Below, one piece after another: positions 1-64,000 of a stretch of DNA of 64,000 bases (the stretch's first letter is position 1; each line of letters begins with the position of its first letter). The stretch comes from Candidatus Peregrinibacteria bacterium (GTDB lineage: Bacteria; Patescibacteriota; Gracilibacteria; UBA1369). Made by a program: the position numbers and the translations under genes. The DNA lies in the NCBI GenBank assembly GCA_963708185.1, contig OY970195.1:320001-384000 (forward strand). The letters run 5' to 3'. The notes beneath the pieces were generated by a model, which was not told where the DNA came from, searched no databases, and saw only the letters and a program-made list of their open reading frames with translations.

Positions 1-1296
1 GGAAGTGATGTCACCGAAAAGTTTCGCACCGTCAGCGTCAAACTGGATGGAGACGTACGGCTGGTAGAGTTGGTCGAACTGCACGTCTGCGTGGACGAAC
101 TGCTGTCCGGTCAGGCCGGTGGTCTGCCATGCGTCCGGTGTAGTGTCGAAGAAAATTTTCTCATATTTTACCTGGGGTTCGGTGGTCGTGTTGCTGGAAG
201 CTTCGGTTACGTTGTCCGCCTTGATGATGTGGAATCCGAACTCGGTTTGAGTGACCGGTGAGAGGTCTCCATTTTTCTGGAGAGCGAGCGCAGCGGTTTC
301 AAATTCTTTGGCGTAGGTTCCGTCACCGGTGACCGGCTGATCGAGCACTCCACCCTTGTCCTTGTTGGAAGCGTCGTCGGAATACTGTTTGGCGAGGTCG
401 TCGAAGTTCGCTCCGCCCTGAAGTTTCTTGAGAACGTCGTCGGCCAGTGCTTTCGCTTCATCCTGTGAGCGCGTGACGCTCGCGTCGGCACGGGTAGCTC
501 CCTTGTAAGCGATGAGGATGTGGCTGACTTTTACCTGTCGTTTTTGTGCATCAGTTTTTTGCTGGTCCCGTTTGTCGAGCAATTTCACGACATAATAGCC
601 GTTGCTCTGAGTCAGGCTTCCGCTGGCGTCCACGGTGTATTCTCCCTGGGCCGGAATGAGCTGAGGATAGGTATCACCGGGTTTGAGTTTGTTGAAAAGG
701 ATGTCGGTCAAACTAGAAGAGACCTGGTCTTTAAACTGGTAGTCGACGTCGTTGAAGGTGACTTTTCCGGGGCTGGAAAGCTGTTCCTCTTTTCCTGCCA
801 CGGCCAGATCTTCGCCGTTCTGGACTCGATCAAGTAAACTCTGGGCTTCGTTTTTTACATCGGTTTGCGTCGTTGTGTCCTGAGTCGTGCGTTGTTCCTT
901 GAATTCGAGCTGAATGGTTTTTCCCACGACTTTTTTCGCTTCTTCAAGATCTTTGACACCGGCGAGTTCAACGATGAGGTGTTGTTCTTCGCCGACGGTG
1001 GAAAGATAGATGTTCGGTTCGGAAACGCCGAGGCTGTTGACGCGGTTGTTGATGACGTTCATGACCCCGTCCACGATGCTCGGCTGGTCAGCCTGGGGAA
1101 CTTTTTGGAGGTCGATCTTATAGTCGAGCTGAGATCCCCCCTGGAGATCGAGTCCGAGGTGATATTTGCTGTCGAGGACTCCTTGCGGCGTTGGAGGGAA
1201 TATAGATTTTTGCTGTTCTGCAGGCAGGTTAATAAACCCGAGAATCAAAGCGGTAAGGATGATGACTCCTACTTTGAGAAAATGGCGGTTCTTCAT
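1..1296 (-). CDS. secD: Protein translocase subunit SecD with inserted parvulin-type PPIase domain(s); 3' end runs off the window
   Basis: Not in the ORF track (no stop within the window). Manual translation from ATG at 1296 gives an N-terminal TM, LGLDLQGG, NRVNSLGVSEP and IVELAGV (SecD). These are followed by VSHILIAY...NFDDLAKQYSDD...KGGVL...TEFGFHIIK (parvulin), then LTGQQF...PYVSIQFDADGAKLFGDIT (SecD P1 head). Confidence 0.9.
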   Translation of the reverse strand, partial: MKNRHFLKVGVIILTALILGFINLPAEQQKSIFPPTPQGVLDSKYHLGLDLQGGSQLDYKIDLQKVPQADQPSIVDGVMNVINNRVNSLGVSEPNIYLSTVGEEQHLIVELAGVKDLEEAKKVVGKTIQLEFKEQRTTQDTTTQTDVKNEAQSLLDRVQNGEDLAVAGKEEQLSSPGKVTFNDVDYQFKDQVSSSLTDILFNKLKPGDTYPQLIPAQGEYTVDASGSLTQSNGYYVVKLLDKRDQQKTDAQKRQVKVSHILIAYKGATRADASVTRSQDEAKALADDVLKKLQGGANFDDLAKQYSDDASNKDKGGVLDQPVTGDGTYAKEFETAALALQKNGDLSPVTQTEFGFHIIKADNVTEASSNTTTEPQVKYEKIFFDTTPDAWQTTGLTGQQFVHADVQFDQLYQPYVSIQFDADGAKLFGDITS

Positions 1297-1326
1297 AATG
1301 CGTTAGAGGATAAAAGTTTTAAAATT

Positions 1327-1743
1327 TTATGATTGACGGTGTTGTTGGGAGAGCTGGCGGTCAAGTTCCTCATTGTTGCCTTTTCCGCTTCGTCCGTAGT
1401 CGTCGGCGAGTTTTACGACGTCATGCAGCTCAGGTGAAGAGACTTCGAAGATTTTTGAATCTTCAAGCCCTTCAATGCGATGGATAGTATATGGATAAAT
1501 GTCGAATTTGTCACCAGGACTTAAAATCTTCTCCATAAGGTTTTTTTCGTTTTCTCCGTAGGTCAGTTTGACTTTTCCTTCATAGACATATTGGGTCTCG
1601 GTCTTTTTTTCGTGATACTGCAGGGAAAGTCTCGCTCCTTTGCGGACTTCGAGAATTTTCCCGGCGTACTTGTCGGTATGGGCGAACCATACTTCGCGCC
1701 CCCAGGGTTTTTCTTTGATTTGGACGGGAATTTGTTGTGACAT
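1327..1743 (-). CDS. Cupin protein, type II mannose-6-phosphate isomerase C-terminal-like
   Basis: KPWGRE, LSLQYHEKKTE, IHRI and EVS motifs; lies directly downstream of the M1P guanylyltransferase gene. Confidence 0.8.
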   Translation of the reverse strand: MSQQIPVQIKEKPWGREVWFAHTDKYAGKILEVRKGARLSLQYHEKKTETQYVYEGKVKLTYGENEKNLMEKILSPGDKFDIYPYTIHRIEGLEDSKIFEVSSPELHDVVKLADDYGRSGKGNNEELDRQLSQQHRQS

Positions 1744-1750
1744 ACTATAA

Positions 1751-2830
1751 TTAGAGCAATTTTTTATAACGCGATTTCCTGAGTTTTTCGACCATTTTTT
1801 TTACGTCCTGGCTTCTTTTTTTGTCGCAGATGAGCAGGGCGTCATCGGTTTCAACGATAACGAGGTCTTTCACCCCGATCGTGGCGATGAGTTTGTCCTT
1901 GGTACCATAGATAAGCGATCCGTGGGTGTCAATTCCAAGGTGTTTCCCTTTGACGAGATTGTTTTCGTTTCCGTGGACGAGTTCGCTGAAAATGGAGTCC
2001 CAGGTGCCGACGTCGCTCCAGCCGAGTTCCGCCGGAATGATCCTTACCTCCTTTGGATCGATTTTTTCCATGACGCCGTAGTCGATAGATATTTTGTCGC
2101 ATTCAGGATAGAGTTTCTGGATGACGTTTTTTTCATTTTTCGTCCCCAGACTTTTTTGTATTTTCACGAGGTTGGAGTAGGTTCTCGGCAGGTGTTTCTT
2201 GAATTTATTGAGGATGGTCTCAACCCGCCAGACGTACAGTCCGGTGTTCCAGAGATATTTGTAGGAATTTAAAAAACCGATGGCAGTTTTGAGGTCGGGT
2301 TTTTCGGTGAATTTCTCGAAAGAGAAAACTTCGACGCCGTTGATTTCCCTGAGCATTTTGCCGATTTTAACGTAGCCGAGGTTGACGTTGGGAAATTTGG
2401 CTTTGACTTCGATGATGTTGAGGGTGTTTTCGTCTTTTGCAAGTTTTTCGGCTACTTTCAGTTTTTTGACGAATTCATCCTTTTTTTGAATAAGGTGATC
2501 GGCGTAGATGACGGCCATGACCTCTTTGGGGTGTTTTTTGCCGAGGCAGGCTGCGGCAAGTCCGATCGACGGTGCGGTATCGCGGAGCGCGGGTTCGAGA
2601 ATGATGTGAGAGGATGGAACTTTTCCCTTGGTTTGTTCCCGTACGGCGGATTCGTATTCCGCGTTGGTCGATACGTAGATGTCCCGGGGTTTCAGGAAAT
2701 TCAGGCGAGCGATGGTGTCCTGCAGCATGGTTCTGTCGCTGACAAGTTTCTGGAACTGTTTCGGTTTGTCGGTGCGGCTGAGCGGCCAGAGTCTTGTTCC
2801 GGTGCCGCCGGCCATGATGACTGCTTTCAT
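1751..2830 (-). CDS. manC: Mannose-1-phosphate guanylyltransferase
   Basis: IMAGGTGTRLWPLSR..PKQF, FTEKP, WNTG, SIDYGVMEK and WSDVGTW motifs. Confidence 0.93.
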   Translation of the reverse strand: MKAVIMAGGTGTRLWPLSRTDKPKQFQKLVSDRTMLQDTIARLNFLKPRDIYVSTNAEYESAVREQTKGKVPSSHIILEPALRDTAPSIGLAAACLGKKHPKEVMAVIYADHLIQKKDEFVKKLKVAEKLAKDENTLNIIEVKAKFPNVNLGYVKIGKMLREINGVEVFSFEKFTEKPDLKTAIGFLNSYKYLWNTGLYVWRVETILNKFKKHLPRTYSNLVKIQKSLGTKNEKNVIQKLYPECDKISIDYGVMEKIDPKEVRIIPAELGWSDVGTWDSIFSELVHGNENNLVKGKHLGIDTHGSLIYGTKDKLIATIGVKDLVIVETDDALLICDKKRSQDVKKMVEKLRKSRYKKLL

Positions 2831-2834
2831 GGAG

Positions 2835-4370
2835 TTAGGTTAGGAGGCTTTTTCCGGTCATTTCTTCGGGTTGTTGAATGTCGAGCATCCTGAGGATGGT
2901 CGGAGCGATGTCTTCAAGGCTTCCTCCGTCGCGAAGTTTGTTTTCTTTATAACGGGGAGAGCACAAGAGAAAAATGACGGGGTTTTTGGTATGGGAAGGA
3001 CAGGGTTCTCCGTTTTCTTCATAGATCATGTATTCGGCGTTGCCGTGGTCGGCGGTGATGATGAGGTCGTACCCTTTTTCAAGCGCTTTTTGGCTGATGC
3101 GTCCGATGCATTCGTCCACGACTTCACAGGCCGTGACAGTGGCCTTGTAGTCGCCGGAATGCCCCACAAGGTCCGTGTTTGCAAAATTCTGGACGATAAG
3201 GCTGTAATCGCTCGAGTCCATTTCCTTAATGACGGCGTCGGTGACGCCGCGTGCGCTCATTTCAGGCTTCTGCGCATATGAAGGGGTTTTCGGTGAGTCG
3301 ACGAGAACTCGTTTTTCGTTTTTGAAAGGAGTTTCGACCTGACTGTTGAAAAAATAGGTGACGTGAGCGTATTTTTCGGTTTCGGCTATCCGCAGCTGAT
3401 GAAGTCCGTTCTGTTCAATGACGCTCCCGAGGTTGTTTTTGACCTGTAGTGTGGGAAAAACCACAGGAGCAGTTTTCGAATAATCCCCAAAACAGACGAA
3501 GAAAGGCCTGACCGTTTTTTCAGGTTTGAAGCCAATCTCGGTTTCTCCAGTGAAGCATTGCGTGATCTGCCGCGTACGGTCGGTCCGGAAATTCCAGAAA
3601 ATCACCGCATCCTTATCGGTGATGACGCCGGCTTTATCAAATACAATGGCGTCGATGTAATAATCGCTCTGGGCTCCGCGCGTATAGGCGTTTTGAATAG
3701 CCTGCAAGGGATCGGTCTCTTCATGGCCTTTGCCGAGCGTGTAGAGGTCGTATGCGACTTGGGTGCGGTCCCAGTTTTTGTCCCGGTCCATGGCGTAATA
3801 GCGTCCGATCATCGTCGCGATTTTCGCTTCAGTGGAAGATCCCGGCCCCATCTGAAGTTCGGCGATTTTTTGCTGGATCATCGTGACGTATTTGTCTGCG
3901 CATTTTTCAGGAACGTCGCGGCCGTCGGTAATGGCATGGATATAGGTTTTTGGGACACCCTGATCTTTCGCCAGCTTCAGAAGCGCAAAAAGATGGTCGG
4001 TGTGCGAGTGCACGCCCTGATCAGAAATCATTCCGAGAAGGTGGAGCGCTCCGTTGTTGTTTTTCACCCTTTCACAGGCTTCGAGAAAAGCCGGTTTCGT
4101 AAAAAAATCTCCATTGTGGATGGATCGGTTGATCTCTTCAAGTGCCTGAAAAACGATCCTGCCAGCACCAATGGTGAAATGTCCGACTTCAGATCCTCCC
4201 TGGGTGCCCTCGGGCAATCCAACGCTTTCTCCGTGAGCCTTCAGCAGGGTGTGTGGGTACTCTTTCTTCAGCTGTTCGAGATTCGGCATCTTGGCATGAG
4301 TGATGGCGTTTCCCGGGTAGTCTTTACCCTCGCCGAAGCCGTCGAGGATCATGAGGTACACTTTATTCAT
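2835..4370 (-). CDS. gpmI: 2,3-bisphosphoglycerate-independent phosphoglycerate mutase
   Basis: ILDGFG, GSEVGH, GRYYAMDRD, AETEKYAHVT, DLVGH and TADHGNAE motifs. Confidence 0.96.
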   Translation of the reverse strand: MNKVYLMILDGFGEGKDYPGNAITHAKMPNLEQLKKEYPHTLLKAHGESVGLPEGTQGGSEVGHFTIGAGRIVFQALEEINRSIHNGDFFTKPAFLEACERVKNNNGALHLLGMISDQGVHSHTDHLFALLKLAKDQGVPKTYIHAITDGRDVPEKCADKYVTMIQQKIAELQMGPGSSTEAKIATMIGRYYAMDRDKNWDRTQVAYDLYTLGKGHEETDPLQAIQNAYTRGAQSDYYIDAIVFDKAGVITDKDAVIFWNFRTDRTRQITQCFTGETEIGFKPEKTVRPFFVCFGDYSKTAPVVFPTLQVKNNLGSVIEQNGLHQLRIAETEKYAHVTYFFNSQVETPFKNEKRVLVDSPKTPSYAQKPEMSARGVTDAVIKEMDSSDYSLIVQNFANTDLVGHSGDYKATVTACEVVDECIGRISQKALEKGYDLIITADHGNAEYMIYEENGEPCPSHTKNPVIFLLCSPRYKENKLRDGGSLEDIAPTILRMLDIQQPEEMTGKSLLT

Positions 4371-5186
4371 TTAGATTTTGAGAAGGGTCAAGTACCAGGC
4401 AAGGATTTCATTTCCGTAAAGGATGGTAGCAAAAGTTCCAAAAACCAGAAAGGGTGTAAAGGGGATTTTTGATTTCGCTTTGAGGGCTTTGATCGCAAGA
4501 AGAATGATGCAGAGGATGGCTCCGATGAGATAGCTCAGGCTTACCGCTACGATGAGCAGTTTCCATCCGAACATGACGGCCATGGCCAGTGCGACGTACA
4601 CGTCGCCTTCTCCCAGCCATTTCCCCTTTGAGATGAGACGTTGTCCCCCAAAGAAGACCAGTGCCCCTCCGACGGCGATGATAATGCTTGGAAAGTCGGC
4701 GGCTTGCGTCAGGAGCGTCCCCAAAAGGCCGACGACGATAAGCGGATACACAAGGACGTCGGGAACTTCCATGTATTGGAGATCGAAAAAGAAAATCCCG
4801 ATGAGCAGTGTACTGTTGACGGTCCAGAACAGGTACTCTAAAGCGGCCGCTCCGTCGATGGCATAGTTTCCCAAAACCGTCGCGTTATCCACGATGAAAG
4901 GAAAGCGCAAATACATGAGCAGGAATATGAGCGCCGTGGTGATCTCCAGGAAGAAGTAGTAGATCGAGATCGGTTTGTGGCAGTAACGGCAACGACCGCC
5001 CAGCAGGATGTAGTTGAGAACGGGAATGAGATCGAGCGTGCTCAGATTTTTTTTGCAGTGAGGACATCGTGATCTTCCGATGATGGCTCCTTTTTGTTTA
5101 TGCTTGAGACGGTAGATCACGACGCTGAGGAAGCTGCCGACGCTCGCTCCGAGAATGGCGAGGAAAATCATGACGATCGCTGACAT
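4371..5186 (-). CDS. pilD: Type IV prepilin peptidase (A24)
   Basis: GSFLSVVIYR, two CxxC motifs (CPHC, CRYC), GEGD, IPFTPFL and multiple TM segments. Confidence 0.92.
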   Translation of the reverse strand: MSAIVMIFLAILGASVGSFLSVVIYRLKHKQKGAIIGRSRCPHCKKNLSTLDLIPVLNYILLGGRCRYCHKPISIYYFFLEITTALIFLLMYLRFPFIVDNATVLGNYAIDGAAALEYLFWTVNSTLLIGIFFFDLQYMEVPDVLVYPLIVVGLLGTLLTQAADFPSIIIAVGGALVFFGGQRLISKGKWLGEGDVYVALAMAVMFGWKLLIVAVSLSYLIGAILCIILLAIKALKAKSKIPFTPFLVFGTFATILYGNEILAWYLTLLKI

Positions 5187-5197
5187 GTGGAAGGGGA

Positions 5198-6688
5198 TTA
5201 GTGGATAGTGGTTGGTCCGACGATATTCGCCGTGGCGATGGAAGGATCCGATTTTGTTTTTGCGATGAGCGTGTTATAGCGTTCTGCGGCGGCGTTGCCG
5301 ATGGAGTTCCCGCTGCCGAGCTGATTGGCTTTGACGTAGAAGCTCAGGGCTTTGTCGAACTGTCCGCGTTTTTCCCAGAGCCAGCCCAGATTCAGATAGG
5401 CCGCGTCGAGTTTGGGGTCAAGTTTGAGCGCCTCCTGCAGATTTTTTTCGGCGTCGTCGAGCTGTCCGGTTCCGACCATGGCCCACCCGATGAGGTTATA
5501 GCTCATCGGCTGACCGGGATGGCTCTTGAAAGCTTTTTGTGCCAGCGCCAGCGCCTTGGAAGGTTCGTTGAGTTTTTCGATGTAAAGCCACATCGGACGA
5601 ATGTAATAGTTGATGTTGTCATCGTTTAACGACACCACGTTTTCATACAACTGCGCGGATTTGTCGTACTGGTTAAGCTCAAGATAGATTTCGGCGAGCT
5701 TCTGGTCAACCTGGATGCTGGGCTGGAACCCGAGATTTTTTGCCTGTTCAAGAGCCGATGCCGCCTGCTGCAGGTTGTTTTGCCCGTAGTAGGCCAGACC
5801 CAGGTAGAAGAAAGTTTCAGGTTTTTGCGGATCAAGAAGTTTTGCCTGTTCCAGTGACTGTACGGCGTCCTGATACTGTCCGATGTTGAGATATGAATAA
5901 CCGAGAATGATCCAGGCGTCGCGGTAGTCTTTTTCATCCTTGATGACCTCGAACAGCAAAGGAATGGCCATCTGGTACTCTCCGGTCTGGGCATAGCTGC
6001 GGGCCAATAGGGTTTTGAGATGGGTCGGTTGTCCTCCCTGGTTGAAGTCGAACTCGCTGAAAGCTCCGAGATAATTCTGGGCTTTCTTGCTGATGTCTTC
6101 CGATCCGCCGAGGTCGACGGCTCTCGTCAGAAGATTTTTGCTGTTTGCATAGTCGCCATAGTAGGCGGCGAGGATTCCTTTGTAGTATTCGACGGTCTGG
6201 TTGGTGTCGGCGGTCAGGCTGTTGAAGAGCGTCCGGGCTTCATCGGTTTTTCGTTCCTGGAGCAGCGTTCGGCCCAGGTAGATTTGGGCATCTATATTCC
6301 CGGGTTGGAGCTCGACGGCTTTTTTGAAATTCTCTTCAGCTTTGGCGTAATCGGCAGTCAGAAGCTGGATGCGTCCTATTTTCAGAAAGGGATCCGCATT
6401 CGAAGGGTCGAGAGCGTTCGCCTGCTGGTATTCCGCAATGGCCAGACTGTAGTATTGATTGTCTTCCAGGAGTTGACCGCGGTTGATGTGTTCGGTGTAG
6501 GTCTGGGCTCTTGAAACTTTATCTTCGGCTAAGAAACTCGGCAGTGCTTCCTGCGTTTGTTGCTGCGTCGGAGCTGCGGGATAGAACGGTCCGCCCGGTT
6601 GAAAGGGAGGGATTTCGAAAACGTAGAGTCCCGCCACGACGAAGCCGAGGAAAATGATTGTCGTCAGAAATGTGAGGATTTTTTTCAT
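5198..6688 (-). CDS. Membrane-anchored tetratricopeptide-repeat protein
   Basis: N-terminal hydrophobic anchor followed by many TPR-pattern repeats (e.g. A..LDP...AY.NLG). Confidence 0.85.
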   Translation of the reverse strand: MKKILTFLTTIIFLGFVVAGLYVFEIPPFQPGGPFYPAAPTQQQTQEALPSFLAEDKVSRAQTYTEHINRGQLLEDNQYYSLAIAEYQQANALDPSNADPFLKIGRIQLLTADYAKAEENFKKAVELQPGNIDAQIYLGRTLLQERKTDEARTLFNSLTADTNQTVEYYKGILAAYYGDYANSKNLLTRAVDLGGSEDISKKAQNYLGAFSEFDFNQGGQPTHLKTLLARSYAQTGEYQMAIPLLFEVIKDEKDYRDAWIILGYSYLNIGQYQDAVQSLEQAKLLDPQKPETFFYLGLAYYGQNNLQQAASALEQAKNLGFQPSIQVDQKLAEIYLELNQYDKSAQLYENVVSLNDDNINYYIRPMWLYIEKLNEPSKALALAQKAFKSHPGQPMSYNLIGWAMVGTGQLDDAEKNLQEALKLDPKLDAAYLNLGWLWEKRGQFDKALSFYVKANQLGSGNSIGNAAAERYNTLIAKTKSDPSIATANIVGPTTIH

Positions 6689-6694
6689 GATCGT

Positions 6695-7189
6695 TTAAGA
6701 CTGGGCAACGAGTTCGCGCATGCGGAGACTGTTGGCATGGCAGATGGCCAGTGCCAGCGCATCGGCCGCATCATCGGGGTGGGGCATTTCGTCCATTTCC
6801 AGGATCAGCTGGACCATTTTCTGGACCTGTCGTTTTTCCGCTTTTCCATAGCCGCAGACCGCTTCTTTGACCTGCTGGGGTTTGTATTCGGCGATCTCTT
6901 GAGGTCCTAAGGCGAGCTGTTGGAGGATGGCGCCGCGGGCCTGTGCGACCTGGATGGCGGTTTTGACGTTTTTGCTGAAAAAAATTTCTTCGATGGCCAC
7001 GGCCTGGGGTTTCCATTCTTTGACGATCGTCTGCAGGTCGTCATAGATTTGCCGCAGTCTTTCCGCAAACGGAAGACCCGGTGGTGTTTTAATGCATCCG
7101 TAGTCGAGAAGCTGGTGTTTTTGTCGTCCCGTTTCAATGATGCCGAATCCGATGGTCGCAGTTCCGGGATCAATGCCTAAAATTCGCAT
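6695..7189 (-). CDS. ruvC: Holliday junction resolvase RuvC
   Basis: ILGIDPG, AIEE, GYGKAEKRQV and DDAADALA motifs. Confidence 0.96.
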   Translation of the reverse strand: MRILGIDPGTATIGFGIIETGRQKHQLLDYGCIKTPPGLPFAERLRQIYDDLQTIVKEWKPQAVAIEEIFFSKNVKTAIQVAQARGAILQQLALGPQEIAEYKPQQVKEAVCGYGKAEKRQVQKMVQLILEMDEMPHPDDAADALALAICHANSLRMRELVAQS

Positions 7190-7231
7190 GTGGACACATC
7201 AAAAAAGTTATCCCTATTGTAGCGAATTCTC

Positions 7232-8638
7232 CTAGATTTTGATAGTGGAAATCACTTTTTCCGAAGTACTGGCGTTGCTGATGATGACGATCTTATCGTC
7301 TTTTTTTACGAGCCGGTGTTTCAGGAGGATTTTTTTGATGTCCGGAACGAAATGTTTGAAATTGATGTCGTGGACGATGATCTCTTTGATTCCCCATACC
7401 AGTGAAAGCTGACTTTTGACTTTTTCGTCGGGAGTGATGGTGACGATGGGGATGTATGTCCTGTGTTTTGCAACGTGCTGCGCGGTGAATCCCGACTGGG
7501 TAATGGTGACGATGAGTTTCGCGCCGATGTTCATGGCGAGCTTGGTGCCGTTCATACAGGTGGCGTAGGACACTGGCGTGTTTTCGAGGAAGAGGCGGTT
7601 GGGCTGGAAATCTTTGTGTTTTTTCAGGAATCCTTCCACCGATGTCGCAGCTCTGGCGAGGGTTTTCACCGCTTCGATCGGATATTTGCCGACGGCGGAT
7701 TCGTTGGAGAGCATCACTGCATCGGAGTGGTCGAAGACGGCGTTGGCGGCGTCGCTCATTTCGGCGCGCGTCGGACGGGGGTTTGTCACCATCGACTGAA
7801 GAATCTGCGTCGCGGTGATGACGGGTTTTCCGTGAATGTTGGAAAGACGGATCATTCTTTTCTGCACGAGGGGGACCTGTTCGGCTGGGATTTCCACACC
7901 GAGGTCTCCGCGAGCCACCATGACGCCGTCGGTTTCGATAATGATGCTTTCGAGGTTGTCCACGGCTTCGTGCCTTTCGATTTTGGCGATGATTTTGGCG
8001 CGCCCTTTTTTGCGCCGGATGAGTTCACGCATCTCGATGATGTTTTTTGCGGACTTCACGAAAGACATCGCCACGTAATCAACGTCGTTCTTGAGGGCGA
8101 AAAACAGATCCTTCTTGTCTTTTTCGGTAATGGGGTTCGCGCTGATGGAAGCGGTCGGGACGTTGATGCCTTTATGGCTGAAGATGGTTCCTCCGTTGAT
8201 GACCCTGCAGGTTATGTCCGTCGGAGTCACTTTGAGAACTTCCATTTCATACAGTCCGTCGTCCATCAGGATATGGTCGTTTTTTTTGACGTCCTTCGGG
8301 AGGTCCTTGTATTGGACCGGGATGATGTTGTCGTGACCGGTAATTTTTTTCGTCGTCAGGACGATGGTTTGTCCTTTTTTGATGGTGATGCCTTTTTCGG
8401 GCATTTCGCCCACGCGTATTTTCGGTCCCTGAAGGTCCTGCATGATGGCGACAGGAACGCCGAGTTTTTTTGAAATCCGGCGGATGTTGCGGATGAGTTT
8501 CGCGAATTCGGCATAGTCCCCGTGCGAAAAATTAAGCCGGGCCACGTTCATGCCGGCTTTGATCATTTTTGCGATCATTTGTTCGCTTTCGCAGGCAGGC
8601 CCCATGGTGCAGACGATTTTTGTGTTTCTTTGATTCAT
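7232..8638 (-). CDS. pyk: Pyruvate kinase
   Basis: TKIVCTMGP, ARLNFSHG, DLQGPKIR, MVARGDLGVE and PTRAE motifs. Confidence 0.97.
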   Translation of the reverse strand: MNQRNTKIVCTMGPACESEQMIAKMIKAGMNVARLNFSHGDYAEFAKLIRNIRRISKKLGVPVAIMQDLQGPKIRVGEMPEKGITIKKGQTIVLTTKKITGHDNIIPVQYKDLPKDVKKNDHILMDDGLYEMEVLKVTPTDITCRVINGGTIFSHKGINVPTASISANPITEKDKKDLFFALKNDVDYVAMSFVKSAKNIIEMRELIRRKKGRAKIIAKIERHEAVDNLESIIIETDGVMVARGDLGVEIPAEQVPLVQKRMIRLSNIHGKPVITATQILQSMVTNPRPTRAEMSDAANAVFDHSDAVMLSNESAVGKYPIEAVKTLARAATSVEGFLKKHKDFQPNRLFLENTPVSYATCMNGTKLAMNIGAKLIVTITQSGFTAQHVAKHRTYIPIVTITPDEKVKSQLSLVWGIKEIIVHDINFKHFVPDIKKILLKHRLVKKDDKIVIISNASTSEKVISTIKI

Positions 8639-8648
8639 TGAAAGTATT

Positions 8649-8897
8649 CTATCCTACTGTGAGGTTTTGGAAAATGTCCAGTTTGGCGTTGGCAGAAGTT
8701 ACCGTCTGTTTCGCCTTTTCTTTGTAGCCGTTACTGACGTCTTCGCCGGAAGAAGGGAGAGCTTCTTTCTGCGTTTCGGGAGACTGAGGAGGAGCTTCCT
8801 GCGTTTTTTCCACGGGAGGTGGCTGGGTCTGCTGTTCAGGGTTCGGTTTGGCCTGTTGCTGGAAGATCAATCTGTTTTCTTTGAAAATGTTCATCAT
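8649..8897 (-). CDS. Hypothetical small Gln/Pro-rich protein
   Basis: ATGA overlap with the upstream ORF; co-oriented within the gene run. Confidence 0.55.
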   Translation of the reverse strand: MMNIFKENRLIFQQQAKPNPEQQTQPPPVEKTQEAPPQSPETQKEALPSSGEDVSNGYKEKAKQTVTSANAKLDIFQNLTVG

Positions 8898-9223
8898 GGC
8901 GTTAACGTTTTAATGTCGTTTTCGAGTGTTTCCATCACTGCCTGTTCACGCTGGGTGTAGATTTCCTCAAGTTTTTTTCGTGTGGCGGTGCCACTGTGTT
9001 CGATTTCGCTTTTGAGCTGAGACAGGGCCTGATCAAGTAACTGTTTCTGTTCGTCAAAAATTTTTTTACGTCCTTCCACATCCGTTTCCGGGACCGTTTT
9101 CAGTTTCTCGTTCGTTATTGCCGCGACTTCGTCGCAACGTTTGTTGAACGCGGCTTGAAGTTTAACGAGATAGTCCCGCTGCACGTTGATGGTCTGCGTG
9201 TACATTTCGTCGTTTGTTGGCAT
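8894..9223 (-). CDS. Hypothetical helical/coiled-coil protein
   Basis: 109-aa ORF, tightly packed and co-oriented. Confidence 0.7.
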   Translation of the reverse strand: MPTNDEMYTQTINVQRDYLVKLQAAFNKRCDEVAAITNEKLKTVPETDVEGRKKIFDEQKQLLDQALSQLKSEIEHSGTATRKKLEEIYTQREQAVMETLENDIKTLTP

Positions 9224-9228
9224 ATCGG

Positions 9229-9732
9229 TCAGGTGGTTATTTTTTTTATTTTCTTTGACGTCGCGGCGCGAATGTCTTCCTGCTCTTTAATTGCCGCTTT
9301 GCTGCGTTCGACGAGTTCGAGTATCTCTTCGACGTTTTTTTGCATGGCGATGATTTTCTCCACTTTTTCTTTCATCTGCCGGAGTTTTTCCGGACTGTAC
9401 GATTGATAGTTTTTCGCCAGGATCAGTTCCTGCTGGTCCCTGAAGTTTTTCATGTCGCGGAGGGGACCCGCGCGGAAGTTGTTCTTAAGGTTTTCCAGTT
9501 CTTCCTCCGTCATTTTTTGTATTTTTATTTTGATGACTTTTACCACGCTTTCAAAATCGAACGGTTCCGCGGGATCATTGTATTCGCTCAATGGAGAGAT
9601 CATTCCGTCGGCGATAAACCAGTTTTTGTCGCTTTTCAGGAGTTTTACTTCCAACGAATAAACGAGGTCTTCGATTTTCAATCCCCCGAGCGTAAGTTTT
9701 TGTGATCCTTCCTTTGGGGCTTTTCCGGCCAT
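9229..9732 (-). CDS. Hypothetical protein (Lys/Glu-rich, coiled C-terminus)
   Basis: 167-aa ORF; first gene after an AT-rich intergenic region. Confidence 0.7.
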   Translation of the reverse strand: MAGKAPKEGSQKLTLGGLKIEDLVYSLEVKLLKSDKNWFIADGMISPLSEYNDPAEPFDFESVVKVIKIKIQKMTEEELENLKNNFRAGPLRDMKNFRDQQELILAKNYQSYSPEKLRQMKEKVEKIIAMQKNVEEILELVERSKAAIKEQEDIRAATSKKIKKITT

Positions 9733-9811
9733 ATGCTGTTTTTATGGTTTCTTTTAATTATAACATAAAACAACCCTTTTAGAAAGGCTGACCGGAAATG
9801 TTCAATGGAGT

Positions 9812-11581
9812 TTATTTTACGGTGACGCTTTTGGCCAGATTTCTCGGCATGTCAGGGTTGTTCTGGCGTAAAACGGCAAGGTGGTACGCAAGGAGCTGGA
9901 TGGGAATGATGTTGACGATGGGGGAGGCGATCCCGGCATCAGGGACTTTGATCCAGTAATCGAAAATGTCGTCGTTTTCAGGTGAGACGCCGATAATGAA
10001 CCCGCCGCGTGCCTTGACTTCACGGGCGTTGTTGAGGATGTCGGTGCGGGTGTCGTCGTTGGAAACGAGGACGATGCAGGGAGTGCCTTCACTGATTAAT
10101 GCGATGGGACCATGCTTGAGTTCTCCTCCGGCAAACCCTTCGGCGTGGATATAGGAAACTTCCTGGAGCTTGATGGCGGCTTCGAGAGCGATAGCATAAT
10201 TGACGGCTTTGCCTATGACGTACATGCTTTCATAATGTTGAATTTTTTCGGCAAGTTCGTGGATGTGTTCATCGTAACGGGGATTGAGCATGTCGTTGAT
10301 TTTTCCGGCGGTGTCGATGAGAAGCGTTTTTCCTTCCTGGAGTTTTCCCGCGCAAGCATAGGCCAGCAACGTCAGAATAGCCATTTGCGAGGTCGTCGCT
10401 TTGGTTGAAGCGACGGCCTTTTCCGGCCCTGCCTTGATGTGCAGGGAGTAGTCGGATTCACGGTCCATGGTGGATCCTTCGACGTTGACGATGGAAAGGA
10501 CCTTGGATTTTTTCTTTTTGGCGACCTCGATGGCTTCGAGAGTGTCTGCGGTTTCTCCGCTTTGTGAAACGGCGATGACGAGACTTTTTTCCTTCAGGAA
10601 GTCCTGGTGGCTGGGGAATTCGGACCCGACCACGACGTTGACGTGACGTTTGGCCACTTTTGCGAAAATATATTCTGTCGCCAGACAGACTTTTCCCGCG
10701 GTTCCACAGCCGATCAAGAAGGTTCCGTACGCTTTCTTGATCTCGTCGGCGATTTTCTCGATCTCGGCGTCATTCTGGTTGATGGCACGATAGATGCTGT
10801 CTTTCTGTTCCATGATTTCCTTGATCATGAAATGCGCGAAATTCCCCTTTTCGGCGGATTCGGCCTTCCAGTTGATTTCAACGACGCGTTTTTCAATCAG
10901 TTTGCCGGTTGAAATGTCGAAGAAGTGCGTGCCGTTGTTGATGACGACGAGCTGGTTGTCGTCCAGGTACATCACGTCGCGGGTGTAGTCCAGAAATGCC
11001 GGTATGTCCGATGCGACGAAATATTCGTTTTTACCGATTCCCACGATCAGAGGAGAACCTCTGCGGGCAGCGATGATCTTGCGGTCTCCGGCCTTCATGG
11101 CCAGGACGGCGTAGCGTCCTTCGAGCCTTTGCATGGCTTTCTTTGCGGCCTCTTCGAAGTCCATGGTCTTGCAGTATTCGGTGATGAGGTGCGTGATGAC
11201 TTCGGAATCGGTCTGGGATTTGAAGACGTAGCCTTTGCCCTGGAGTTCCTTTTTGAGCTCCTCAAAGTTTTCGATAATGCCGTTATGGACAATGGCGATC
11301 GTGGAGTCGGCGTTCATGTGGGGATGGGCGTTCGCGACCGTCACGCCGCCGTGGGTCGCCCAGCGGGAATGACCCAACGCCATGCTGCTCTTGGGGAATT
11401 TCGTTTTGGTGGCGTCGTAATCGCTGATTTTTCCGATCTGACGGTGAATTCCGAGTCGGTTACCTTCGTCATAGGCGACCCCCCAGGAATCGTAGCCCCG
11501 GTATTCCAGGCGTTTGAGTCCTTCAATCACAAACTCGGCGGCGTTTTTCCTTTGGCCTAAATAAGCAAAAATTCCGCACAT
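9812..11581 (-). CDS. glmS: Glutamine--fructose-6-phosphate aminotransferase
   Basis: True start is MCGIF at 11581 (N-terminal nucleophile Cys). Motifs LEYRGYDS, GHSRWATHG, SQSGET, ELKHGP and PRNLAKSVTV. Confidence 0.97.
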   Translation of the reverse strand: MCGIFAYLGQRKNAAEFVIEGLKRLEYRGYDSWGVAYDEGNRLGIHRQIGKISDYDATKTKFPKSSMALGHSRWATHGGVTVANAHPHMNADSTIAIVHNGIIENFEELKKELQGKGYVFKSQTDSEVITHLITEYCKTMDFEEAAKKAMQRLEGRYAVLAMKAGDRKIIAARRGSPLIVGIGKNEYFVASDIPAFLDYTRDVMYLDDNQLVVINNGTHFFDISTGKLIEKRVVEINWKAESAEKGNFAHFMIKEIMEQKDSIYRAINQNDAEIEKIADEIKKAYGTFLIGCGTAGKVCLATEYIFAKVAKRHVNVVVGSEFPSHQDFLKEKSLVIAVSQSGETADTLEAIEVAKKKKSKVLSIVNVEGSTMDRESDYSLHIKAGPEKAVASTKATTSQMAILTLLAYACAGKLQEGKTLLIDTAGKINDMLNPRYDEHIHELAEKIQHYESMYVIGKAVNYAIALEAAIKLQEVSYIHAEGFAGGELKHGPIALISEGTPCIVLVSNDDTRTDILNNAREVKARGGFIIGVSPENDDIFDYWIKVPDAGIASPIVNIIPIQLLAYHLAVLRQNNPDMPRNLAKSVTVK

Positions 11582-11583
11582 GG

Positions 11584-12921
11584 CTATTCGGTGATAAGTT
11601 TCATGGAATGTGGATTGTGAAAGATGTGGGTTCCGATAACATCTTTCAGTTCGCTTCTTTTTTTCAGGTGGATTGTCCAATGAATGCCGCGTTCAACCTC
11701 CAGGAGCCCGCAGATCTTTTCATGATTTTTCAGAGTGTTGAAAATGCTTTTCCCAACGTAATTGTCGTATTCCATGGCGATGACGTTGGAACCTTTTGCA
11801 GTGGGGTCGGGAGTTTTTTTGCGCCCTTCCGTCTTGCTGTAGCTGTAGGCCCGTTTGTTGATGAATACCGTCGGAATTTCCTTGTTGAGGTTGAGGATTT
11901 CGCCGCTCTCGATGAGATCGACTGCCGTCTGTTTCAGATTTTTTTTGTCCTTTACGCGGAAACCAAGATAAATCTGGCGATAGAGGGAGATATCCTTGTA
12001 TCCCATGGTTTTCAGAGTGTTTTCAAGCGTCCGTTCTTCGTTGTCGGTGATGATGAGCCTGACGAGGATTCCGATGTCCGGCCCCCGCTTCACTTTTTCC
12101 ACGGCTTCAAGCGGGTTGGCTTTGTAGGTTTTTTCGGCCGGGGCTTTGACCGATTTATGAATTCTGTTCTTGCTTGAGCTCTTCAGGAATGAAGCCAGAG
12201 AATCAAAAATGGCCTGCCCCTTGATCGTGCGTTCAGGGTGCGGCATCAGTGACATGACGTTGCCTTCGGGGTTGCAGACGCCGGCCAGGTTGTACATGGC
12301 GCCGTTCGGGTTTACCGGGAATTCGTCGATGAATTTCCCGTTTTTATCGCAGTAACGGAACAGCGCCTGGTCGTTTGCTATGAGTTTTTTGAGGATGGTT
12401 TTGTCTTTGCTCGTAAAACGCCCTTCGCCGTGCGCGACGGGAATCTGCATGATCGTTTTGGGGCTGAAGCGGTTGAAAACGCTTCTGCCCTGCTTGGCGT
12501 CATGCCGGATGTAGACCCAATCGTTGTAGAATCCCACGCCCAGGATTTTTCCTTTTCTGATGCGTTCGTTCCAGGCCAGGGCCATTTCAAGGTGCTCGGG
12601 TCGGAGTCCCGGGATCATGCCCGTTTCAACAAGAATCTGTGCTCCATTGCAGATTCCAAGGACAGGTTTGCCTTTCTGGGCTTCCTTGCGGATCGGTTCC
12701 ATGATGGGATCTTTCGAAGCGATAATTCCGGAACGTCCACGGTCTTCATAGGAAAAACCGCCGGGAATAATAAAAGCGTCGTAACTGCCGAGTTTCTTGG
12801 AGTGGTCGTTCCAACGAACAAGATCCGCTTCCATATGCGATCTTCTGACTGCTCGCAGCGCTTCGAGTTCGCAGTTGCTTCCGGGGAAGAGGATGACGGC
12901 TACTTTTGGAGATTTCATCAC
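11584..12921 (-). CDS. purQ: FGAM synthase glutaminase subunit PurQ with C-terminal PurS-like extension
   Basis: FPGSNC, PGGFSYED, GICNGAQIL, AHGEG and MPHPER motifs; about 200 extra C-terminal residues. Confidence 0.9.
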   Translation of the reverse strand: MMKSPKVAVILFPGSNCELEALRAVRRSHMEADLVRWNDHSKKLGSYDAFIIPGGFSYEDRGRSGIIASKDPIMEPIRKEAQKGKPVLGICNGAQILVETGMIPGLRPEHLEMALAWNERIRKGKILGVGFYNDWVYIRHDAKQGRSVFNRFSPKTIMQIPVAHGEGRFTSKDKTILKKLIANDQALFRYCDKNGKFIDEFPVNPNGAMYNLAGVCNPEGNVMSLMPHPERTIKGQAIFDSLASFLKSSSKNRIHKSVKAPAEKTYKANPLEAVEKVKRGPDIGILVRLIITDNEERTLENTLKTMGYKDISLYRQIYLGFRVKDKKNLKQTAVDLIESGEILNLNKEIPTVFINKRAYSYSKTEGRKKTPDPTAKGSNVIAMEYDNYVGKSIFNTLKNHEKICGLLEVERGIHWTIHLKKRSELKDVIGTHIFHNPHSMKLITE

Positions 12922-14022
12922 TTAGTGAATAGGGAAGATAGAGTCCTTCAATTGCTTAGGAATTTTTGTGAGGTTCACGACGTTCTGACGCTTTACTAAT
13001 ACCATATCTTCGATCCGAACGCCAAAGGAATTGTCCAGATAAATGCCGGGTTCGGACGTGACGACGGTGCCTTCGGGGATGGGCTTGTCATATCCTACAG
13101 AAAGCGTTGGAGCTTCGTGGACTTCAAGCCCGATGCCGTGCCCCAGGCTGTGGCCGAACGTTTCTCCGTATCCGGCTTCGGTGATGACGTCTCTTGCCCA
13201 TTTGTCCGCAATGTTGCCTTTTACTCCTGCCTTGAGTTTTTGGATAGCCGTTTCCTGGGCTTTGAGGACGGTGTTGTAGATTTTTGCCTCGAAAACCGTC
13301 GGTTTTTTGGTGAAAATCATACGGGTCATGTCCGAACAGTAACCTTTGTACATCATACCCATGTCAATAAGGACAATATCGCCTTTTTTGAGTTTCCGGC
13401 TTGAGTTCTGGTGGTGCGGACTGGCGCTGTTTTGTTGGAAACCGACGATCGGCGGAAAGGAGATGGTATCGGCCCCGAACTCATGACCGAGCCGTTCGAT
13501 TTCCCAGGCGACCTGGAGTTCCGTTTTTCCGGGCTTAAGGTTTTTTCGGACTTCGACGAACACTTTTTCGGCGATGCGTTGTGCTTTGGTCAGCAGTTTT
13601 ATCTCTTCGGGCGACTTGATGACGCGGAGTTTTTCCACGATGCCGCTTGCTTCTTTGAGTCTGCATTTTCTGAGGTGTTTTTTAAGGACTGAATGTTTAA
13701 AATAACTGACGTTTTTTTCTTCGAAACCCACGGTTGCGGTTTTTTCTCTGTCGATCAGTTCCTGCAACGAAGCGATGAATCCCGTTTTCATTTCAACGAG
13801 CTTTACGGTCGGAGGCAGGATTTTTTTCGCGACGGCGGTGTAGCGAAAATCCGTGATGAAATAGGCTTTTTTGGCGGTGATGAAAAGCTGGCCGTTGGTA
13901 CCGGTGAAGTGGCTGAGGTAGCGGACGTTGAAACCGTCCGTCACCAAGAAGGCATCAAGTTTTTGTTTCTTCTGTTCACGCTGGGCATTCTTGATGCGTG
14001 CGGAAATTTCCGATGTTTTCAC
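12922..14022 (-). CDS. Xaa-Pro aminopeptidase (M24)
   Basis: Creatinase-like N-terminus; YCSDMTR, HSLGHGIGLEVHE, EPGIY and GVRIED motifs. Confidence 0.92.
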   Translation of the reverse strand: MKTSEISARIKNAQREQKKQKLDAFLVTDGFNVRYLSHFTGTNGQLFITAKKAYFITDFRYTAVAKKILPPTVKLVEMKTGFIASLQELIDREKTATVGFEEKNVSYFKHSVLKKHLRKCRLKEASGIVEKLRVIKSPEEIKLLTKAQRIAEKVFVEVRKNLKPGKTELQVAWEIERLGHEFGADTISFPPIVGFQQNSASPHHQNSSRKLKKGDIVLIDMGMMYKGYCSDMTRMIFTKKPTVFEAKIYNTVLKAQETAIQKLKAGVKGNIADKWARDVITEAGYGETFGHSLGHGIGLEVHEAPTLSVGYDKPIPEGTVVTSEPGIYLDNSFGVRIEDMVLVKRQNVVNLTKIPKQLKDSIFPIH

Positions 14023-14023
14023 G

Positions 14024-14599
14024 TTAGTTGTTCTTTAGAAAGTAGGTGACGATCTCTTCCGTCGTGGTGACGGATTCGGGCATTTTTTTGAGAATTTTGG
14101 CGACTTCAAATCTCTGGTAACCGAGTCCGACCAACGCTTCGATGGCTTCCTCATTGGTTTCTTCGCTTTCGGCCAGATTTCCGTGGAGGCGCATTGAATC
14201 GACCCAGTCGAGTTTGTTCTTCAGCTCGACAATGATTCTTTCGGCGGTTTTTTTGCCGATGCCGGGGATTTTGCTCAGGTAGAGAATGTTGTTGCTCAAG
14301 ATGGCGGCCTTGGTCTTCTGGATGTCCTGTGAAAGAATTTCCAGCGCGATTTTCGGCCCCACGCCGTTGACGTTGATCATGGTTTTGAAAAATTCGAGTT
14401 CTTCGACGGTGAGAAAACCGTAGAGACTGATATCATCCTCACGGACCTTGGTGTAAGTATAGAGTTCGAGCATTTTCCCATCCGAGGATTTTTCAAGCAG
14501 AGGGGTCGGAATGTTCACGATATACCCGACGTTTCCGGTATTGACGATGATGCTTTTCGGAAGTTTTTTCTGGATGGTTCCCTGGAGATATCCGATCAT
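14024..14599 (-). CDS. ruvA: Holliday junction branch migration protein RuvA
   Basis: MIGYLQG, VREDD..LYGF, HhH motifs GVGPK and PGIGKKTAERI. Confidence 0.95.
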   Translation of the reverse strand: MIGYLQGTIQKKLPKSIIVNTGNVGYIVNIPTPLLEKSSDGKMLELYTYTKVREDDISLYGFLTVEELEFFKTMINVNGVGPKIALEILSQDIQKTKAAILSNNILYLSKIPGIGKKTAERIIVELKNKLDWVDSMRLHGNLAESEETNEEAIEALVGLGYQRFEVAKILKKMPESVTTTEEIVTYFLKNN

Positions 14600-14608
14600 A
14601 AAAGATTG

Positions 14609-20217
<5,609 letters not shown>

Positions 20218-20236
20218 GTTTCTTTTGTTGTAAAAC

Positions 20237-20271
20237 AAAAACCCTCCGCAAGTGTATTGGGAGGGGTTTTT
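20237..20271. terminator. Bidirectional intrinsic terminator
   Basis: AAAAACCCTCC...GGAGGGGTTTTT between convergent genes. Confidence 0.7.
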
Positions 20272-20296
20272 GGAGAGCTTTGCGGGCCGCAGACAA

Positions 20297-20659
20297 CTAT
20301 TTTTTCTTGGCGGTTGTCTTCTTGGCCGTGGTTTTTTTCTTGGTGGTTTTTTTTGTTGATTCTTCGCTTGCTGATTCCGGGTTTTCGACAGCCTTCACTT
20401 TCTTTTCTTTCATTTCCTGCATCTTCTTTACCTTGGCGCGGAATTTATCGACGCGGCCTGCGGTATCGATGATCTTCTGTTTGCCGGTGAAGAACGGATG
20501 GGAATCGGAAGTAATTTCAACTTTGACCACGTTGTATTCTGTGTCACCGACCTTTTTGGTTTCCTGGGTCTTGCGGGTGGTGAAAGAGATGAATTCAGCA
20601 CCGGTTGAAAGATCAACGAACAGTGCCGGGTAGATCTTAGGATGAATGTCTTTTTTCAT
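20297..20659 (-). CDS. rpmE: 50S ribosomal protein L31 (Cys-free, type B-like) with Lys/Thr-rich tail
   Basis: MKKDIHP and SHPFFTGKQK..DTAGRVDKF motifs; no Cys residues. Confidence 0.93.
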   Translation of the reverse strand: MKKDIHPKIYPALFVDLSTGAEFISFTTRKTQETKKVGDTEYNVVKVEITSDSHPFFTGKQKIIDTAGRVDKFRAKVKKMQEMKEKKVKAVENPESASEESTKKTTKKKTTAKKTTAKKK

Positions 20660-20763
20660 GGCTTGTAGAAGTGATATTTAGATGCTTTTTGACAAAAATG
20701 CCATTGAACTATACAAGAAATTTTTTTTTAAGGCAAGGTAAAGCGCAGGCAAGGCTTCAAGCA

Positions 20764-23334
20764 CTATTTTTTCGTGCTGACGAGCTGGGTTTGTTTCTTG
20801 TCCACCTGGCCTTCTTCGGGTTTTTCTTCAACGCCGTCACTTTCTATCACCGTGGTGGAGGCGACTTTATCGTCTCCACTCATTCTCATCAGGTACACGC
20901 CCTGAGTCGTACGGCCCTGAGACGGTATTGATTTGAGATCCATGCGGATGATGACGCCGTGTCTCGAAACGATGATGAGATCGCCTTTGGTGTCTTCATT
21001 GATAACTTTAGCCCCCACGATTTTTCCGGTTTTTGGAGTGATGTGGGCGGTTTTTACGCCCGATCCGCCGCGTGTCTGCAAGCGGTAATCCGTGGTCTTG
21101 GTGCACTTGCCCAGACCGTTTTCCATGATAACGAGAAGTTCGGCTTTCTTGGTGTCTTTGATGACGTCCATATCGACGACTTCGTCGCCTTCGTGGAGAC
21201 GGATGCCGCGTACGCCCATCGAGGCACGGCCGGTCGGATTGACGTCGGATTCGTTGAAGCGGATGGATTTCCCTTCGCGGCTGATGATCATGATTTCGTT
21301 GCCTTCGCTCGTCTGGCGGACCCATTCAAGCATGTCTCCTTCGCGGAGTTTGATGGCGATCAAGCCGCTGCGGCGGACATTCTTGAAATCGGCGATCGGC
21401 GTTTTTTTCACGGTTCCCTTGTTCGTCGTCATGAAGAGGAACTGTCCGGTGAGCTGTTCGCCGGTGCCCAGGATCGACGTGACGTTTTCACCGTCCTGGA
21501 GCTGCAAAAGATTGACCACGGCCTGTCCTTTTGATTGACGCGATCCGAGTGGAATTTCGTAGACCGGCTGGCGGAAGACGCGTCCGTAGTTGGTAAAGAA
21601 GAGGACTTCATCGTGGTTTTTTGCCGGAAGCACGATGCGGATTTCATCTTCTTCCTTGGTGGTGGCCCCGATAATACCTTTCCCTCCGCGATGTTGTGCG
21701 CGGAAAGTCGAAGGCGGCATGCGCTTGATATAGTTTTCCCTGGTCAGCATCACAATCATCGGTTCGTTCGGGATGGTGTCTTTCATGCCGATCTGGCCGA
21801 GGGCTTCGGGATGCACTTCCGTCTTGCGATCGTCACCATAGTTTTTCTTGATTTCGGTAAGTTCATCCTTGATGATCTTCATGACCTTTTTTTCGTCTTT
21901 CAGGATGCCTTCGAGTTCGGCGATGAGTTTGACCTTCTCATTGTATTCATCTTCGATTTTTTTACGTTCAAGTCCGGCGAGCGTCTGGAGTCTCATCTCC
22001 AAAATGGCTTTGGATTGCAGGTCGCTGAGTTTGAACTTTTTCATCAACGCCGCATGAGCGTCTTCCTTTGTCGCGGATTTGCGGATCGTGGCGATGATCT
22101 CGTCGATGTGATCAAGGGCCGTCTTTAAACCTTCGAGGATGTGGAGTCTTTCCTTGGCGATACGAAGTTCAAATTTGGTGCGGTTGGTGACAACTTCCTT
22201 GCGGTGGGCCACAAAATATTCGAGGATCTGTTTCAGATCCAGAAGTCTCGGCTGCAGGCCGTCGACGAGCGCGATCATGTTGAAATTGAACGTGTCCTGC
22301 ATCTGGGTCAGCTTGAAGAGCTGGTTGAGGATTTTTTTCGGATAGGCGTCTTTCTTGAGTTCGATGACGACGCGGATGCCTTCGCGGTTGGATTCATCGC
22401 GGACGTCGCTGATGCCGACGATTTTTTTGTCGCGAACGAGTTCGGCGATCTTGGTGACAAGGTTGGCCTTGTTTACCTGGTAGGGGATTTCGTGAATGAT
22501 GATTTCAAATCTGCCGCTTTTCTTTTCTTCGATGGTGGTTTTCGCTCTCATCACGATTCCGCCGCGTCCGGTGGTGTAGGCCTGCTTGATGGCGTTGACG
22601 TCATAAATCATACCTCCGGTCGGGAAGTCCGGGCCTTTGATGAACTCCATCAGATCTTCAACCGTGGCTTCGGGGGTCTGCATGAGATGCGTAATGCCGT
22701 CGATGAGTTCTCTGAGGTTATGTGGAGGGATAGATGTTGCCATACCTACCGCGATGCCCTGCGATCCGTTGAGGAGCAGCTGGGGGATTTTTGTCGGAAG
22801 AACTTTCGGTTCCTGCAAACGGCCGTCGTAGTTCGGCTGCCAGGGGATGGTCTCTTTTTCAATATCAGCCAGCATTTCTTCAGTGATTTTTTCCATTTTC
22901 GCTTCGGTATAACGCATGGCCGCCGCGCTGTCTCCGTCGATGGAACCGAAGTTTCCCTGGCCTCTCACAAGGGTGTAACGCATCGCGAATTCCTGGGCCA
23001 TGCGGACCATGGATTCATACACCGGTGCGTCGCCGTGGGGGTGGTATTTACCAAGGACTTCACCTACCAGGGTGGCTGATTTTCGGAATGAACCCGTCGA
23101 GCGTAAGCCAATGTCATGCATAGCGAATAAAATACGTCTGTGGACCGGTTTCAGTCCGTCACGGACGTCGGGCAAAGCGCGGGAAACGATCACGCTCATG
23201 GCGTAATCCAAATATGAGCTTTGCATTTCTTCTGAAATATTGCGTAACGTATGATCGCTGAACATTTCTCCTGAGGTTGGAGTCTCATTTTTCTTCGATT
23301 CTTCGTTGGAAGGTGAAGGTTGATTTTCGGCCAT
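20764..23334 (-). CDS. gyrA: DNA gyrase subunit A
   Basis: DGLKPVHRR, YHPHGD, AAMRYTE and the GyrA box QHRGGKG. Confidence 0.97.
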   Translation of the reverse strand: MAENQPSPSNEESKKNETPTSGEMFSDHTLRNISEEMQSSYLDYAMSVIVSRALPDVRDGLKPVHRRILFAMHDIGLRSTGSFRKSATLVGEVLGKYHPHGDAPVYESMVRMAQEFAMRYTLVRGQGNFGSIDGDSAAAMRYTEAKMEKITEEMLADIEKETIPWQPNYDGRLQEPKVLPTKIPQLLLNGSQGIAVGMATSIPPHNLRELIDGITHLMQTPEATVEDLMEFIKGPDFPTGGMIYDVNAIKQAYTTGRGGIVMRAKTTIEEKKSGRFEIIIHEIPYQVNKANLVTKIAELVRDKKIVGISDVRDESNREGIRVVIELKKDAYPKKILNQLFKLTQMQDTFNFNMIALVDGLQPRLLDLKQILEYFVAHRKEVVTNRTKFELRIAKERLHILEGLKTALDHIDEIIATIRKSATKEDAHAALMKKFKLSDLQSKAILEMRLQTLAGLERKKIEDEYNEKVKLIAELEGILKDEKKVMKIIKDELTEIKKNYGDDRKTEVHPEALGQIGMKDTIPNEPMIVMLTRENYIKRMPPSTFRAQHRGGKGIIGATTKEEDEIRIVLPAKNHDEVLFFTNYGRVFRQPVYEIPLGSRQSKGQAVVNLLQLQDGENVTSILGTGEQLTGQFLFMTTNKGTVKKTPIADFKNVRRSGLIAIKLREGDMLEWVRQTSEGNEIMIISREGKSIRFNESDVNPTGRASMGVRGIRLHEGDEVVDMDVIKDTKKAELLVIMENGLGKCTKTTDYRLQTRGGSGVKTAHITPKTGKIVGAKVINEDTKGDLIIVSRHGVIIRMDLKSIPSQGRTTQGVYLMRMSGDDKVASTTVIESDGVEEKPEEGQVDKKQTQLVSTKK

Positions 23335-23435
23335 AAGAAAAACAAAAATTAGGTTTTTTGGGGTATGCCGAACGGTACTTTATCACAATTTATGGAAAAA
23401 TACAGTATCAAAACGTACTTTTTGCTTTGCTGTTA

Positions 23436-23464
23436 TTGAAGAATGGGCTGTTTTTTGGTATACT
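23436..23464 (+). promoter_or_regulatory. Putative sigma70 promoter
   Basis: TTGAAG-17 nt-TATACT with an extended TG. Confidence 0.5.
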
Positions 23465-23520
23465 ATTAAGAAAATCAAAACAAGGGAAAACTGTGAAGTT
23501 CAAAAACAAAAACTTAAAGC

Positions 23521-24633
23521 ATGGCTGAAGAAAACACACAAAATCAGAACCAGGGACAACAGACACAGACTTCCCAGGCTTCGGCTCCTCAGGCAGGCCA
23601 GTCAAACAGCCAGCCTGCGGGGGATTCTGCCCCGATGCCGGCTTGGTTGAAAAACGTCCAGGGCCTACAAACCCACGAGGAAAAAGGAGCTCCGTTGATT
23701 GATCAGGGTTATGATCCTGTTCACGGTACGTTCTCCGCTGACAAAAACGATCAGCAAACTCAGGCTTCCCAGGCTTCCGGGGAAGCCTCTGAGGGACCAT
23801 CAGAACCGGCTGTTTCGTCTAATCAGATTGTTCCGGAAACCAGCCAGAATGAGGTTGATAAGGCTCTCAAAGGAGACGCGCCTTTACCTTTGTGGCTCAA
23901 GAAAGCAAGTTCCGAACCGCTTTCGGCTCCCGGTGTCGCCGCTGCGAGCGGGGGTTTGCCGGAGGAAACATCCGCTGTTCAAGCGCAGGCACCAGCCCCA
24001 GCACCAACACCAACACCAACACCATTGACTCCGGCACGAGGACCAGCACAAACTCCCTCAGCACCTTCGGCCCCAGCTGCACCTTCCGCAGTTCAGAATC
24101 CAAGTGGTAAACCGGAACAGGCAAATCCCGTCGCCAACGATGAATTTTCAAAACTCCTCGCGTCTTCACAGCAGGGCGAGTCTGCTCCATCGACCCCGGC
24201 TCCGGCGGTTCCGGCAGCTCCTGTTGAGGTCTCGCCTCCAGCCCAGGCTCCTGTTGTTCCAATCTCAACTCCTGCTCCAGCCCAGGCAGCTTCTGCCGTC
24301 CCAACTTCCACTGTTCTCAAAACACCAGTTCAAACCCAACCACAACAGGAACCCGAAAAAAATATTCCTGAAAAAATTCCGGGACTTTTGGAAACGAAGG
24401 TCGTAGAAAAGCAGCCCGCCGTTTCACAGCCAGCTGCAGCATCGGTACAACCATCGGCAGTCAAGGAAACCGCAGCCCAGGAGAAAAAAGCCGAGACACT
24501 TGAGTCTGTGAAGAAAGGGATGTTCTCCTTCCTGGATTTTGGGAAAAAAGCTTTACAGAAAGGCGCCGTCGCGGTACAAGCCGGCAAGGCCGCGGGGAGC
24601 TCCTCCTGCGCCGAAACCTCTTCCCCCGGCTGA
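23521..24633 (+). CDS. Pro/Ala/Gln-rich disordered region, probably the N-terminal part of the VirB4-like ATPase (frameshifted)
   Basis: Low-complexity ORF. It reads through into the ATPase frame if one G is removed from GGGG at 24594-24597. Confidence 0.65.
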   Translation: MAEENTQNQNQGQQTQTSQASAPQAGQSNSQPAGDSAPMPAWLKNVQGLQTHEEKGAPLIDQGYDPVHGTFSADKNDQQTQASQASGEASEGPSEPAVSSNQIVPETSQNEVDKALKGDAPLPLWLKKASSEPLSAPGVAAASGGLPEETSAVQAQAPAPAPTPTPTPLTPARGPAQTPSAPSAPAAPSAVQNPSGKPEQANPVANDEFSKLLASSQQGESAPSTPAPAVPAAPVEVSPPAQAPVVPISTPAPAQAASAVPTSTVLKTPVQTQPQQEPEKNIPEKIPGLLETKVVEKQPAVSQPAAASVQPSAVKETAAQEKKAETLESVKKGMFSFLDFGKKALQKGAVAVQAGKAAGSSSCAETSSPG

Positions 24634-26455
24634 AGCCGCCAAAAAAGCCGCCGCTGCAAAAGTGACCGCGGTCGAACGCCAGAAACTCATCGACGCCGAA
24701 AAAGTTTACCAGCAGGGTTTAACCACTATCCGTGACCTGATTTCCCCGTCATCGATGGAGGTCCAGTACGATAAACTTCGCGTGGAGGGTCTCTTTGCCC
24801 AGACGTTTTTTGTCTACTCCTATCCTCGTTATCTCGATACCAACTGGCTTTCTCCGGTTATCAATTTCGACGTGACGATGGATATTTCACAATTCATCTA
24901 TCCGATCGATTCAGCAGCCATCATGGCGGTCCTCAAGAAAAAGGTCGCCCAGATGCAGTCATCGATGCGTATCGCTGAAGAAAAGGGAATCGTCCGTGAT
25001 CCGGCGCTTGAAACCGCACTGGAAGACGCCGAAGAGCTCCGTACCCAGATCCAGCGCGGTCAGGAAAAGTTTTTCCAGTTCGGTCTGTACTTCACCATCT
25101 ATGGGGAGGATGAAAAGAAACTTGAGAAGGTCGCCAAGCAGCTGGAAAGTTTACTCGGCGGAAAACTCATCCTTACAAAGAAATCGGAACTTCAGATGGA
25201 GCACGGTTTCAATTCGACTCTGCCGCTCTGTCTTGATGAACTTGAGGTCAACCGTAACATGAACACTTCTCCGCTTTCTTCCACCTTCCCGTTCAGTTCT
25301 TCGGATCTTACTTCCAACGAAGGTATTTTGTACGGATTGAACCGTCACAACGACAGTTTGATTATTTTTGACCGTTTTTCTTTGGAAAATGCCAACGCCG
25401 TGGTCTTCGCAAAGTCCGGGGCAGGGAAGTCCTACTGCGTAAAACTTGAGATTCTGCGTTCATTGATGTTGGGGACGGACGTCATCGTCATCGACCCTGA
25501 AAATGAGTACGAGGCTTTGGCCCAGACCGTCGGGGGAGCATATCTTCGGGTGTCGTTGACCTCCGATCGACGCATCAATCCTTTCGATCTGCCGGCGCCT
25601 ATGCAGGATGAAGAACTTCAGCCGGGAGATTTGCTTCGTTCCAATATCATCAATCTGCACGGTCTTCTGAAGATCATGCTCGGAGGGACGACCCCTCTTG
25701 AAGAAGGTATTTTGGATAAAGCTCTCAACGATGTTTATGCCGTGAAAGGTATCACGATGGATATCGTCGATCCTTCGCAGATTCCACCTCCGACGATGGA
25801 AGATCTCTATGACATTTTGAATAACATGGAAGGCGGACAGAGTCTTGCCCAGCGTCTGCAGAAATACACCCAGGGTACCTATTCAGGCATCTTCAACAAA
25901 CCGACCAACGTGGATTTGAGTTCCGGTTTGATGGTCTTCAGCATCCGCGATCTTGAAGACGCGCTCCGCCCCACTGCGATGTACATTATTTTGAACTACA
26001 TCTGGAACCGCGTACGCAGCAAGCTCAAGAAACGTCTGCTGGTCATTGATGAAGCCTGGACGATGATGCAGTATGAAGATTCGGCGAAGTTTTTATTCGG
26101 TCTGGTCAAACGCGCCCGTAAATACTATCTGGGCATCACGACGATCACCCAGGACGTGGAAGACTTCGTGAAAAGTCCGTACGGGAAACCGGTCGTCACA
26201 AACTCGTCGATGCAGCTGCTTTTAAAACAGGCTCCGTCTGCAATCGAGGTCCTTACCAAGACCTTCAATCTTACCGAAGGAGAAAAATACATGCTGCTCA
26301 ACAGCGGCGTCGGCCAGGGACTTTTCTTCGCCGGTCTCAAGCACGTGGCCATCCAGATTATCGCTTCCTATACGGAGGATAAGATCGTCACGACCAACCC
26401 TGAAGAGATTCTTAGAGGAAGAACCAATGAGCAGCAGTTCCAGACTTCGGTCTAA
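24539..26455 (+). CDS. VirB4/TraC-like (conjugal-transfer family) ATPase
   Basis: Walker A-like AKSGAGKS, VIDPENEY, INPF, Walker B LLVIDEAW, RARKY and ITQD motifs. Confidence 0.88.
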   Translation: MGKKLYRKAPSRYKPARPRGAPPAPKPLPPAEAAKKAAAAKVTAVERQKLIDAEKVYQQGLTTIRDLISPSSMEVQYDKLRVEGLFAQTFFVYSYPRYLDTNWLSPVINFDVTMDISQFIYPIDSAAIMAVLKKKVAQMQSSMRIAEEKGIVRDPALETALEDAEELRTQIQRGQEKFFQFGLYFTIYGEDEKKLEKVAKQLESLLGGKLILTKKSELQMEHGFNSTLPLCLDELEVNRNMNTSPLSSTFPFSSSDLTSNEGILYGLNRHNDSLIIFDRFSLENANAVVFAKSGAGKSYCVKLEILRSLMLGTDVIVIDPENEYEALAQTVGGAYLRVSLTSDRRINPFDLPAPMQDEELQPGDLLRSNIINLHGLLKIMLGGTTPLEEGILDKALNDVYAVKGITMDIVDPSQIPPPTMEDLYDILNNMEGGQSLAQRLQKYTQGTYSGIFNKPTNVDLSSGLMVFSIRDLEDALRPTAMYIILNYIWNRVRSKLKKRLLVIDEAWTMMQYEDSAKFLFGLVKRARKYYLGITTITQDVEDFVKSPYGKPVVTNSSMQLLLKQAPSAIEVLTKTFNLTEGEKYMLLNSGVGQGLFFAGLKHVAIQIIASYTEDKIVTTNPEEILRGRTNEQQFQTSV

Positions 26456-26470
26456 CCGGAATTCTGTGTA

Positions 26471-27502
26471 TTACATGGCGCTGAGAACCTGCAGGGCTTT
26501 TTGAAGCTGGGTGTCGGTTCCTTTGAGGAGTTGGGTCTGATCAAGTTCAACGTCGACATCGGGAGTGAGTCCCACTCCGTTGATGTCGCGTCCGTTCGGC
26601 GTCAGCCAGTGGGCCACGCTGATTTTGAGCAGCGAATTATCGCTGTAGCTCGTGATTTCCTGGACGCTGCCTTTGCCGAAGGTCGTCACTCCCACGAGTC
26701 TGCCGATCTTCAAATCCTGGAGAGCGCCGGCCATGATTTCAGCGGCTGAGGCCGTATCTCCATTGACGAGAACGACGAGAGGTTTCCCTTTCAGTTCGGC
26801 CGGTCCGTCGGTGTGGTAATCCACGAAAGCACCGTTCTCTTTTCTGGTCGTGAGAACTTTTTTATCGCTTTCAATGAAGTGTCCGAGCATCTGGATGGCG
26901 CTGTCGAGATAGCCGCCCGGATTATCTCTCAAGTCGATGATGTATCCCCGTGGGGATTGTTTGTTCAGTTCGTCGAGGGTACTCGTGAAGTCGGCGGGAC
27001 TCGAATCGGTGAATTCCGTCACGGCGATGTAGGCAAGACCGTCGATCATTTTTCCGCTGACGGAACTCATCGTTATTTTGGCTCTCGTCAGGTCTACTTC
27101 GAGGGTCAGGCCGTTCCTGAGGATGCTTAAATGGACGGTCGTGCCCGCAGCTCCTTTGATCAGATCCACGGCATCGTTGATCGTTAAACTGTCGACGGAC
27201 TGATCGTTGATTTTCTTGATGATATCACCGGTCTGGAGATTCGCTTTTTCCGCCGGTGATCCCGGTAATGTTTTCATAATGACGATGTTGTTGTCGACGA
27301 TATCGATCACCGTTCCGATTCCTTCAAACTCTCCCTGAAGATATTGCTGCAGACCGAGAGCGTCCGACGGTTCTTCGAAAATCGTGTACTGGTCGCCGAG
27401 TTTATCGACCATTCCTTTGATGGCACCATAGAGAAGTTCGGTCTGATCGACATTTTCTTTGTAGTAAAAGTCGGTGTTCACTTTTTTCCAGACATCGAGC
27501 AT
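26471..27502 (-). CDS. S41 C-terminal processing peptidase (PDZ + protease); C-terminal part of a frameshifted SLH-S41 gene
   Basis: FEGIG, PGSPA, IIDLRDNPGG, TASAAEI, TFGKGSVQ and TPNG motifs. Confidence 0.9.
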   Translation of the reverse strand: MLDVWKKVNTDFYYKENVDQTELLYGAIKGMVDKLGDQYTIFEEPSDALGLQQYLQGEFEGIGTVIDIVDNNIVIMKTLPGSPAEKANLQTGDIIKKINDQSVDSLTINDAVDLIKGAAGTTVHLSILRNGLTLEVDLTRAKITMSSVSGKMIDGLAYIAVTEFTDSSPADFTSTLDELNKQSPRGYIIDLRDNPGGYLDSAIQMLGHFIESDKKVLTTRKENGAFVDYHTDGPAELKGKPLVVLVNGDTASAAEIMAGALQDLKIGRLVGVTTFGKGSVQEITSYSDNSLLKISVAHWLTPNGRDINGVGLTPDVDVELDQTQLLKGTDTQLQKALQVLSAM

Positions 27503-27537
27503 GACGCTGAATTCCGGATTGTTGATGAACTGGGCAG

Positions 27538-28242
27538 TTACCGAGTCGAGATTACCGAGGTCGGTCGTGGGTCGGAAACCCCGACCGAACCGTACGCTCC
27601 CTGGTTTTGGTCGCGGGCGTTCTGCAGTTCATAAATAAGTTCGGCGGCGTCTCCGCGTGTCATAGGATGTTGAGCCCAAAAAAGCTCGGGGTGCTTGAGC
27701 GAGAAGATGCCGTTGATTTTTGCGGCTCTCGCAAGATAGCGGTACCAGGCGTTCGGACTGACGTCCTGGAACACGTCGACGGGGTCAATGTCCGTATAGT
27801 AGGGCGTGGCGATTCCTTCGATGGGGAATGAGATTTTTATCGCATCCACCCTTGTGATGTTGTCATCCGGTCTGAAGGTCGGATCAGTGCCGGTCGCGCT
27901 GATGACGTTAATTTCCAGGGCTTTTTTGATGTAAGGCGCAGTCCAGTTGTCTTGGGGAACGTCGGTGAACGGCGTAGGGTATACGCCGGGAGTTTTGCGG
28001 TATCCGACGTCGTTGAAAGCCATTTTAAGAAATTCACCCCGGGTGACGAGCTTGTCAGGCTTGAACGTTCCATCAGAATATCCGTTGACGATGTTCTGGA
28101 GCTGAAGGGCTTCTATGGCTTTTAGCTGCGGATAGGTTTCGGGAACGTCGCTGAATGAGGCGGCGGCGGCGTTCGGTACCAGAAAAAAAACAAAAGGAAC
28201 CAGGCTTCCCGTGAGGAATACCTTGAGGGATGTTTTGTTCAT
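27538..28242 (-). CDS. Signal peptide + SLH repeats; probable N-terminal part of the S41 peptidase
   Basis: FSDV, VNGYSDGTFKPD..VTRGE, FRPDDNITR and MTRGDAA. Joins the S41 frame if one base is added at GGG 27569-27571. Confidence 0.8.
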   Translation of the reverse strand: MNKTSLKVFLTGSLVPFVFFLVPNAAAASFSDVPETYPQLKAIEALQLQNIVNGYSDGTFKPDKLVTRGEFLKMAFNDVGYRKTPGVYPTPFTDVPQDNWTAPYIKKALEINVISATGTDPTFRPDDNITRVDAIKISFPIEGIATPYYTDIDPVDVFQDVSPNAWYRYLARAAKINGIFSLKHPELFWAQHPMTRGDAAELIYELQNARDQNQGAYGSVGVSDPRPTSVISTR

Positions 28243-28414
28243 AAAAGATCGTTTTTCACCGAATAAAAGCGCAAAATATGCCTTCAAATTATAGTCCAGC
28301 TCATGGTTAAAAACAATGAACGAATTTGTGGCTTATCCTAGCCTATTTTGCCTCATTCGGGTTGTTGACCCGGGGTCTGTTTTCCGGTATAATATAAAGA
28401 TTAAGATTTTATCT

Positions 28415-30883
28415 ATGAAAAGCCTTAAACAACTCGTCGTCATTGCCGTTGCTTTTCTCGTTTTCCTCGGAACGTTGGGACTGGAAAGTGTCTTTGCCGG
28501 TCCTGTGGAGGCGAAGATGATCGGCCGGCTTACTGTCGTGGTTCCGTCGGGCGAGTCCGTTGATCTGACGCGAGACAATGCAACGCAGACGCTCAGCGGA
28601 GAGGCGGTCCAGGATCTCCAGCAGGGTGATACTCTTGCAGTGAAATCGGGTTCGGATGTTGAGGTCCATTTTTCTGACAGGGGAGTGTTGAGGCTTTCTT
28701 CCAACGCACAACTTGGCGTTGATTTTCTTGATTCGAAACAGGATGAGTATGTCTTGAATCTTAAACAGGGCAGAGTGTGGGAAAATAATCTTTATACCTC
28801 CGCTGTTTTTAATCTTGTCGCCAACGGTGCCTACGTTATTCCAGATTACGCATCCGTCGACGTGAACATCGATGGGCAGAAAACCCTTGTGTACGCCGAT
28901 CGCCACCAGGCGAGCATCGGACTTGTTCCTCTGGATTTTCACGCGACCTCTGCAAAACTGTTTCCGGACGGCGATCTCATCAACAGTTATCTTTTGCCTG
29001 AAGGAAATCAGACAACGGTTTACGCTGATAAAATCACCCAGAACGCCGACACCCTCAAGATACTTTTTTATTCAAAACTGGTGAAGGAGTTTCCATTCGG
29101 TGCCATCGATCCGCAGATGTTGACGAGCGATGCGTGGATCGCCAATAACATAAAACTTGATAAAACCTACGAAAATAAGATCAAGGACCAGACCTCGCAG
29201 GAGATCCGTTCGCGCGGTCTGAAAATTTCGGATCTCAACTCTTTCGGCTACGGTTTTGGTCAATCGCTGGATAGGTTTTATAATTTTTTGACCTTTTCTC
29301 ACAGCAAAGTGATAGCACGCACCAACAGTGATATTTTCGATCATCTCGATGACGCCGAATATCTTCTGCTGTTCGGTCAAACCACAAGAGCCAACGAACG
29401 TCTCGATTATTTCAAGAAAGCACTCGATGCCGCTTTGGCTTCCCAGGATGGTGATTACAAAAATTCAGTGCTGGCAAAACTGCGAAGCGGGTACGATCAA
29501 TTGAGTTATGTTTCCCCCGACGATTATCTGGCGCCGGCGAAAGCCATGGTGACGAATTATCTTCTTGCACAGATCGGCGACAGCGATAATGAAATCCGAC
29601 AGAAGTTCATGCTCGTCAGGAATACGATGAACAGCGTTTACGATCTTGCGGATACCAGTTCGCAGTCTGCTCGTCAGGCACTTGAAGATTACTTCACGGA
29701 GTTTACCCAGTTGGTCAACAAGGAGCAGACGAGACTCAGCGGCATGAGAAATATCATTGCAGAAGAGAACCAGGTCATGAACAATCTGCTTCTCCATTAT
29801 CCGATTTTTTACCGAGACCGTTATTTTGCCATCAAGTATCAGCTTGAACAGCAATGGTTGGCTTTGCTTCCGGAAGGCACCGACAAGAATGAAGAAAAGC
29901 AGACCATCATCAGCCAGAAGATAGATTTCCTGCGTCAGCTCCAGACCTTTTTCCTTGCGGACAAGATTGCCGCCGATGACGCCAAACAGATCGTTTTCCG
30001 TCTGTTCCGCGAGGCGGATGATCTCAAACTTCCTCCCGAGGACCAGGTTGCGGTGAGTGACCTCTACGCCAAGCGCCTCCAGGATTTCGGAGTATTCTAC
30101 CGATATTTAAATTCACCGGAGTATGTTGCGACGACGCTCCACGGATCCTCGCGCAAGACCCAGTTTGACCAGTTCGTCCAGGCTCAACAGGAACAGGTGA
30201 GCATCGAGGAAATCCGTCAGGAAATTTTGGGAAATCAAACGGCTCCCGTCATTACGCCTGATCAGATTCTTGCGCAGGCTCAACAGGATTTTGCTTCGAT
30301 CGGCGCCACCAACGTCGTTTTTGGAGGGCTGAGTGATGTCACTCAGAAAGTCGTTTCGCTCAACAACGCCCTTGTTGGAGGTATCAACATTTCCGCACAG
30401 TACGATTGGGACAAGAAACTTGTTTCACAAATTTACTCGGGTGATACCCTCATTTCAGCCGATGCGGTAAATCTGAGCAATCTTGCGGCGTTGATCAAGG
30501 CGAAAACGCAACAGCCGACTCCGAAACCCGCACCGACTCCGCAACCGAGCCCGACACCGGCTCCTGCGACGTCCGAATCCAAAACCGAACTTGTCGCGAA
30601 AATCCTGATCATCCAGAAGCTTAAAGCGAATAATATCGGTGTCGCTCAGGGCGATCTCGTCATCGATGATCTGTCGAACAGCCTGTTTACCATCCAGAAA
30701 GCGATTCTTGTTTCCGATCAGTCGGTATCGTTCAGTTTTGATGTTGACGGCAAAAACGGTCTTGCGACGAACATCGTCGTTTCAACACAGAGCGGTCCGC
30801 AGCCCATTGACGGCACTTTGAATCTCGCTGACGTTTCGGCCCAGGTGAAATCCGTCTTTGACGCGAACAAGGCGAAACCTTAA
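28415..30883 (+). CDS. Large exported protein with N-terminal FecR-like beta domain
   Basis: Signal/TM MKSLKQLVVIAVAFLVFLG; LQQGD.L......VEVHFSD.GVLRL..N...LKQGRVW; PT/PA-rich linker near the C-terminus. Confidence 0.7.
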   Translation: MKSLKQLVVIAVAFLVFLGTLGLESVFAGPVEAKMIGRLTVVVPSGESVDLTRDNATQTLSGEAVQDLQQGDTLAVKSGSDVEVHFSDRGVLRLSSNAQLGVDFLDSKQDEYVLNLKQGRVWENNLYTSAVFNLVANGAYVIPDYASVDVNIDGQKTLVYADRHQASIGLVPLDFHATSAKLFPDGDLINSYLLPEGNQTTVYADKITQNADTLKILFYSKLVKEFPFGAIDPQMLTSDAWIANNIKLDKTYENKIKDQTSQEIRSRGLKISDLNSFGYGFGQSLDRFYNFLTFSHSKVIARTNSDIFDHLDDAEYLLLFGQTTRANERLDYFKKALDAALASQDGDYKNSVLAKLRSGYDQLSYVSPDDYLAPAKAMVTNYLLAQIGDSDNEIRQKFMLVRNTMNSVYDLADTSSQSARQALEDYFTEFTQLVNKEQTRLSGMRNIIAEENQVMNNLLLHYPIFYRDRYFAIKYQLEQQWLALLPEGTDKNEEKQTIISQKIDFLRQLQTFFLADKIAADDAKQIVFRLFREADDLKLPPEDQVAVSDLYAKRLQDFGVFYRYLNSPEYVATTLHGSSRKTQFDQFVQAQQEQVSIEEIRQEILGNQTAPVITPDQILAQAQQDFASIGATNVVFGGLSDVTQKVVSLNNALVGGINISAQYDWDKKLVSQIYSGDTLISADAVNLSNLAALIKAKTQQPTPKPAPTPQPSPTPAPATSESKTELVAKILIIQKLKANNIGVAQGDLVIDDLSNSLFTIQKAILVSDQSVSFSFDVDGKNGLATNIVVSTQSGPQPIDGTLNLADVSAQVKSVFDANKAKP

Positions 30884-30968
30884 GCTTCAAGGGTTTCTTT
30901 TGCTTTCTTTTTCAATTATGCTATATTCCCAATGGCCTCTTTTTGATATTCACCACGTGATATATTGA

Positions 30969-32930
<1,962 letters not shown>

Positions 32931-32960
32931 GATATCTAAAACCGGTTTCGTGAACGTGTT

Positions 32961-35900
32961 TTACGCTTTGTTCTTGTTGGAACTCTCCGGCGGCGGAACG
33001 AGCGTTGGTTTTATCGATGACATGGATGGAACGGCCGTGCTGCGGGGATATCCCGGAGCTATGGTGTAGCGGTGACTCCGATCGTCATGGGGCGGAACAC
33101 TGCGGTGAATCTGGGTTTTGAGTTCTTCCATGATCGTTTTTGTTTCACCGGTGTTGACCAGATAGTAATCGCCTTTGTGAACGAAAATGATGTTCTGTTC
33201 ACCGAGGTCCCAATCCACTTCGTCGATGATTTCGGCAAGGTAGGCTTTGAAGTCGCACAAGACTTCATCGTCGGGAAGGATATTGTCCAGTCCGCGGGTG
33301 ATTCTTGAGTCGCGGATGTTGACTTTGAAAAGATAACTTCCCTTGGAAAGTTCCAGCGTACTCGTTTCGCCCTTCTGTGTCGTGGTGAGAATTCTGTAAC
33401 AGCCGGAAGGGGTGTTTTTGTGATTAAGCACGTTTCCCTGGACGTCGCCGTGGTCCTGGTCGAGGACCTGGCGGAGTTCTTTTTTCTGCAGGTCGCCGAG
33501 GGGAATATAGACGAATTCGGTGAATCTTTTGTCCTGGACTCTTAAAACACGGTGGCTGCCGTGACGGCGACGTTTTTCGTACGTTGTTCTTGCGACGTAA
33601 ATAGGCACAACTTCTTCAACGTCACCCTGCCCGATTTCCGCTTTGAAGGATACTCCTTTTTCGCCGTTCACCGGTACGGTGCCGAGCGTGTATTTTACTT
33701 TTCCTTCGGAGATCTGTGCATGGCTTATTGAAAATTCCTGGCCTTCAAACTGCGCGAGTTTTTCCGCGTCGAGTTTGTCTCCTTTTGAAGGAAGCGCCGC
33801 CGCGCCGTTGCGGAGTTCAACGCTGTAGGAGAGGTTTGAACCGTCGAGGTTTTTCAAGGCAGCGGCGTACTGTTCGTTCATGGCCACCGTAATGTGTTCG
33901 GCCGCAAGCCCGAGCTTGTTTTTCAAAAATTCGCTGAAGGTTTCGAACTGTCTGCTTGAACCTTTCTTGGTGGAGATGCGGTATGGGACCGCTGTGTCAG
34001 ACGCAATGGTCGTTTTGACCAGTTCGTGGGTGCGTCTCGGAATCAGGATCTGTTTGCGTCTCGCTTTTCCCTGGGTTCGCGCCGAGGTGTTCATCGTCGT
34101 TCCGACCAGGGTGTAATCGTTCGATGAAAGCAGGTCAAGTTTCACGTATCCCGAGTCGCCGGAATAGACGGCGGTCGTCGTGTCGATGACCGGTGAAAGT
34201 CCGAACTCTTCACGAAGACGGGTAAGATACCACTCTTCGGGGTTTTCCTGATATTCCATCCATTCATCGGTCTGTTCGCTGTCTTCAATGCTCGGCGGGA
34301 CGAATTTTTTTTCAGCAATTTTAATCAGTTCCACGCGGAATTTTTCGGAAAGTCCGTTGAGTTCTTTCTGGATGAGCAGTGCCGCTTTCAATGCGTTCAT
34401 CGCAAAAAATTCGGGGTGGCGTTCGTCGGATTTGTATCCGAGCGGATCGCGCCCTGTTGTGTCGATGGGTACGCCGAAGTGCATGATGGCCATGTCTCCG
34501 ACCGCTTTGTCCCAGGTCCCGCAATACGTCGTGCCGATGCGCTGACAGAGTACCAGAAAGTCCTGGACGATGTTTTTGATGACGCTGAGAGCTTCTATGC
34601 TGGCTTTATCGTTTTTGAAAAGTTTGCGTTCAATGAGGTTGCAAATTCTGGTGTAGCCGGATATATCTGTGATGATGGTACTGGTTTCGGAACGAACGAT
34701 TTCTTCGATGCCGTTGCCCATTTCCGCAGCAGCGATTTTGGGGTCCCTTCCTTCCACCATCAGGCGCAGATTGTTGCGCCATTGGGAAGCGTGGCTTGCG
34801 AGGATCATGGAAGCCATCCGCAGGAACGTTTTGTCTTCATCGGTGAGCTCTTCGCTTTCATCGGTGCGGAAAATGATTTTTCCGATGATTTTTTTCTGTC
34901 CCTGTTCATTTCTTGAGGGATCGATGATGTCCTTGATCAGGGTGTGTTTTCCTCCCGAACGGTTGAGCGTTTTTGCCGACTGTTCGGCAAATCCACGGAG
35001 TTCTGGTGTATCTGCAAGGTTTTCGGGATCATGGTCGTCGCTGTATCTTTTGGCGATGAAATGGTCGCATTCTCCTTCGTCTTCATCCGAGACCACGAGG
35101 AGGAGGTCGGCTTCGGTGGCTTTGCTGTACAGGCAGATCTCTTTCATGAGTTCCGCGAGTCCTTTCTCAAAATTCGAAGAAGCGCCGTGGCGATCGAGAA
35201 TGCCGTGGGCGAGTTTGTCGAGTCGCGTGATACGCCGCGCTTTGAGCGCTTCGTCTATTTTGCTGTCGAGACGCGTTCTGGCTTGGTCGACGAATGCCTG
35301 GAGTTTTTGGTCGAGCGTTTGTCCCGGCGCCATTGTTATCTCCAGGACTCCGAGTTTGCGGTCGGCGATTTTCAGTTCGACGAAAACGGTATTTGAGGTC
35401 GGGTCAAAGAACAGGAATTTTTTTTCGTCTTCGTCAAAAAGAGCCCGTTCGTTCTTTTTCGTGAACTCTTCCTGGTTCGAGGATTCACGCTTTCCGCTCA
35501 GGTTGATTTTGGTGAGATGAGCGGTCTCCTCATAATGGTTTTCTTCGTTGACAAGGTAAAAAGCAATGTCAAAAAATTTTTCTCCGGCTATTTTTTTCAG
35601 GTACCCCATAATTTCCCTGATCCCTTCTTCAAGCGCCTCACCTCCGGAAATATAATCAATGAGTTCATTGAGTTCACGGTCGATTTTGAGCGTTTCGGCA
35701 TCGAGGGCCAGTGTCTGGTTCTGCTCGACGGCCTTTGCGGCGTCTTGATTGGCTTTTTTTGCTTCAACCAAAAGGCGAAGCTGTTCAGCAATGGTTTTTT
35801 TGGTCACGGCGAGTGCGTGGAGTGCTTTCGGTTCGATGACTCCGATTTCCGAAGAAACATGAAGGTTCGTTTTCATCAGGAGTTCGAAAGGATCGATCGA

Positions 35901-36212
35901 AATATCTTCGGGCTTTACTCCCGATTTCAGCTCAGCCTGGATGTCCGCATACGTTTTCGGAGGGATAACCTGCAGGGCTGCCATTTTGTTTGCGTGGATC
36001 ATGCGTACGATCGTTTTCATGACGGCGCGGAGTTCTTCAGGACGTAAAGAGTTTTTTGCGTCTTTTAAGGTTTCCCAGTCTTTTCGTACGCCCTCGTCGA
36101 GTCTTGCTTCGTCCACTTCAGACTTTCGTTCTTTCAGCGTGGTTTTCGCTGCAAGAATATCAAGTTCAATGTGATCTTCTCGTGAAAATGGGAATTTTGG
36201 CATATTGGTCAC
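32961..36212 (-). CDS. Large class III nucleotidyl (probably adenylyl) cyclase with GAF-like regions
   Basis: IITDISGYT, DKAVGDMAIM and DYTLVGTTMNTSART motifs. Confidence 0.75.
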   Translation of the reverse strand: MTNMPKFPFSREDHIELDILAAKTTLKERKSEVDEARLDEGVRKDWETLKDAKNSLRPEELRAVMKTIVRMIHANKMAALQVIPPKTYADIQAELKSGVKPEDISIDPFELLMKTNLHVSSEIGVIEPKALHALAVTKKTIAEQLRLLVEAKKANQDAAKAVEQNQTLALDAETLKIDRELNELIDYISGGEALEEGIREIMGYLKKIAGEKFFDIAFYLVNEENHYEETAHLTKINLSGKRESSNQEEFTKKNERALFDEDEKKFLFFDPTSNTVFVELKIADRKLGVLEITMAPGQTLDQKLQAFVDQARTRLDSKIDEALKARRITRLDKLAHGILDRHGASSNFEKGLAELMKEICLYSKATEADLLLVVSDEDEGECDHFIAKRYSDDHDPENLADTPELRGFAEQSAKTLNRSGGKHTLIKDIIDPSRNEQGQKKIIGKIIFRTDESEELTDEDKTFLRMASMILASHASQWRNNLRLMVEGRDPKIAAAEMGNGIEEIVRSETSTIITDISGYTRICNLIERKLFKNDKASIEALSVIKNIVQDFLVLCQRIGTTYCGTWDKAVGDMAIMHFGVPIDTTGRDPLGYKSDERHPEFFAMNALKAALLIQKELNGLSEKFRVELIKIAEKKFVPPSIEDSEQTDEWMEYQENPEEWYLTRLREEFGLSPVIDTTTAVYSGDSGYVKLDLLSSNDYTLVGTTMNTSARTQGKARRKQILIPRRTHELVKTTIASDTAVPYRISTKKGSSRQFETFSEFLKNKLGLAAEHITVAMNEQYAAALKNLDGSNLSYSVELRNGAAALPSKGDKLDAEKLAQFEGQEFSISHAQISEGKVKYTLGTVPVNGEKGVSFKAEIGQGDVEEVVPIYVARTTYEKRRRHGSHRVLRVQDKRFTEFVYIPLGDLQKKELRQVLDQDHGDVQGNVLNHKNTPSGCYRILTTTQKGETSTLELSKGSYLFKVNIRDSRITRGLDNILPDDEVLCDFKAYLAEIIDEVDWDLGEQNIIFVHKGDYYLVNTGETKTIMEELKTQIHRSVPPHDDRSHRYTIAPGYPRSTAVPSMSSIKPTLVPPPESSNKNKA

Positions 36213-36311
36213 AGGTCTAAAGTTTTAGAGTGTATTTTACCATTTTATTACCGTTTGTCAATATTATGTCTCCGGGGAATTTTCAATTCGGGGGCGATTT
36301 TAGGGAACAAT

Positions 36312-36339
36312 TTGACTTTTGGGAAGTTCTTTTTATAAT
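36312..36339 (+). promoter_or_regulatory. Putative sigma70 promoter of rpsU
   Basis: TTGACT-16 nt-TATAAT; SD AAGGAGGTGA before the ATG at 36388. Confidence 0.6.
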
Positions 36340-36387
36340 GATGAAGCTTTTTATTTATTTTAAGCCTTTGGAAGGAGGTGAGACTGT

Positions 36388-36594
36388 ATGGCAATAACCC
36401 TTTGGAAAAATCCGAAAGAGTCCGTTGATCGTTTGATTTCACGTTTCAACAAAAAGGTTCAGGCAAGCCGAGTTATTTTGCTGACAAAGGAACGCCGTTA
36501 CCGAAAAAAGAAACCGAGTAAGCGTCATGAACGTACAGCGGCCATGATGCGCACGAATTACCGTCATCAAAGAGAGAGACAGAAGTTCTATTAG
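36388..36594 (+). CDS. rpsU: 30S ribosomal protein S21
   Basis: 68 aa, basic; ESVDRLISRFNKKV...RYRKKKPS; strong SD. Confidence 0.85.
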   Translation: MAITLWKNPKESVDRLISRFNKKVQASRVILLTKERRYRKKKPSKRHERTAAMMRTNYRHQRERQKFY

Positions 36595-36602
36595 GATTTT
36601 GC

Positions 36603-36627
36603 AGCCCCGCCTCAGGCGGGGCTTTTT
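36603..36627 (+). terminator. Intrinsic terminator after rpsU
   Basis: AGCCCCGCC-TCA-GGCGGGGCT followed by TTTT. Confidence 0.8.
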
Positions 36628-37485
36628 ATGAATTTTATGAAAGTACGAGAACTCTTCAAACATATCCGTTCGAAATTGGGCCAACAGGGTGATTTCCTTG
36701 GGGCTGAGCTTCTGCTTGCCTATGTTTTGGATAAGGACCGCGCTTATCTTCAGGCTCACGATGATGAAGAGATTCCACAAGAGAGCATGAGGCGTTACGA
36801 TGAACTTTTTGGGAGAATGGCGGCCGGGGAACCCGTGGCATATCTTTTGGGACACAGGGAGTTTTACGGTCTTAATTTTTTCGTGGACCGCAGAGTATTG
36901 ATACCACGACCCGAAACCGAACATCTGGTTGAAAAGGTGTTGGACTATTGCCGGAAAAATACGGATGTCCTCAAGATTCTCGACCTTGGGACCGGCAGCG
37001 GGTGCATTGCTCTTTCGTTGGCAAAACTTTTGCCTTCAACCCACGTAACGGCAACGGATATTTCCGAGGATGCCCTCAACGTGGCTCGAATCAATGCGCA
37101 GCGGTTGGACCTCAAAAACAGGGTATCGTTGTTGCAGAGTGATTTGCTGGAATCCGTTTCCGGCCCTTTTGACGTCATTGTTGCGAATCTCCCCTACATT
37201 GGCGAGAAACGTTTTTCTTTCGTCAGTAAATCAGCGTACGATTATGAACCTCATGTTGCGCTTTTTGGCGGGAACGAGGGTTTGAGTTTGTACCGCAGGT
37301 TTTTTGAAGAGCTTTCGAGAATCTCCTGGAGGCCGCGTCTGCTCGTTGGAGAGTTCGGTTTTTTGCAAAAAGAAGAGCTTTTAGCCATTTTTCAATCGAT
37401 ATTCCCTGAAATTTCCATGCATTTTGAGCAAGATTATGCTCACATTGACCGGATGTTTGTGGTAGAATTTCCGTCGATTCCTTAA
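36628..37485 (+). CDS. prmC: Release factor glutamine methyltransferase
   Basis: [28 protein letters not shown] and YEPHVAL motifs; adjacent to prfA. Confidence 0.94.
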
Positions 37486-37501
37486 ATCTCGATTTGTTCA
37501 T

Positions 37502-38572
37502 ATGTTTACCAAGCTGGAACAACTGGAAAAAGAGTATGCGATGATTGAACAGCAGTTAGCCGATCCGGCCGTCATTTCACATCAACAGGAATACACCAAG
37601 CTGATGAGGCGTTATAAGGAAATAGGGAAGGCGGTTGTTTTGTTCCGCGACTATAAGCGCGCCGAGAAGGAGATGAAGGATGCCGAGGAGATTTTGAAAA
37701 CCGAGAAAGATGAAGGAATGCGCACGTTCGCCAAAGACCAGATGCAGTCGGCGAAAGAAGAGCGGGAAAAGATCGAAGAAGAACTGAAAGTGGAACTTTT
37801 ACCCAAGGACCCGAACGATTTCAAGAACGTCATCATGGAGATCCGTGCCGGTGCTGGAGGCGAAGAAGCCGCGCTTTTTGCGGGAGAGCTGTTCCGCATG
37901 TATTGCAAGTTTGCGGAAAACTGCGGTTTTAAAATCGAACTGATCAGTAAAAGTGAAGCGACGGCTGGTGGTCTGAAGGAAATCATTTTTAAAATTCTGG
38001 GTGACGGCGCTTACAGTAAATTCAAGTTCGAAAGCGGAGTTCATCGCGTTCAGAGGATTCCTTCAACGGAAAGCCAGGGGCGCATCCATACGTCGACGGT
38101 TACGGTCGCGGTTTTGCCCGAAGCTGAAGAGGTCGACGTCGAGATCAAAGATGCTGATCTTCGCATCGATGTGTTTCGTGCCGGCGGACCGGGAGGGCAG
38201 AGTGTCAATACAACCGATTCAGCCGTGCGCATTACGCACATACCAAGCGGACTCGTCGTTTCGCAGCAGGATGAAAAATCACAGTTAAAAAACAAGCAGA
38301 AGGCGATGGAGGTGCTCAGAACCCGTTTGTACGCCATGGAACAGGAAAAACGCCAGAAGGAGCTGGGTGAGAAACGCCTCAGTCAAATCGGTACCGGCGA
38401 ACGATCGGAAAAAATCAGGACCTATAATTTCCCCCAGGATCGTGTAACTGATCACCGCATCAAAGAGAGCTGGAGCAATTTGCCCTCGATTATGGAAGGC
38501 AACATCGATGAAATCGTCGATGACCTGACGATCGCGGAACAGACCGAACTTCTTGCGAACAAGAAAGGTTAA
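37502..38572 (+). CDS. prfA: Peptide chain release factor 1
   Basis: PxT motif (RIPSTE), GGQ, and [13 protein letters not shown]. Confidence 0.97.
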
Positions 38573-40026
38573 TTTTTCCGGTAATGGGCTCCGAGGCTTT
38601 TGCGCCGTTTTAAGGATGCCCGGACGATAAGTTCCGCGACGTTCAGCATGTTTTGGAGTTCAAGCTTCGCAATACTTTCTTCTTTTGGAAGCTGCTTTTT
38701 GATTGATTGGATGCGTTTCAGTGCTTGCTTGAGTAAATTTTTTGTTCGGATGATGCCGACGTTGTTCCACATCAAAGTTTGAAGTGTTTTTTTAAGCTTC
38801 GTTATTTTTTTTGAGGCTTTGGGATAGTGCCGTTTTGTTGCTGAGATCTTCGGGAAATTTTTTATCACCGGAAGAGGGGAGTCCATAACGTGTTCTCCCA
38901 TGATAGCGGCTTCCAGAAGTGAATTGGAAGCGAGACGGTTGGCTCCCTGGAGTCCGGTGCAGGCGACCTCTCCCAATGCGTATAGATTGCGGATGTTGGT
39001 CTTCCCGTCCAGACCCGCGATGATGCCTCCGCAGAGATAATGCGCGGCGGGCGTGACGGGGATGAGGTCTTTCCCCATGTCGAAACCTTGATCTTTGAGA
39101 TAGGCGTAAATCGTCGGGAATTTTTTCCGCAGTTCGGACGTTTTACGATGTCTGATGTCTAAAAAGATCTTTCCCTTTTTTTGTTCCTGGTAGGTGGCGA
39201 TCGAAACGATGTCCCTCGGTGCCAGCTCGGCGTCTTTGTGATATTTCAGCATGTAGCGTTCGCCTTTGGCGTTGAGTAAAAGCGCTCCTTCCCCTCGCAC
39301 CGTTTCGGAAATAAGAAAAAGAGGCGATCTTGCTTTGGCAAAAGCCGTCGGGTGGAACTGGACGAATTCCATGTCTTTGATGTTACAGCCGGCTCTGGCG
39401 GCCAGGGCTATTCCGTCTCCGGTCGTTATCGTCGGGTTGGTCGTGTAACGGTAAAGCTGCCCGACGCCTCCGGTGGCCAAAACGATTCTCCGGGCAAAAA
39501 CCGGAACACACAGGTTTTTTCTGATGATTTTTACGCCGTAGCAGATTTTGTTTTTTACGATGAAATCCTTGGCGAAGCAGTTTTCCCAAATGGTGATGTT
39601 CGGTTTTTTCCTGACGAGTTTGACCAGGGTCTCGACAATGCTCAGTCCGGTATGGTCGCCGACGTGGACGATTCTTCTGAAGCGATGTCCAGCTTCCTGA
39701 TTTTGCAGAAATTTCCCCTGCGAAGTTTTTTCGAAACTGACACCGAGTTTTTGGAGCATCTTGATGAGTTTCGGAGACTGTTCGATGAAATATTTTACAA
39801 CGCTTTTGTTATTGTGGAAGGCTCCGGCTATCATGGTGTCTTCCACATGTTTCGCGAAATTGTCATGGGGTTGGAATACCGCGGCGATGCCGCCCTGTGC
39901 GTATCTTGAATTGCTTTCGGTAAGCTGGGATTTAGTCACCAGCAACACGTTTCCTTTTTTGGAAGCGTGAAGGGCGCTGGTCAATCCCGCCAGCCCGGAG
40001 CCGATAATAACAACATCGTACAACAT
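38569..40026 (-). CDS. nadB: L-aspartate oxidase
   Basis: [38 protein letters not shown] and [12 protein letters not shown] motifs. Confidence 0.92.
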
Positions 40027-40030
40027 TGGA

Positions 40031-40366
40031 TTAGTTCCAGAATTGAATATTCTGCCAGGTCTGCTGGAGCTGGGGACCGATTTTACTGAAATCGGGAATC
40101 AGTTTTGAAAAAAAGGTCGTCATGGCGTCGAAGTTCGCCTTGAGAGCGTTGACGTTATTGTTGAGGACATCGAGATAATGCGTTATTTCCGACCAAAGGT
40201 AATAACCCAGGATGAGGATGACGATCGAGGGAATAATGATGAGCAAAGCGTGGACGATCCGGCCGATCCGAGCTTCCCGGTGTTCTTTCCGCTGGATTTC
40301 GGCAATGTTTTGCAGAAGGGTGTTCTCTTTTTCCAGCAGTGCGATGATTTGTTGATTTTGGTCCAT
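40031..40366 (-). CDS. Hypothetical single-TM protein
   Basis: Central hydrophobic helix flanked by amphipathic helices. Confidence 0.7.
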   Translation of the reverse strand: MDQNQQIIALLEKENTLLQNIAEIQRKEHREARIGRIVHALLIIIPSIVILILGYYLWSEITHYLDVLNNNVNALKANFDAMTTFFSKLIPDFSKIGPQLQQTWQNIQFWN

Positions 40367-40374
40367 ACAAGAAA

Positions 40375-41043
40375 TTATTTTTGTTCTTTTTCCATTGTAC
40401 TCAATTTTTGGAGAAGGTCATCACGAAATTGCGAATTTTCGGGCGGGAGCATGGAAGTGGGATGGACCTCCTGGTGTTCGTTTTGTTCGTTTTTTTGCAG
40501 ACTGGGGTGTCTGAACTCATCCGGAAACCGGCGGCGGGTTTCTTCATAGAGTACCATGAGGCGCCGCGCAGGCTGTTTGGCGAGCGGGTTGCTCCGCCGC
40601 CGGTCTTTCAGGTCTTCTTCAAAGGCGTCCGGGTCGTCGCCGGGTTCAAATTTCAGAACGTCAATGGAGTGGAAGTAGGCCTTGACCCCCATTTGCAGCC
40701 TTTGTATTTCAGTCAGAGGAGGAGCCTGAAGATTCATATCTTCTCTGAGCGCCTCCTTCGCCTCATTTTTGTTGAGGCTCACGGCCCTGGCAAGATCGGC
40801 AAGTATTGTTTTTGTTTTTTCATCCGCCCAGTCAGCCCTGAATGCATCAGCGGAGAAGCGAAACGCCAGATTGGGAAAGTTTAAAAAAAGCTCAAGACGT
40901 TGAGCTTCGGTGAGTTGGGTTAAAAGTGATATCAGTTCTTCGTCTTTTTTAAAAGAAGACATCTGTTTTTCCCGCTCATGGGAGTCTGTTGATCTTTTGA
41001 CAGAGTCAAAGAGAGATTCTTCAGGAGCGGTTCCTTGGGGCAT
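40375..41043 (-). CDS. Hypothetical protein
   Basis: 222-aa ORF, tightly packed and co-oriented. Confidence 0.65.
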   Translation of the reverse strand: MPQGTAPEESLFDSVKRSTDSHEREKQMSSFKKDEELISLLTQLTEAQRLELFLNFPNLAFRFSADAFRADWADEKTKTILADLARAVSLNKNEAKEALREDMNLQAPPLTEIQRLQMGVKAYFHSIDVLKFEPGDDPDAFEEDLKDRRRSNPLAKQPARRLMVLYEETRRRFPDEFRHPSLQKNEQNEHQEVHPTSMLPPENSQFRDDLLQKLSTMEKEQK

Positions 41044-41052
41044 GTGGTTTGG

Positions 41053-41463
41053 TTAGTCTTTATCCGGGTTTTTTGCAGCCGCTGAGACCGTTTCTGTTAC
41101 CTCGTCCGTACCGGTTTTGAAGAGCGACCTGGCAGCTTCTTCAAATATTCCCTGACTTGGCGGGATGTTCGTGGTAGCCAGACGTTCAGGCGTCATGGAG
41201 CTTCGTGGCGGGACGCTAATTTTTTCTTCCGGGGCCGGCTCCTGTTCGGTCGGGTTTTCACCATTTGTATCGTTGATTTCCACGGCACCCTGAAGACTTT
41301 CTTCCATGAGTTTTTTTGTCAAAGCACCGATGTCTCCGACTTTTGATCCCGCAGGTAAGGCGAGGCTCGGCTCTTTACGTCGGCGCAGAGCTTTGATCTC
41401 TTCATCGGATAAAACCGGGTTTTCACCTTCCGGAGCCGGAAGAGTGGATGGAGTTTTCATCAT
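41053..41463 (-). CDS. Hypothetical disordered protein
   Basis: 136-aa Pro/Glu/Thr-rich ORF. Confidence 0.6.
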   Translation of the reverse strand: MMKTPSTLPAPEGENPVLSDEEIKALRRRKEPSLALPAGSKVGDIGALTKKLMEESLQGAVEINDTNGENPTEQEPAPEEKISVPPRSSMTPERLATTNIPPSQGIFEEAARSLFKTGTDEVTETVSAAAKNPDKD

Positions 41464-41541
41464 GATTTCAATATGTTAAGGCGATAATTAAACAGAAATT
41501 TAACATATTAGTCAATGTCAGCCCTATGGTACAATATTTTC

Positions 41542-42312
41542 ATGTTTACCGATACCCATTCTCACATCCATTTTAGCAAAGAGTTCCCGGATGTTGAGGA
41601 CATTTTGATTAGAGCTCAAAAAAAAGCCGTCTCAAGGCAGATTATCGTTGGGTGCACGGTGAAGGATTCCTATGAGGCTCTGGACTTTGTCAAAAACCAC
41701 GGGCAATTTTCCCTCTGGTCCACCCTTGGGGTTCATCCTCACAATGCAGACGAATGGAACGACGACACGAGAAAAAAATTTCTATCAACGGTGGAAAAAG
41801 AGAAGAAGGTCGTCGCGTTGGGTGAGCTTGGGTTGGATTATTTCAGGAATTTCAAGCCGAAAGACGTACAACTGAAAGCTTTTTCCGAACAGCTTGCGTT
41901 GGCGAAAGCACTTGATCTCCCGGTAGTCGTTCATGTCCGTGACGCCTGGGACGATGCCATGAAGGGACTCAAGGCAGCCGGCAATACGAAAGTTATTCTT
42001 CATTGTTTCACGGGAACCGAGGAGTACGCGGCAATTTGTAATGACAGGGGATACCATTTATCCTTTTCCGGGGTTCTCACGTATCCTAAAAACGCTTACC
42101 TCAGGGAAATAGCATCAAAACTTCCCTCCGAGCTGCTGTTGATCGAAACCGACTGTCCGTACCTTACACCCCAGGTTTTCAGGGGCAAGAGAAACGAGCC
42201 GGCGTTCGTGGTGGAAACTGCGAAGGTCCTGGCGGAAGTCAGGGGTGTGACGCTGGACGAGGTCGGGGAACAGACAACGGCCAATGCGGTCAGGCTTTTT
42301 GCAATTTCATAA
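41542..42312 (+). CDS. tatD: TatD-family hydrolase
   Basis: DTHSH, GVHPH, GELGLDY, HCF, ETDCPY and RNEP motifs. Confidence 0.93.
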   Translation: MFTDTHSHIHFSKEFPDVEDILIRAQKKAVSRQIIVGCTVKDSYEALDFVKNHGQFSLWSTLGVHPHNADEWNDDTRKKFLSTVEKEKKVVALGELGLDYFRNFKPKDVQLKAFSEQLALAKALDLPVVVHVRDAWDDAMKGLKAAGNTKVILHCFTGTEEYAAICNDRGYHLSFSGVLTYPKNAYLREIASKLPSELLLIETDCPYLTPQVFRGKRNEPAFVVETAKVLAEVRGVTLDEVGEQTTANAVRLFAIS

Positions 42313-43633
42313 GTTCCTGAAGATCCTGGACCTGGACGACGCTTATGGTTTTTGACGTCGGAGTTTTACTGATTTTGGGGACGAAGATTTTTTTGAACCC
42401 GAGCTTCTCGGCCTCTTTAATTCTTTTGGCGAGTTCGGAGACGCTCCTGAGTTCACCGGAAAGTCCGATTTCACCAATGTAGATGCTGTCGGCGGTGACC
42501 GGTTTTTGCGTCAGCGACGATATGATGGCGACGGCGACGGCCAGGTCAGCGGCCGGCTCGTTGAGACGGAAGCCGCCGACGATGTTAACGTATACGTCCT
42601 GGTTGGAGAGATTGAACTTGAGGTGTTTCTGGATGACGGCGATAAGCAGCTGGAGCCGGTTGTTGTCGAAGCCGCTTGCGGCGCGTTTGGGATATCCGAA
42701 GGCCGTAAGATTCGTTAAGGCCTGGACTTCAAGCAGCAATGGCCTGGTTCCTTCGACCGTGGCGGTTATCGCCGAGCCGAAACTGTCCTTTTTCCTGCCT
42801 TCAAGAAAAAGTTCGGAAGGGTTTGCCACTTCACTGAGTCCTTTCTCGTTCATTTCAAAGATTCCGACTTCATGAGTCGGGCCGAAACGGTTCTTCATAC
42901 TGCGGAGCATGCGCAGGTTCTGGTAGCGTTCGCCTTCCAGAAAGAGGACCGTATCGACAAGGTGTTCAAGGATTCGAGGTCCCGCCAGGTTTCCGTCTTT
43001 GGTGACGTGACCAATGAGGATCACCGGCGTAGCGGTCCTTTTTGCGAACTCCATCAGCCGTTCCGTGCAGTAGCGCACCTGGCTTATGCTGCCGGCCAGC
43101 GATCCGATGTCGGACGAATACATGACCTGGATCGAGTCGATAATGACGCATTCAGGCTTCGAAGATTCCACCGTGGCCAGGATATGTTCGAACTGCGTTT
43201 CGCCAAGAAAATCGATGGGTTCCTTCATACCGAGTCTTTGCGCTCGCGAAGAGATCTGGTGTTTGGACTCTTCACCCGATACGTAAAGGACCTTTCGTTT
43301 TTTTGCGGCGATGCGGTTGCAGATCTGGAGCGTCAGTGTGGATTTTCCTATTCCGGGTTCTCCGCTTAAAAGGACCATGCTCCCTTTTACCAGTCCGCTT
43401 CCCAGTACTCTGTTCAGTTCTTCTATGCCAGTATCGATCCTTGATTCGACGCTTTCGTCATGAACAAGAGGGCTCGTACTGAGCACCTTGCCGGCGCTTT
43501 TTTGCTTTGACGGCGATTTCTCGACGACGTCCTCCTGGAAGGAGTTCCATGCATCACAGTCCGGACATTTTCCGAGCCATTTCGGCGATTCGTAACTGCA
43601 CTTTTCGCAGATGTAAATGTTTTTCAGTTTCAT
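42290..43633 (-). CDS. radA: DNA repair protein RadA/Sms
   Basis: C4 Zn finger, GEPGIGKS, KNRFG and a Lon-like C-terminus. Confidence 0.96.
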   Translation of the reverse strand: MKLKNIYICEKCSYESPKWLGKCPDCDAWNSFQEDVVEKSPSKQKSAGKVLSTSPLVHDESVESRIDTGIEELNRVLGSGLVKGSMVLLSGEPGIGKSTLTLQICNRIAAKKRKVLYVSGEESKHQISSRAQRLGMKEPIDFLGETQFEHILATVESSKPECVIIDSIQVMYSSDIGSLAGSISQVRYCTERLMEFAKRTATPVILIGHVTKDGNLAGPRILEHLVDTVLFLEGERYQNLRMLRSMKNRFGPTHEVGIFEMNEKGLSEVANPSELFLEGRKKDSFGSAITATVEGTRPLLLEVQALTNLTAFGYPKRAASGFDNNRLQLLIAVIQKHLKFNLSNQDVYVNIVGGFRLNEPAADLAVAVAIISSLTQKPVTADSIYIGEIGLSGELRSVSELAKRIKEAEKLGFKKIFVPKISKTPTSKTISVVQVQDLQELMKLQKA

Positions 43634-44772
43634 GTGTTTTGTTTATCACCTAGGACATTATGGTAAACCTTTTTTGTTTTTTCCACCATCGTCCTGATGT
43701 CGAACTGTTTGACTTTATGGTGTCCCAAAAACGCAAGTTTTTCCATAAGCGGTCGGTTGTTGAGAAGCGCAAGAATCGTCTGGGCGAGTGCATCGTAATC
43801 TTTCGGTTGAACGAGAAATCCTGTTTTCCTGTCATCGACGATTTCAGGGATCCCGCCCACCTTGGTCGCTACCACGGGCAGTTGGGCTGCCATTGCCTCG
43901 AGCAGGACCAGCCCGAAAGCTTCTTTTACGCTGGGAAGGACAAACAGGTCGCTGCTTTTGAGAAGTTTTGGAATGTTCTCCTGGTGTCCCAGAAATTTTA
44001 CCTTCTCACGGATTTTCAGTTTTTCGGACAGTTTGATGAGGTCATTTTTTTCAGGTCCTTCGCCAACAATAACGAGCTTTGTATTATTTTTTTGCTCAGC
44101 TATTTTTTTCATGGCTCTCAGGAGATATTTCAACCCCTTTCGCGGATGGAGTGCGGCGATGGTCAAGAGCACGGTATCGTCCGGTCCTGCTCCGAAAAGC
44201 TGCGATCTGATTTTCTGTTTCTCCTGGGTTGAAAAGTGGAAGAGCTCTTTTTCAAACGCTTCAAGATCAATTCCGTTGTGGATGACACTCACCTTATTTT
44301 TCAGCTGGGGGTACCAGGCAAGCATCTGTTTCAAATTCGCTTCAGACACGGTTATTGAATGGCTGGTTCTTGAGAGCGCGCGTCGCTTGATGTTTTTTTT
44401 CAGTCCCGTCAGCAGAAAAGGGTCATGTTCCGTCGTAACGATGGGAACGTTTTTTTTCATTCCCGCCCAAAAAGCGTAACGGCAGGAACCCGGATTCCAT
44501 AAATGAAGATGGAGCAGGTCGGGCGTTTCTTTCTGAAGGATTTTTTTCAACTGGAGATAGTGCCTGGGGTCATGTTTGTGGCTGACTTTCAAGCGTATGA
44601 TTTGGATCCCGTCTTTTTTCATTTCACTGCACCACGGGTCGAGTTTCTTTGAGTTCGAACATACCAGCCGGACATGATATCCGTCCTTTATCAGTTTTTT
44701 CGCCAGAAGGTGAATGTGTTTTTCGGCGCCTCCGGTGAAAGGGGTGTCGGTATAGAAAAGAATGTTGTTCAT
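43630..44772 (-). CDS. Glycosyltransferase family 4
   Basis: GGAE, RKG and EAFGLVLLEAMA..PVVAT.VGG motifs. Confidence 0.92.
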   Translation of the reverse strand: MNNILFYTDTPFTGGAEKHIHLLAKKLIKDGYHVRLVCSNSKKLDPWCSEMKKDGIQIIRLKVSHKHDPRHYLQLKKILQKETPDLLHLHLWNPGSCRYAFWAGMKKNVPIVTTEHDPFLLTGLKKNIKRRALSRTSHSITVSEANLKQMLAWYPQLKNKVSVIHNGIDLEAFEKELFHFSTQEKQKIRSQLFGAGPDDTVLLTIAALHPRKGLKYLLRAMKKIAEQKNNTKLVIVGEGPEKNDLIKLSEKLKIREKVKFLGHQENIPKLLKSSDLFVLPSVKEAFGLVLLEAMAAQLPVVATKVGGIPEIVDDRKTGFLVQPKDYDALAQTILALLNNRPLMEKLAFLGHHKVKQFDIRTMVEKTKKVYHNVLGDKQNT

Positions 44773-44890
44773 AACAAATCCATTTTAGTAAAAAACCGCT
44801 TGAATCAACAGGGCAAGAGTGTTAATTTTATTGCGCTCTTTTTCAAGAAGGGTTGAAGTACGTATTTGTCTCATGTGTCGGGTGGAGTGC

Positions 44891-44966
44891 GGGTCAGTAG
44901 CTCAGCTGGTAGAGCAACTCCCTCTTAAGGAGATGGTCCCCGGTTCAAGCCCGGGCTGGCCCACCA
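44891..44966 (+). tRNA. tRNA-Lys(CTT)
   Basis: Cloverleaf: GGGTCAG/CTGGCCC acceptor, anticodon loop CTCTTAA, TTCAAGC T-loop, encoded CCA. Confidence 0.93.
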
Positions 44967-44993
44967 AGATGACTTGAGCAAAATTTTCAAAAC

Positions 44994-45021
44994 AAAAGCC
45001 GCTGACAATCCAGCGGCTTTT
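44994..45021. terminator. Bidirectional intrinsic terminator
   Basis: AAAAGCCGCTG-ACAATC-CAGCGGCTTTT. Confidence 0.8.
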
Positions 45022-45050
45022 GAAGATTTTCTGATCGTGAGTTTGTGCGT

Positions 45051-46145
45051 TTATTGAACGGTAACGGTGCCGGTCATAAACGGATGGATTGAACAGTGGT
45101 AGCTATATGTTCCCGGAGTGTTAAAGGTATAGCTGAAGGTGTCTCCGTTGTTGAGGTTTCCACTGTCGAAGGTTGTGCCGTCGTCGCTGGTAACGGTGTG
45201 CGTGGTTGAATCCGAGTTGGTCCATACCACCGTTTGTCCCGCTGAAATGGTGAGATCGGCGGGAGCAAACGCAAAGTTGGCGATGTCGACGTTCATGGAC
45301 TGTTCTTGTGTTGTTTGTTGAGTTGTTTCCTGCGTCATTTCTTGAGTCATTTGTTGGGTTGTTTCCTGTGTCATGGCTTGCGTCATTTCTTGAGTCATGG
45401 CTTGGGTTTCCTGCTGGCTCATGGCCTGGACCTCTTCAGGAGTCATGTACTTGTCCCATCCCATTTCTTTCAGGTACATGAGGCGGTACATGGCTTCGGA
45501 AAGTTTGCCTCTGGTCATGCCCTGTGCCGGGGAAACCATGTTGTTGCTGTCGGCGTCGATAAGATTTTTTTCTTTGGCGTATTCCACGTAAGGTGCGTAC
45601 CACTGGTTCATATATGCGTCTGCGTAAGGATCTGCACTTACGGTGAGACCGGACACGTCAATCTGCTGAGCGAGCAGAAGGATTTTAAGGTTTTCAACCA
45701 GATTTACGGTTTGGGCCGGTTTGAAAGTTCCGTCATCGTATCCCTGGACAATGCCGAGGTTTTTCGCTTTGTCCACGTAAACAGCGTACCAGTCGTCTCG
45801 TGGAACGTCGCGGAACGGTTCGAGATCAACGGAGTCAGCGACCTGGATGCCGGAACCGAGAAGGATAATCTTCAGCGCTTCAGCGCGGTTGACGACTTGG
45901 TCAGGTTTGAAAGTTCCGTCTGGATAGCCGTCGATGACACCATGGTCTTTCAAATACATGATGGCAGTATAATCAGGAGTTGACGTTGAAACGTCGGAAA
46001 ACACCTGTGTTCCCGAATCCATGGACATTGATGTGTCCGTGGAAGTACTGGTATCGCTCATCATTTGCGCACCTACGATCATCGGCAACGAAAACATGAG
46101 GATGCTCCCACTTAAGATACCAGCGAGAGTCTTTTTGACTTTCAT
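45051..46145 (-). CDS. Secreted SLH-repeat protein with C-terminal cupredoxin (plastocyanin/amicyanin-like) domain
   Basis: Probable start MKVKK. SLH motifs GYPDGTFKPD and GYDDGTFKP; type-1 Cu ligands HTVT...YHCSIHPFM. Confidence 0.85.
   Translation of the reverse strand: MKVKKTLAGILSGSILMFSLPMIVGAQMMSDTSTSTDTSMSMDSGTQVFSDVSTSTPDYTAIMYLKDHGVIDGYPDGTFKPDQVVNRAEALKIILLGSGIQVADSVDLEPFRDVPRDDWYAVYVDKAKNLGIVQGYDDGTFKPAQTVNLVENLKILLLAQQIDVSGLTVSADPYADAYMNQWYAPYVEYAKEKNLIDADSNNMVSPAQGMTRGKLSEAMYRLMYLKEMGWDKYMTPEEVQAMSQQETQAMTQEMTQAMTQETTQQMTQEMTQETTQQTTQEQSMNVDIANFAFAPADLTISAGQTVVWTNSDSTTHTVTSDDGTTFDSGNLNNGDTFSYTFNTPGTYSYHCSIHPFMTGTVTVQ
45303..45425 (-). repeat. Degenerate 12-bp tandem repeat encoding (QE/QA/QQ)(M/T)T units
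   Basis: Translation ..QETQAMTQEMTQAMTQETTQQMTQEMTQETTQQTTQE.. Confidence 0.8.
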
Positions 46146-46191
46146 CTGAAAAGGGTTAAATAATAATGACCCGTAGATTTTAGCACATTTT

Positions 46192-47016
46192 ATGCCGGAA
46201 TTACCAGAAGTTGAAACAATCGTCAGAGAATTAAGACCCAAAGTTGTCGGGAAAAAATTTTGGTGCGTGGAAGGAAAGCTGAAATATGTTTTTCTTCCTT
46301 CATACGAAGAGATCTCCTCAGGGATCAAAAACCTGAAGATTTCCGGAATTGAACGACGCGGAAAATTTATAGTTTTTATTCTTGAACGAAACTTGAGGCT
46401 CGTGATCCATCTTCGCATGAGCGGACGCCTTCTTTGGAAAAAAGTTCCCAGGAAGGAGAAGCATATCAGGGCTGTTTTCCGTTTTACAGACGGAACGTCG
46501 CTTATTTTTTCCGATGCGAGGAAGTTCGGGAGGATCTGGTTTTATTCCGTGATGGATTATGAGACGGCAACCGGAATTTCGCGATTGGGAATTGAGCCGT
46601 TTTCCTCTACATTCAGCCGTAATTCTTTGAATAAACTTTTTGTTCAAAGAAGGGGATTTCTAAAAAATACGCTTTTACGTCAGGACGTTATCGCAGGAAT
46701 CGGGAACATTTATGCAGATGAAATTTGTTACCGTATCGGTCTTCATCCTCGGTCGCGCCTGGAACGTCTGAAGCCCGGTGATTTGTTTCGCCTTCATGAA
46801 GCTGTTTTGTATTGTCTGGGTGAGGGGATTGAACACTGCGGTGCGTCGGTTTCAGATTTTGTGGGAACAAGAGGTACGCTTGGAAAACACCAGAAATATT
46901 TGCAGGTTTACGGGAGGAAGGACGATCCCTGTCACCAGTGCGGTTCGGTCATACAAAAAACGAAGGTCGCAGGACGCGGAACCTTCGTTTGTGTTCAATG
47001 TCAGGTTATACGGTGA
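46192..47016 (+). CDS. mutM: Formamidopyrimidine-DNA glycosylase
   Basis: MPELPEVET, RRGK, HLRMSG, GIGNIYADE and a C-terminal Zn finger. Confidence 0.96.
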   Translation: MPELPEVETIVRELRPKVVGKKFWCVEGKLKYVFLPSYEEISSGIKNLKISGIERRGKFIVFILERNLRLVIHLRMSGRLLWKKVPRKEKHIRAVFRFTDGTSLIFSDARKFGRIWFYSVMDYETATGISRLGIEPFSSTFSRNSLNKLFVQRRGFLKNTLLRQDVIAGIGNIYADEICYRIGLHPRSRLERLKPGDLFRLHEAVLYCLGEGIEHCGASVSDFVGTRGTLGKHQKYLQVYGRKDDPCHQCGSVIQKTKVAGRGTFVCVQCQVIR

Positions 47017-47018
47017 TT

Positions 47019-47318
47019 TTAGTGGTGTGCAGCTGCAGCAGATGCATGGGTTGCCCCGTGTGCATCATGGTTTTCGGTGTGAGCTCCGTGCGCTTCGGTA
47101 CCGTGCCCATGTGCTCCATGGTCGTCATTGCTGAAGAGCCCTTTCAAGACGTCCTTGAAGAATCCGGTTGCGGTTTTGTAGAGTTTTCCGATGGCGATGC
47201 GGACGCTGTCGATGATTTTGCCGACGCCCTCGCCGAGCGTTTCCAGAACACTTTCAGAATTGTGACCTGCTTCCACGGCTTCGTGGCTGTGAGCGGTTTC
47301 AGAATGGGATGCTGACAT
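47019..47318 (-). CDS. Small His-rich protein
   Basis: MSASHSETAHSHE... with C-terminal HGAHGHGTEAHGAH...HH; lies downstream of tRNA-Leu. Confidence 0.6.
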   Translation of the reverse strand: MSASHSETAHSHEAVEAGHNSESVLETLGEGVGKIIDSVRIAIGKLYKTATGFFKDVLKGLFSNDDHGAHGHGTEAHGAHTENHDAHGATHASAAAAHH

Positions 47319-47373
47319 AAAATTTTTGTAAGAAAATGGGTAGTATTTTAACTTTTTTATTGAAAATGTCAAG

Positions 47374-47460
47374 TGGTGCCGAGGGCGGGGATCGAACCCG
47401 CACGATATTGCTATCACGGGATTTTAAGTCCCGCGCGTCTGCCAGTTCCGCCACCCCGGC
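47374..47460 (-). tRNA. tRNA-Leu(TAA)
   Basis: GCCGGGG/CCTCGGC acceptor, anticodon loop CTTAAAA, long variable arm, TTCGATC T-loop, encoded CCA. Confidence 0.95.
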
Positions 47461-47498
47461 GCGTTGTGCTGTTTCCCCAAGACGGGGGTGACTTCAGG

Positions 47499-48089
47499 TT
47501 ATTTCAAGGAGAAGGATTTTACAATCGCCTGAACGACGTTAATATTGTCCGTTGTTTCTTTGGGCGAGTATGAGCCTGTGACGATGTAGGCGTAATTTCC
47601 TTTTACCGCGTACGTCTGGTAAAAAACAAGAAGGTCACTTTGTGCATCTTTTTTTCCTTCAAAGGTTTCTATATAGGTGTCGACGTCCTTTCCTGCGATT
47701 TTTACTTTCACGAGATCCTGTTTGTCTTCTTTGTAGTTGACGAGTCCGGTCTTCTGGCGATTAATGACCTCTTTTGCGTATTCGAGGGACTCAACGCTGT
47801 TCTGGATCGTTCTGCGGATGACGTTCACATTGGCCGTGAAGGTATCATTTTTTACGTTGTTGCGAACGACCAGTGCTGTTTCGGGGGGAACGTCGCTCGT
47901 AAAATTTTTTGATTCGATGACATCCCATTCTCGCGGAATTGTAAGGTTGAATTCGGGGTTATCGATAATCCTGGATTGGTTGTTCGTCGTCGCGTTCTGT
48001 TGGTTTGTTGAACCTCCGCATCCTGCAAGTGCCAGGACAGAGAATGTAATCAATGAGATTTGAAGGAGTTTTTTTGTGGTGGTTTTCAT
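47499..48089 (-). CDS. Lipoprotein, possibly PsbP/DcrB-like fold
   Basis: Lipobox LAGC, F.LTIP.EW, ANVNV and AIVKSF motifs. Confidence 0.75.
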   Translation of the reverse strand: MKTTTKKLLQISLITFSVLALAGCGGSTNQQNATTNNQSRIIDNPEFNLTIPREWDVIESKNFTSDVPPETALVVRNNVKNDTFTANVNVIRRTIQNSVESLEYAKEVINRQKTGLVNYKEDKQDLVKVKIAGKDVDTYIETFEGKKDAQSDLLVFYQTYAVKGNYAYIVTGSYSPKETTDNINVVQAIVKSFSLK

Positions 48090-48191
48090 AGTGATCAAGA
48101 GGAAACACGCTTATTTTACTGGACTTTGCGCCCCGCTACAAATTTTTTGTGATCTTCCATAGATAAAGTCGTTGCGGAAAATTTGGAAGGA

Positions 48192-48219
48192 TTGACAAAA
48201 ATAAAATTCATCCTAAGAT
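48192..48219 (+). promoter_or_regulatory. Putative sigma70 promoter upstream of the structured element
   Basis: TTGACA-16 nt-TAAGAT. Confidence 0.45.
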
Positions 48220-48300
48220 GTTTGTTACTTTTTCGGGATTGAAGAAAAGTTTTCTGTTTATCAGCGGAAATGCTTATCTTTACCTGAAAAAGCGATATTT

Positions 48301-48697
48301 GGCAGCAAGGCAGGAGAGAGGTGTCCATGAGTTTGCCTTCAAGCATGCGTCCTCCGTCCAGCAGGAGGAAAGACCAGCTGGTGGATGAGCGTTTTCGTGA
48401 GTGGGAAGCTCGACAGAAGGCCGCTGGAAATCAGCCTGCAAAGCCTTCGTCTGCTCCCGCACGTGATGACAAGGCTCATCAGGGTCTCGACTTCGACGAC
48501 CGTGAAGAGCAGGGAGTCGATGGTGACGGGAAAGGGAAGTAGTCCAACGACCCCGACCCTCACGTTTGATCAACACTTTCAAGGAGGTGTCTCCCCGGAA
48601 TCGATGTCATGAAGTAGGTACGGAGCCGGAGAGGTAGGAACGCGCAGGACGCGTTCCGCCTCTCCGGCTACCGCCGACACTCCACTGTCTTGCTGCC
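48301..48697 (+). ncRNA. Unidentified structured RNA (or structured mRNA) with paired 5'/3' termini
   Basis: GGCAGCAAGGCAG (48301) pairs with CTGTCTTGCTGCC (48685-48697) with one G-U. Several internal hairpins; GC-rich between AT-rich flanks. Confidence 0.55.
48327..48542 (+). CDS. Possible small hydrophilic protein embedded in the structured element
   Basis: SD-like GGAGAGAGG before GTG/ATG; 71 aa, rich in D/E/K/R/S. Confidence 0.35.
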   Translation: MSLPSSMRPPSSRRKDQLVDERFREWEARQKAAGNQPAKPSSAPARDDKAHQGLDFDDREEQGVDGDGKGK

Positions 48698-48797
48698 CTA
48701 TCCTTTTTAACTCAATTGTCATGAAATCATCGTTCATGTCTTTTGCATTGTCCAAAAATCTTCTATTATACCTTTGTTATTTTTTGTTTTTTGGTTT

Positions 48798-49766
48798 ATG
48801 AAACAAGTCCAAGTAGGGATTCTTGATTTCAGTAGTCTCAGCAGGCTTCGATCGGCACGCACCGCTGCCAGTTCGACCCCGCGCGAAGTGAAACTTCTCA
48901 AAAATACCGCCATCAAGCTGGGGCATATCGCCAAGATTTATAAGGTGGAAAACTGCCAGCTTTATTTCGACAACCGTAAACCGCTTATTCTTTATAAGAA
49001 CAAACCTATTAAAGGTTGCGATGTTCTGATTCCTCGAGTTTCCGTCGCCGGAGATATCGATCTGGAAATTTCCATCGTCAAACAGTTCAAGATGCTCGGT
49101 ATTCCCGTGGTGAACGATTATCTCCCCACGGTCCGCGCGAAGAATAAATTAAGGACATTGCAGATTTTAACGCACAGGGGAATTCCTGTGCCAAGAACCC
49201 TTGTGGTTCGTAAATTGGAATTTTTAGATGAAGGCATTCAGAAAGTTGGAGGCTATCCGGTCATCATTAAATCTCCCTTCGGTTCTTACGGGGTGGGGGT
49301 TGCCATTACGGAAAGCCGCAGATCGTTATATTCCTCACTGGATATGGTCTGGAAAACGACTTCCTCAAGTATCATTCTTATCCAGGAGTACGTTGCTGAA
49401 GCTGAAGGAAGCGATTTTCGGGCTTTCGTCATCGGAGGAAAAGTCGTTGCTTCGATGCAGCGTAAGGCTGTGCAGGGTGATTTCCGTTCGAACCTTCATC
49501 ACGGCGGTGAAGCCGTGAAAGTGAAACTCAGCACCGAGGAACAGAATCTCGCCATAAGGGCTGCTGAGGCTTTGGGGCTGGATCTTGCGGGAGTCGATCT
49601 CTTACGGACGAGAAAAGGTCCGGTGGTCATGGAGGTGAACGCCAATCCGGGTTTTGAGGGGTTGATGAAAATTACCGGGGTCGACATTGCGACGGAAATG
49701 GTGAAGTACGCCGTCTCGCTCTACAGGAAACAGCAGGAAGCCATCAAAAAGAAAAAGCGGTCCTGA
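48798..49766 (+). CDS. rimK: RimK-family alpha-L-glutamate ligase (ATP-grasp)
   Basis: NKLRTLQ, GIPVPRT, GSYGVGV, IQEY, DFRSNLHHGG and EVNANPG motifs. Confidence 0.88.
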   Translation: MKQVQVGILDFSSLSRLRSARTAASSTPREVKLLKNTAIKLGHIAKIYKVENCQLYFDNRKPLILYKNKPIKGCDVLIPRVSVAGDIDLEISIVKQFKMLGIPVVNDYLPTVRAKNKLRTLQILTHRGIPVPRTLVVRKLEFLDEGIQKVGGYPVIIKSPFGSYGVGVAITESRRSLYSSLDMVWKTTSSSIILIQEYVAEAEGSDFRAFVIGGKVVASMQRKAVQGDFRSNLHHGGEAVKVKLSTEEQNLAIRAAEALGLDLAGVDLLRTRKGPVVMEVNANPGFEGLMKITGVDIATEMVKYAVSLYRKQQEAIKKKKRS

Positions 49767-49780
49767 TTTTCGGACATAGC

Positions 49781-49808
49781 AAAAACCCCCATGCAAGATG
49801 GGGGTTTT
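49781..49808. terminator. Bidirectional intrinsic terminator
   Basis: AAAAACCCCCAT-GCAAG-ATGGGGGTTTT. Confidence 0.8.
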
Positions 49809-49826
49809 ATTGTTGTGAATGAATGC

Positions 49827-50450
49827 TTAGCGTTTGGTGATGATCTTATCGATCAATCCGTATTTCACTGAATCTTCTGCGGTCATGAAATTGTCGCGGT
49901 CGGTGTCTTTCTCAATGGTCTTCAAGGGCTGTTTGGTATGTTTTGCCAGAATGTTGTTCAAACGTTCTTTGGTCTTGATGATGTGCGTCGCATGGATGAA
50001 GATATCACTTGCCTGACCCTCAGCACCTCCCAAAGGCTGGTGAATCATGACTTCAGCGTTCGGAAGAGCGAACCGTTTTCCCGGGGCTCCTCCGGCGAGG
50101 AGGACGGCGCCCATCGATGCAGCAATGCCGATGCATACGGTCGAAACGTCGCATTGGATGAGCTGCATGGTGTCATAGATAGCCAGGCCCGCCGTGACAT
50201 GGCCTCCGGGACTCTGGATATACATGGTGATATCCTTTTTGGGGTTTTCGCTTTCCAGAAAGAGCAGCTGGGCGATGATGCTGTTGGCAACGGTATCATT
50301 GATGGCGCTGCCAAGGATGATGATGCGTTCTTTGAGGAGTCGAGAATAAATATCGTAAGCACGTTCACCCATATTGGTTTTTTCGATGACGGTGGGGATG
50401 AGTACGTTGTTTCTGATGGTCTCCACATGCTTGTTCTGGTCTTGTGTCAT
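49827..50450 (-). CDS. clpP: ATP-dependent Clp protease proteolytic subunit
   Basis: [29 protein letters not shown] and DRD motifs. Confidence 0.97.
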
Positions 50451-50568
50451 GCTGTTTTGCTATTAAAGGATGATGCTGTTATTCCACTTTTATTTTAGCA
50501 CACTTTGGCCGAGAGTGATAATCTGTAGAGTTGACTAATTTTAGAATCTGGCGGGAAATTATTTGTTT

Positions 50569-51876
50569 TTATTCATTGGAATAACGCAGAAGATAGACGA
50601 CTCCGGCTTTGTCGTCGCTGACAAGTATTTGTCCGTCGGGTTTGATGAAGATGTCGACAGGTCTCCCCAGTGCTCCATCTGGGGTCAGCCAACCGGTCAT
50701 GAAATCTTCCGGTGAATCGAACGTTAACGTTTGGTCATTGATGTTTGGATGTGTCTTCATCAAGACAATTTTGTATCCGGTCGGCACGCTGCGGTTCCAG
50801 GAACCGTGGAAAGTAACGAGAAGGTTTCCACGGTACTCTTCAGGCCATGTGTTTTTTTGGCCGTTCACTGTTTCGGAAACCGGGAAAAAAGCCAACCCCA
50901 GCGGAGCCGAATGGGCTTGCAGATCGATGACGGAAGGGGTTTCAAAAGGTGCTTCGCAAGGATTCCTTATATAGGTGTTGTGGTCGAAGTCGTCGTCGTG
51001 AATATTCTGACCATAGCAAATAGGCCAGCCGTAGTTTTTTCCCTCTTCAATCAGATTAATTTCATCGGGCGGAACATTGTTGCCCAGATAATCGCGACCC
51101 ATTTCGGTTGCGAAGATTTTTTCAAAGTAAGGATCGTGCGTCATGAAAACCGAATTTCTTAATCCGGTCGCGTAAGGTTTTAATTTCCCCGTTGTCGTAT
51201 CAAGAAGCATGATGGTGCCTCTGGTACTGTCCTGTTCCCGGCAGGCGTCGCAATCCGATCCGATGGAAACAAGGAGTTGATCGTTGGAGGGGGGATTTAA
51301 GAACTGAAGAGTTCTGGTGAAGTGTCTTCCCTCGCCGGAAAGATCAGTGATTTTTTTATCGAACGTCGCTTTCATCTTCTGCGTATCATAAAAGTACCGG
51401 GTGACCTTGTCGGTCTCTCCTATATAGAGCTGGCAGGTTGAGGAACTGTTCGGGTCCGGACAGTTGAACGCCATACCATGAGGTTTGTTCAGTCCTTTGA
51501 TGACCGTCACGTTGTTGTCCGCGACGCCGTCGCCGTTTGCATCAGGCAGCGCGACGATTTTCCCTTCCGAAGTCACGCTCGTCAGCATGACTCCGTCGGG
51601 GGCTTGGACCAAGACCCTGGGGTCGACGAGGTTTTTTGCGTAAATAGATATGCCGAATCCGTTTGGCGTTTGAAGAGGAGAGTCCGTTGTGGGGGATGTC
51701 CGATCCGCTTGCTGGCTTTGAGTCGAAGGCAGCGAAGGAATGAGCGTGCTAATGTCCTCAGGGGGATTTTGCAAAGCCGGACCAACCCCTTTCAGGTTTT
51801 GCAGGGAGAAAATGAAGCCCCATACCAGGATGCCGGCGATGATAAGTCCGATGAGTCCGTACGTCATTTTTTTCAT
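50569..51876 (-). CDS. Membrane-anchored PQQ-dependent sugar/sorbosone dehydrogenase-like beta-propeller
   Basis: GLRN, PPDEIN, YGWP, HSAPLG, HGSWNR and GRPVD...SDD motifs. Confidence 0.85.
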   Translation of the reverse strand: MKKMTYGLIGLIIAGILVWGFIFSLQNLKGVGPALQNPPEDISTLIPSLPSTQSQQADRTSPTTDSPLQTPNGFGISIYAKNLVDPRVLVQAPDGVMLTSVTSEGKIVALPDANGDGVADNNVTVIKGLNKPHGMAFNCPDPNSSSTCQLYIGETDKVTRYFYDTQKMKATFDKKITDLSGEGRHFTRTLQFLNPPSNDQLLVSIGSDCDACREQDSTRGTIMLLDTTTGKLKPYATGLRNSVFMTHDPYFEKIFATEMGRDYLGNNVPPDEINLIEEGKNYGWPICYGQNIHDDDFDHNTYIRNPCEAPFETPSVIDLQAHSAPLGLAFFPVSETVNGQKNTWPEEYRGNLLVTFHGSWNRSVPTGYKIVLMKTHPNINDQTLTFDSPEDFMTGWLTPDGALGRPVDIFIKPDGQILVSDDKAGVVYLLRYSNE

Positions 51877-52000
51877 AAGTTTCCGGAAAGTTTTTTATAT
51901 TTTTTATTGTATTTGATATTTGATGAGAAGTGAATTTTGATTTTTCCCGGGTGTGTTTTTTGATGTCTTTGTTTGTCGGTTTCTTTTGGTGAAAAACATA

Positions 52001-52029
52001 TTGACTTTGGGAAGGCCTTTCACTAAAAT
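52001..52029 (+). promoter_or_regulatory. 16S rRNA promoter
   Basis: TTGACT-17 nt-TAAAAT with AT-rich upstream sequence. Confidence 0.65.
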
Positions 52030-52072
52030 TGCTCTGCTTTATGAACGATTCGTTGTTCATTTGGCTTTGGTT

Positions 52073-52084
52073 TGTTCTTTAACA
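52073..52084 (+). promoter_or_regulatory. boxA-like antitermination site (16S leader)
   Basis: TGTTCTTTAACA versus consensus TGCTCTTTAACA. Confidence 0.65.
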
Positions 52085-52253
52085 TCCAGGATGTAGTAGA
52101 GAAGATCTAGCGTTTGTCTTTGGCAAAGACCGTTTCATTTCGTGTCCGTCCCCGGACATGAAAAAACCGGAAACTGGTCAGAGACGTACTAAACTCAAAA
52201 ATAAGTCTTCGATTTCTTCATTGAAGTCGGAGCACAGCTTTCATCAAGCTCTT

Positions 52254-53756
<1,503 letters not shown>

Positions 53757-54055
53757 TAGGAGATATCAGGGAACTTAGGGATTTTTATTTCTAAGCATTT
53801 TCCAGGTCGACCCTCGCTTCGGCGAGGTTTCTAGATCTCTCTCTACTACATTTTGGATGTTAAAGGTACAACCTTTCTTCTTTTCTCTCCTTTATAGGGG
53901 TATGAAATCTTCCAATAGTTTCAACAGGTCGAGTCAAAACATTGAGGTTTCGGTCCGAGCGCACAGCGCGAGGGCGTAAGCTGTGGCTTTGCTACACGCT
54001 GAAGCGTATCGATAGAAGAAAAACCTTATTTTTCAATTTTAACCCTCTCACACAC

Positions 54056-54325
54056 ATGGAAACTCAACAACTCACCTGCCAGGATTGTGGCAACACTTTT
54101 GATTTCACTGCAGAAGAACAACAGTTTTTTGCAGAAAAAGGATTTCAGGAACCAAAGCGCTGCCCTAATTGCCGAAAAGCAAAAAAGGAAGCTCATCGTC
54201 CTACCTTTACGAAGGTAACCTGTTCTGGCTGTGGGATGGAAACCGAGGTCCCGTTCGTACCAAAAGGCGACCGTCCGGTTTACTGCCGTGCTTGTTTTGA
54301 AAAGAACAAAGCAATGTCTGCGTAA
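54056..54325 (+). CDS. Zinc-ribbon protein (zf-trcl + CxxC-x17-CxxC domains)
   Basis: CQDC..FDFT.EEQ.FF...GF..PKRCPNC and CSGC...VPF.P...RPVYCRAC motifs. Confidence 0.88.
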   Translation: METQQLTCQDCGNTFDFTAEEQQFFAEKGFQEPKRCPNCRKAKKEAHRPTFTKVTCSGCGMETEVPFVPKGDRPVYCRACFEKNKAMSA

Positions 54326-54344
54326 TTACTGTTTAGGTAATTTG

Positions 54345-54377
54345 GAAGAGGATGTCTGGAAAGACATCCTCTTTTTT
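54345..54377 (+). terminator. Intrinsic terminator
   Basis: GAAGAGGATGTC-TGGAAA-GACATCCTCTT followed by a T run. Confidence 0.8.
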
Positions 54378-54389
54378 GTAGAAATTCGT

Positions 54390-54417
54390 TTGCAAATTCC
54401 GCGGCTTTCTTTATAAT
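54390..54417 (+). promoter_or_regulatory. Putative promoter for tRNA-Ala/Ile
   Basis: TTGCAA-16 nt-TATAAT. Confidence 0.55.
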
Positions 54418-54522
54418 GATCGAGCTGTTTTGACAGTCAGGCTTTGCAAGTCGTCAATGGCTTGCAGGAGCGCAAAGATGTGGGCCCTTAGCACAAGCTA
54501 AGGTCCCACCGTTTACACTCGT

Positions 54523-54599
54523 GGGCCCTTAGCTCAGTTGGCCAGAGCGCCTCGTTTGCACCGAGGAGGTCAAGGGTTCGACTCCCTTAGGGTCCACCA
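54523..54599 (+). tRNA. tRNA-Ala(TGC)
   Basis: Cloverleaf with G3-U70, anticodon loop TTTGCAC, encoded CCA. Confidence 0.96.
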
Positions 54600-54608
54600 G
54601 AATATTGC

Positions 54609-54685
54609 GGGCGAGTAGCTCAGTTGGTTAGAGCGCGTCACTGATAATGACGAGGTCGGAGGTTCAAATCCTCCCCCGCCCACCA
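54609..54685 (+). tRNA. tRNA-Ile(GAT)
   Basis: Cloverleaf, anticodon loop CTGATAA, encoded CCA; one A-C mismatch in the acceptor stem. Confidence 0.95.
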
Positions 54686-54689
54686 TGAT

Positions 54690-54711
54690 AGAGTTCCCGG
54701 GACTCTTTTTT
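54690..54711 (+). terminator. Possible terminator after tRNA-Ile
   Basis: AGAGTTC-CCG-GGACTCT followed by a T run. Confidence 0.5.
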
Positions 54712-54754
54712 GTTTAATGCCTGATCCGGTTTCTGTTACAATGGCTACGATTTA

Positions 54755-55357
54755 ATGTTTTTTATGTCAGGAGAGCTGCTTGCCGCCATCGTTTTTGATC
54801 TTATCCTCTATGGAACTCTGGCTTGTGCGGCCATCCCTCTGCTGTTTTTTTTGTTGTGGACATTTTTCAACTTTTGGAAAAAATACTATCTTCTTTTTTA
54901 TTTTACGGGCATCGTTCTTTTGGCCGCGATTCCTACTGCTTTTTATTTTACGCAGCATTACTGGATTTATCTCTACTATCCTTTCCCCGCATGGGTGCAA
55001 ATCATCGGGCTGATACTTATTATTTTCAGTTATCTTGTCGTGAAACTGGCCCAGGCCTCCATCAGTGTTCCCGTTCGTTTCTTTTTTCCGGTTCTTAAAA
55101 ATCACCCCATTCAATTAAAGACGAAAGGCGTGTATCGATACGTCAGACACCCCATTTATGCGGTGTTTCCTTTGATTGTTATTGGTGGACTTTTGTATAC
55201 CGGCGAGCTGGTGCTTTTCCCGGTTTTCTTCCTGGTCCTTGTGACGAGGAAATGGTATGCCGTCAGGGAAGAGGCGTACCTCAAGCAAAACCTTCACGGT
55301 GACTATGAAAAATATATGAAACAGACTCCCAACCGTTTTTATCCTAAAATTTTTTAA
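54755..55357 (+). CDS. Isoprenylcysteine carboxyl methyltransferase / PEMT-family membrane protein
   Basis: Multiple TMs; L.T.GVYRYVRHPIY, EEAYL and Y..YM..TP.RF motifs. Confidence 0.8.
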   Translation: MFFMSGELLAAIVFDLILYGTLACAAIPLLFFLLWTFFNFWKKYYLLFYFTGIVLLAAIPTAFYFTQHYWIYLYYPFPAWVQIIGLILIIFSYLVVKLAQASISVPVRFFFPVLKNHPIQLKTKGVYRYVRHPIYAVFPLIVIGGLLYTGELVLFPVFFLVLVTRKWYAVREEAYLKQNLHGDYEKYMKQTPNRFYPKIF

Positions 55358-55359
55358 GT

Positions 55360-56190
55360 ATGATTTTTTATGCTCTCCATGTTCCGGGTGTTGAAGACGA
55401 AAGACTTGAACTGCTTCGTGCCGCCTGCAAACGTTTGAAGATTTCTTTCAGGGCGTTGTCGCCGTCCGGATTCGATTTTTCCAGGCCTTCCCCCGTGAGA
55501 AAAGGCGACATTGTCTATAGAATCAGCCGAGGTAAACTGCTTCGGTTTTTTGAGGATTACATCGTCAGGCCCGGTTGTATCACGTTTTATCAAGACGTCA
55601 TTTTCCATAAACCGGATCCATTTTTTCTTGAGAAGCATGACATTCCTGTTCCAAAAACCGTTTTTTGTCTCACCAGAGAGAAGAAGCTTTTGATGAACTA
55701 CGTGAAGGAGATCGGGGGATTCCCGGTCATTCTCAAAGCCTTGGGTGGAACGCACGGAATGGGGGTCATCAAAATTGACTCTTTTTCAGCGCTCAAAAGT
55801 ATGGCGGATTTTTTGTTAGCCCAGGGGAAATTGTTTGTGCTTAAACAGTTTTTACCCGTAAAGACTTCCGCACGTTTTATCGTTCTCGGGGATAAAGTCG
55901 TTGCCTCGATTGAATACGTCGCTCGGGACAATGACTTCCGGACGAATTCAGCCAAAACGCTCACTGTCCGTCCAAAAAAATATTCAAAAGCCCTTGAAGA
56001 ACTGGCGGTCAGAGCCACACACGCCATGGGTTGGGAGTTCGGTGGGGTTGATATTCTCATTCATAAAGGTAAACCTTACGTTTCCGAAGTGAATTTTCCC
56101 TGCAATTTTGTACGGGCTCAAAATGCCCTCAATAAGGACGTCGCTCTCCTTATGGTTCAATATCTTCAGGCAAAAGCGAAAAAACTTTAA
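55360..56190 (+). CDS. Divergent RimK-like ATP-grasp protein
   Basis: IPVPKT, FPVILK..GGTHGMGV, DFRTN, FGGVD and SEVN motifs. Confidence 0.8.
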   Translation: MIFYALHVPGVEDERLELLRAACKRLKISFRALSPSGFDFSRPSPVRKGDIVYRISRGKLLRFFEDYIVRPGCITFYQDVIFHKPDPFFLEKHDIPVPKTVFCLTREKKLLMNYVKEIGGFPVILKALGGTHGMGVIKIDSFSALKSMADFLLAQGKLFVLKQFLPVKTSARFIVLGDKVVASIEYVARDNDFRTNSAKTLTVRPKKYSKALEELAVRATHAMGWEFGGVDILIHKGKPYVSEVNFPCNFVRAQNALNKDVALLMVQYLQAKAKKL

Positions 56191-57287
56191 AGCAGGTCTC
56201 GGGTTATTTTGTCGATGATAAGGAATCCTTCATCGGTCGGACTCAGGAATCGTCCGTCCAAAACAAGTTCTTTGCTTTCTAGATAGGGTTGCGCCTTTTT
56301 GAGCAATTCGGATGTTTTTTTGAATCTCTTTTTGAATTCGGACGTGTCGATACCGCGTTTTGTTCGCAAACGAAGCATGATGTAATCGAGTTCACGCAGT
56401 TCAGCGTCCATGGGAACCTCTTCGTTCATATCGTCGGGGGTCGACAAATACCGGTCGAAGTCCCTCGTGTTTTCGGTACATTTGTCATTGATATAGGAGT
56501 GTGCGCCGATGCCGAGCCCAACGTACTCTTTTTGGCTCCAGTATCTTAAATTATGTTGGCATTCATAGCCGGGTTTTGCGTAGTTCGAAACTTCATAATG
56601 GTTGTATCCTGCTTTTCTTAAACGCGTGACAAGGTGTTCGTACATGGCGACCTGTACGTCGTCGTTGGGGCAGTCCGCTTTGAAAAGATCGATCTTTTTC
56701 GTGTCATAGGACAAGAAATAAAAAGAAAGGTGGGGGATATTGAGATCGAGGATTGTTGAGAGCTGGGTCTTGAAGTGTTGGAGCGTCTGGTGGGGGAGTC
56801 CGAGGATGAAGTCCGCACCGTAATTTTTCATGGGGGAACTGCGGATGGCATCAAGGGCTTTGAAGATGGTTTTGTCATCATGCGGACGGGCGATGCGGAA
56901 AAGAATTTTTTTGTCGAAATTCTGGATGCCGAGGGAGACGCGGGTTACTCCAGCTTGGTGATAGATCCTAAGTTTTTTTTCGTCGATGCTTTCCGGGTTG
57001 CATTCAATGGAGATTTCCGGTTTTTTTTGTATGTTAAAGCTGTGCCTGATGCATTGAAGGATATCCTCGATATAATGAGCTTCGATCAAACTCGGCGTTC
57101 CGCCACCGAAGTACAAGGTTTCGACCTGGTAATCCCGGAGTTCTTTAGACTTCAGCCCTATCTCTTTTTTGAGCGCTTCGACGTAATCAGGTATGAATTT
57201 GTTTTTATGGGCGAACGTCAGGAAATTACAATAGAGACAGATTGTTTTGCAAAAGGGGATATGGATGTAGAGAGAAAGGTCTTTCAT
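56187..57287 (-). CDS. hemW: Radical SAM HemN/HemW-family protein
   Basis: LYIHIPFCKTICLYC, FGGGTPS, YEVSNYA and HNLRYW motifs. Confidence 0.88.
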   Translation of the reverse strand: MKDLSLYIHIPFCKTICLYCNFLTFAHKNKFIPDYVEALKKEIGLKSKELRDYQVETLYFGGGTPSLIEAHYIEDILQCIRHSFNIQKKPEISIECNPESIDEKKLRIYHQAGVTRVSLGIQNFDKKILFRIARPHDDKTIFKALDAIRSSPMKNYGADFILGLPHQTLQHFKTQLSTILDLNIPHLSFYFLSYDTKKIDLFKADCPNDDVQVAMYEHLVTRLRKAGYNHYEVSNYAKPGYECQHNLRYWSQKEYVGLGIGAHSYINDKCTENTRDFDRYLSTPDDMNEEVPMDAELRELDYIMLRLRTKRGIDTSEFKKRFKKTSELLKKAQPYLESKELVLDGRFLSPTDEGFLIIDKITRDLL

Positions 57288-57354
57288 GGTTGGTTCGATT
57301 GGATTGAAGCCGTTTTTATGCTATAATGATAGAAAGTTAACACACCTTCATAAT

Positions 57355-57606
57355 ATGGATCGTATTTTTGCAGCAGTCATCGGGATTCCCCTGGGGTTCC
57401 TCATGATGATCTACAGGTATCACCTTAAACAGTTTACAGGTCCTATTCAATGGGCAGAACAATATTTGGGGTCCGGAGGAACCTATAATCTTTTCATCAT
57501 TGTCGGTTTGTTGATTTCGATCGTTTCACTCATGTACGCTTTGGGTACGATTCAGGATCTTTTTACCAGCGGATTGGGTCCTATTTTCGGTGTCGGACAG
57601 AGCTAA
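57355..57606 (+). CDS. Small membrane protein
   Basis: Two hydrophobic segments around WAEQYLGSGGTY; TGcTATAAT promoter upstream. Confidence 0.7.
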   Translation: MDRIFAAVIGIPLGFLMMIYRYHLKQFTGPIQWAEQYLGSGGTYNLFIIVGLLISIVSLMYALGTIQDLFTSGLGPIFGVGQS

Positions 57607-57637
57607 AACCCTTCAGGAGAATTTCGTTAAAAATTTC

Positions 57638-57666
57638 TTGACTTCAGGTGACTGCTTACTTATAAT
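57638..57666 (+). promoter_or_regulatory. 23S-5S rRNA promoter
   Basis: TTGACT-17 nt-TATAAT; boxA-like TGTTCTTTAACA at 57806-57817. Confidence 0.7.
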
Positions 57667-57946
57667 GCAGTGGCCTCAATTTGAGATTGAGATTTACTGA
57701 ATGGTTTTTACCTCACAAATTTCGCCCATATCCCTAAGCTTAAAGTGCTGATTTCACTTGGTCAGGACTTTGAGTTGAGGGGTGTGTGCGAACACATCCC
57801 TTTTTTGTTCTTTAACAATTGGGCCTCAAAAGAATGATTGATAAATCAATCTGTAATTTCATTTGAGAGTTATTCAATAAACAATAGTATCATACTCAAT
57901 ATTAGCTGCGAGTATTCACTCACAGCTAGTTAAATGGATGATATCA

Positions 57947-61060
<3,114 letters not shown>

Positions 61061-61241
61061 GATTTCATCTTTATGTACATCTGTCAGTACTTAGTCCCGC
61101 GTTAAAACGGGATTGAGTACTGACAATCATGTACTCGTTTAACTAGCTTTGAGTGCAGACAAGCTAGAGAAATTACAGACATTTATCATTCAGTCTGCGA
61201 GGCCCTTGTTAAAACATTCAGGCCAGTGCTAAAAGGCACTG

Positions 61242-61358
61242 TCTTGGCAGCTCTAGAGAGTGGGTCACACCTGTTCCCATCCCGAACACAGCAGTTAAGC
61301 CACTCTTCGCCGATGATACTCATAGTATAACTAAGGGGAAAGTAGGGCGCTGCCAGGA
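61242..61358 (+). rRNA. rrf: 5S ribosomal RNA
   Basis: TCTTGGCAG...CACCTGTTCCCATCCCGAACACAGCAGTTAAG...GAAAGTAGG...CTGCCAGGA. Confidence 0.93.
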
Positions 61359-61380
61359 CAGTGCTTTTTAAATTGACTTT

Positions 61381-61947
61381 CTAAGCGTTCCCACCCACGG
61401 TTGCTGCTTCAATAATGCGTTTTTCACAGACTTGCTGGATGGCGTCGCAATTGGCGACATCAGTGACGACGATGGGTTTGACCACGTCATCGGGTTTGGG
61501 GGTCAGTTCAACGGTACCTTTTTTTCCGTCGGAGGTGCGGGAGATGCTTTCATGGAAATGTTTCCAGGGAACACTGTTCACTTTTTGTTTTTGGAGAAGG
61601 GCGATTCTTTTGTCCGTTCCCACAAACCAAACCTGGTTCCAGAAAATCGCTTTCAGGGAATCGATCATGACGATGATCGCCAGGATGAAAAGCAGCGCAA
61701 AAATGACGATGACCAAGGACCTGGGGAGCCCGAGGTCGAAGTTGATGCTCTCTCCCACGAAAATATAGTTGGTAAGCGTACCTCCGAAAGCAAGGATGAC
61801 CGTCACGAAAACGAGTGAGACTATCAACATCAAGACCCCAAGCACCAGCGGGATTTTTCGTTTTGCCTTCACGGCGAAATCGATTTTTTCGTTCGGAAAA
61901 AGAGCTCGTAAGTTACCGGCAATTTGCGGATCGATAAGTTCGGCCAT
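61381..61947 (-). CDS. Hypothetical two-TM membrane protein
   Basis: Two hydrophobic helices followed by a soluble beta-rich C-terminus (W..GTDKR). Confidence 0.7.
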   Translation of the reverse strand: MAELIDPQIAGNLRALFPNEKIDFAVKAKRKIPLVLGVLMLIVSLVFVTVILAFGGTLTNYIFVGESINFDLGLPRSLVIVIFALLFILAIIVMIDSLKAIFWNQVWFVGTDKRIALLQKQKVNSVPWKHFHESISRTSDGKKGTVELTPKPDDVVKPIVVTDVANCDAIQQVCEKRIIEAATVGGNA

Positions 61948-61960
61948 TCGACTGTGGATT

Positions 61961-62401
61961 TTAGCTTTCTTTTACTTTTCTTTGTCCGTATATCGCCGCG
62001 ACGCCCTGAGAAGTTTCTCCCTGTTGCTTTATGACCACGGTGGATGTTGCCGGAGGGGTTGGAGTGGGAACAATTTGTCCTGATTCCACACCTTCAACAT
62101 ATTCCCTGAAGTCAGAGCATTCGTTGAAGAACTGTTGGCGGACTCCAGTTGCATTTTCTGTTATCCCTATGAGTTTTCTCCATGAAATTGAATATTCTCC
62201 GCCGTTTTCCTTGTTCATTCTTTCTTCGTTTTCAAGCCATTCAAAAATTGACGTTTTTAACTCATGTTGCATCGAGAAAGCCAAGGCATTGGTTATTCCT
62301 CTGATCTGGATCAAAGCTCGTTCGTTTTTGAGCTGAAGTCTTCCACTCCCGGATTCAATCGTGGATGATCTTTGAGGTTCGGAGGCAAGGGGCTTTGACA
62401 T
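61961..62401 (-). CDS. Hypothetical protein
   Basis: 146-aa ORF, co-oriented. Confidence 0.55.
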   Translation of the reverse strand: MSKPLASEPQRSSTIESGSGRLQLKNERALIQIRGITNALAFSMQHELKTSIFEWLENEERMNKENGGEYSISWRKLIGITENATGVRQQFFNECSDFREYVEGVESGQIVPTPTPPATSTVVIKQQGETSQGVAAIYGQRKVKES

Positions 62402-62482
62402 AGGTGGAGGTTAGGGATAGTTGATTCTATACCATTTCTTTCTGAAAATGCAAGCATTTTCGTGACAAAACGTTGAGGGGCG

Positions 62483-64000
62483 TTAAGGGGCTTTATCGAT
62501 GTCTAAAAGGATAATACGATGTTCGCCTCTGGCATTATACGCTTTGATTTCAGTATGGGCTTCTTCGGCGTTGTCCATGAGCGCAATGAGCTGGAGGATC
62601 CGTTCGCGGTGGTGCTGTTGGATCTGTCCGATGGCAATCTCCGGAAGCGTGAATTCGCTGACGGAGCCGGCTATGCGGATATTGTTATCGACGGAAAATT
62701 GGAGAAGTTCACGTTGGGGGTCCTGGATTTTTTCTTTGAGTTCTGGAACGTTTTTTCCGGTGTAGACTACGCGTGTCTCGTCACCTCCATCGGCATCAAT
62801 CACCGGGCTGCCGCCATAAAGACGGTACATTTTTTCTTCAACACTTCTGAGATAGCCGGTCCCGATGTCGTCGAACGAAAGCATTTTTGCCACGAATTGG
62901 GGGTGTTCATGGAGGGCTTCCAGTTTGTTTTCAAGAATGCCGTTCAGTTTTTCCTTATCAATAGTCTGGCCGTCGATATCGACGGCTCTCCATTCTTCGT
63001 TGGTAATGCCGAGCATGTTGATCATGTCGATGGCGCATTGTTCGTATGCAGACTGGTTGAGCGCTCCAAAGCCGATGTTGTCGCCAAAGATCATGATTTT
63101 CAGGCCGGGTTCCATCATGGCTTTGATCGCGGCGCGGGTGGTACGAACCTTGTCTTCCACAGGCGAGTCGTTTTTGAGGGAAACTTCCAATGCTTTGGAG
63201 GTGTGTTCCAGGAGCGTTCGGATTTTTTCTTCATCCTGTGAGTCTTCCCTGAGCGTTTTTTCGGCTGAATTGATCAAACTGATGATACGGTGGATGTCGG
63301 AGAGGTAGAGGTCGATACTTTCCGTCTGGAAGTTTTTGAGAAAGTCGACGATGTTAATCGTTTTGTAGTATCGGTCGAAAAATTTTATTTTTTCGTCGAA
63401 CTGTTGACGTTCTTCTTCCGACATGGCGAGATAAGTGTCGCCCTTGCGGTACTTATCGATGTGACGGTAGATGTTGATCATTTGTGGGTTCATTCTCACG
63501 TAACCGTTTTCGTCCAGAACGAAACAGGCTTCCCATTCGGGACGGATTGAGCCTTCCGCGTTCAGGACGTTTCCGAGGTTGTATTGGGCTTTGATGAGAT
63601 GCTTGAAGAGTTCCTTGTGGCTGTATTCGCGCATATAGACGTACGGCACTCCGTTTTTTCTTCCGTTCCCGTTGAGGACGTCGGGGTCCAGTTTTTGGAG
63701 CGTCGCGATGTTCGCTGCACACTCGGCATTGCGGATGGCGAGGTAACTGTTCATATGGCCTCCCTTGAGTTTGTCCAGTCCGATGGCGATGTCGATGCTT
63801 TTTTCTCCGCTTTCGATCAATGCGGTGGTGTCCTCAATCTCGCGGATGTTTTCTTCCAGTTTGCGGATCTCTTTGGAAAGTGTCTTGATATGGTCTTCGG
63901 TTTCCTGGGTGGTATTGCCTTCTGTTTCATTTTTTTGGCTTGCATAAAAACGTTCCTGGGATTTTCCAGCGTGCTTTTTCTCCAAAAGTAAGCGGCGTTT
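62483..64000 (-). CDS. Large protein with degenerate GGDEF-like C-terminus; 5' end lies outside the window
   Basis: Frame stays open to 64000. Motifs IFGDNIGFGALN...ADGGDET...MDNAEEAHTEIK. Confidence 0.6.
   Translation of the reverse strand, partial: KRRLLLEKKHAGKSQERFYASQKNETEGNTTQETEDHIKTLSKEIRKLEENIREIEDTTALIESGEKSIDIAIGLDKLKGGHMNSYLAIRNAECAANIATLQKLDPDVLNGNGRKNGVPYVYMREYSHKELFKHLIKAQYNLGNVLNAEGSIRPEWEACFVLDENGYVRMNPQMINIYRHIDKYRKGDTYLAMSEEERQQFDEKIKFFDRYYKTINIVDFLKNFQTESIDLYLSDIHRIISLINSAEKTLREDSQDEEKIRTLLEHTSKALEVSLKNDSPVEDKVRTTRAAIKAMMEPGLKIMIFGDNIGFGALNQSAYEQCAIDMINMLGITNEEWRAVDIDGQTIDKEKLNGILENKLEALHEHPQFVAKMLSFDDIGTGYLRSVEEKMYRLYGGSPVIDADGGDETRVVYTGKNVPELKEKIQDPQRELLQFSVDNNIRIAGSVSEFTLPEIAIGQIQQHHRERILQLIALMDNAEEAHTEIKAYNARGEHRIILLDIDKAP

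Follow-up and report, generated by a model that had tools for sequence, protein, structure and literature searches.

A GC-rich intergenic island in a Peregrinibacteria genome, probably the folded mRNA of a lineage-restricted small protein

Between a lipoprotein gene and rimK in the genome of a Candidatus Peregrinibacteria bacterium (G000), an island of about 400 nucleotides differs sharply in composition from the spacer that holds it. The first-pass annotation of the window, by which we mean the whole 64,000-nucleotide stretch of DNA analysed here, had read the island as a novel large noncoding RNA (ncRNA) or, alternatively, as an mRNA in which pairing of the ends locks the ribosome-binding site, as in type I toxin mRNAs. 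Which of these is it? Judged from the sequences, the island is most likely the heavily folded mRNA of a rare 71-residue protein, and the folding models suggest that the folded ends may control the timing of synthesis of this protein. The explanation as a whole, a lineage-restricted small-protein gene that resembles a type I toxin mRNA and has conserved structures in its untranslated regions (UTRs), is one that we regard as reasonably probable.

Setting and distribution of the unit

The GC content is 0.575–0.595 across 48300–48699, 0.345 directly upstream and 0.40–0.44 downstream, so the description of a GC-rich island in an AT-rich spacer stands. The island appears to be part of a self-contained, single-copy transcription unit (48192 to approximately 48712) that lies between the divergent promoters of the lipoprotein gene and rimK and is probably restricted to one lineage. 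The TTGACA/TAAGAT promoter noted earlier was recovered as a promoter-like site on the + strand (TTGACA-16-TAAGAT, 48192–48219) that matches at 10 of 12 positions and is conserved amid diverged flanks; its counterpart in G004, a genome of the same genus, has the same place and spacing (TTGACA-16-TAGACT). The T run said to follow the island is likewise there (+ strand, 48704–48708). As TCCTTTTT it is conserved in G004, and it begins 6 nt past the helix H1 and 35 nt past the hairpin H3 described below, where we infer a possible 3' end of the transcript. A scan of 48050–48850 for intrinsic terminators, defined by a G+C-rich hairpin with a T run within 0–2 nt, gave 0 canonical sites. On the opposite strand, a second promoter-like site (TGGACA-17-GATGAT, 48726–48754) matches at 9 of 12 positions and points into the 3' end of the unit, which makes it a candidate start for an antisense RNA; G004 carries an equivalent in the same place (TTGGGA-17-TACAAT).

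A four-genome alignment of the lipoprotein–rimK spacer placed the segment at approximately 48152–48712 on the + strand, present in G000 and G004 and missing from G002 and G003, that is, in two of the four genomes of the genus in which the locus is assembled. Searches of G001, G002 and G003 for the unit found it in none of the three, and the corresponding spacer of the outgroup genera G029 and G010 lacks it too. Within the 1,437,033-bp genome of G000 the unit of about 560 nt has one copy, the next best match being no better than E 0.3. The two copies in G000 and G004 occupy the same site and are 69% identical across the unit. The sequence comparisons establish, then, that the unit is accessory and that both its open reading frame (ORF) and its structures, treated in turn below, are conserved.

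Wider searches returned very little. G004 was the sole match of a DNA search in 60 relatives, and a covariance model (CM) of the 3' domain run against 101 genomes found just its two training sequences. A protein profile over 400 other genomes of the class gave G004 and two weak matches only (E 0.007 and 0.008), which contain in-frame stops and were taken as chance. Of the pattern matches for related loci, 0 of 182 were confirmed in genome contigs, 0 of 593 in metagenome contigs and 0 of 264 in viral contigs. The DNA pattern of H3 picked out 8 metagenome and 15 genome stretches, and nhmmer confirmed one of the 23, the G004 locus itself. No relatives were obtained by tblastn against phages and plasmids. 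DNA and CM searches detect the small gene in none of the 20 other rimK-bearing genomes of the family, and the protein profile found nothing in the 9 of them to which it was applied. The homologs and covarying stems that had been proposed as a check were found in part: the G004 locus and a covarying 3' hairpin exist, but the CM and DNA searches yield only two DNA sequences. Literature searches on noncoding RNA and toxin-antitoxin systems of Peregrinibacteria, and on structured RNAs and small proteins of CPR bacteria, brought up no description of the unit, judged by title.

The open reading frame and its protein family

At the centre of the island lies an ORF on the + strand (48327–48542) that is absent from the first-pass annotation. 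It encodes a protein of 71 aa (P0001), predicted to consist of a basic amphipathic helix and an acidic disordered tail. Only four such proteins were found, P0001 included: the others are P0002 from G004 and two metagenome proteins, P0003 and P0004. The latter were obtained when a two-protein profile was searched against 1,835,955,588 representatives, which added two ORFs of 77 and 83 aa (E 4.7e-14 and 5.3e-05) and brought the family lengths to 71, 76, 77 and 83 aa. The four proteins are 38–55% identical in amino acids, with conserved N- and C-terminal motifs joined by a linker of variable length. AlphaFold modelled a helix at residues 11–32 of P0001 and the remainder with low confidence; the conserved residues Q17, R22, E25, W26 and R29 are spaced as one face of that predicted helix.

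Several features suggest that this frame is protein-coding. The start, the stop and the Shine-Dalgarno (SD) region (GAGAGAGGTG, 48314–48323, + strand) are conserved in G004, where AGGTGT.CATGA is retained, and the spacing from SD to ATG is appropriate. Indels relative to G004 are all multiples of 3 within the ORF (3, 3, 3 and 12), as against gaps of 8, 12, 1, 1 and 19 in the UTRs. When all six frames of G000 and G004 were compared, the ORF frame had the highest amino acid identity (0.38) and the lowest pN/pS (0.60), and contained no stop in either species. By the pairwise test the protein is under weak selection, with pN 0.43 and pS 0.71, and its synonymous sites are saturated. The third-codon-position GC of the ORF (0.53) matches that of rimK (0.54) and the GC excess sits at positions 1 and 2; it therefore reflects amino acid composition.

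With regard to function, the small protein has no match in Pfam, NCBIfam or PADLOC. A single match in PHROGs (E 0.069), a single match in the PDB (E 1.4) and a best ESM Atlas score of 0.76 were not taken as leads. On sequence comparison this is a small-protein family without known relatives. Its members are strongly hydrophilic: GRAVY ranges from -0.97 to -1.54 across the four, and because these values are low and the most hydrophobic 19-aa Kyte-Doolittle window does not exceed 0.36, none of them appears to have a membrane segment.

Structures in the untranslated parts

The whole element folds far better than shuffled controls, a comparison that had been suggested at the outset. Its z is -7.6 on the + strand and -6.2 on the - strand, none of 100 shuffles equalling it on either strand, and -5.55 for the counterpart in G004. 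Measured against column shuffles, the consensus fold gave z -7.6 for the full unit (0/100 as good), -6.7 for the 3' UTR (0/200) and -2.0 for the ORF alone (9/200). Folded by itself, the ORF region scored z -3.25; equally long windows of rimK gave -0.3 to -3.1. Judging by the two sequences, conserved RNA structure is concentrated in the untranslated parts, with little inside the ORF, and the internal hairpins that had been described as structured RNA did not hold up: they sit in the conserved ORF. It should be underlined that the covariation tests rest on two DNA sequences (G000 and G004), and covariation statistics are near powerless because only these two exist.

A conserved leader hairpin, a second feature absent from the first-pass annotation, occupies 48228–48292 on the + strand and starts 9 nt past the -10 hexamer; the transcript therefore likely starts about 75 nt upstream of 48301, where the element had been taken to begin. 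In neither genome did any of 200 shuffles fold as well as this hairpin, whose z is -5.3 (window) and -3.5 (G004). Among its 20 consensus pairs, 8 are changed on both sides and 6 on one side, and none is broken.

The paired termini were confirmed as an end-joining helix, H1, in which 48301–48313 pairs with 48685–48697 (both + strand) through 13 pairs, one of them G-U. Relative to G004, 12 pairs are invariant and one G-C in the window is replaced by G-U. This conservation fits the + strand only, because the G-U pairs would be A-C mismatches on the other strand. A helix of this length with at most one G-U arose in 2 of 300 mononucleotide shuffles of 48226–48715. Should the conserved promoter be the one in use, H1 would lie some distance inside the 5' terminus.

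Further structure lies in the 3' UTR. The motif GAGGTGTC does occur twice, at 48318 and 48584, and AAGGAGGTG (48581–48589) exactly complements the end of the 16S rRNA (...CACCTCCTT), both as noted earlier. On the + strand, the 3' copy lies in an SD look-alike block (TTCAAGGAGGTG, 48578–48591), of which a 12-mer is identical in G004. The block provides the 5' strand of a helix H2 (48583–48591) and pairs with 48676–48683; G004 carries a matching 2-bp insertion on both strands of H2. The partner is an anti-SD-like sequence (GACACTCCAC, 48676–48685, + strand) whose 8-mer CACTCCAC is identical in G004. The 3'-UTR domain is thus predicted to have the SD look-alike paired with CACUCC, enclosing a long covarying hairpin, H3 (48617–48675 on the + strand, core 48625–48668, loop 48645–48649), which has 23 pairs and corresponds to the near-perfect hairpin first seen at 48624–48669. 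Compared with G004, H3 has 4 pairs changed on both sides (compensatory), 1 changed on one side and 0 broken. All its cells are paired, and sliding the partner strand leaves 33–51% paired. In the covariation shuffle control the observed value was reached in 28 of 500 shuffles, which is about the best possible with two rows.

The partner of the anti-SD-like sequence differs by fold, being the SD of the ORF (paired with 48676–48683) in the minimum-energy fold and the SD look-alike in the consensus fold. A conformational switch in which either copy of the repeated motif pairs with GACACTCC had been proposed earlier. The arrangement is not conserved: in G004 the helices can coexist with different 3' partners. 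The minimum-energy folds of both species do pair the SD with 3'-terminal sequence, the particular partner varying between species, and the predicted occlusion of the SD is only partial. In the ensemble, the SD is unpaired with a probability of 0.42 (window) or 0.27 (G004). Removing 45 nt from the 3' end raises this value to 0.60 in the window, and removing 80 nt raises it to 0.68 in G004. Models of the nascent transcript leave the SD about half accessible.

Comparison with known systems and alternative readings

These structures suggest how the mRNA of the small protein might be controlled. H1 would join the 3' end of the mRNA to the stretch that immediately precedes the SD. The closed, end-paired form could shield both ends from nucleases and partly hide the SD, and the finished transcript would be stable yet poorly translated until something opened it: trimming of the 3' end, melting, or an antisense RNA made from the convergent promoter-like site. 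By analogy, such an end-paired, SD-hiding scheme would follow the logic of type I toxin mRNAs, and we infer the translational lock from that resemblance and from the predicted folds.

Type I toxins are usually hydrophobic membrane peptides. Non-membrane examples are SymE and RalR of E. coli, RNA-controlled small genes whose soluble proteins target nucleic acids; in contrast to these, the four proteins here match nothing in Pfam, NCBIfam or PADLOC and are predicted to form a single helix with a disordered tail. The hallmarks of type I toxin mRNAs, according to PMC6733600 and PMC8594479, are 5' stem-loops, anti-SD sequences and 5'-3' long-distance interactions. Like the present unit, hok/Sok of E. 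coli plasmids and aapA/IsoA of Helicobacter pylori are short monocistronic accessory units, and they share with it the architecture described in those papers: a 5' stem-loop, a 5'-3' helix and, close to the 3' end, an anti-SD able to pair with the SD. The predicted, conserved 13-bp H1 supplies the 5'-3' interaction here, and a candidate convergent antisense promoter is present as well. Unlike hok/Sok and aapA/IsoA, the unit encodes a strongly hydrophilic product of 71–83 aa without a membrane segment, its SD occlusion is predicted to be partial, and its sequence showed no resemblance to any known family. The earlier suggestion of a locked ribosome-binding site therefore survives in its architecture (a conserved H1 and pairing of the SD with the 3' end) and falters on the partial occlusion and the hydrophilic 71–83-aa protein.

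A stricter version holds that the locus is a true type I toxin-antitoxin module, with a toxic protein, an inert end-paired mRNA that is activated by 3' trimming, and an antisense RNA that neutralises it. This reading, which is a more specific version of the preferred explanation, we judge to be rather unlikely, and any toxicity of the product would be conjectural. The 5' stem-loop, the SD/anti-SD pair and the 5'-3' long-distance interaction are those described in PMC8594479 and PMC6733600; in both genomes a promoter-like site lies on the opposite strand 20–30 nt past the 3' end, and the unit has a patchy, accessory distribution (two of the four genus genomes with the locus assembled). However, the antisense promoter overlaps the conserved promoter of rimK, whose AT-rich sequence may produce such a site incidentally, and no antisense terminator is conserved between the window and G004. 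The half-accessible SD of the nascent-transcript models and the lack of relatives of this single-copy module on phages or plasmids also speak against it, as does the protein: the database paper gives type I toxins as 20–60 aa (PMC8594479), and neither the size nor the hydrophobicity of these 71–83-aa hydrophilic proteins, which have no membrane segment, agrees with a small toxic protein of about 20–60 aa. We consider it similarly doubtful that the locus is an RNA-gated, type-I-style module combining a silent end-paired mRNA, a decoy SD/anti-SD in the 3' UTR and a convergent antisense RNA, with a new soluble toxin or regulator as product of a gene that arose within a single genus.

If the preferred reading, a small-protein gene with a structured mRNA, holds, the locus is an orphan gene only a genus or so old that already has an elaborate conserved mRNA architecture, in which a hairpin caps the 5' end, the ends pair and an SD look-alike is sequestered. 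Most known cases of translation control by end pairing are type I toxins of Proteobacteria and Epsilonproteobacteria. The locus would add a hydrophilic protein from an uncultured lineage with a reduced genome, and would make a compact model for studying how control of this kind evolves alongside a new gene.

The reading as a large structured ncRNA, or as a dual-function RNA with the RNA as its main product and an ORF that is incidental or kept open by GC-richness, appears quite unlikely. The unit shares with the large ncRNAs of Rfam (RNase P, tmRNA, SRP, 6S and long candidate motifs) a size of about 400–490 nt, GC-richness within an AT-rich spacer, paired ends and a very negative folding z. 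Strong folding of the whole element in both species, a z for the ORF region alone at the edge of the rimK range, a pN/pS of only 0.60 and antisense frames that are largely open too would all suit such a reading, and the conserved SD look-alike in the 3' UTR, which no conserved ORF follows, hints at a role at the level of RNA. Against this, four diverged sequences share a single open frame, which their indels preserve; motifs at both termini of the protein are conserved, a properly spaced SD and ATG precede the ORF, and the consensus structure within it does not clearly exceed chance, as 9 of 200 shuffles do equally well. The claim of a novel large ncRNA is unsupported because four sequences share the ORF that makes up the island's core and the conserved structure is concentrated outside it; nor is the unit a housekeeping RNA, since it is absent from sister species. 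Strongly folding GC-rich intergenic islands found in genome scans can, this case cautions, be mRNAs of small proteins and not ncRNAs.

No known RNA family accounts for the island either; the first-pass annotation, too, had found no signature motifs of RNase P, tmRNA, SRP or a hammerhead. In the window, cmscan found no Rfam family at gathering score besides rRNA and tRNA, and Rfam 15 over 48100–48850 gave nothing at that score and, at E<=10, only chance matches of microRNA models (8–22 bits) to a hairpin. The sequence GGAGGAAAGACC at about 48362 presumably resembles the P4 region of RNase P; this identity was rejected, as the RNase P RNA lies elsewhere (G000:C1:185828-186179) and cmscan has no match here. 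The 5' arm GCAGCAAGGCAG we take to resemble domain IV of SRP 4.5S RNA, which was rejected on the lack of a cmscan match, the wrong strand order and the absence of the element from sister genomes. tmRNA was rejected too: it is located elsewhere in the genome and ARAGORN finds none in the window.

A functional link to rimK, the unit being either a long leader read through into rimK or the gene for a substrate, carrier or regulator of the RimK-family glutamate ligase, is very improbable. LysW-type carriers and ribosomal protein S6 are partners of RimK-family ligases, and both are modified at a C-terminal Glu. As in those cases, a small acidic-tailed protein is encoded beside a RimK-family ATP-grasp gene: rimK lies about 260 nt downstream in the same orientation in both G000 and G004, and its product matches the RimK family (TIGR00768, 234.9 bits at a cut-off of 143.4; PF08443, E 2.6e-55). 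Yet the small protein has no zinc-ribbon and no conserved C-terminal Glu, the C-termini being GKGK, EEGE, EEGK and GKGK, so that one of the four ends in Glu and three in Lys. Most relatives with rimK lack the small gene (0 of 20 in the family by DNA or CM search), G002 and G003 carry the same rimK without the unit, and rimK keeps its own conserved promoter downstream of it.

Lastly, a mobile-element relic such as a MITE-like insertion is scarcely credible, for although the ends form a 13-bp inverted repeat and the segment as a whole shows up as an indel against sister genomes, it was rejected as single-copy (no other genomic match better than E 0.3), the indel of about 560 nt extends some 150 nt to the left of the repeat to include the promoter and leader, no transposase gene is nearby, the G-U pairs of the helix fit RNA pairing and not DNA repeats, and a shared site in two genomes with 69% identity fits vertical descent.

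The small open reading frame and its protein

The feature between the divergent lipoprotein gene and rimK is real and conserved; its most fitting interpretation is a structured mRNA encoding a lineage-restricted small protein, the RNA architecture resembling that of type I toxins. The GC-rich island recognised in the first-pass annotation (48301-48697) was recovered, with a GC content of 0.575-0.595 compared to 0.345 in the preceding 200 nt and 0.40-0.44 after it, and so were the promoter-like site TTGACA-16-TAAGAT (48192-48219, + strand) and the T run at 48704-48708. The + strand of the island folds at -190.5 kcal/mol, whereas dinucleotide shuffles averaged -144.5 +/- 6.1 (z -7.6; 0/100 shuffles as good); the minus strand gave z -6.2.

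On the + strand, an ORF of 71 codons runs from an ATG at 48327 to 48542, with GAGAGAGGTG just 5' of the start. The sole DNA homolog found in a search of 60 relatives (~200 nt at 69% identity and a second piece) comes from the same-genus genome G004, where the element likewise sits between the lipoprotein gene and rimK, oriented the same way. Kept in the alignment of the two are the promoter hexamers, TTTGGCAGCAAGGCAG, AGGTGT.CATGA (Shine-Dalgarno sequence, SD, and start) and the stop codon, and the gaps within the ORF are all multiples of three (3, 3, 3 and 12), as opposed to 8, 12, 1, 1 and 19 outside it. Compared with the other five frames in the pairwise alignment, the annotated frame has the top amino acid identity (0.38) and the lowest pN/pS (0.60), and it is stop-free in both species. 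The two proteins are 35-38% identical. For the ORF, pN was 0.43 and pS 0.71; the corresponding rimK values were 0.10 and 0.77, the latter indicating that synonymous sites are saturated in this pair. The signal of purifying selection on the small ORF that these sequence comparisons suggest is modest. The third-position GC of the ORF (0.53) matches that of rimK (0.54), whereas positions 1 and 2 are richer (0.68/0.49 versus 0.54/0.37), so the island largely reflects a protein rich in Ala, Gly, Pro, Arg, Asp and Glu, and not foreign DNA.

A profile built from the two proteins retrieved only two more among 1,835,955,588 representative proteins, both metagenomic (P0003, 77 aa, E 4.7e-14; P0004, 83 aa, E 5.3e-05), and a word-indexed search of 5.77 billion clusters yielded the same four and none beyond, all of them unnamed singleton clusters. 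Common to all four are an N-terminal motif, PPS.R..Q[LM].[DE].R[IF].EW[QE].R, and a C-terminal one, [DE]F[DG][DE][RS]E, separated by a Pro/Ala/Ser-rich linker of varying length. AlphaFold2, supplied with the four-protein alignment, predicted one helix at residues 11-32 (block pLDDT 76-86), the rest being of low confidence. Family, structure and Atlas searches gave no functional lead for the protein. A role as RimK substrate was rejected, as three of the four proteins end in Lys and the distribution also speaks against it.

Conserved RNA structures and known RNAs

The elements of the window and G004 were aligned, the ORF by codon and the UTRs with identical blocks as anchors, and RNAalifold energies were compared with column shuffles preserving the conservation pattern. 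The consensus fold stood out for the whole element (z -7.6; 0/100 shuffles as good) and for the 3' UTR (z -6.7; 0/200), and was weak for the ORF (z -2.0; 9/200). Folded as a single sequence, the ORF scored z -3.25, near the range of equal-length rimK windows (-0.3 to -3.1), and the internal hairpins proposed earlier are therefore not clearly beyond what a GC-rich ORF gives. The proposal of a large ncRNA is not supported, since the island contains a conserved ORF and the conserved structure lies mainly outside it.

The pairing of the termini was borne out. This end-joining helix (48301-48313 with 48685-48697) comprises 13 pairs including one G-U, and a helix of this length with at most one G-U arose in 2/300 shuffles of 48226-48715. 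The window and G004 share 12 of the pairs unchanged; one further pair reads G-C in the former and G-U in the latter, and a G-U occurs in both; the G-U pairs would be A-C mismatches on the opposite strand, which places the RNA on the + strand. The long 3'-UTR hairpin (48617-48675, +) has 23 pairs, four changed on both sides, one on one side and none broken; with slid partners 33-51% of cells paired, compared to all in register. A further hairpin, outside the island, occupies the 5' leader (48228-48292, +), beginning 9 nt past the -10 hexamer (window z -5.3, G004 z -3.5; 0/200 shuffles as good in each); its consensus has 20 pairs, eight changed on both sides and none broken. It should be underlined that the covariation shuffle control, in which the observed value was reached in 28/500 (about the floor for four swappable pairs), is nearly powerless with two sequences, so that the case for structure rests on the absence of broken pairs and on the slid-partner control.

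The repeat GAGGTGTC indeed occurs twice (48318 and 48584), and AAGGAGGTG (48581-48589) is exactly complementary to the 3' end of the 16S rRNA. Downstream of this SD look-alike there is no conserved ORF: G004 lacks a start codon at this place, and in the window an AUG 14 nt away is closed after one further codon (AUG-UCA-UGA). We read the look-alike as an RNA-pairing element and not as a second ribosome-binding site. In the window, GGAGGUGUC (48583-48591) pairs on the + strand with GACACUCC (48676-48683). In the G004 counterpart, formed by GGAGGUGAAUC and GAUUCACUCC, both strands of the helix carry a matching 2-bp insertion; the helix is flanked in both species by the identical 12-mer TTCAAGGAGGTG and 8-mer CACTCCAC. 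The suggested two-state switch, in which two copies of GAGGUGUC compete for GACACUCC, holds for the window but not for G004, where both helices fit simultaneously.

Rfam 15 gave no match over the element at gathering score, and at E<=10 nothing but chance hits of microRNA models on the long hairpin. The genome, a single 1,437,033-bp contig of 99% completeness, carries its RNase P RNA (C1:185828-186179, 175.6 bits) and tmRNA (C1:1209539-1209952, 123.6 bits) elsewhere, and an ARAGORN scan of the window gave no tmRNA; the known large RNAs are thereby ruled out. The element is single-copy in this genome, which disfavours a repeated mobile element. The SRP RNA models RF00169 and RF01854 are without a match in the genome; RF00169 matches 0/21 genomes of the order and does match control genomes, and the SRP RNA of the lineage may be too divergent for Rfam models or filters. 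The 6S RNA model (RF00013) has no match in the genome either.

Proposed working and likeness to type I toxin mRNAs

The self-contained transcription unit combines a conserved small ORF and conserved translation signals with an end-joining helix and with structures that are conserved on the 5' and 3' sides. Its transcript would run from ~48226 to just beyond 48697. Protection from nucleases would come from the leader hairpin at the 5' end and from the closed 3' end, and the anti-SD-like CACUCC beside the end-joining helix would restrict ribosome access in the finished RNA. Type I toxin mRNAs that form a long-distance interaction are described as being built this way (PMC6733600, PMC8594479).

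Of the earlier idea of an mRNA with a locked ribosome-binding site, only the architecture is supported. The minimum-energy fold of either species has the SD of the ORF paired with sequence adjoining the 3' arm of the end-joining helix; in the window this is GACACUCC, in G004 AUCUUUU plus ACGCC. In the ensemble, the SD is unpaired with a probability of 0.42 (window) and 0.27 (G004), values predicted to rise to 0.60 and 0.68 after trimming 45 and 80 nt from the 3' end, respectively. Given these intermediate values and differing partners, the modelled lock appears plausible but partial, its details not being conserved.

Just past the 3' end of the unit lies a promoter-like site pointing into it (TGGACA-17-GATGAT, 48754-48726, minus strand), with TTGGGA-17-TACAAT at the equivalent position on the opposite strand in G004. 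An antisense RNA covering the 3' domain might start there, a further parallel to type I toxins; the site also overlaps the rimK promoter and may be meaningless. The stretch 48726-48769 thus holds overlapping back-to-back promoter-like sites, + for rimK and - into the small-protein unit, both recurring at equivalent positions in G004. While the RNA design is alike, the protein differs from type I toxins: the four products are hydrophilic (71-83 aa, GRAVY -0.97 to -1.54) and have no hydrophobic window. We therefore say that the unit probably works like a type I toxin mRNA and do not file it as a member.

Genomic distribution and neighbourhood

This is an accessory unit. In the sister genomes G002 (a single contig, 100% complete) and G003, tRNA-Leu, the lipoprotein gene and rimK are ordered as in the window, with a spacer of only ~130 nt. 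In the four-genome alignment of the spacer, ~48152-48712 (promoter, leader, ORF, 3' domain and T run) is absent from both, and the break falls between the conserved region upstream of the lipoprotein gene, which from the alignment and not from a scan match we read as its putative promoter, and the conserved rimK promoter found by promoter scan (TTTGCA-16-TATTAT, 48742-48769, +). The protein profile found nothing in G001, G002 or G003 (0/3), the unit was not found in the outgroup genera G029 and G010, and searches of phages, plasmids and viral contigs turned up no relatives. RimK of the window's genome is the most distant of the four in the genus (83-85% identity, versus 91-93% among the other three), and the RimK tree does not settle the branching order within the genus. 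If RimK distances mirror species relationships, the unit is older than the split from G004 and was lost in G002 and G003. Two tandem rimK paralogs, with ~50-55% identity to RimK of the window, are carried by many genomes of the family (L024, L026, L027, L031-L034, L036-L038), compared with a single copy in the genus of the window.

The rRNA operon of the window is interrupted: the 16S stops at 53755 and the 23S does not begin until 57947, with tRNA-Ala and tRNA-Ile in between at 54523-54685. The ~3.2-kb gap holds ORFs of 200 aa (54755-55357, +), 276 aa (55360-56190, +) and 366 aa (56187-57287, -). The 23S match spans 3116 nt on a 2925-position model, indicating insertions. Just past tRNA-Leu, a His/Ala-rich small protein (...SHSETAHSHEAVEAGH... 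HGAHGHGTEAHGAHTENHDAHGATH...; 47019-47300, -), which may bind metal, is kept in G004 (L010, 2906-3208, +).
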